Source of the DNA: Wallemia ichthyophaga EXF-994
Lineage: Eukaryota; Fungi; Basidiomycota
NCBI RefSeq assembly: GCF_000400465.1
Contig: NW_008806302.1
Location: 1-32,000, forward strand
DNA: 32,000 nt
Reading direction: 5' to 3'
Positions 1 to 32,000 of this stretch are shown here, piece by piece (positions within the stretch are counted from its first letter, which is position 1; every line of letters begins with the position of its first letter). The position numbers and the translations under genes are program-made. The notes beneath the pieces are model-generated. The model saw only the letters and a program-made list of their open reading frames with translations, had not been told where the DNA came from and made no database searches.

Positions 1-370
1 AAGCCCAAACCTTAACAGTTTCACCTCACAAAGACCAAGACGTTTACACAAAAGGTCTCAATAATATAATCAAAATACCGCTTGTCTCTCAAAATCATTT
101 ATCTTTCTGTTGTTGTCGATGCCGATGAAAATGATGGCCTTTTTGAGAAAAGGTTTTTTTCTAGGGCAAGAAAAAGACTGAGAACACAAATTTGAAGCCA
201 AATGCGATGCTTTATTGCTTTTGACATCCGAATGTTTACCATCTCTCAATCAATTTTATTTGTGCCACGATGTTCTTCTCGCTCAACGGGTGCTGGAGAG
301 GGTGTGTAAAGAGATGTCAAACATGCATGAAAGAGAATGCACAATTACTTAAGCCTACGTTCAGCGAAGC

Positions 371-1475
371 TTAGTATTTCTTATCATCTAGCGGGTCGTT
401 GTACTTATGATTATCCTTTTTGTCGTCATATTTGCCGGTGCCGTACTGATTTTCGTTCTTTTTGCCTGGGTCATGGTTTACGTATTTGTCGATGTTTAGC
501 ATCTTCTCACCAGTATCGTAATTGCCAGCAGCAGCACCTTTCTTCTTGTCGTTGTAGTTATGGTGAGAGTCATTCTTCTTACCAGTGTTGTAGTGGTGGT
601 GTTGGTTCTTTTCAGTGTTATCGTGCTTGCTAGATTCTTGATCCTTGTGGCCTTTGTTACTCATCCAGTAGCTTTCAGACTTGCTATCATCCTTCTTGTC
701 ATCCTAGAGAAGGTGAGTTGAGTGCGTTGACTAGATAATTCTACCAACATTGTGGGCATAATTGTTGCCATCAGCTTTCTTCTGATATTCCCTGAGCAGC
801 TTTTCCAACTCCTTTTGGTGCTGCCTGAGCTGTCCTCTGTATGACTCTTTGTTGTGTTTGTTGTGGTGGCTATCACCTTTGAAATCGTTCTTGTAGTCCT
901 TCTCGTAATCATCCTTGTAATCGCGGTTGTTGCCGTGTTGATTAGCTGCTTTTTTTACAGTCTCGTATTTGTCAGTACCTGCACCTGCATCTGCACCCTG
1001 CTTCTTGTCGTTGTCGTGCTGGCCAGAGTCATGCTTCTTGTCGCTTTCGTACTTGGTGGAGTCATGTTTCATGTTGCGGGAATCGTTTTCGTATTGGTTG
1101 TCATTCTTGTCAGACTTCCAGTACTCGTCTATCTTCTGGTTCTGATAATCTGTTAGCTAATTTTCACTAGACATCGCTACAACCAACCTTGACATCCACT
1201 CTGTTCTTCTTAGCAGCCTCATTGTTCAGCTTGATCTGCTTTTCGTCCTCTTCGCTGTGCTTCTTGAGCGCCTCTTCATGGGATAGCTTGTCCTGCTCAT
1301 CGTATTTGCCGTGGTTGTCGTCGTTCTTGGAATTGGTACCCTTACCATGAATTTGGTGCTTGTTTTCAAGATCCTTTTCATCTCCACCACGCGAGATGTT
1401 GCCAGCTGAGGCCACTGATGCAATGGTGCCAGTGAAGGCGAAAGCGGTTAGAATTTTGGCGTTGTTGAAGTACAT
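371..1475 (-). CDS. Secreted, cysteine-free, D/K/N/H-rich low-complexity protein (~337 aa, 3 exons: 1475-1188, 1141-749, 703-371)
   Basis: Three track ORFs (1167-1571, 731-1072, 371-664) join in frame through two phase-0 introns, 1187-1142 (46 nt, GTTGGT..GCTAAC..CAG) and 748-704 (45 nt, GTTGGT..TAG). The N-terminus MYFNNAKILTAFAFTGTIASVASA looks like a signal peptide. No family recognised. Confidence 0.7.
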
Positions 1476-2231
1476 TGTAATATGCTGATATGTAAGGAAG
1501 AGCAAAGAAAATGCGCTTCTTAAATACACCGCTGGGCTGATACCTCCTCTGCTATCATCACACCTCGTCATTTGGTGATATTGCCAAATAATTTGGCTGA
1601 AATTGCAGATAAATCAAGGTTGGAAATATAAGTAAGGCTTTGTATTCTGGGTGTGCGTCACTGTCTATATTGCGTGTGAGATTCACGTTAGTTTTTGTGG
1701 CCGATCAACAAATTGGGCTATGAATAGATGACAGTCGCTGGCCTTTGAACAAGGAAATTACTGTCTTGACATTAGCTTCAGTCTCAAGAGATTGATGCGG
1801 GTAGTGAAAGAGTGAATTCAAGGTACATGTTAGTTAATGCTTTTCACGTTGATACAAATTAGAATCACGCTTTGGCAGCGTTTGAGAAAATATTGAATAT
1901 AATATATATGTTATGCGTCAACTTGAGATTAGCGGGCCTATAACTGTCAAAGCTTTGAGATTTTGAAGCGGCTGAATGATTGATTTTAAAGTACTTTACA
2001 TGATACATGACCACCTATGGTGTATTTGACAGTGGATTGGAACTAGAGAAGCTTTCAACACATTTTCAGTAGCTTTATAACACTCTGAAAGTGTTACAAG
2101 AATCCTTGACTAATACAAGCCCAAACTATCGGCCCTCGCAAATTTGGCCAAGACCACAAATTTCATCACACTCAAATAATGGAAAAGACGTTCAAAAGCG
2201 AGCTCATATATTTAGTTTGTACAACTTGTTC

Positions 2232-2811
2232 TTAAGCAGTGAGAACGACAACACCACCAGCTTCCTTGATCTTCTTCTCAGCAAGCTCAGAAACGAATCT
2301 GGCCTTGACGATGACTGGCTGTGAGAGTCTACCCTTACCGAGGACCTTACCGTAACCGTGATGGAGAGTGTCGACGACTGGGACTAAGTCGCTGCTCTTC
2401 TCGGTTTGAGACTTGTCTTGCTCGGAAACCAAAGTCCAGATCTTGTCGATGTTGAGGACTGGTCTCCAGTAGACGTTGTTCTTGAGGTGGTAGTGACGGT
2501 CACCAACCTTACCGAAGTAACCAGGGTGGTACCTATCGAAGTTGGTTCTGTGGTGGTGCTGACCACCAGCTAAACCACGACCACCTGGATGCTTACGGTG
2601 TTTCTACTACAGTTAGTAATTTCCAGTATAGCTTGTAAGCCTGCTTACACCAATTCTACCGTGACCAGCGCTGACCTGTGGTCTCTGTCAGCAATAACCC
2701 CTTGAACGAATATCCAAACTTACGTGACCACGTGATCTACGATTCTTGTGCAAACGGGTTGGCTAACGAAATCGTTAGATTGTCATTTAACATGTTCACT
2801 CTGCTAACCAT
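2232..2811 (-). CDS. RPL28: 60S ribosomal protein uL15 (L27a/L28), 146 aa, 4 exons
   Basis: Spliced product M|[13 protein letters not shown]|VSAGHGRIG|[34 protein letters not shown]...[29 protein letters not shown]. Introns 2808-2763, 2723-2676, 2648-2604. Exon 1 codes only the ATG. Confidence 0.97.
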
Positions 2812-3279
2812 CTTAGAACTTGGTAGTGGTGGAGAAAACTGTCTTCTTTCGATCAAAATTGAGAAGAGCAAGAAAATAAAAAATGAATATCGATATTTAT
2901 ATTCCAATGATTTGTGCAAATCTACCACTCCATTTGTATCTCCACTGCCCGCTCTTTTTTTCTATGTTTTATGCGTCGAATAAATTTGCTTCGGAGGTAC
3001 ATCACATCTGATAGGCGCTTGTGAGGCTTGTGAGGCTTGTAAAGCGATTGAAATACTGCTGCTATTTATGGCATTAAATTAAGTTAGCTTTTAGCCTCGT
3101 AGGGTTTCCCTCTAGATTCAGACTTCTCGGATAGATTCATATCCGGGAGGAGTTCAAGTGGGTATTGTAATCAGAATTAATTATCGATTAGATGGCAAGA
3201 TGGCTTCTGTAGCTGTCTGTACATCTACGGCACTCATAGGCACCCACCTTGATGCTGGACCATCATCATCTCACCAGCC

Positions 3280-5899
3280 ATGCACCACCTCTTTAACTAC
3301 AAGAACGAGCTGAGAAAGGGACTCTCAGACAAAGTCTACGTAGATAGACTTCAGAATTTACTGCCTTCTCTTCTCGACGAACTTGGCAACGACCAGGAAT
3401 TGCGTCAGCTATTGATTAGCAGCGCAGAGTCCAGATTGAAGGATACAGCGCAACAGATTTCAAGACACCTCTCTAATGATTCGCCGCTAAGCAACATTAC
3501 CTGTGCAATCCTCTTGCTTGAGCTGCTCCTCATCAACATCAACATCTACAAGAACGCACAAGACGACGATGGCGTGGATGCCCTTCTACGCCTGCCAACG
3601 CGCATATCCAATCTCAGTGATCGTTTATCTCTCGCGAAAATACCCATCCCGTCTATTCTTTTACCAGAGTGGGTGTCTTATCCATTTGCTGCGAGTTGCT
3701 GACGCGGCTGCCAGCAACTTTACAGCCAAATTCACTCGGGACTATCTCTCAACTCTATCATCACCATCCTCGAAAGTTTCTAGCTATCCCCTTGAACGAC
3801 TCCATCTGCTTGGCTACGTGCGATACAGTGAGAGATTCAACAACTTCTGGAGCGTGACTATTAAATATTGCGACAAGCACAAGAAATGCTATGAGAGAAT
3901 TAGACTAATGCTCTTGGACCTCACGCCTACTCAGCTATCTACGTATTTTGAAGAGTTTCTTAACGCTGTGAGAGATTCAAATAGAGATGTCAAAGATATA
4001 GCACGGATACTTGCTTCTTTGTTTGGTGAGATAGACGAAAGCACCTTGGACACCATCACTAGCGTCCTAGTCGGCGGAAGTAGAGTTCTGGCTGCCGAGA
4101 TGATCATGCGTTCGCTGACACTTTGGATATCATTGTCGCCTCATTCATTCACCATATTCAGAGGTATACTGGAGGTCTGGACTAACACCAGATTCATTAA
4201 GAAGGCACCAGTCGCACAACTCACTTTATACTCAACAATGCTGCTCCTGCTTATACAAAGGAATGGCGTCAAGAGACATATACCAAGAAACCTGATGCAC
4301 GAAAGCATTGTTACACACGCAATACCCACTTATCTCTCCCTTCCCAACCCATTCAGCAAGTTGCTCGGTATGCTGGTAGCTCAACATCTGGCCAACTTTG
4401 ATGGTGTCGACAGACTGGTATTTGGTGAGGACGCATTTTCAGGCAGCGGTCTTGGCAGGGCGGAGATTCAAGGTGTGATTGAATTGTTGAATAGAGCAAA
4501 GACCGACGATGGCAGCGTCCCTGACCCTATTATCGAGCAGCCACCGGAAGCTTCAACAAGCAGTTCTCCAGAGGTGCAAGAGGAGAGCGACAGTGACGAC
4601 GACTCGATAGTGGGCTATGAGATAGATGAGGATAAAACTCAAGTGAATAAACCCGACAGCGACGACGAGGAAGCAGCCAACGATCCAACAATCCTCTCCA
4701 AGCGTAAAATAGGTCGACCTGTATACATTGCAGAGCTGAACGATATGCTGCGGCATGACGGCAAGGAGGGTAATGAGGCGGCAGTGTCGCAGGAAGTGGC
4801 ATTGAAGTGGGCAGCTGCGCTCATCAACGATAAGCGGGAGCATAGAGAGCTGCTCGAGAATTCAAACAACCTCACTTTTACTCTGCTTACCCTTCAGGAT
4901 CAATTTGCTTTGAGCGACTTTGAGGAGCTACGAAGCGAGTCTCTGAGGGTGCTTGTAGTATGTTCACCTCAGCGAGCAGGATTGTGAGTGGTAGTGTATA
5001 CTTTTGAACTTCCCTAACAGCCTACCAGATGCCTCACACAGCACCTCTTCAGCACATCCCTTTCACTCAGACAGCGCTTGACCGCTCTACACGCTCTCGG
5101 ATTAGGCGTGCGCGAGCTTTCCACTGGCACATCCACAAAAATCACCAACACCACCACACCATTAACCAAGAAAGCAATCCCAGCGAAAGTAGCCAACGAC
5201 TCTGAGATCGAGGACATTCTCAAAGAGTTCTCACAGGCCAGCATATCAGACGCGAGAACAAAAGCTGGCGAGGCAGTCCCCAGCGTGACTCGAGAGAGGA
5301 AGCTAAGAGTTGGATCTGACAAGCCATCGAAGCCGCTTATAGTGGAGAGGTACTCCTCCGAGACCACACCCACTCCGTCGAACGCACTGGAGCAGTACAG
5401 AATCGTTGATCGCCAGTCGAGGGTGCAGAATGTTAAATTCCACCATATTGCCAGTGAACACTTTGTGATGCCGCTCATTAACGAAATGTGGTTCGCACTC
5501 AATCAGCAAGTCAGCATCAAGCTGGACAAGGAGTTTTTAGGGCCACTATTGCGCACGCTCGCTGTGATGCTATGGTCTGCGAGAAACGCTCCAGAGTTCT
5601 TGCACGTTCTCGCTCCCGAGTCGCTTGAGCTGGTTTTGGCTCTACCCCAGTATGTCATCGCTGACTCTGTCAGTGTCGCTCTCGCGCTCGTCAGTCTCTC
5701 GGACGATATTGATGGTGGGAGAACTCTCGCGGAAAGCTCCAAGCTGCCGCTGCTGAGACGTTGGGCCGAGACGGCGTACGAGTCGCTCGAAAGTACCCCT
5801 GAGAGTAGAACTTGCGCCGCCTTGCTTGTCAAAGTGCAAGAAATTTGGGATAGACACTCGACACTGGTCATGGCAACCACTCTGTCAGTTGGAATATAG
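3280..5899 (+). CDS. TEL2: Telomere length regulation protein Tel2 (TTT complex PIKK co-chaperone), 3 exons
   Basis: ORFs 3280-3702, 3503-4987 and 5078-5899 join through introns 3669-3714 and 4984-5028. An acidic SDSDDD linker followed by RPVYIAEL, LTLQDQF and SLRQRLTALHAL matches the Tel2 family pattern. Confidence 0.8.
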
Positions 5900-7118
5900 A
5901 CTATTCATAGAGTATATGTTTGAAATTGCATGCACAAAGATAATGAGATGTAAATAAGTTTGGTCTGAGACTCTGACCTGAGTGTCGCGCGTTGTATTTC
6001 TGTGTAAAACATCTTGCTATTTATTACACGCACTCAGAAATGGATGAAATGTAATGATTCGTGCCTGTGCCTCCCATTCATCTCACTTCACCTCATTTCC
6101 GAAAAGACACCTAACGCAGATAATAATTTCTCAGCATGGAAAAAAAGAGGAGCTAACATGAGAAAACTTATGAATATTTCGCTGCTGAAGACTTCAAGCA
6201 CCTCTGCATAAATAATAAATCCTTCAGCTCAATTATGCGACTTAACAAGAATATCTATCAGACATGGAAAAAAAGCGGTGATAATATCGAAAAGGTAGTA
6301 AAAGAAGAACAAAAACGCTTCTATGGTGAGACGGCAAATAGATTTCTACATAAATTCCACTATGAGGCTCTCAGCTCCCATAGAAATAGAGAAGTTACCA
6401 AGTGAGTAAAGGTAAGCATCTCAAATTACGATAGTATAGCTAATACAAGGAGATTTGGGGTTCATTTTAACTCTCTTACCGCTATAAACGTATCAAGGAC
6501 TATCACGAGGCTGTAGTTTGCTATCTAGAAAACGAAAAACCTTGAATCGTTAGTGCCTAATTTGAAAGGGCCACGTTAGGTCACTGCAATGCGTAGATAC
6601 GATTAAACTGAAACAAAGCAAACTGTCTTGTTCCGAGTGGGCAATCATGACGTCAAAATCACCATCGATACAATGGATTTAATAGTATTGAATGATGAAA
6701 TAATAGAGCTTTAAGATATCTTTTCTAAATTCCTCCAATTTTGGTATAAACCCAGTTCACTTTTCACGCAAAGATTCTTTTTCAATTATCTTTTTTTTTT
6801 AAATACTGAGCTTGTATTCCTCGATAAAAACTGGATTCACAGCCTCATAAGGACTCACTTAGCTTTGCTGCGATTGCAGCGACTAATCATATTCAAAGGG
6901 AAATCGGAAGAAGTGAGTTCTAACAACCAAAAGACTACATTGGCACTCGCAAGATATTAGTTCGAGTTAATGTTGATGACGAAACAACATGTAAAATAAT
7001 TCGTATATGCCATAATAATTCAATAATTTGAAACATTCATATTCTAATGGTGCATAATGGTACAGAACAATAATTACAATATTCCATTTGAGGATTTGTT
7101 TTTGGTCATGACACGCGA

Positions 7119-8244
<1,126 letters not shown>

Positions 8245-8353
8245 TTTGGCGCTCGTCTTCCCCTCCCCCTCCCAGCTATTGTAATTGTTTTGTACCATTT
8301 AGATTGATTGAACTTAATGCTTATAAACCACTGCGTGATCACTCAATGTTCAT

Positions 8354-8389
8354 TGTGTGTGTGTGTGTGTGTTCTTTTTTTTTTTTTTT
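8354..8389. repeat. (TG)9 microsatellite followed by a T15 run
   Basis: Read directly: tgtgtgtgtgtgtgtgtg ttc ttttttttttttttt, between the convergent 3' ends of H4 and the phosphatase. Confidence 0.9.
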
Positions 8390-8474
8390 GTAATTACTAA
8401 CGCTTTTCTATCAGTTTACAGTAGCGACTGCTGATCAAACGTGTACGTAATAAAAGTGATACATCCCAAATGGT

Positions 8475-10053
8475 TTAAAATTCGCTCCCAAACTCATCAT
8501 GGGCTTTGTACAGCGTTTGCTGGTCGAGCACGGTATCATTCTTCGACGCGATGAAAGCATGCGTCATGTGGATCCTGTTGTGAATCGTGAATTCGTCATA
8601 CCCAAATGCACCCTGTATAAGCCTCCTAGACTCGTCTGAAATGCTGTCTGCCATCGCATCCAGCCCATCGTAGTGTCCAGCAGCACCTGAGACGATATAC
8701 CATGGAGCTTTAGGGTTGCCTAATTCTTTCGGGTCGACATTGTCGTTAACCATTGGCGCGAGTCGCTCATAGAAGTGAATGTGCCCGTGGTATACAAGTT
8801 CGACGCCGTACTTGACGAAGAGCGGATCGAACACTTCCATGCAGCCGGGACATCCTCGGTATGTTCCGTACCACGGACGATGGCCGCAAACTATGATCCA
8901 CGGAGTCACACCCCTATTGAAATTCCCGAGCTCACCCTCCAGCCACTCGAGCTGCTCGTTGGGCTCGCCGAGGTCTTCCTGCTCAGGATCGCGGCTCGTG
9001 CCTGGCGGAGGAACACCATTTTTTATGTCTGTTTCCGTGTTGATTTGGATAAAATTCATCGGTCCCACCTCCATACTCCACCAAAAATTGGTCAGTCACC
9101 CGCTCTCCTCACCGTTCATATAAAACTTGTCCTTGAAAAACGTGAACTTGCGCTGTCCTTGAGGTATATTGTCGACCATAATCGTGTGGTTGGTTTCTGG
9201 GTCTGTGTATGTATTGCCTTTAGTTAAAAGCTGCTCGTGGTTGCCTATCCCTGCCATATACGGTGTTCCTTTTGAAAATTGTGACGTCTGATTGAAAAAT
9301 GTTTCGAGAATCAGCTCGTACGTCTCACTCATCTGCTGGAAGAGCGACACATCAAGTATGCTATTGAGATATCCAGACACGATCTCTTATAAGACAATTA
9401 ATCTTCACACTCCATATCATCGCGAAACCCACCCTTCCAACATCGTCAGCGTGTGCAAAATCGCCATTCTGGTATATAAACAGATACTTGTGCTGGTTGT
9501 CGATGAGCGCTTTCATTGTCGAACGCTCCCCCTCATCCAATCGTGCGAAGTCTTCGACACTTTTCGGTGCGTCAGTTGAAAGGCCTGTGTGATAGATGTA
9601 TTAGATATTTGGGAGCTATAATAGAAGTCCTGCAAAACACCTACCCAAAGGACCCATAACCCCCATGTCCCCTAGAGCAGCAAACTTTAATTCGCGATTG
9701 TCGCCAGGTGAGACAGTCGTTCTGAAAGAGTATGTTGGCGAGCGCTTGCAGGTTCCATCAACATCTAAGCATGACTGGTAATAATATTGCGTGTCCGGCT
9801 CCAGATTTCGAAGAGGGACTTTGTGTGTGGTGCTTCGGGCTGTCGCGTAAGATGATGATGTGCCATTGGCCTGCGCAATCAAGCTGTCCGGTGATAATCC
9901 GTAGAAAACCTTTGGCGAGCCCTCTAGCATCGCATTTCCGAGGGTATTGAAGGCAATATTCATACCTATATCTCTAGCTATTGCAATGCGATGCTGATAC
10001 GTAGAAGTAGCCGCAGTGGCTGCTATGAAGCTCATTAGAGCTTCTTTTATCAT
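8475..10053 (-). pseudogene. Purple acid phosphatase-family metallophosphoesterase, apparently disrupted
   Basis: N-terminal FN3-like segment (HKVPLRNLEPDTQYYY) and motifs GDMG, GDFAHAD, GNHE, VCGHRPWY, HGHIHFYER. Introns 9644-9585 and about 9432-9384. An in-frame TGA at 9098-9096 interrupts EESG*LTNFWWS. Confidence 0.75.
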
Positions 10054-10553
10054 GGCTGGCGGTAAGAAAGACGCTTTTTAGTGCTAGTGAAACTTCTTCT
10101 GCCGCTGCTTCTCAAATCTTGGAGGCTTCGCTTGCGGTAATAGAACTCCTAATGCAGTCCCTCTTATCACTTCCACGACTCATTGCTGTTTTTAAAACAT
10201 TTCGCACTTCTGCACGCATCTCGGCGGACTGATAGCGTGAAATCAATCTCTGCAACTCCTCCTAAACGCCAACGACGATGTATATCATTTTCCACAATAC
10301 TTTGAATTTACGTTGAGTAGCTCTAAAGTCATGTTGAAACGCCGAACCTCAGTTTGACAATCTATCAGCTTCCGCATGGCAGACCAATCGCAGGCTTAGA
10401 ATATCACGGCAACGGCAGCGATGCAGAGAGATTGCAGGGATTCGACCACCGATACAACCACCGATTTCACTCGCCGTTGCTTCCATCGAAGAAGCCGACT
10501 TTAGTTCGGAATGTACATAACTACGTCGCTATGACTTTTAAGACTCATACCCC

Positions 10554-12354
10554 ATGTCCAAGGATGAGCACAGTGAGTCTGGCGAAAGCTCAGAACTTGC
10601 AAGGAGCGAGGAGGTGCATGTCCTCCCAAAGAACAACCTCTGGCTATGTCTACCGGCTCTTCTCCTCGTGACCTTCCTTGGCAGCTTAGACAGCACAATA
10701 GTCTCCGTCTCTCTAAATACCATCTCCAAAGACCTCAACTCGAGCAGCCAGAGCGCTTATTCGTGGGTTGGCACCATCTATCTGCTGACCTGCACGGTCG
10801 TGGGGCCTGTAACTGGCAAAATGACGGATATAATGGGCATGAAGCCAATGCTATACTCTGGGATCGCACTGTTTGTTTTGAGCTCGGGACTATGTGGGGC
10901 TTCTGTGAGCATGAAGCAGTTAATAGCATTTCGAGGTCTACAAGGACTTGGAAGGGGCATGATGAGGGTCTCAACGCAGATAATCATATCTAATATTATC
11001 ACATTGCAGAATAGAGGTCTCGTGAATTCGCTAGTAGGGCTGGTGCACTCTCTAAGCAATGCCATCGGTCCACTGATTGGAGGAGCAATAGCAGAGCACA
11101 CGTCGTGGTCTTGGGTGGGTGCATTTTCTGTTGTATTACCCAATCTCACAACATCTCTAGTGCTTTTGGATCAATCTGCCCACATCGGCGATTGCTTTCA
11201 CAATGTTATTCTTCTTTCTCAACGTTAGCCAGCCTCCACACGCCTCATTTAAGGAGAAGTTCAACTCGTTTGACTACCTTGGTTTGATCTTGATTGTGGG
11301 TGGGGCTGTCTGTGTTTTGTTGGGCTTCTCCTTGGCGTCATCGCTGTCTTGGCAGCACGCGGCGACGATTTCCCTCCTGATAATTGGTTGGCTTTTGCTC
11401 ATCACATTTGGAATTTGGGAAATCAAAGCGGAGAAGAAAGGCGTGTCTGTGATGGTACCGCCGCGACTATTCAAATCAATAACACCAACAGCCATTCTGA
11501 TAGGATGTGCGGCGCATAGTCTGGCCTTTTACATTAGTGGATTTTACCTTCCATTGTATTTTCAATATGCCAAGATGAGTACGCCTACTTTTGCAGGATT
11601 ACACGTTATCCCATTTGCATTTGGGTCATCATTCGCGTCCATTCTGTATGGCTATTTACTGGCAAAATTTAAGCGTTACAGGCCTATTATATGGTTTTGC
11701 TGGATCTTTTTTCTCGTTGGAAATGCACTAGTTATCAACCTTGATGCCAAGTCATCGCTGGCAAAGCAGATTGTGTATTTGCTGGTTATGGCTGTTGGAA
11801 ATGGTGGTTTGTTCAGCACACCTCTCACAGCTTTACAGGCGTGTATGACGCTGAAGCAGACCAACACATCTACGTCTTCCTTCACATTCGTGCGTGATCT
11901 TGCGGGCACAATGGGTATCTCGCTAGGTGGAGTGATTATGCACACTGAAGCGGTAAAGAGACTGTCGAAAATTGACGGTGGGCAGCGTTTTGCTGACATG
12001 TCAGAAATTGCATCTTTGAAAGAGGCAGATATTTCGGAAAATCTTCGAATGTCAGTGCAGCAGGCGTATTCAAAAGCTATCTCGACGAACTACATATTCA
12101 CATCATGCGTTATAGCTGTAGGTTTCCTTGCGTCCCTCTCCATCAAGAAGTATACCCTGGATGTGAAAAATATCAAGGAAGGTGAAGAGGAGGAGGATGG
12201 CGAGGAGAAGGGTGATGGGAATAAGAAGGGCTTTAGAAAAGAGGAAGATGAGGGCAAAGGAGAAATTCATCTCCCAGCAACGACAGCATCGAGTGACACT
12301 ACGTTGGTTAAAACTAAAGACATGGAGAATCAGAAACCAAAGCAGCATTTGTAA
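10554..12354 (+). CDS. MFS drug:H+ antiporter, DHA2 (14-TMS) type, ~584 aa, intron 11115-11160
   Basis: LGSLDSTIV (TM1), YSWVGTIYLL, GKMTDIMG (motif A-like), LIAFRGLQG, IGPLIGGAI, SWSW|CFWINLP. A 46-nt intron joins the two long ORFs in frame. Confidence 0.9.
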
Positions 12355-12478
12355 AGCGGATTATTAAGTAGATAAATTATAATTTCCAATTTTAATTAGT
12401 ACAATGTCTTGCAGTTTGAGCGGCAAAGATGTGAAAAATTTATTAGCAGATTATGCTCCCTAGGCACAGTAAAGCATA

Positions 12479-13537
12479 TCAAAGACCAATGACACCTCCA
12501 CCAGTGTCGCAGCCATTCAAGACGCAAGTGCCTGCCGCTAATCTCTTGAGACCAACAGGGTTGTCGACCTTGAGGTTGCCGTTGTCTCTTTCGTGACCTC
12601 CGTCGATGAGGCCCAATACCCTGCGAGAGAGATCTGATTTGTCATCTTCTCCACGCACTTCAAGATCGAGACCCAACACCTCATCATCTGAACGCTTGTC
12701 GATGACTCTGAGGCCTATGGATTCCTCTGAGTACTGTTCATTAGCTCTAACGCCTATGTGAAGTTTATTATCGTCGTCGTGGTCATGAGCATCGTCGGTA
12801 AGCAAACCGTTGCCATCGACAGATCTCACACCAACGTGTGCCAAGTCAGGGCTACCGTCGTTGAGCAAAATGCCTCTCCTGCCAACATCCAGGGTAATTG
12901 CATTATTATGGTCGTTATGGTCGCTGAGGAGGCCTCCGCGTCTAAGGACATCGAGCAGCTCAGCGCCGTCGCCAGTGTCGCCAAGACCGAGTGCCGCACC
13001 ACGCTTGAGTAGACCAATCAAAGGCTCGTCATTGTGATTGCCGCTGTCGTTTAGGATGCGGCCAAAGAGACCGAGCGTTGAATCGCGTTCGCTATCGCCT
13101 TCTCCGCCGATACCCAGGATAGCGCGCTGGAGAAGATCAACGTCGATCGTCCCTGAAGAGTCAGTGAGGTCCTCCGTGCGTCTAAGCACATCAACGCCGA
13201 GAATATCGCCCTCGCCGTCATGACCGCCATTTGAACCGAGGATGCGCTTCAGGATGTGCACATCAAGAAGCCCATTATCGTCGTCGTGTCTTTTGAGCAC
13301 GCTGACTTTGTTGTTGGTGAGCAACTGCGCGGAGTAGTCTGGTTGACTGTCGTGCTGTTCGTGTTGTTCGCGTGTGTTCAAGAACAGAATACCCTTTCCG
13401 TCATCTGTAGGATTTTGAGTGTTGCTTGCTTAGAGTGACGCGCGCTGCCCACCCGTTTTGTCATCGAGGATGCGTCTGGTGGGCGCAGCGAGAATGGCTG
13501 CTGCACACGACGCGATGAGGGGGAGACGAAGGAGCAT
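12479..13537 (-). CDS. Secreted Kex2-processed repeat protein (KEP)-like precursor, 336 aa, intron 13452-13405
   Basis: Signal-like MLLRLPLIASCAAAILAAPTRR, spliced in phase 1 to ORF 12479-13381. Repeated units end in KR, RR or VR. Confidence 0.75.
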
Positions 13538-13725
13538 GGTGCGTGAATAAGAAGGAGACGGTTGCGGAGTAAATTGTAAATGGCTAAATTGCTCCCTCAC
13601 ATTTCCTAATCCGGCATACACATCGACGGCGAGGAGCGAGAAATGGCGCACAAGTTGATAGCATTGCCGGAAGGTGTGTGAGGGTGGATATAAAGATTCC
13701 CACTTACACGCTCCAGACTGCTTCA

Positions 13726-14744
13726 ATGAGCGCGGTTGCGCGTCGATTGTGCGTGTGCCGCGTCCACTCAACACTCAGGAAAGAATATTGGTGGCAGTGT
13801 CGAGTGATTCAGACAGGCTTTATGAGATGCACGCTACACAGGCGCGTCATGAGGAGGACAGATGCTGGTTCGTCGACCAGCTAATAGTAGCAGGTGGGTG
13901 GGCGTTGGCGGGTGCCACAGCTATAGCTCACAAACACGCTATATAGACCCACGGCTCATTACTGCCACACCGCTCGATCCCACTTTCATCGTTGCAAGTT
14001 TGTTGCTGTCGGTGCCTGATCACGCGAGGAGTGTGAGTGGAGGTGCGCAGGCCTTGCGAGACATACTTTCTAACACCAAATACACCCAGACATACAGTCG
14101 ATTCGAAGATATTACCGATACATTGCGGAATGCGCACACAGACTGCGACATTCTCCCGCTCCTGCACACTAACGCTGCTAAAGCGGGTTTGGAGCGGTGT
14201 TGCGAGAGCAAGGAGCTAGCGGCGGATGAAATGGTGTACAAGCTGAGCGAGCCGCGGTATCTGGGGTATTTAGATGCCAAGATAGCCAGATGTCTCAGCA
14301 CAGTGGTCGCGCAGCGTGATATCAAATGCGTTGAACCGCCCACACATCACCTGCTGACGCCGGAACTGACGCTGCGTAGGTGTATGCGTTAGTGGTGAGT
14401 GCACCCGCTGACTACGATTACCTGCAGAGTCGTACAAGAGGAACATGGTCGAGTGTGTGCTGTATAACGTGCCATACTCCCTGCACACAATTGTCAGACA
14501 ACACAACACCACACCCGACCTCGACGCTTTCGATGCCGAGCAGAGCAAGCAGACGCATCAGTCAGACACACTCATTCGCTCGAATAAGGGTGGATACGAC
14601 GAGGGCAAGGAGCTGGATAGGGAGGAGGTGAAGAAACCAGCCAAGGCGTCGAGAGGCGCGGAGAACTTGAAGAAAGTGGATACATCCAAGATGATGAAGC
14701 TGGATGGCTTCTTTGCAAAGAAGCCTGTAAATCGCAAAGAGTAG
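13726..14744 (+). CDS. RNH202: Ribonuclease H2 subunit B (Ydr279p family), multi-exon
   Basis: LYEM..RCWFVDQLIVA|DPRLITATPLDPTFIVASLL, YLGYLDAKIARC, and C-terminal LKKVDTSKMMKLDGFF (PIP-box-like). Introns include 13894-13946 and 14376-14427. The start and first intron are uncertain. Confidence 0.8.
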
Positions 14745-14781
14745 TACGTACAATGTAAATGTTCCACCATGTATACCCATC

Positions 14782-15696
14782 TCAAAGCTTTTGACACATC
14801 ATGAACGAGACGGGGAAGGCCATCTCCAAAATAGCATTCGCATCACCAATTTCCTCATTAATCCCATTTTTGAGATCACTGATGAGTGTGTTGGTTGGGT
14901 GCAACTCACAGTACTTGGAGTAACTCGACCAGGTCGCCAGATACTCAGCAAAGGCATCAATAGATGTGGTACTTTTGAGTTTATACTCGGTGCTGCTGTC
15001 GTAGAATAAGCGTCGATTGTTCACTCCCCACCTAGGAAAGTGAATGTCTCGGAGGAGATTCTCGAGGAACCGGCGACCGGGCTGCTGCCAGTAAGGGGCG
15101 CAGGTGTTTTTGAAGGAGGCAAAAGCGTGGAGATGTGGGTGGCTGAGGAGTTGTACGTCTCCGTAGACCTGAGATAAGATAAGATAAGATTTGTGCTGTG
15201 TGCCGCCAAACTCACCAGGTAGACCAGTGAGCCACCGCTGGTGAGAGCATCGCCGAGTAGCTCCCACAACTTGCAGTCAGCGGTGTGGTTGGGCGGGGAG
15301 TGAAACCAATGTGCGGCTTGTGCGCTAACGATGAGATCGACGGGTTCGGTGAGAAGAGAAGGCAGCTCTCCAGCAGATGCCTCGCGCAGCTGCACATTGT
15401 CCGCACCCGCCAAACCCTTCCCAGCCTCGCGAATCATTTGCTCGGACGGGTCAGTCGCTAGCACCCAGTCGGAGTGGGCGGCGAGGTAGCTCGTTATCGT
15501 GCCTGGTCCACAGCCCAGCTCTGCACTTCGGATACTGCGGCGGCCGTGGTAGCGCATTATCTCATCGAGAAGCGCCGTCGTGTAGCGCGGACGCGCAGCT
15601 GCGTACTTGGAAGAAGAGAAGCTGAAGTGGAGTGGGTTGGTGTGGTGGCTGAGCGTGCTTTCATTCCACTCACGCTTTGCTCGCGAATTGGGACAT
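14782..15696 (-). CDS. Class I SAM-dependent small-molecule methyltransferase (Tmt1/Crg1-like)
   Basis: MSQFASKA|FSSSKYAAARPRY, ELGCGPG (SAM motif I), ATDPSEQM, VDLIVSAQAAHWF. Introns 15673-15622 and 15215-15169, with a possible third in-frame intron. Confidence 0.85.
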
Positions 15697-15865
15697 GCGT
15701 TTAGTAGATGAGATTGATAAGGAAACCGAAATGACGTAGTTGGATTCATAAGCAGAAGAATTGGTAAGCGTTGGGGAATGTATGGGCTGCATTAATTTGT
15801 AATCAGGGGTATAAAGGGAGCGCATTTTCAACCATAGTGACCGTCATCACAAAAACACAGACGCA

Positions 15866-16807
15866 ATGACAGTGGCAACAACACTCATAATTGGCGCGAC
15901 CGGCAACACCGGCAAGAGCGTAGTAAACACACTGAGCAAGCTGAGCAACACAACAATAATCGCACTCACACGCTCACTGAACAACCCAATCGCAAAGGAC
16001 CTGGAAAAACTGCCAAACACCCAAGTAATTGAGAAGGACTGGACGACCGTTGATGTGGATTTCTTCAAGTCTCATAACATCCAAAAGGTATTTGTGGCTT
16101 CTCATAACCTGCCATCACATTTTACGGACGAATCGCTCTTGTACACTGCAGCGCTACACGCAGGAGTGAAGTATGTGGTGAGGATATCGACGTTTGTTCA
16201 TTTTATAGGACCAGCGAGTCCAATTTACTACGGGAGGAACCACTGGGCGATAGAGAACCTGCTCAGCCAACCTGAGTTCAAGGAGTTGCAGTGGACATCC
16301 CTCCAACCCAACTTTTTCGGGAACACATTCCTGGTCACAGCGGCACTCTGGTTAAACAAGTACAAGGAAACAGGCGAGAAGGATACGCTCAAGGTGATGC
16401 TGGATGAGAAGGAACCAGTTGCGATGATAGATCCAGATGACGTCGGTGTTTTTGCAGGACATTTGCTCAATAGCAGCGACTACACGCAACACAACCACGC
16501 CAAATACGTGCTTGCAGGACCGGAGAATGAGAATGGAAGGTCAGTTGTGGAGGCAGTGGAGCAGCTTGCCAAGACCAAGGTCGACAAGGTCGAATACAGG
16601 TGCGACGACTGGCTGGAAATGCTGCCATCTATGGGATATGCGAAGAATGTGATGCCATCGATCGCAAAAAGCAGCTCATTGTTCTTGTGGACGGGTAGAG
16701 GGTCGGTGGAGAGCTCGCCAAACAGTAAAGAGGTAACAGAAATCGCACCACCTAAGACTCGGATCGGTGAAAATTTGATCAAACTGTGTGAATCGATGGG
16801 GGCTTGA
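15866..16807 (+). CDS. NmrA-like NAD(P)-binding Rossmann-fold protein (313 aa, intronless)
   Basis: N-terminal LIIGATGNTGKSVV glycine-rich motif, WTSLQPNFF, VAMIDPDDVG, YVLAGPE; upstream TATAAA near 15810. Confidence 0.85.
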   Translation: MTVATTLIIGATGNTGKSVVNTLSKLSNTTIIALTRSLNNPIAKDLEKLPNTQVIEKDWTTVDVDFFKSHNIQKVFVASHNLPSHFTDESLLYTAALHAGVKYVVRISTFVHFIGPASPIYYGRNHWAIENLLSQPEFKELQWTSLQPNFFGNTFLVTAALWLNKYKETGEKDTLKVMLDEKEPVAMIDPDDVGVFAGHLLNSSDYTQHNHAKYVLAGPENENGRSVVEAVEQLAKTKVDKVEYRCDDWLEMLPSMGYAKNVMPSIAKSSSLFLWTGRGSVESSPNSKEVTEIAPPKTRIGENLIKLCESMGA

Positions 16808-17018
16808 AAGTAAAAGGGAGGTGTGATGGGAAAGAGCTAAGGAATGATGTAATCATGTAAAAAATAATGAAAATATAAACGAAAGAGTGATTGAGATGAT
16901 GATATTGATGTGGGTGGTATGCGTAGAGCGAGAAGAAAGAGTAGAACACGGAGACACACAGTGAGATGATAAGACTGAGAATTGAAGTGAAAACACTCTT
17001 TATAAATATACGTCGACG

Positions 17019-17696
17019 ATGATTAAGGTGAGTGGGTAGGCGAGTAGAGGCACAGCTAAACGAGTACACAGATCTGGTCAATGAAGAAGGAGGCCGAGAA
17101 CGGGCAGAAGAAGAAGCCAAAGACGAGTGCTGCTCAGTTGAGGGTGCAGAAGGGTGACTAACCTAACCTAACCTGCAGGTGGACAAGCTAACAAAGCCAA
17201 TAGACATTACAGAGCTAGAACTACCGTCTACAATGTCCACTAACTTCCCCAATCCGTCAGATTTACTCAACTTTGAGCTGATTATACAGCCAGATGAAGG
17301 TGGCTGTCTGGCTGTATCTAACACGCTAAGACTAACAAACTCCCAGGCATGTACAAAGGCGGTTCATTCAAATTCACCTTCAATATTTCCAACAACTACC
17401 CGCACGAGGCACCCAAAGTCAAGCTCACCCAGAAGATCTATCACCCAAATCTTGATCACCAGGGAAACGTCTGCTTGAATATTCTCCGCGAAGACTGGAA
17501 GCCTGTTCTCAATCTCAACGCTCTTGTCGTTGGTTTACAGTATTTGTTCCTCGAACCCAACGCAGAGGACCCACTCAACAAGGACGCTGCCAACGATCTA
17601 CTCAGAGATCGCAACCAATTCAAATCCTGGGTGGCTGCTTCCATGTCTGGCAAGCCTGTCAAAGGTGAGCCATACGATTACGTCTTAGCTAGATAG
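17019..17696 (+). CDS. UBC12: NEDD8-conjugating E2 enzyme Ubc12, 4 exons
   Basis: MIK|IWSMKK...AAQLRVQK|DITELELP...PDE|GMYKGG...IYHPNLDHQGNVCLNILREDWKPVL...FLEPNAEDPLNKDAA. Introns 17028-17071, 17154-17203, 17300-17346. Confidence 0.96.
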
Positions 17697-17772
17697 ATAG
17701 CTGCCTAGCAACGATCCAATCAATTTTATTAGATTTCATGTATTTTACTCGTTCATCTCCCATCGAATCTCC

Positions 17773-17820
17773 CGCCGTGTTCCTCCTTGATCTCAGCGCC
17801 GTGTTCCTCCTTGATCTCAG
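17773..17820. repeat. Perfect 24-bp tandem duplication just upstream of the POM152 ATG
   Basis: CGCCGTGTTCCTCCTTGATCTCAG at 17773-17796 and 17797-17820. Confidence 0.95.
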
Positions 17821-17826
17821 ACGTCC

Positions 17827-20800
17827 ATGAGTACCCCGCGCACCGTGGCTGATGCACATCTCCCACGCATCCCCACTTCCATCTTCAACGCCCCTTCTCA
17901 GCGCCTACTCGCTCTTAGCGCCCTCACTGCCCTCCAAGCATACAAATTATCCATCTCTCTCTCCCTATGGTCCACACAGAGCTCTACACGCCTTCTAGAC
18001 TCTGAAATCGCTCTCTATAGATGGTCGCTGATCGATCTCTCTGCTATCTTGCTTATCTGGTGGTTGCGGATCCCTCGACTGAGATTCCACAAATCCGTGT
18101 GGGTCGCTGCAGCAGCCGCGTTCTTTGCATTTGATTGGTTCCTCTTGGGCAGTTGGAAGGTGCGTAGTCTATTTGCTCAATTTCCTCCTCTCACTCTCCC
18201 CAGCTACCCGTAACCCAGTTATCCACACTCATAATCCCTTCTTCCCTGCTAAACGCGTTCACTTTCTACAAAACTCCGCAGGAACACAGCGTTAGGCTCA
18301 AGGACGTCATCGGTAACCGCGATAGCCATCTCAGAGGCGAGCACACGGTTAGAGTTGGTGGCTTCAGCACCGCAAAGCTCAACCCAACCACTCAGTCTTT
18401 CTGTGTACCCATAGCTCCCACCAATCCAATCGCCCTGCCTATTCTCTTCAACAACACCGATCCTCTCGTTCTCGCCTACTCTGTCACCCCCCTCAACCAC
18501 GACGGCAGCTTGGCCGAGGAAAGCCAAGTGGAAATCCAAGGCAGGGAGCTAGAGAAGAGCAGGCTTGGGTACGCTGATGATGACGATGATTTCTTCGACC
18601 CTAACCACGACTTGTACTCCCCACACGACGAGTTGGCTCTCTTGCCCCGTGGTCCAGGTGTCAGTGCCCCTCCACGCCTCCAGAAAACTCAAAATATCCG
18701 TTACATTCCACTTAATCCCTCCTCACTTCCTCCACCCCCTTTCATCGTCCGCCTTAAGCACGTCGTCGACAAGTCTTCCGAATTAGACGCCCGTCTAGCA
18801 CGCACTGAGGCTGTCGTTGTAGAGTGTCCCTCTGCTGGTTTCGCTAGTGACCAACCCACACAACCCAACCACGGCGACCGCTGTGTCGGCGACAAGGTTG
18901 GCCTTCAGTTGGGTGTGCGTTCCGCCGGCGGTGCCAGTGTTGGTTGGATCAGCCGCGGCCCGGAGGGAAGTGATTTGCGAAAACTGGATAATATCGGCTC
19001 GACAGCGTACACGACATCTGCAGCGCATGCACGCGCCGTATCAACGACAACCTCCATCCCTATCAACGTTACGCTCGACAGGGCCGGTGCATACAGTCTT
19101 GAGCTGGCTTCACTGGCTGATTTCTTCGCCAACGAGCCATACCCATCGCTGTACGAGTCGGGGCTACAGCATGCGTCGTCATCTGTGCACTACAACTCGC
19201 ACCCACGCCCTGTTGTACAGTTCGCTGGCTGTACAGCTGAGCAGCCCGTGCGGCTACTGGAGGGCGAGAAAGCATCGGCCGAGTTGAGTGTGAGTGTTGG
19301 TGGTATATCCCCAGCGGAAGGGGGCGTTGATGTTAGCGTAACTTATTTCGATAATCCGGATCTACAGCGCAGCGGTGCGTCTACTCCGCTCAGTGTGCAC
19401 ATTCCCGCTGGACACACACACGCTGCCTTGCGAGTCACTCGCCCTGGTTACTACAAGATGGAGGAGGTGCGCGGTGAGTACTGCATCGGCGCAACGCACC
19501 TTCCCGACGTGTGCGGCGTGCAGACCACACCCAGACCGACACTCAATATGGATATACGTACTATAGAAGACTGTAGCGGGGAAGTCGGTATACGCGCTCA
19601 GATGGCCCTCACCGGTGCAGCGCCATTCACGCTAGCATACCTTGTCGAGTTTGCTGGCGAAGCGAAGCGGGTAGAGAAGCGGATTCACGCGAGCAGAGAT
19701 GAGCTCTCATTGACACCGGAGCGTGAGGGCGAGTACAAGTACACGTTCCTAGCGCTGTCTGATGCCAACTACCGCGATATCGCACTAGGAGAGCGAGGCG
19801 AGGGCATAACGGCGACGCAGGTTGTACATCCACTTGCAGGTGCGTCCTTCGCCGAGCCATCTACCAAACGCACCGTGTGGAGCTGCGAAAGCGGGACGAT
19901 AGATGTCCAAGTGGAGTTCACAGGGAGCGGTCCATGGACGCTAGAATACCAGACGAGTGGAACGAGTGCATCTTCCATCGCCGCACCCACTGCATTCAGC
20001 GAGAAGGATATACACAACCGTCGTCACACACTCGCTGTGCCCATACCTGCAGACATTGATCGCCTTGGGGGGCAATTCCGCGTCAGCCTTGCTGGCGTCG
20101 AGGATAGCAGGCGTTGTCGCAAGGCGCTAGCGCAGGATTACACAGTGGTCGTGCAGAGGGTTAAGCCGACCGCAAGGCTATCGGGCGCCACCAGTGCCAC
20201 AGTACGCGATGGAGAGTCAGCGTATATACCCGTACGCGTGACAGGCGATCCGCCTTGGGTGGTAGGATATGAGCATGGTGGGCAAGCTCACACCGTTACC
20301 ACCCACTCGCGCCAGACTGACCTTGTCGTCGACAGCGAGGGGTTGTATCGGCTGACGGAGGTGCGGGATGCTCATTGCCCTGGTACTGTTGTCACCGGTG
20401 AGGATAGTTTTGCGCTTGACTTTATCCCACGCCCGTCGCTCAGTTTGGGTAAGCAAACGCAGACGCAGGAGCAGAAGCGCAAACATCATCACACACTCCC
20501 GCCCGTGTGCACTTACGATGACAGCGCTGTCTCCCTCGCTATCTCGGGCGAGCCGCCATTCGAGGTGGTGTACGAGCACACACACAGCGGTGCAAGAGCG
20601 GACGAGCGCATTGCGAGTGTGCGTCAAAACCCTCTCGTCAGTCTCGACACAGCGGTGGCTGGCACACATGTGTACCGGTTTGCGGGTGTTGGTGATGCAA
20701 ATTACGCATTGGCTGGGAGTGGGAGTGCGCAGGTGCAAGTAGAGCAGGTAGTGGTAGAGCGACCCTATGCGCAATTCGCGCATACACCACGCGCGTCGTA

Positions 20801-21710
20801 CTGTCTGGGCGATGTCTTAGCGCCGCGTGAGCACGCTACACACCCTACTCACACCCCCCTCATCGAGCTGCACGGCACAGCACCGTGGGTGCTTGACCTG
20901 GAGGTAGTCGAGGAGGGAGGAGCACATGCTCGGCGCGTATCTGTGCGCGATATCCGCGAGCCGCTGTGGGCGTTAGATCTTTCCCCGCTGCGCTTGCTAG
21001 CTTTCGGCGCACACCGCATCAGTATTGTCGGCGTACACGACGCGAGTGCGTGTGTGGCTGATGGGGGTGAGGAGAGCAGTGCACACCGTCGCAGCACCCT
21101 CATCGACGTGGCGGAATCAGCTACTGTCGTGCCGCGCGCTCGCGCCGAGGATGTATGTGTTGGTGACAGCATGGATTTCCAACTAGGCGGTAGTGCACCC
21201 TGGGTTGTGCGGTACGAATGGGACGGCGTAACGAACACGGTAAAGAGCCGCTCGGCGCTTTTCAGCCGCGTCGCTGAGGAGGAAGGTCGCTTTGCGATCA
21301 CGGAGGTATCCCACCACTCCCAGCGTTGCCCAAGCGCTGTGGATATTCGCCGTAGCGTTCACCCTCTCCCTGCAGCCTCGGTTAGCGAGGGAGACACTTA
21401 TATTGAAGATATTCGCGAAGGCGATCAAGCTGAAATTCGCTTCTCCTTCACTGGCACTCCCCCTTTCACTTTCACGTACGAGCGTAGAGAAAACATCCAG
21501 CGTGGACGCTCGCATGAACTGGGCAGAGTGCTCGAGAGACATACAGTGACGGATATTATGGAACATGAGCATTCAATTTACTCGTCGTTGGAGGGTGAGT
21601 TGGTGCAACTGCTTGCACACACACACTAACACAAATCAGGCACTTACGTCGTCTCCTTCATCCAAGACAGCTACTGCAGATATCCAAAAGATACACTGTA
21701 TAGAACATGA
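17827..21710 (+). CDS. POM152: Transmembrane nucleoporin Pom152, 3 exons
   Basis: N-terminal APSQRLLA..LQAYK..WLRIPRL transmembrane region followed by Ig-like repeats (GAAPFTLAY, GSGPWTLEY, GDPPWVVGY, GEPPFEVVY, GTAPWVL, GSAPWVVRY, GTPPFTFTY), ending IQDSYCRYP. Introns near 18160-18218 and 21595-21640. Confidence 0.93.
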
Positions 21711-21740
21711 TCTAATTTATATAAATACACTTGATTTCAT

Positions 21741-22271
21741 TTAGCTGGTGAGAGGGGCTGGGTTGGTGGGGTTGGTCGGAGTGCCTGAGCTTCCTGGGTT
21801 GCCTGGGTTGCCTGCACTAGGCACAGCACCAGGTGGAGCGAGCATTTTGCCACCGCTCATAATGTGTCGGTGTGCCTGTAGCTGCGAGTAGAAATCCGCG
21901 TCGCTGATAACGCCCTTAAAGATACGCTGGCGCTTAGAAGGAGCGTTCTTCTTGTTGAGATCGACGCCTCTAGCCTCAGCCCTCTTGCGCTCATACTCGG
22001 CTCTGTCTGGTGCGGGTACACCCTCCATACCGAATATTTCAATCTCAAAGGTAGATCTCCCTGGCAGCGCATTTTCAATCCTGTCAGCCTCGAGCTTGTG
22101 TACTTGTTGGCAGTGCACCGCTAGACCATTGGCAGTGTTCAGCCGACGTGGACACAGCGTACAGCGGAAGTGTTTGGCTTTCTGGTGCGAGATTAACACC
22201 TTGTCATCCTCAAATTCCCTCTCGCAGTACCAGCACCACGGCTTATTTTCAATCCTGCGTTTCTTGACCAT
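21741..22271 (-). CDS. C2H2 zinc-finger protein, BuGZ/ZNF207 family (176 aa)
   Basis: MVKKRRIENKPWCWYCEREFEDDKVLISHQKAKHFRCTLCPRRLNTANGLAVHCQQVH...NALPGR...EIFGMEGVP is the ZNF207/BuGZ N-terminal signature. Confidence 0.9.
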   Translation of the reverse strand: MVKKRRIENKPWCWYCEREFEDDKVLISHQKAKHFRCTLCPRRLNTANGLAVHCQQVHKLEADRIENALPGRSTFEIEIFGMEGVPAPDRAEYERKRAEARGVDLNKKNAPSKRQRIFKGVISDADFYSQLQAHRHIMSGGKMLAPPGAVPSAGNPGNPGSSGTPTNPTNPAPLTS

Positions 22272-22369
22272 GGCGGTGTGGAGATGGCCGTTAGGTGTTA
22301 AGAAGCCTTGTTAACCCAACACGGTCAAGATAAAAGAAATAAAATTTAAAATTTAATATAATACGCTGA

Positions 22370-24161
22370 ATGCACTCAACCAGCGACAGGAAATCATCTT
22401 GGACGACGTATCTCGGTCGATTGTGGATATCTCTCGTGACTGCGCTCATCTCCTTCTTGAGCTTCTCGTTCCAGCTATATGGCACTTACTATCGGCGTAG
22501 AGATGTTGTTGTGGTGAAGTGCGCTGTTTTCTCATCTCTGCTATCCTCGCTGATGAAGATTTTCACCGTAGCATTCTCTCATTCTTCATCTTCTACAATT
22601 ACTTCCGATGTACTACTACCGATCCAGGTGGAGTGCCAGTGGATTATGTGAGTGGTGCTATTTCACCCCCCACATAAACTAACACTCACCCAGGAACCAC
22701 TCCGAGACACTCAAGACACACTCGAAAACCCCGCTACGCCAAGATATTGTAGATCCTGTCACGTCTATAAACCTCCCCGCGCCCACCACTGCTCCAAATC
22801 AGGCAGATGTGTTCTGCGGATGGATCACTATTGCCCGTGGATGAACAACTGCATTGGATTCTACAACTACGGCCACTTTATCCGATTTCTGGTTGGCGTC
22901 AATGTTGGCTGCGTCTTTCTCCTCTATGTCCTGTCCAACAGGGTGCTTTACCCGGTGGGCGCGGTGTGTTTGCTTAGCGTCTCTGTCTAACATTAACACC
23001 CCCAGACACCCGTCCCTGATAACGCCGAAACAGCGCTGATCGTCGCAAATTACATCGCCTGCCTGCTCACACTCATCGTCGTTGGCAGCTTCTCGCTATA
23101 CCAATTCTACGCACTCTGCACCAACACGACGACCATCGAGTCTTGGGAAAAAGACAAGGTGGCTAATTTAGCGCGCAGAGGACGGATACGCGATGTAAGT
23201 GAGGGATTCGGGAGCGAATTTTACTCGCTAACGAGTCTCAGATTAAATACCCTTATCAGCTCTCAGTGTATGAGAACATCTGCGCCGTGCTCGGTAATAG
23301 ACCTTGGCTATGGCTCGTACCACAGCGCATGCATGGCAACGGGCTTGCTTACCCCACCGCCACAAATTCAGGCAAGTGGGTAGATGTTCACGTCAGAGGG
23401 AGGAGTATTCTGCGCGAGTCGGGTGCGAGTGCAAGTAGGCGTAGGCGTGGGCAGGCACCACACGCTGCTCTTCAACTCGACGATGGAAGCCCTGTTAACA
23501 CACACGTTACACCCGACGAACACATGCGCGGTGTTGAGTTTGAGAGTGAAATGAGTCTTCTCGAGGGTAGATTGCTTGAGCTGGCGTGAATTCTGAGGGG
23601 TTAGCACACAGAGTACCTGCATTGCATTGTCATTCAACACACACAAATCATTGCATAGATGCATATCATACTGATTCATTGGTGGCTGCTCACACTCACT
23701 CACTCACACTCACTCACTCACCCCCACTCCCACTTCCCCTCTGCGCGTGAACATATCCCTCCACTTTTCCACTCACTTCACTAACAACCCACACAGACGC
23801 AGATAGCTGGCCACCGCGTGTCGAGGGATACGCGCACAGCTTCGATTACAGCGACGGTGACGACGCGCCTACTAGATTCACCCTCAACCAGTCGCCATGG
23901 ACGTACCAGACTGGCCTCAATCCCCGCTTGACGCCCTCTTCGTCGCGGCAGAGACACAACAGACATATCAGACAGGGAGACGAGGGGTGGGAGGTGCAGG
24001 GTGCGACTGCCTCTCCATATGCATATGAATTCGCGCATGAGAACACTACATTTGAGGATGCGACTGGACGCTGGACCCAACGCGATGGACGCGTCTATCG
24101 AGTGTATGAGGAGGAGGAGGAGGAGGATCACGATGACTATGGAGGCAGTGAAGGGGATTGA
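22370..24161 (+). CDS. PFA4: DHHC-family palmitoyltransferase Pfa4 (DHYC variant), 6 exons
   Basis: LGRLWISLVTALISF, TTDPGGVP, RYCRSCHVYKPPRAHHC..MDHYCPWMNNCIG, NTTTIESWEKDKVA..RRGRI..KYPY, SWPP, RQGDEGWEV. Introns 22519-22571, 22648-22693, about 22955-23005, 23195-23241, 23372-23796. Confidence 0.88.
23372..23796 (+). other. Unusually long (425 nt) GC-AG intron with extensive self-complementarity; candidate structured RNA element
   Basis: Donor G|GCAAGT, branch point CTAAC at 23781, acceptor CACAG at 23796. Phase-1 splicing restores the frame (TNS-D-ADSWPP). Complementary arms found by eye, e.g. 23384-23392 with 23746-23754. Confidence 0.65.
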
Positions 24162-24284
24162 ATGTAATTGCATCTGCGTCTGCGTATAATATTTGTATAC
24201 AAGCTGTTTTTATACCTTTTGCGATAATTTTCACCTCGCTTATCGCGGTGGACTAACTGACGTAGGATTTGCATCAACACCGCC

Positions 24285-25667
24285 ATGATTGAGAAGAAAG
24301 TGCTAGTGATTTATACAGGTGGAACGATAGGAATGATTGCAAATGCAAATGGCAGCTATCAGCCTCACAGTAATCTCCTTGGCGACATACTCCGCTCACA
24401 GGCGCGATTTGACGATCCAAACGCCAGCTCGATTTTTTCCAACTTAACGTCCAAGCAGGCGTACGAGGTTTGGAACAGCATGCAAAAGAGTGGTGCTACA
24501 CCCGCGCGCCAGAAACTTACCGTGCGCTCCTCTTCACCATTCCAAGGTAGCGTGCCTGACGCATGCAGCGCACATACCCACACAGGGGAGCTGGAAACAC
24601 TGCAGACGCCTCGGACGTACCTGAATGGGTTCGAACACACAGTGCGCTATGTGATACTAGAGTATGCGCCGCTGCTAGATTCGAGCGACGTTGGACCGGA
24701 GCAGTGGGCGAAGATTGCCAGCGACATAGAGCTCAACTATAGTAATTTCGATGGATTCGTAGTGCTGCACGGGACAGATACCATGTCATACACCGCCTCA
24801 GCGCTTTCGTTCATGCTCGAGGGACTCGCTAAGAGCGTTCTGCTCACAGGAAGCCAGATCCCACTCACGCACATTCGCGCAGATGCCAGCGACAATATAC
24901 TTCACTCACTTCTCCTCGCGGGCACTGAGTGTGTACCTGAAGTGTGCATATACTTCAATGACCAGCTCCTGAGAGGCAACAGAAGCACCAAGGTGTCTAC
25001 GAGCGAATTTGACGCTTTTCGCAGCTACAACTACCCTCCACTGGCCAAGGTGGGCACGCGGTTGGATGTCAACTGGCCATCGGTCCAGCGCCAGTCTGGG
25101 GATGCATTGAGAGTGCACAAGTGTACGTGCATTTCCCAAACTGCTCCAGAAACTCTCACCCTCCCACAGCCCTCTCGCCGGAGATATGCGTCTTACGCTT
25201 CTTCCCTGGCCTCAAGGTACACCTCGTCGAGGCGATCCTGGCCGATTTGAAACGCGCTAGGCGATCAGCGCTCGTTCTGCAGTCGTTTGGAAGTGGTAAG
25301 TGGATGTTAGTGTGCAAAATACATGCTCAATGTGCTCTCCTGTCAGGTAACATTGCGAGGAACGATGCACTCCTCGCTAGCTTCAAGAAAGCCGCCGAAG
25401 ACGGCGTTGTTATTGTTAACACCTCCCAATGCCACAGTGGATCTGTCAACGCGGCTTATGAAAACGGCCGTCTGCTCGCTGAGGCTGGAGTTGTGCCTGG
25501 AAATGATCTGACGTCTGAGGTATGCGATTGTATGGTGTACAAACTTTCACCTAATCCCATCACAGGCCGCTCTTACTAAACTTTCTTATCTTCTCTCCAC
25601 CTCTCTCCCCGTCGAGCGCGTTCGTCAGCTCGTTCCTGTATCGCTCAGAGGCGAGGTGACGGAGTAG
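24285..25667 (+). CDS. Type I (cytosolic) L-asparaginase-like protein, 4 exons, no ankyrin tail
   Basis: VLVIYTGGTIGM and GFVVLHGTDTMSYTASALSF (both catalytic Thr motifs), LLTGSQIP, LLRGNRSTK, end ALTKLSYLL..SLRGEVTE. Introns 25123-25169, 25296-25346, 25520-25565. Confidence 0.92.
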
Positions 25668-25906
25668 ACGGTGTAGTCAGAGCAGTCAAAGCAGGTGAGG
25701 GCGTGTCCTCACAACAAAAGAAGACCTATATATAGTTTTGACATTTGACTCCCCCGCGTACCTGAGCAATCTGAGCCATCACCTATCACAAAATCACAAA
25801 CTCACACTCACATCGCTTGCAAGCGGCCCTAGCCGATGCACCATTCACAAAGCCAAAACCCAAACTCAAATTTGGTGGGCGAGGTGTGAAAAATATCAAA
25901 CGCCCA

Positions 25907-26435
25907 ATGTCGACGCCAACGACAGAGCAAATTGGTACAATGAGAGGAACACTTGGGGTGATAATGGGTGACGGTAAGGGACGGCGGAAATTTTGTTTTT
26001 ACTTGCGGGAGCAGGAGAGGAGTATGGAGAATCTGGAGGTGAGTGTGACTTTGCCGAGTAATTATATCGTCTCATGTGATATGCGATATGCAGTTCGTCA
26101 TGTGGTTCGAGGATCACTATCACCGCTCGTCACACATCTTACCTCACGAAGCCAGCTCCAGCTTGCGCAAATACTTTGCAAGAAAGTCCGCACATGAACT
26201 GAACCTCGACGCGAATGTTAAAGTGAATGTTGTGGATACTGCCCACATGCTCATTAAACAGCACTTACCCACTCCCCTCTGCATTTTCCAACCCGCTTAT
26301 CTCACTTGCTGCTCGCTCCTCGAATACTCAAGCATTCCCGCCTACAAAGCTCACAAAAAGACGCACAAGAAAAACCAAGGCTGTTCAAGACACCTAATAC
26401 GCTCAATTAGGGAGGTTTTCTCTAAAAAAAAGTGA
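25907..26435 (+). CDS. Small stand-alone RGS-domain protein (~157 aa, intron 26039-26093)
   Basis: LGVIMGDGKGRRKFCFYLREQERSMENLE|FVMWFEDH...KYFARKSAHELNLD...IFQPAYLTCCSLLEYSSIPAY fits the RGS fold pattern. The start is uncertain. Confidence 0.65.
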
Positions 26436-26557
26436 GTGTAATTGACGTGCGGAGGTGTTTGTGAGGAGGTGGGATTGTGAGCTGGTGTGTGGGCTGTGGT
26501 GAAACTGAACAATATGAACAACAATCTTATTATATTGGACTGATTTTCGTATTGATT

Positions 26558-27228
26558 CTACAACTTCATCGAGCCAAATGTTCTGTATGTCAGAACGGAA
26601 CCACACAAACCACTACCCGTCGTTCCACGAAGTATACTTCTTATGAGAGTGACGAGACACAAACCGTTTCATAGTTTCATCTGGTATCGCGTAATCGTAT
26701 GATACCCCGTAAAGACCTAACCTTAGATCTTCTAGCAAAGGCGAATGCACATCGTAGAGGCCTTCATTGAACCCATCCACAAATGAGGGGAAGTGCATTC
26801 AAACATAGTAAAACCTCTTAGACTTTTAAACATACTGAGCTTGTCATAATTCATTGTTGACTCCCGGAATCAATCATGTCATCGAAATCGTAGCCCTTGC
26901 AGTAGTCGAAACAAGTATCTCCAGTGCATCTGAAAACCTTCAGCTCCTTGATTTTTACCAAAGCGTGCTTGAATGTAAGTAATTTAAGCATGAGGAGTCA
27001 AAGGGGATGCCGAATTCACTGGAAGCGTTTCTTGACTAGCGTCGTAATTTCTGAATTGTTGGTGGTTCTCAATTACGCTGAACCACCGGAGTATCTTTGG
27101 TACGTAGTCAATTACGGTTTGAAGAACTCGTAAAGGGCTTGTAGAGAGTGTGAGTTTCTGAGTATTGGACCTAATTCGAAACGAATATTGATCTTGGTAA
27201 TCTTTCTTCTTAATGTGATTCTGGCCAT
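26558..27228 (-). CDS. Hypothetical intron-containing orphan gene or pseudogene
   Basis: Successive coding-like open segments (VIDYVPKILRWF, HALVKIKELKVFRCTG, FVDGFNEGLYDVHSPLLEDLRLGLY) separated by intron-like stretches. No fully consistent exon model could be built. Confidence 0.3.
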
Positions 27229-27428
27229 TATATGTTTACGGCATATGAAGATTTTATGCGTGATAGTGTCCTCTGTGCCACATGCACTGCATTTAGGTGA
27301 ATCGATCAGTCGGAAATGGTAACGGTAGGAAGTAGTCGTGAAGAATAAATTTTAGACTTTGTTTTATTAATTTTAGCGCCTTTCATGTTGTATTGATATA
27401 TATTTTGCAAAAATTGGATTAAGTACAA

Positions 27429-27513
27429 GCATTAATGGGGTAGTGGTAACCTCGATCGTTGCCATCTTAGAGATTGATTCGATCGGCCCCCGGTTCAATT
27501 CCGGGTTAATGCA
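27429..27513 (+). tRNA. tRNA-Gly(GCC) with a ~14-nt intron
   Basis: Acceptor stem GCATTAA/TTAATGC-A, D arm GGGT/ACCT, anticodon stem GATCG/CGATC with GCC at 27461-27463, intron about 27465-27478, T loop GGTTCAATTCC. Confidence 0.93.
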
Positions 27514-27924
27514 TGTTTTGCGATTTACCTTTTCAATACGTTGGAAGACATATTTTTGTCGTATGATTTCACTTAGTCAACCGTTGGTTATTCTCGCAGA
27601 TGGAGTACTTTCACTTGTTATGCATGATGTGCTGCTCATCCAACTGTACTACACTTCTTCCAAATAACGCGAGTTAGCCATATTTATCAAACGTTTGCGC
27701 TAATTGAGCTACCTCAATGTACTCATCTCGATCCATCCCCGCGTCAAGGCAACCTCACCCACCCCCACCTTCCTGCTTCCACTGAATAGCCGGTATGAAC
27801 GCACAAATGGCAGACTAGAGGTAAAACTAAAAGTGAGCCTAAACTTAGATTAAAAATGGCAAGATATAAAATCCAATTGCACTCTTTAGTTAATACTACA
27901 ATCCAATACTCCTCCAATCTCACT

Positions 27925-28286
27925 ATGATCGCTCAGGCCGTCTTCGCTACTGCTCTCGTAGCCTCTGTCTCAGCTGGCTGGGAATCCAAGACCGGCTCAT
28001 GTAATACTGGAAAACTCGCGTGTTGCGATACCAACAAGAAGGTCCAAAAGTCAACTGGTGAAGAATCAGGCCTTCTCCACACCGGCGACGTCCTCGACCA
28101 AGTTGCCATCCAATGTACTCAGATCCCTCTCTTGATCGGAATTGCAATAGAAGGTGAGTAAATGCTCTCGTTTCACATCACAACTGAAAGTCCACAGATG
28201 AGTGCAAGAACACCCCAACCTGCTGTGAAGATGTCGAGGACGATGGTCTCGTTGGTATTAATTGCACTCCAATCCCTCTCATTTAA
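27925..28286 (+). CDS. Class I hydrophobin, acidic (105 aa, intron 28154-28197)
   Basis: Signal peptide plus the 8-Cys pattern C-x6-CC-x30-C-x14-C-x5-CC-x12-C: SCNTGKLACC...QC...E|DECKNTPTCCEDVEDDGLVGINCTPIPLI. Confidence 0.95.
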
Positions 28287-29423
28287 AGGGCAGATTGCCC
28301 GACTTGTAGAAGTTTACAGTATACAGTAATTAATAAGCTCCAATAAATTTAAGTGTTTCACTATCATCCACGGAAATGCGAGAACAACATCGATGCCGTC
28401 TGTCAAAGTATGCATGATCCAAGGTAAATATCCAGTATAAATAACCCACATCTCTTTAACATTCTTGATCTACTCATTTATCCATTGAGCTGGAGTAATG
28501 AGAGTAACAAATATTCCAAAGCGAATGTATACTATAAATCTACGATTCATCCCTTGTGATCGGTATTGCTCCCAATGTGTAAATATTTTTTGAGAACACC
28601 ATAGAGATCTAGAAGGTGAAAAGCAGTCTCTTAAGACCCAAGAGTATGGGCACGAAAGATTCTTACACTTTTCCTAACAAACTTTTAAGATGACTCAGAT
28701 TGCAATTTGGTAGCGGGCTGCTTAATAAAGCGATATGACATTGTCAGATTGTCAAAAATAGTTGTATGAATCTAAATGTGAAATATGACGCTTCAGCAAA
28801 CTATAAATTTTATTGGTTAAACATCACTTTTCTAGAGAAGCAAACATGATTACCTGAAGCTACTATTAAATCTTTACTGTTGCAATCGTAACACATGTGA
28901 TAACTGGCAGGCATTTTCCCCCAATTATTCACATCAAATAACCACGTAATAGACTGGACGCGATGTATTTTTTAGAGGAATTTTTGTGACGTCTAAATGT
29001 CAATATGAAACCTAGTAACGTCTAGGTAGCCGACAAGTTTGCGTTTAATTGTTGGAAAAGATCGACTCAACGGAAATCATTCAACATCTACTGACTAGCA
29101 CAATCACTCTGAGAATACTTAAGTGCTTCTTATTGCTTATTACAAAGGCTCAGCTGCTTCAGGTCGTGCTAAACTTGAAGCATAACAAGACAGATCAAAT
29201 AAGCGAAGATTCCGACAACTTCATTATGCCGAGACTATAGCATTTGAGCTGCTTATCGGCAGAAGAAGTATCAGGCGACGGGAATAGGTTAAATTACACG
29301 CGCCAAACTCCCAGGCAAACGTTTTATTCTTTCATTCGAGCGAACGAATGTCGCACATCAATACATTGATTGTTGTCCGAAAAAAGTTTCAGGCAATAAC
29401 CTGGCAAGCAAAGATTAGCTCCC

Positions 29424-30511
29424 CTAAGCACCATGTTCCAAGTCCCTATCTGACTCGTGTGGTTTGAGGAGATGATGAAGCTTGTGTAGATCCGAGAGAT
29501 GGTACGTTAGAGTCATCTGCGAGAAAATGTCACCCTTCAAAGAAAGCTACAAGGAATGTCAACACAACCCCACTGAGCCGAACAACCCACCATTTCAATA
29601 ATATCATCGAGCAGATGTGATTGTCCAACGTTCAACCCAGGAAACGAGCTGTAGTTGACAGAGACAACGTGGACATGAAATACGTCTTGAGTTTGATTGG
29701 GATGAAAATGTAGACAATGGACAAGTTAGCACTCACAAAACGTGGGCTGGTAATGCACAGCTAGCTTCACCTGACTCAGATTCAATCCCCAGTTCGACTT
29801 CAAAACATTACCAATCTCCCTGCGGATGCTCCTGAGCAGTGAGACATGGTGAGTGCGAAGATCTCTCAAACACTTGAGATTCATGTCTTTCACGACCGCC
29901 TGGAGATAGAGGGTGTTAAAGTCTTTCTTATCCCACTTGTAGTCGGCGGCTATGACGAATTCTTGACCTCTGTAATAGTATGTCTCGTTCTCTGCTTCGC
30001 CTGAAACTAGCGCTTGTATCCTTCTCACTGTTAATGACGGATGTATTATCAGTAAAGGCCCACCACTTTGTTTCTTTCTCAGGGAGACTATCGATGTATG
30101 GTTTAACGATATCGTTGTATTTCTGAGGCGTTTCTCTGAAGAGTGAGATACTCGCTTTAGAATACTTGTCCACGTGTTTCTGTGTGGCTGGATATATGAT
30201 CGTTACTTTCTGATTGTCTAGTTTATCGTTGCGTCTGTGGCTGTCACTAAGCAGGACGTGGTAAATGTCGTTTTGTTGAATCAGCTTGTGTGAAGTGGAG
30301 GTTTGTTGCAGCTGTGCATCCACATTCTCATCATCGAATGTCAGCTTCTCCATTATGATCAACGCTAGCTCTTTCTCGGGAGATATTGCAGTGATCGCGA
30401 TCCTTTTGGCCAGCGGATCTAGTCAATGTAAGTTGACACACGCTACGGTAATGCGTACAAACCATTATTAATAACCTTTGTATCTTTCAAATTCTTCAAC
30501 AGATTTTCCAT
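29424..30511 (-). CDS. DCS1: Scavenger mRNA decapping enzyme DcpS (HIT family), 5 exons
   Basis: DPLAKRI..LIIMEKLTF, NDIYH, KVTIIYPATQKHVDKYS..LFRETP, DYKWD, LYLQAVV, KCLRDL, HYQPTF|YVFHVH, GQSHLLDDIIE. Four introns of about 43-51 nt. Confidence 0.92.
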
Positions 30512-30846
30512 TGTTGCCTCTGTTTGCTATCAAGATGACGGTAGTTTGAATGAAGTGATAAGAGATAGCTCATGCCTCGTGATAAGCACGTTTTAAATTG
30601 AGATTTTAGCTCGTCTGGATAGCAAATTAAGGCTGTTACCTCTCAGTATTTCCAAGGGCATAGCAGAGTCATCTGTTTGCATGGAAGTACGCGGGCATGG
30701 AAAGTAGACGAAATGTTTTAGTATCAAGAAATCTGCAAATGCTTATCTTACAGCTCATTATTGCACATAATATCCTCATTCCGTTGGAGTGCTATCACTC
30801 CATCATTTCTATTATCTCTTACGCTCAAAACAAAAATCCCACAAGG

Positions 30847-31152
30847 ATGTTCCAATCCGTTCAATTACCAGCCAAGGCGAACCTTTTATCTCCAAAATCA
30901 GGCAACGGTCACTTCAAACCCCTTCCCGATGAGAAGACTTCCAATATCGAAGCAACCAAGTCAAAAGGTCGTCACTGGAAGGATATCTTGCGTGATATGA
31001 GATCCTTCCTCGTGAGCCTTTGCTTCCACTCCGCATTTTCTGCTCTTCCCTGAATTCTTCCGTCTTCTTCCTAGGCAATCGAGGAAAACTACGGCTCCAC
31101 GTACGCGTACGACGTCAGGCCTAGCTCTATAGCTCCCGGTCGTTGCCACTAG
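30847..31152 (+). CDS. Hypothetical small protein (~80 aa, putative intron 31012-31074)
   Basis: ATG at 30847 inside ORF 30697-31053; a GTGAGC..TAG intron joins it to AIEENYGSTYAYDV. No recognised motif. Confidence 0.3.
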
Positions 31153-31669
31153 ATAGTAAAGTCTCCGTCTGGTTCCTTAAACGCGTCGGTTCGCATGTCT
31201 TATCCCATCCAGGTCATGTTCAATCTCCCTGCACAAAGTGACACCTAATTATCGACAAAGCTACCGGGGAGAAGAAGGGTACAGCAAGCAAGATATAACT
31301 CAAGCCTGTGTCTGTGATTTTCACTGAGTGAGTCGTACTTGTCAGCTACTTAGCTGTCTAGCTGTCCGGCTAATCACGTTCCTAGTATGACAAGTAATAG
31401 CGGCGTAAATGACCTTATCACTTCCCTTAACACATTCGTGAGGTACTGCGCCACCATCGCCCATCCCTCCACGAGGGTTGTCTACTATTGTATAATAGAA
31501 TTTGGCGCAAAGCTGCTCCGGTCTTGTTTCACGTGGGTGTACCGCCTTTCTGTCTTACCCTCTGTCTAAACATTCTGTTTAGGACAACGAGACTGTCCAC
31601 CAACAGTATCATCCTCAACGTCGATATCAGTGTCGTCAAGATGTTGCAAGACAGCCCAATGATACCCTT

Positions 31670-31939
31670 TTGTCTGACTTGAGAACTTCGAGGATCCACA
31701 TCCCAACACCGGTTCCGTTGCTCGTCTTTATGACAGACCTCGATGATCTGACATATTATTTGGGCGATAAGAGAGATTCATTTTTAGAGCAAGGTGATAC
31801 TGTTATTGCTACTGCTTGTCATAGAGGTATAGATATTGTGGACAAGTACTACAAATTCACGGACAACACTCTATATTGGGCATATAATTGTGGACAATTC
31901 TTAACTAAACGCTCGAATTCTACCTATTATCCGCACTAG
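31670..31939 (+). mobile_element. Possible degenerate hAT-like transposase fragment
   Basis: IPTPVPLLVFMTDLDDL...ATACHRGIDIVDKYYKFTDNTLYWA resembles the KLxKYYxxTD segment of fungal hAT transposases. No ATG, no TIRs seen. Weak. Confidence 0.25.
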
Positions 31940-31974
31940 CGGAAAAAACGTTTAGTTGAAAAAAAAAAAGAATC

Positions 31975-32000
31975 TGGAGATGCCCGGAATTGAACCGGGG
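31975..32000 (-). tRNA. 3' end of a tRNA, probably tRNA-Ala (truncated by the window edge)
   Basis: Minus strand reads CCCCGGTTCAATTCCGGG-CATCTCC-A: T arm plus an acceptor strand with U70 (Ala identity element), followed by a poly-T Pol III terminator at about 31959-31969. Confidence 0.8.

Follow-up and report, generated by a model that had tools for sequence, protein, structure and literature searches.

Fungi are known to make secretory precursors that carry several peptides in one chain, and the class described as KEPs is defined by the presence, between the cleavage sites, of three or more motifs that are identical or nearly so and together cover at least 15% of the protein (PMC6339444). 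The original KEP pipeline was based on MEME/FIMO (PMC6339444). W. ichthyophaga and W. sebi are among the richest fungi in KEPs relative to secretome size: six KEPs among 282 secreted proteins were reported for W. ichthyophaga and six for W. sebi (Le Marquer et al. 2019, PMC6339444), and a second survey gave seven for W. ichthyophaga and eight for W. mellicola (Umemura 2020, PMC7329392). In other basidiomycetes, peptidomics has also recovered peptides of KEPs (PMC9769878). That Wallemia has a kexin gene is only implied by PMC6339444.

Rep1 of Ustilago maydis is a secreted pre-pro-protein of a basidiomycete, which on its way through the secretory pathway is cleaved to give about 11 peptides acting at the hyphal surface (PMC3133707). 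Ece1, the candidalysin precursor of Candida albicans, is a secreted polyprotein with dibasic sites between about 8–10 non-identical, similar-sized peptides from degenerate repeats. It is a Kex2 substrate in vitro (PMC2515848). Kex2 itself is described as preferring P4 to be aliphatic (Rockwell and Fuller 1998, cited in PMC2515848) and as favouring acidic residues at P1', P2' and P4', and its cleavage can be blocked by structure (PMC2515848). Outside fungi, the polyprotein prohormones and neuropeptide precursors of animals carry distinct, individually conserved peptides in one precursor, separated by KR/RR.

The gene considered here is from Wallemia ichthyophaga EXF-994, where it lies within the first 32 kb of scaffold KE007252.1, and "the window" below means the whole of this 32,000-nucleotide stretch. 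Among known fungi, W. ichthyophaga is the most halophilic, and its extracellular biology is little studied. Read on the minus strand from 13537, the DNA opens with MLLRLPLIASCAAAILAAPTRRILDDKT, followed by an in-frame TAA; removal of the intron in which this stop lies links the N-terminal frame to a 300-codon open reading frame (ORF) ending at 12479. The gene model is as follows:

13537..12479, minus strand: gene J056_002854, two exons, start ATG at 13537
13453..13537, minus strand: exon 1, aa 1–28 and the first base of codon 29, encoding the signal-peptide-like N-terminus, APTRR and ILDDKT, with which the first unit begins
13405..13452, minus strand: intron, 48 nt, GT..AG (GTGGGC...CTACAG), with an in-frame TAA inside
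12479..13404, minus strand: exon 2, which ends in the stop codon at 12479-12481

The spliced product of 336 aa matches exactly the annotated protein EOQ98744.1 / XP_009270394.1 (J056_002854), which is described as an "uncharacterized protein". It is composed of 15.8% Leu, 14.0% Asp, 13.7% Gly and 7.4% Arg, and has two Tyr in all. The earlier note on this DNA had the span 12479-13537 right, as well as the peptide strings that it quoted, each of which is present in the spliced product. The intron is absent from its description. The position of the intron is kept at the same codon in three species, with a length of 47 nt in W. mellicola and 51 nt in W. hederae, and the longest plus-strand ORFs across the region do not exceed 84 aa.

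Relatives of the protein were found in Wallemia only. A word-indexed search returned proteins from other W. ichthyophaga strains (98% identity), W. hederae (54%) and W. mellicola (51–53%), together with a fragment from a read-set assembly (74%). The profile search of 1.84 billion representative proteins gave four matches, all from the Wallemia family and none outside the genus, and searches of Pfam and NCBIfam and a sequence-profile search of PDB gave no match. A profile of the C-terminal module gave no match at E <= 10 among 5.8 billion proteins, in a search that was insensitive and uninformative, its own family not being recovered. Comparison with the sequence databases, which the earlier note had proposed as a check, thus limits the family to Wallemia and assigns it to no characterised family. 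In the codon alignment, dN/dS against W. hederae is approximately 0.11 with dS near saturation, and synonymous sites are saturated against W. mellicola; judged from these alignments, J056_002854 evolves under purifying selection. It is a real, constrained and genus-specific coding gene.

The two ends of the protein stand apart from the long block of units between them:

13487..13537, minus strand: signal-peptide-like segment MLLRLPLIASCAAAILA, aa 1–17, by inspection of the sequence
13472..13486, minus strand: propeptide APTRR, 5 aa, ending in the first dibasic site
12542..13471, minus strand: block of acidic/hydrophobic units, aa 23–316, with nine KR/RR sites beyond that of the propeptide
12482..12541, minus strand: C-terminal peptide LAAGTCVLNGCDTGGGVIGL, in which four residues separate the two Cys

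The signal-like segment consists of MLLR, then LPLIASCAAAILA, then Ala in front of Ala-Pro, that is, an Arg in the n-region, a hydrophobic core of 13 residues and an Ala at -1, and the layout of Ala before Ala-Pro is common to the W. hederae and W. mellicola orthologues. The N-terminus resembles an ER signal peptide with its n-, h- and c-regions and would likely be cleaved between AILA and AP. The propeptide of the other species has 12 aa and ends in NKR; its sequence is variable, while the KR/RR end is constant in all species. Kexin substrates classically have this layout of a signal peptide together with a propeptide ending in KR/RR. Conservation in the family is highest in the C-terminal peptide, with C.LNGCDTGGGV.G invariant, and the final unit with two Cys that had been read at this end is confirmed. 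A GPI anchor was ruled out on reading the tail, which has only eight residues after a possible omega region.

Besides the site that closes the propeptide, KR/RR pairs are found in the unit block at these places:

13289-13294, minus strand: KR/RR, aa 66–67
13244-13249, minus strand: KR/RR, aa 81–82
13178-13183, minus strand: KR/RR, aa 103–104
13001-13006, minus strand: KR/RR, aa 162–163
12938-12943, minus strand: KR/RR, aa 183–184
12875-12880, minus strand: KR/RR, aa 204–205
12692-12697, minus strand: KR/RR, aa 265–266
12620-12625, minus strand: KR/RR, aa 289–290
12542-12547, minus strand: KR/RR, aa 315–316

The mature part contains 10 [KR]R pairs, while 2.56 +/- 1.46 are expected from 20000 composition-preserving shuffles (p = 5e-5), and all 10 fall at unit ends. 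Leu, Ile or Val occupies P4 of 15 of the 24 Arg residues, compared with 6.4 expected (p = 1.5e-4), which fits the P4 preference described for Kex2 (PMC2515848). When the unit ends are aligned on Arg, they read as hydrophobic, Asp or His, aliphatic, Leu or Gly, Lys, Arg or Val, and Arg; of 16 units, 15 have an aliphatic P4, and Leu or Val predominates at P6 and Asp or His at P5. The starts of the units are enriched in Gly, Ile and Leu, and their loops are high in Asp, Gly, Asn and His. Within the protein, His has Asp, Glu or Asn as neighbours 35 times, compared with 20.0 +/- 3.8 expected (p = 1.5e-4). The residues following the ten sites are IL, HD, IL, TE, GA, GG, GI, SD, VL and LA; half of the sites precede Gly or hydrophobic residues (GAAL, GGLL, GILL, ILGS, VLGL) and have none of the acidic P' residues that Kex2 favours. 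In silico cutting at dibasic sites only gives the 5-aa propeptide and 10 products of 13–59 aa, which carry a predicted net charge of -1 to -9 once trimmed of their basic residues. The count of about 16 Arg-delimited units in the earlier note holds if a single Arg is taken as a boundary; only 10 boundaries are dibasic, and about six are monobasic.

The sites and the units between them have largely been kept between species. In 17 of 19 comparisons of orthologues the site is still dibasic, Lys and Arg being exchanged at P2, and four boundaries that have a single Arg in W. ichthyophaga (LLQR, VGVR, IGVR and LEVR) carry RR or KR in a relative. Among 11 W. ichthyophaga protein variants there are 12 polymorphic positions, and none touches a dibasic site. 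Differences in length between species involve whole units, in frame and in register with the dibasic sites: the W. mellicola orthologue is without exactly one 21-aa unit, and that of W. hederae has the extra units GGHHDDGLIHLHIGKR and DGDDDEQEFSAYVKR as well as a duplicated SDDEIAGLDLE(IKR/LTRR). Each unit has its own orthologue in the other species, with invariant loops such as DLTDSSGTID, DGSPD and DNGNLKVDNPVG, and H.DH.N is also conserved.

The similarity of the units to one another is weak. The mean similarity of 22-aa windows lies above shuffles (z = 5.9), and the best ungapped fragments share 31–46% identity, with a top-ten mean of 37% compared with 32% in shuffles (p = 0.02). Alignment of the quarters of the family alignment with hhalign was not significant (probability < 3%) and thus did not demonstrate a shared ancestry of the units. 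No tandem repeats were found at the DNA level. Fourier analysis of hydrophobicity gave no period above shuffles, on which account a regular solenoid was rejected; a leucine-rich repeat (LRR) protein was likewise rejected, with no Pfam match and a misfit to the consensus. The units have a common pattern but are not near-copies of each other.

Compared with KEPs, the Wallemia protein has the same signal peptide arrangement and the same multiple KR/RR between short segments that fill nearly the whole protein, and it is lineage-restricted, as most KEP types are. It differs in that its segments are diverged and each is conserved separately across species, that about six additional boundaries are monobasic, and that no STE13 dipeptides follow the sites. 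The suggestion of a KEP-like precursor thus stands in part: the signal-peptide-like N-terminus, the propeptide ending in RR/KR, the dibasic enrichment at unit ends, the retention of dibasic sites among orthologues, the unit-wise indels and the lack of a confident fold agree with it, whereas the units are at best weakly repeated (hhalign < 3%, identities 31–46%), some six of 16 boundaries are monobasic and half of the sites lack the favoured acidic P' residues. Weakly similar units may fall short of the repeat criterion of KEP pipelines. With Rep1, the protein would share the nature of a basidiomycete secreted pre-pro-protein. The likeness to Rep1 drawn in the earlier note found no support as homology, since the profile and word-indexed searches described above gave the Wallemia family only, and the peptides differ as well: those of Rep1 are by published description longer, closely alike and amphipathic, forming amyloid fibrils, whereas the Wallemia units have 13–59 aa and are diverged and net acidic. 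Its likeness to pheromone precursors of the alpha-factor type fared no better, with no STE13 dipeptides (XA/XP repeats) after the sites and no match to the MF_alpha Pfam models.

Ece1 is nearer in layout, having the same arrangement of non-identical peptides between dibasic sites. It is likened by layout, with no detectable sequence relationship, as the profile search found Wallemia relatives only; the Wallemia peptides also have a strongly acidic composition with much Gly, Asp, Asn and His, which does not suggest membrane-active helices, and there is no hint of a toxin function. The animal prohormones are likewise similar in their distinct, KR/RR-separated, individually conserved peptides and in a C-terminal peptide able to form a disulfide loop, but they belong to another kingdom, with no homology. 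By layout, the closest analogue would be a polyprotein of non-identical peptides such as Ece1 or the animal prohormones, and J056_002854 is a plausible further case of the multi-peptide secretory precursors already known in fungi, with units that are diverged and individually conserved.

The reading that we prefer, and to which we give about an even chance of being right from the sequence evidence, is that the product of J056_002854 is a kexin-processed secretory polyprotein of distinct acidic peptides, restricted to Wallemia. Serial kexin cleavage is favoured by the four-fold dibasic excess together with aliphatic P4, unit-wise evolution and the lack of a predicted fold. In the proposed mechanism, the signal peptide would be removed first, and the Golgi kexin (Kex2) would then cleave the chain behind the dibasic sites, leaving basic residues for a Kex1-type carboxypeptidase to trim. 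About ten different, strongly acidic peptides of 13–59 aa and a net charge of -1 to -9 would be released, among them the predicted dibasic-bounded peptides HDDDNGLLDVHIL and GAALGLGDTGDGAELLDVL, and a CxxxxC disulfide loop would be possible in the C-terminal peptide. Where a monobasic Arg has an aliphatic P4, further cuts, for instance by yapsin-type proteases, might bring the number up to about 16 peptides. As to what the peptides would do, the conserved His/Asp/Asn clusters make it most plausible, speculatively, that they bind divalent cations at the cell surface. The beta-hairpin form and the amyloid, repellent and signalling roles raised in the earlier note are conjecture.

The same clusters would also suit a secreted acidic repeat protein that stays intact in the cell wall or extracellular matrix and loses only its propeptide, at the first KR/RR, the other dibasic motifs being structural in strand-loop units whose Asp/His/Asn/Gly loops bind cations or water on the surface of this xerophile. 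Such a protein seems somewhat unlikely but is a serious rival, and several observations agree with it. The alternation of hydrophobic, Asp or His and hydrophobic residues before Arg, with G-x-L-L at the unit starts, could form paired strands, and every unit is conserved across species including its loop. The clustering of His with Asp and Asn is significant, and half of the dibasic sites are suboptimal for Kex2 in their P' residues; the sites also lie in the most hydrophobic stretches of the protein, where burial is possible if it is folded. Aliphatic content is 27%, which is high for a disordered protein, and the charge-hydropathy value of 0.442 is borderline between folded and disordered (boundary 0.446). 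The structure prediction of the uncleaved form, another check that had been proposed, gave no confident fold, with a mean AlphaFold pLDDT of 28 and no residue above 50, but the alignment held only six sequences; the failure may merely reflect this shallow alignment and counts as weak negative evidence. Against an intact protein stand the four-fold dibasic excess, which is unusual for an uncut Golgi passenger, and unit-wise indels in register with the dibasic sites, as well as the lack of a constant period and of a predicted fold. No solved structure or family was matched, and features of wall proteins are scarce, with no GPI-type C-terminus, no Ser/Thr-rich region and a single N-glycosylation sequon. 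Scans for the calcium-loop patterns PS00018, DxDxDG, GGxGxDxUx and DxDxDGxxDxxD gave no match, nor did Pfam, and membership of the EF-hand, RTX beta-roll and thrombospondin type 3 families was discarded for lack of a canonical binding-loop motif.

Two further explanations turn on the surroundings of the gene. J056_002854 might encode a RiPP precursor whose cores are modified by tailoring enzymes, for example at the two-Cys C-terminal peptide, or by methylation through a nearby methyltransferase. A signal peptide with KR-flanked cores is the architecture of ustiloxin-type precursors (PMC7329392), each of the three species has a class I methyltransferase gene two genes upstream, and the CxxxxC tail is invariant. 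It is nonetheless a very unlikely origin of the pattern, and the likeness to RiPP precursors drawn in the earlier note does not hold up for the ustiloxin/dikaritin type: no DUF3328/UstYa, tyrosinase, P450 or other tailoring gene occurs within 10 kb on either side in the three Wallemia species, the cores are unrepeated and Tyr is nearly absent. The neighbours are housekeeping genes (RNase H2B, UBC, POM152, histones, Tel2 and RPL27A), with J056_002854 divergent from the RNase H2 subunit B gene; convergence with an adjacent MFS transporter gene is seen in W. ichthyophaga and W. hederae but not in W. mellicola, which lacks the transporter at this place. The region might, lastly, be non-functional, its pattern resulting from composition or from a gene on the opposite strand. 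In keeping with this, the locus tag, the accession and three sequence fragments were not found in the supplements of PMC3849046, and no mention of J056 locus tags was found in the literature. A dN/dS of 0.11 with saturated synonymous change effectively refutes it, and the in-frame indels, the conserved intron, the same gene order in W. ichthyophaga, W. hederae and W. mellicola and the short plus-strand ORFs point the same way, so that this explanation is almost certainly wrong.

The adaptation to high salt envisaged in the earlier note was not borne out. Asp and Glu together make up 18.4–18.8% of the protein in W. ichthyophaga, W. mellicola and W. hederae, of which the latter two are less halophilic, and this equal acidity gives no indication of a special adaptation to high salt. 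The protein is also absent from the complete table in PMC3849046, which includes protein sequences, of genes whose regulation differs between 10% and 30% NaCl. A bolder form of the precursor reading holds that a single gene delivers a fixed cocktail of at least ten different His/Asp-rich acidic peptides and a C-terminal peptide with a disulfide loop, all of them individually preserved through the divergence of the genus, as a fungal counterpart of the animal multi-hormone precursors and not as a KEP that amplifies one repeat; these peptides would be secreted and serve as cation or metal chelators or as surface modulators for very low water activity. In this full form it is rather improbable.

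If the product remains intact, J056_002854 would represent a lineage-specific acidic secreted protein and nothing more. If it is processed, the repeat-based KEP searches would be shown to miss precursors with diverged units, and a defined set of short acidic His/Asp peptides would be at hand for the study of metal and cation binding at high salt. Processed as proposed, the Wallemia protein would be a clear fungal precursor of many different, individually conserved peptides rather than of copies of one.

In the Wallemia hederae orthologue of J056_002854 (the candidate secreted multi-peptide precursor gene), intron 1 lies at L003:10107-10157 and is 51 nt long (GTGTGT...ACTAAC...CAG), in frame and stop-free. 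The annotated W. hederae protein P0002 (420 aa) is the product of reading through this intron, which gives it 17 spurious residues (GVYYSTRSPLPTNSPSP). The same read-through artefact was also seen in the family protein P0007, and in P0021 from W. mellicola 10 aa are inserted where P0002 has its read-through.

The W. hederae orthologue has a second intron of 48 nt (L003:10425-10472) that splits the codons of the dibasic site GVGVL|KR; the W. ichthyophaga and W. mellicola orthologues lack an intron at this position. The family proteins P0007 and P0008 stop or read through at the second-intron point, so this intron is common to other Wallemia lineages. The second intron is a gain or loss inside the genus Wallemia.

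Repetition at the DNA level within J056_002854 is limited to short words, each 15-22 nt long and shared by two places, which are unit-duplication remnants or convergent motif coding:

12760-12781 and 13267-13288, word encoding HDDDN(G/K)L
12938-12952 and 13178-13192, word encoding DVLRR
13045-13060 and 13459-13474, word encoding R-IL(N/D)D

The gene adjoining J056_002854 in convergent orientation encodes an MFS transporter. Its annotated product has 368 aa in EXF-994, but the model of a different W. ichthyophaga strain, at identical coordinates, has 584 aa (L004:11184-12984 corresponds to the window position below), and the EXF-994 model looks truncated. Neither this gene nor a purple acid phosphatase gene occurs at the corresponding position in W. 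mellicola.

10554-12354, + strand, MFS transporter gene
7119-7535 and about 7887-8244, divergent histone pair
24285-25250, asparaginase gene
29928-30362, DcpS-like ORF

Both members of the histone pair are histone-fold proteins: one has 138 aa, matches Pfam Histone and is presumably H3, judging by its length, and the other, of 103 aa, is presumably H4 by the same token. Like the asparaginase gene and the DcpS-like ORF, Tel2 and RPL27A count among the other housekeeping genes in the window. The histone pair, Tel2, RPL27A, asparaginase, and the DcpS-like ORF show no link to the J056_002854 finding. In the strain assembly GCA_004917865.1 (L005:1909-7672), the NmrA-like, ubiquitin-conjugating enzyme, and POM152 genes are fused as one 1723-aa model, which is an annotation merge of three genes.

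The 332-aa variants P0004 and P0005 from W. mellicola strains have ...DLELRDLMTMKLVLGL... in place of ...DLELRDLSDDEAVIVRRVLGL..., with the loss of one dibasic site. This replacement may be a real frameshift/indel polymorphism or else a gene-model artefact; if it is real, one putative cutting site is dispensable.

Follow-up and report, generated by a model that had tools for sequence, protein, structure and literature searches.

The gene model and the 425-nt intron

The palmitoyltransferase gene PFA4 of the basidiomycete Wallemia ichthyophaga EXF-994 raises the question of what a 425-nt intron, with a GC donor and complementary ends, is doing among introns of about 50–60 nt. We analysed it in the first 32,000 nt of contig NW_008806302.1 (assembly GCF_000400465.1, forward strand; hereafter the window). 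A sequence-only reading of this stretch had proposed a long GC-AG intron, without coding function, folding into a rod that could sequester its own 5' splice site, and had suggested an RNA switch or a hosted non-coding RNA. The length is indeed out of line with introns genome-wide: W. ichthyophaga averages 61 bp and W. sebi 55 bp according to a study in which intron retention was the main form of alternative splicing (PMC3849046), and the four short introns of PFA4 itself measure 53, 46, 51 and 47 nt. The gene model is as follows, a slash marking each splice junction.

...22647, 22694–22954, 23006–23194, 23242–23371 and 23797–24164, plus strand: exons of PFA4
23242–23371, plus strand: exon 4 (IKYPYQLSVYENICAVLG...AYPTATNS), from translation and alignment to Wallemia and other basidiomycete PFA4; final exon common to both isoforms, ending in phase 1
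23372–23796, plus strand: long intron, 425 nt, GC-AG, with donor CAG/GCAAGT and acceptor CACACAG/AC
23372–23381, plus strand: GC donor CAG/GCAAGTGGGT, doubling as tail codons GGC AAG TGG GT.
23779–23785, plus strand: branch-point consensus CACTAAC from a motif search, with branch A at 23784, 12 nt from the 3' splice site
23794–23796, plus strand: 3' splice site CAG, placed by frame continuity (..NS/DADSWPPR..)
23797–24164, plus strand: exon 5, the canonical PFA4 C-terminus, 121 aa and stop

Judged by its sequence features, 23372–23796 is a GC-AG spliceosomal intron of PFA4: it has a GC donor in a strong consensus, a branch motif and an AG acceptor, and its excision restores a conserved frame. 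The intron as first proposed is therefore upheld, since only the GC-AG junction gives the conserved ..NS/DADSWPPR.. and exon 4 can be joined to exon 5 in frame only via the phase-1 GC donor at 23372. Exon 5 is present in all five Wallemia-lineage genomes, in each of them in frame only through this junction. It shows a coding-type substitution pattern within Wallemia, carries the canonical PFA4 motifs SWPPR, SPWTY..GLNP, GDEGWEV and RVYRVYEEE, and can be aligned with other basidiomycetes at the WPPRDP, SPWTY, RRGSEGWEVRP and RYxVY motifs. The CTAAC motif recurs in the other PFA4 introns, 9–18 nt from their 3' splice sites, and comparison of orthologues indicates that the intron position is ancestral in Basidiomycota. 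Other gene models fail: no other GT or GC donor of the right phase reaches exon 5, a division into several short introns and exons is contradicted by an unalignable intron middle with non-triplet indels, and the W. hederae database model, which splices after the tail described below, reads exon 5 out of frame.

The donor CAG/GCAAGTGGGT is identical in 5/5 Wallemia-lineage genomes, while Lentinus, Mycena, Rhizoctonia, Rhodotorula and Thecaphora have GT at the orthologous site. Its +2 C falls on the synonymous third position of a read-through codon, GGC (Gly). GC donors are generally weaker and are associated with alternative splicing.

A conserved coding tail behind the donor

The frame of exon 4 continues through the donor:

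23371–23589, plus strand: in-frame read-through ORF, 72 codons and TGA at 23587–23589 (GKWVDVHVRGRSILRE...DDGSPVNTHVTPDEHMRGVEFESEMSLLEGRLLELA, then stop)

The view of the intron as wholly non-coding does not hold, since its first 216 nt are a conserved in-frame extension of exon 4 that encodes an alternative C-terminal tail. Orthologous tails of 69–72 codons with a homologous stop occur in 5/5 Wallemia-lineage genomes, namely the window, W. hederae, W. mellicola, a Logan genomic contig (L008) and a set of AT-rich metagenome contigs (L009–L011). Over 68 ungapped codon columns, variability at codon positions 1, 2 and 3 is 45, 27 and 60, and 17 columns hold the same amino acid written with differing codons. 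The tail has a dN of 0.28–0.36 with saturated dS, similar to exon 5 (dN 0.26–0.42). In a HMMER search of 1.84 billion representatives it was restricted to the Wallemia lineage, apart from a single spurious match to a repeat protein. The only additions from protein searches were L008 and L009–L011, with no Wallemia cDNA-derived protein among the matches, and a metagenome scan found no further species; Pfam gave no domain for either C-terminal tail. An antisense ORF of 111 aa (23368–23703) was rejected as a gene, being open in three species and interrupted in L008 and L011.

An in-frame ORF running through the donor and conserved as protein in five genomes makes the region a candidate retained intron or composite terminal exon. 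Because this tail is conserved as protein and the downstream exon carries the canonical PFA4 C-terminus, we conclude from comparative sequence that the PFA4 locus encodes two C-terminal isoforms, and both mRNAs are probably present in cells. In Wallemia PFA4 the canonical C-terminal exon is thus unannotated and a second, lineage-specific isoform is encoded, for which reason the current PFA4 models of W. hederae and W. mellicola are incomplete or frame-shifted.

A long-range helix between the ends of the intron

The sequence-only reading listed six nested complementary segments near the intron ends and two competing internal pairings. All of these segments are present where they had been placed, and they differ in quality: reverse complementarity is exact in the first four nested pairs, a 2-nt bulge interrupts the fifth, the sixth includes a single wobble and a single mismatch, and the two internal pairings are imperfect, with an indel in one case and mismatches and wobbles in the other. 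The parts of the resulting rod are:

23384–23406 (+13 to +35), plus strand: helix 5' arm (ATGTTCACG-T-CAGAGGG-A-GGAGT), from duplex predictions, the pair table, the partition function and shuffles
23726–23754, plus strand: helix 3' arm (ACTCC...CCCTCTG-CG-CGTGAACAT), exact complements
23410–23460, plus strand: inner extension of the rod, 5' side; GT-rich codons in the least conserved part of the tail, paired in the minimum free energy (MFE) structure
23680–23725, plus strand: inner extension of the rod, 3' side, including a (CACT)n / CTCACACTCACTCA microsatellite (23689–23729), from Tandem Repeats Finder, repeat analysis and the fold

The 5' arm lies within tail codons 5–12. The 3' arm ends 29 nt upstream of branch A in the window and is conserved amid otherwise unalignable non-coding sequence. 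In 5/5 Wallemia-lineage genomes intron positions +12 to +36 pair with a pyrimidine-rich segment just 5' of the branch point, 21–33 nt upstream of it, forming a core helix of 21–25 bp within a duplex of 22–45 bp. Long-range pairing probability is 0.88 for the 5' arm in the window and 0.71–0.92 for +12 to +36 across the five species; in the AT-rich species strong pairing is limited to the inner part of the helix. The extension at 23410–23460 is specific to the window, other species differing there in both sequence and partners, and part of the rod consists of the window-specific (CACT)n microsatellite (23689–23729) paired with GT-rich codons.

Folding against dinucleotide-shuffled controls gave a divided answer. 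The whole intron is only marginal, with an MFE of -135.5 kcal/mol against -123.9 ± 6.0 for shuffles (z -1.94, 3/100 as good), whereas the terminal helix is clearly non-random: in the window the duplex of the first 60 with the last 130 nt has an energy of -60.1 kcal/mol against -42.9 ± 3.9 (z -4.4, 0/400) where the null consists of dinucleotide shuffles of the 3' part. Duplex energies in the five species are -60.1, -68.0, -37.2, -61.6 and -34.3 kcal/mol, with z of -4.4, -4.4, -3.3, -5.3 and -3.9 and none of 400 shuffles as good in any of them; composition-preserving shuffles of the 3' region likewise never match the observed energy. The orthologous introns of Lentinus, Mycena, Rhizoctonia and Thecaphora have no such duplex (z -1.2, -0.4, +1.4 and +0.8).

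Compensatory changes occur at helix positions 23 (C-G/G-C), 24 (A-U/C-G), 26 (A-U/G-C), 29 (G-C/A-U/G-U) and 35 (U-A/C-G), as read from a pair table derived from duplex predictions in which the 3' arms were placed by energy minimisation, a procedure that favours pairing. The sample is five genomes, two with identical 5' arms, and the 5' arm is in any case constrained by coding; strains of W. mellicola show few differences at the locus. Combining cognate and non-cognate arms gave the best energy on the diagonal in some species only, a comparison of little information because the 5' arms are nearly identical. The proposal that the intron ends pair is supported, and since this pairing is conserved with covariation in five genomes the RNA structure is, on comparative grounds, very likely functional.

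The helix as a probable splice-site bridge

The segments separating the helix from the splice signals are short. The 5' linker is 12, 11, 11, 11 and 22 nt in the five species and the 3' linker 29, 24, 24, 21 and 33 nt, so that the path through the helix sums to 41, 35, 35, 32 and 55 nt. Introns of 425–535 nt are in this way collapsed to effective lengths of 54, 48, 47 and 45 nt, and to 88 nt in the AT-rich fifth species. In four species the linker sums (32–41 nt) match the native donor-to-branch-point spacing of the four short PFA4 introns (46–53 nt), whose branch A lies at +35 to +37; the same four sums are shorter than the 42 nt that modelling gives as a minimum for the S. cerevisiae spliceosome. 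Set against the description of yeast zipper stems (PMC12350175), the helix has a core of the appropriate kind (21–25 bp in 5/5 species, significant against shuffles) and appropriate linkers (11–22 nt on the 5' side, 21–33 nt on the 3' side). Because it starts 11–12 nt past the donor and ends 21–33 nt before the branch point, its geometry fits a stem that bridges the splice sites and not one that masks them.

We therefore favour, with a probability of about 0.6, the interpretation that the helix is a zipper-stem-like bridge which makes an oversized, facultative intron spliceable, while the weak GC donor leaves splicing incomplete and so yields two isoforms. Removal of the intron would join exon 4 to exon 5 and produce canonical PFA4, 389 aa in our model. 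If the intron is kept, 72 read-through codons and the stop at 23587–23589 would give an isoform of 340 aa that shares the DHHC core and the TTxE and PaCCT motifs but ends in a different, lineage-specific tail, from a transcript that may be either a retained-intron mRNA or one polyadenylated within the intron. The intron being some ten times the normal size for this genome, the conserved helix of about 22–25 bp would loop out 358–487 nt and restore a donor-to-branch-point spacing of about 35 nt in the manner of yeast zipper stems, so that a short-intron spliceosome would be able to remove it; the conserved weak GC donor would hold splicing incomplete, and both isoforms would therefore be made. 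The helix would then promote rather than inhibit splicing, and the donor would tune the isoform ratio. Some yeast zipper stems have no splicing-promoting effect (PMC12350175).

One observation on the read-through transcript is a point against. If retained at full length, the mRNA would have its own coding region spanned by a 25-bp helix and followed by a long 3' UTR, which sits uneasily with efficient translation unless the mRNA ends within the intron.

Other explanations for the helix

The same structure might act in the opposite sense, as an inhibitory or regulated gate in which the helix and weaker donor pairings hinder access of U1/U6 or U2 and promote retention, its formation or melting switching the isoform in response to an RNA helicase, an RNA-binding protein, temperature or ionic conditions, much as in the switch first suggested for this intron. 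Helix A starts only 11–12 nt from the donor, whose positions +1, +2 and +5 to +9 are predicted to be highly paired in five species, and AAGTGG can pair with CCACTT in the window; the conserved intronic blocks described below could bind a regulator, half of the alternative-splicing events of W. ichthyophaga were seen at one salinity only (PMC3849046), and some yeast zipper-stem mutants are spliced better (PMC12350175). However, conserved sequestration of the 5' splice site was not found: the AAGTGG/CCACTT pairing has a probability of about 0.3 in the window, and in the other species the partners of +1 to +9 differ and lie in the upstream or downstream exon (across the five, upstream in two and downstream in three). 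The 5' arm has no conserved mutually exclusive pairing, folds of the first 260 nt pairing it differently in each species; an aptamer-like element is absent, a core helix of about -30 to -40 kcal/mol is too stable for a physiological thermometer, and the geometry is that of bridging stems. We thus consider a gate unlikely. A role in the unspliced mRNA, in tail translation, mRNA stability, nuclear retention or RNase III/Dicer processing, would suit a long duplex (22–45 bp) whose two arms lie in the coding sequence of the tail and in its prospective 3' UTR, and this mRNA matters since the tail is under protein-level selection. Against this, the distances from the helix to the donor (11–12 nt) and the branch point (21–33 nt) are conserved whereas that to the stop is variable (about 135–260 nt), which makes the splice signals its frame of reference, and no RNase III signal is marked in the sequence; we regard such a role as distinctly improbable.

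It is also conceivable, though very improbable, that the complementarity is incidental, purine-rich codons (RGRS, AGAGGGAGGAG) happening to face a polypyrimidine tract and GT-rich codons a CA-rich microsatellite. Whole-intron folding is weak (z only -1.9, -2.7 and -1.5), the inner rod of the window is a (CACT)n repeat and the inner extensions are not conserved, as would be expected. Yet Helix A (GATGTTCACG with CGTGAACATC) is of mixed sequence and not purine against pyrimidine, shuffles of the 3' region never equal the observed duplex energy in five species, five pairs show two-sided compensatory changes, and four other basidiomycete orthologues with long introns lack the duplex. Least credible, and very unlikely indeed, is that the region hosts a non-coding RNA (snoRNA or riboswitch) or derives from a MITE or introner, a mobile element forming a hairpin through its terminal inverted repeats (TIRs). 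The TIR-like complementarity of the ends, a length far exceeding that of neighbouring introns and two conserved non-coding blocks without an assigned role might point that way:

23614–23632, plus strand: conserved non-coding block 1 (TACCTGCATTGCATTGTCA), alignable between the window, W. hederae and L008
23654–23666, plus strand: conserved non-coding block 2 (CATAGATGCATAT), from an alignment of four species

The core of block 1, GCATTGTCA, is also present in W. mellicola in unalignable surroundings, and the block may be a processing signal or protein-binding site. Rfam gave no match at gathering thresholds in the whole window and, for 23000–24200 with E-values up to 10, only two chance-level matches (E-value >4). 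The riboswitch suggestion accordingly finds neither an Rfam aptamer nor a conserved alternative pairing, and that of a hosted snoRNA neither an Rfam match beyond chance in the intron nor box motifs in the conserved blocks. As for a mobile element, the 32-kb window holds a single copy, one of the supposed TIRs is conserved coding sequence, and the intron is ancient, occupying an ancestral position and being orthologous in five deeply diverged species with saturated synonymous sites.

A broader reading would combine the weak GC donor, the helix that bridges the splice sites and both conserved blocks into a structure-gated decision point that sets the ratio of two functionally distinct PFA4 isoforms, with salinity, temperature, a helicase or an RNA-binding protein as possible regulators; we offer it tentatively and rather doubt it. 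The decision would be whether splicing takes place once the 3' arm is present in the RNA, or the transcript is ended or retained at a stage when no helix has yet formed. If true, one arm of a regulatory helix would be written in the coding sequence of one isoform.

Comparison with known systems

Several features of the favoured bridging model have precedents. Like other U2-type GC-AG introns, that of PFA4 has GC at +1/+2 in an otherwise perfect consensus (CAG/GCAAGT), a normal CTAAC branch site and a CAG acceptor; it differs in that the +2 C is a synonymous codon position fixed in 5/5 Wallemia-lineage genomes. The secreted and membrane forms of immunoglobulin mu arise from a composite terminal exon in which a weak 5' splice site competes with termination or retention. 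As in such exons, a suboptimal internal donor in PFA4 would be either spliced or read through to its own stop, giving two C-termini, whereas here a GC donor supplies the weak site, the design includes a bridging helix and an intronic poly(A) site is only putative. Fungal splicing control by TPP riboswitches of the Neurospora NMT1 type also involves intronic base-pairing near the 5' splice site, but the PFA4 intron has no Rfam aptamer or conserved alternative pairing and its donor-adjacent sequence is coding.

The closest likeness in architecture is to the zipper stems of S. cerevisiae (RPS17B/RP51B and RPL7B; Rangan et al. 2025, PMC12350175), in which a segment near the 5' splice site is likewise paired with one before the branch point, most of an intron of about 400–500 nt is looped out and the effective distance is shortened. 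In contrast to these, the PFA4 helix occurs in a basidiomycete with introns of about 50 nt, its linkers in four species total 32–41 nt against the 42–85 nt modelled for yeast, and its 5' arm doubles as protein-coding sequence when the intron is not spliced. It is moreover conserved with covariation, whereas conservation of yeast zipper stems is poor (20–30%) and covariation in them has been hard to find (PMC12350175); the bridging role here is a predicted one. One sequence would serve three roles, as splice donor context, helix arm and protein code. In other basidiomycetes PFA4 is important for the integrity of the cell wall and for tolerance of stress (PMC4430228), and control of its isoforms in an extreme halophile is for that reason worth study. 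If the bridging model is true, this would be a phylogenetically supported splice-site-bridging intron helix, with compensatory changes, outside budding yeast; by restoring native spacing almost exactly in a fungus of ~50-nt introns, it would provide a natural test of how intron-definition spliceosomes deal with an oversized intron.

Gene structure of PFA4

On its + strand the window encodes a palmitoyltransferase with a DHHC domain (Pfam, E = 8.6e-35). In database comparisons it is most similar to the PFA4 proteins of Wallemia hederae and W. mellicola, at 74% and 64% identity; PFA4s of many other basidiomycetes come next. W. hederae and W. mellicola share with the window the order POM152, C2H2 zinc-finger gene, PFA4. 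Downstream of PFA4, the window resembles W. mellicola in having an asparaginase gene; the W. hederae model has a permease there. The window also carries a tRNA-Gln gene (anticodon TTG).

PFA4 and neighbouring features in the window
21741-22271, - strand, C2H2 zinc-finger gene
22370-22518, 22572-22647, 22694-22954, 23006-23194, 23242-23371, 23797-24161, + strand, PFA4 exons
23372-23796, + strand, fifth PFA4 intron, 425 nt; donor CAG/GCAAGT, branch site CACTAAC (A at 23784), acceptor CAG
24285 onward, + strand, asparaginase gene
27429-27513, + strand, tRNA-Gln gene

The four other introns are short (53, 46, 51 and 47 nt), and all contain a CTAAC/CTGAT motif that places the branch A at +35 to +37; the mean intron of the published W. 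ichthyophaga genome, which is 45% GC, is 61 bp (PMC3849046). The first of them (22519-22571, 53 nt) most likely has an unusual GTGCGC donor, this being the sole model that yields ..VVVVNILSFF.., matching ..IVLLNVFSFI.. of W. hederae. Only the phase-1 23372-23796 junction leads in frame from exon 4, which ends at the long intron, to the downstream exon 5, which encodes the canonical PFA4 C-terminal motifs SWPPR, SPWTY..GLNP, GDEGWEV and RVYRVYEEE. The long GC-AG intron recognised in the sequence-only reading is thus confirmed with its exact interval, although the interpretation placed on it there was right only in part.

A conserved coding extension of exon 4

The intron had been read as non-coding, but its first half is a conserved coding extension of exon 4. 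Past the donor, the exon-4 frame continues for 72 codons before it ends with TGA at 23587-89. W. hederae and W. mellicola proteins in the databases also read through the donor site, the common peptide being GKWVDVH.RGRSI.RE...HAAL...DGSPV.T..PDE..RG..FE....E.RL.ELA, followed by the stop. We compared orthologous DNA from W. hederae (L001), W. mellicola (L002-L007), a Logan genomic contig (L008) and AT-rich ENA metagenome contigs (L009-L011), which with the window represent five genomes. In every one of these Wallemia-lineage sources the read-through frame is present (69-72 codons, stop at the homologous position), and directly after the stop the sequences can no longer be aligned. Pairwise differences in the tail at codon positions 1/2/3 are 25/13/40, 24/15/47 and 20/13/37, with dN of 0.28-0.36; synonymous sites have reached or passed saturation, six of nine comparisons giving no defined NG86 estimate. 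Across the five genomes, the 68 ungapped codon columns are variable at positions 1/2/3 in 45/27/60 cases, a pattern that persists outside the helix arm described below (41/26/53), and 17 columns hold the same amino acid with different codons. Judged by its codons, the tail shows the substitution pattern of a protein.

No Pfam domain was found in the tail, and a profile HMM run against 1.84 billion representative proteins recovered it from the Wallemia lineage only. AlphaFold predicts, for the W. mellicola short isoform (P0002, tail residues 279-347), a disordered basic/acidic linker and then a confident C-terminal alpha-helix (residues 323-346, pLDDT 74-88). An antisense frame of 111 aa overlapping the tail (23368-23703, minus strand) is probably no gene: the corresponding frame, uninterrupted in W. 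hederae and W. mellicola, contains stops in L008 and in L011, one of the AT-rich contigs.

Exon 5 also shows coding-type conservation in all five genomes, with in-frame access via the GC-AG junction only. Both C-termini are therefore under selection, so that spliced and unspliced mRNA would both be expected from the PFA4 locus. Public Wallemia models are incomplete in this respect, the canonical C-terminal exon being missing at L001:7064-7762 (W. hederae) and L002:7045-7858 (W. mellicola). For W. mellicola, the database protein has the read-through tail as its C-terminus; for W. hederae, the model places an intron behind the tail and enters exon 5 in the wrong frame (KLATARQRVLV, should be ESWPPRAKEYS).

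The same phase-1 intron position is unusually long, with an in-frame read-through, in several other basidiomycetes.

The equivalent intron in other basidiomycete PFA4 loci
Lentinus, L012:1492-1747, 256 nt, read-through of 29 codons
Mycena, L013:2727-2956, 230 nt, read-through of 22 codons
Rhizoctonia, L014:2841-3177, 337 nt, read-through of 56 codons
Thecaphora, L016:1589-2159, 571 nt, read-through of 74 codons
Rhodotorula, L015:1553-1628, short, 76 nt, not applicable (in-frame stop beyond the intron)

Several database PFA4 proteins terminate inside the read-through at the equivalent position, and the Cryptococcus PFA4 'isoform 2' in UniProt diverges exactly at the intron site. These tails have no similarity to that of Wallemia; retention of the intron may be ancient or recurrent.

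The donor CAG/GCAAGTGGGT is invariant across the five Wallemia-lineage genomes. Its C is the third, synonymous base of a Gly codon for which GGT would give a canonical donor, and it is invariant although synonymous sites elsewhere are saturated. Since all five Wallemia-lineage genomes have GC and Lentinus, Mycena, Rhizoctonia, Rhodotorula and Thecaphora have GT at this position, the weak donor has been kept throughout the lineage with the conserved tail. The stretch GTAAGTGGGT / GCAAGTGGGT, common to Wallemia, Lentinus and Mycena, extends well past the usual donor consensus. In the window (23787-23792), L008 (near 4533) and Mycena (L013, near 2925; 9 bp), the donor-proximal GTGGGT (+5 to +10) has an exact complement, ACCCAC(T), immediately beside the branch point or the 3' splice site.

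A long-range helix within the intron

The intron had been described as a rod with nested complementary ends. All the segments listed lie where they were placed and the four outermost match exactly; the two internal, supposedly competing pairings are imperfect. The fold of the whole intron is marginal against dinucleotide shuffles (-135.5 vs -123.9 +/- 6.0 kcal/mol, z -1.94, equalled by 3 of 100), and part of the rod is a (CACT)n microsatellite, so that the rod as a whole is weak evidence. This microsatellite (CTCACACTCACTCA, 23689-23729), found in the window only, forms the inner 3' strand; its pairing partner is the GT-rich stretch where the tail is least conserved and where the window has a three-codon insertion.

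The terminal helix is kept in all five genomes: intron positions +12 to +36 are predicted to pair with a segment shortly 5' of the branch point.

Helix arms and conserved non-coding blocks in the window
23384-23406, 5' arm, GAUGUUCACG-N-NNNNGGG-A-GGAGY in five genomes, tail codons 5-12
23614-23632, block 1, TACCTGCATTGCATTGTCA, between tail stop and 3' arm
23654-23666, block 2, CATAGATGCATAT, between tail stop and 3' arm
23726-23754, 3' arm

Full-length introns show the pairing in both their MFE and their centroid folds, and the pre-mRNA partition function gives long-range pairing probabilities for +12 to +36 of 0.88, 0.92, 0.85, 0.91 and 0.71 (window first, AT-rich genome last, here and below). 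For the intron's first 60 nt paired with its last 130 nt, duplex energies are -60.1, -68.0, -37.2, -61.6 and -34.3 kcal/mol, with z of -4.4, -4.4, -3.3, -5.3 and -3.9 against dinucleotide-preserving shuffles of the 3' part (0 of 400 as good in each genome); mononucleotide shuffles agree. The long orthologues of the intron in Lentinus, Mycena, Rhizoctonia and Thecaphora served as negative controls and gave z of -1.2, -0.4, +1.4 and +0.8. The 3' arm is a conserved island amid unalignable non-coding sequence and follows the synonymous changes of the 5' arm, with compensatory changes at helix positions 23 (C-G/G-C), 24 (A-U/C-G), 26 (A-U/G-C), 29 (G-C/A-U/G-U) and 35 (U-A/C-G). An incidental match of purines against pyrimidines is a less likely source of this complementarity. 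The two blocks, kept in the window, W. hederae, L008 and partly W. mellicola between unalignable flanks, are candidates for a processing signal or protein-binding site.

Splicing geometry and interpretation

The donor is separated from the helix by 11-12 nt, or 22 nt in the AT-rich species, and the helix from the branch A by 21-33 nt, giving a path from donor to branch point of 41, 35, 35, 32 and 55 nt and a 'collapsed' intron of 54, 48, 47, 45 and 88 nt. Ordinary PFA4 introns measure 46-53 nt and have their branch A at +35 to +37. By this computed geometry, therefore, the helix would restore standard short-intron dimensions to a 425-535-nt intron in all but one of the five species; the looped-out 371-487 nt would contain the remainder of the tail frame. 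Most likely, the helix allows an intron of this size to be spliced and the GC donor holds splicing incomplete, so that the tail isoform would be made as well, from an mRNA that may retain the full intron or end within it.

It had been proposed instead that the structure is a switch, and an inhibitory or regulated gate on splicing would fit the predicted pairing of the donor nucleotides. However, the partners of these nucleotides differ among species, no conserved alternative partner of the 5' arm was found, and Rfam scans found no aptamer of the kind a riboswitch would carry; we consider a gate unlikely. Action of the helix on the unspliced mRNA, a hosted ncRNA, as also proposed, and origin of the intron as a transposon relic are likewise less likely than a helix that aids splicing.

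Overall, 23372-23796 is best read as a GC-AG intron, probably facultative and bridged by a helix, with an alternative PFA4 tail encoded in its 5' half. Zipper stems of S. cerevisiae shorten long introns likewise, and the Wallemia helix agrees with them in three of the features by which zipper stems are recognised (PMC12350175); from this likeness and the short-intron geometry we infer its splicing-promoting effect. In four species the linkers together fall short of the minimum modelled for yeast, but they match the donor-to-branch-point spacing native to this gene's short introns. The intron thus combines traits of three known kinds, the zipper stem, the intron-retention isoform and the GC-AG intron.
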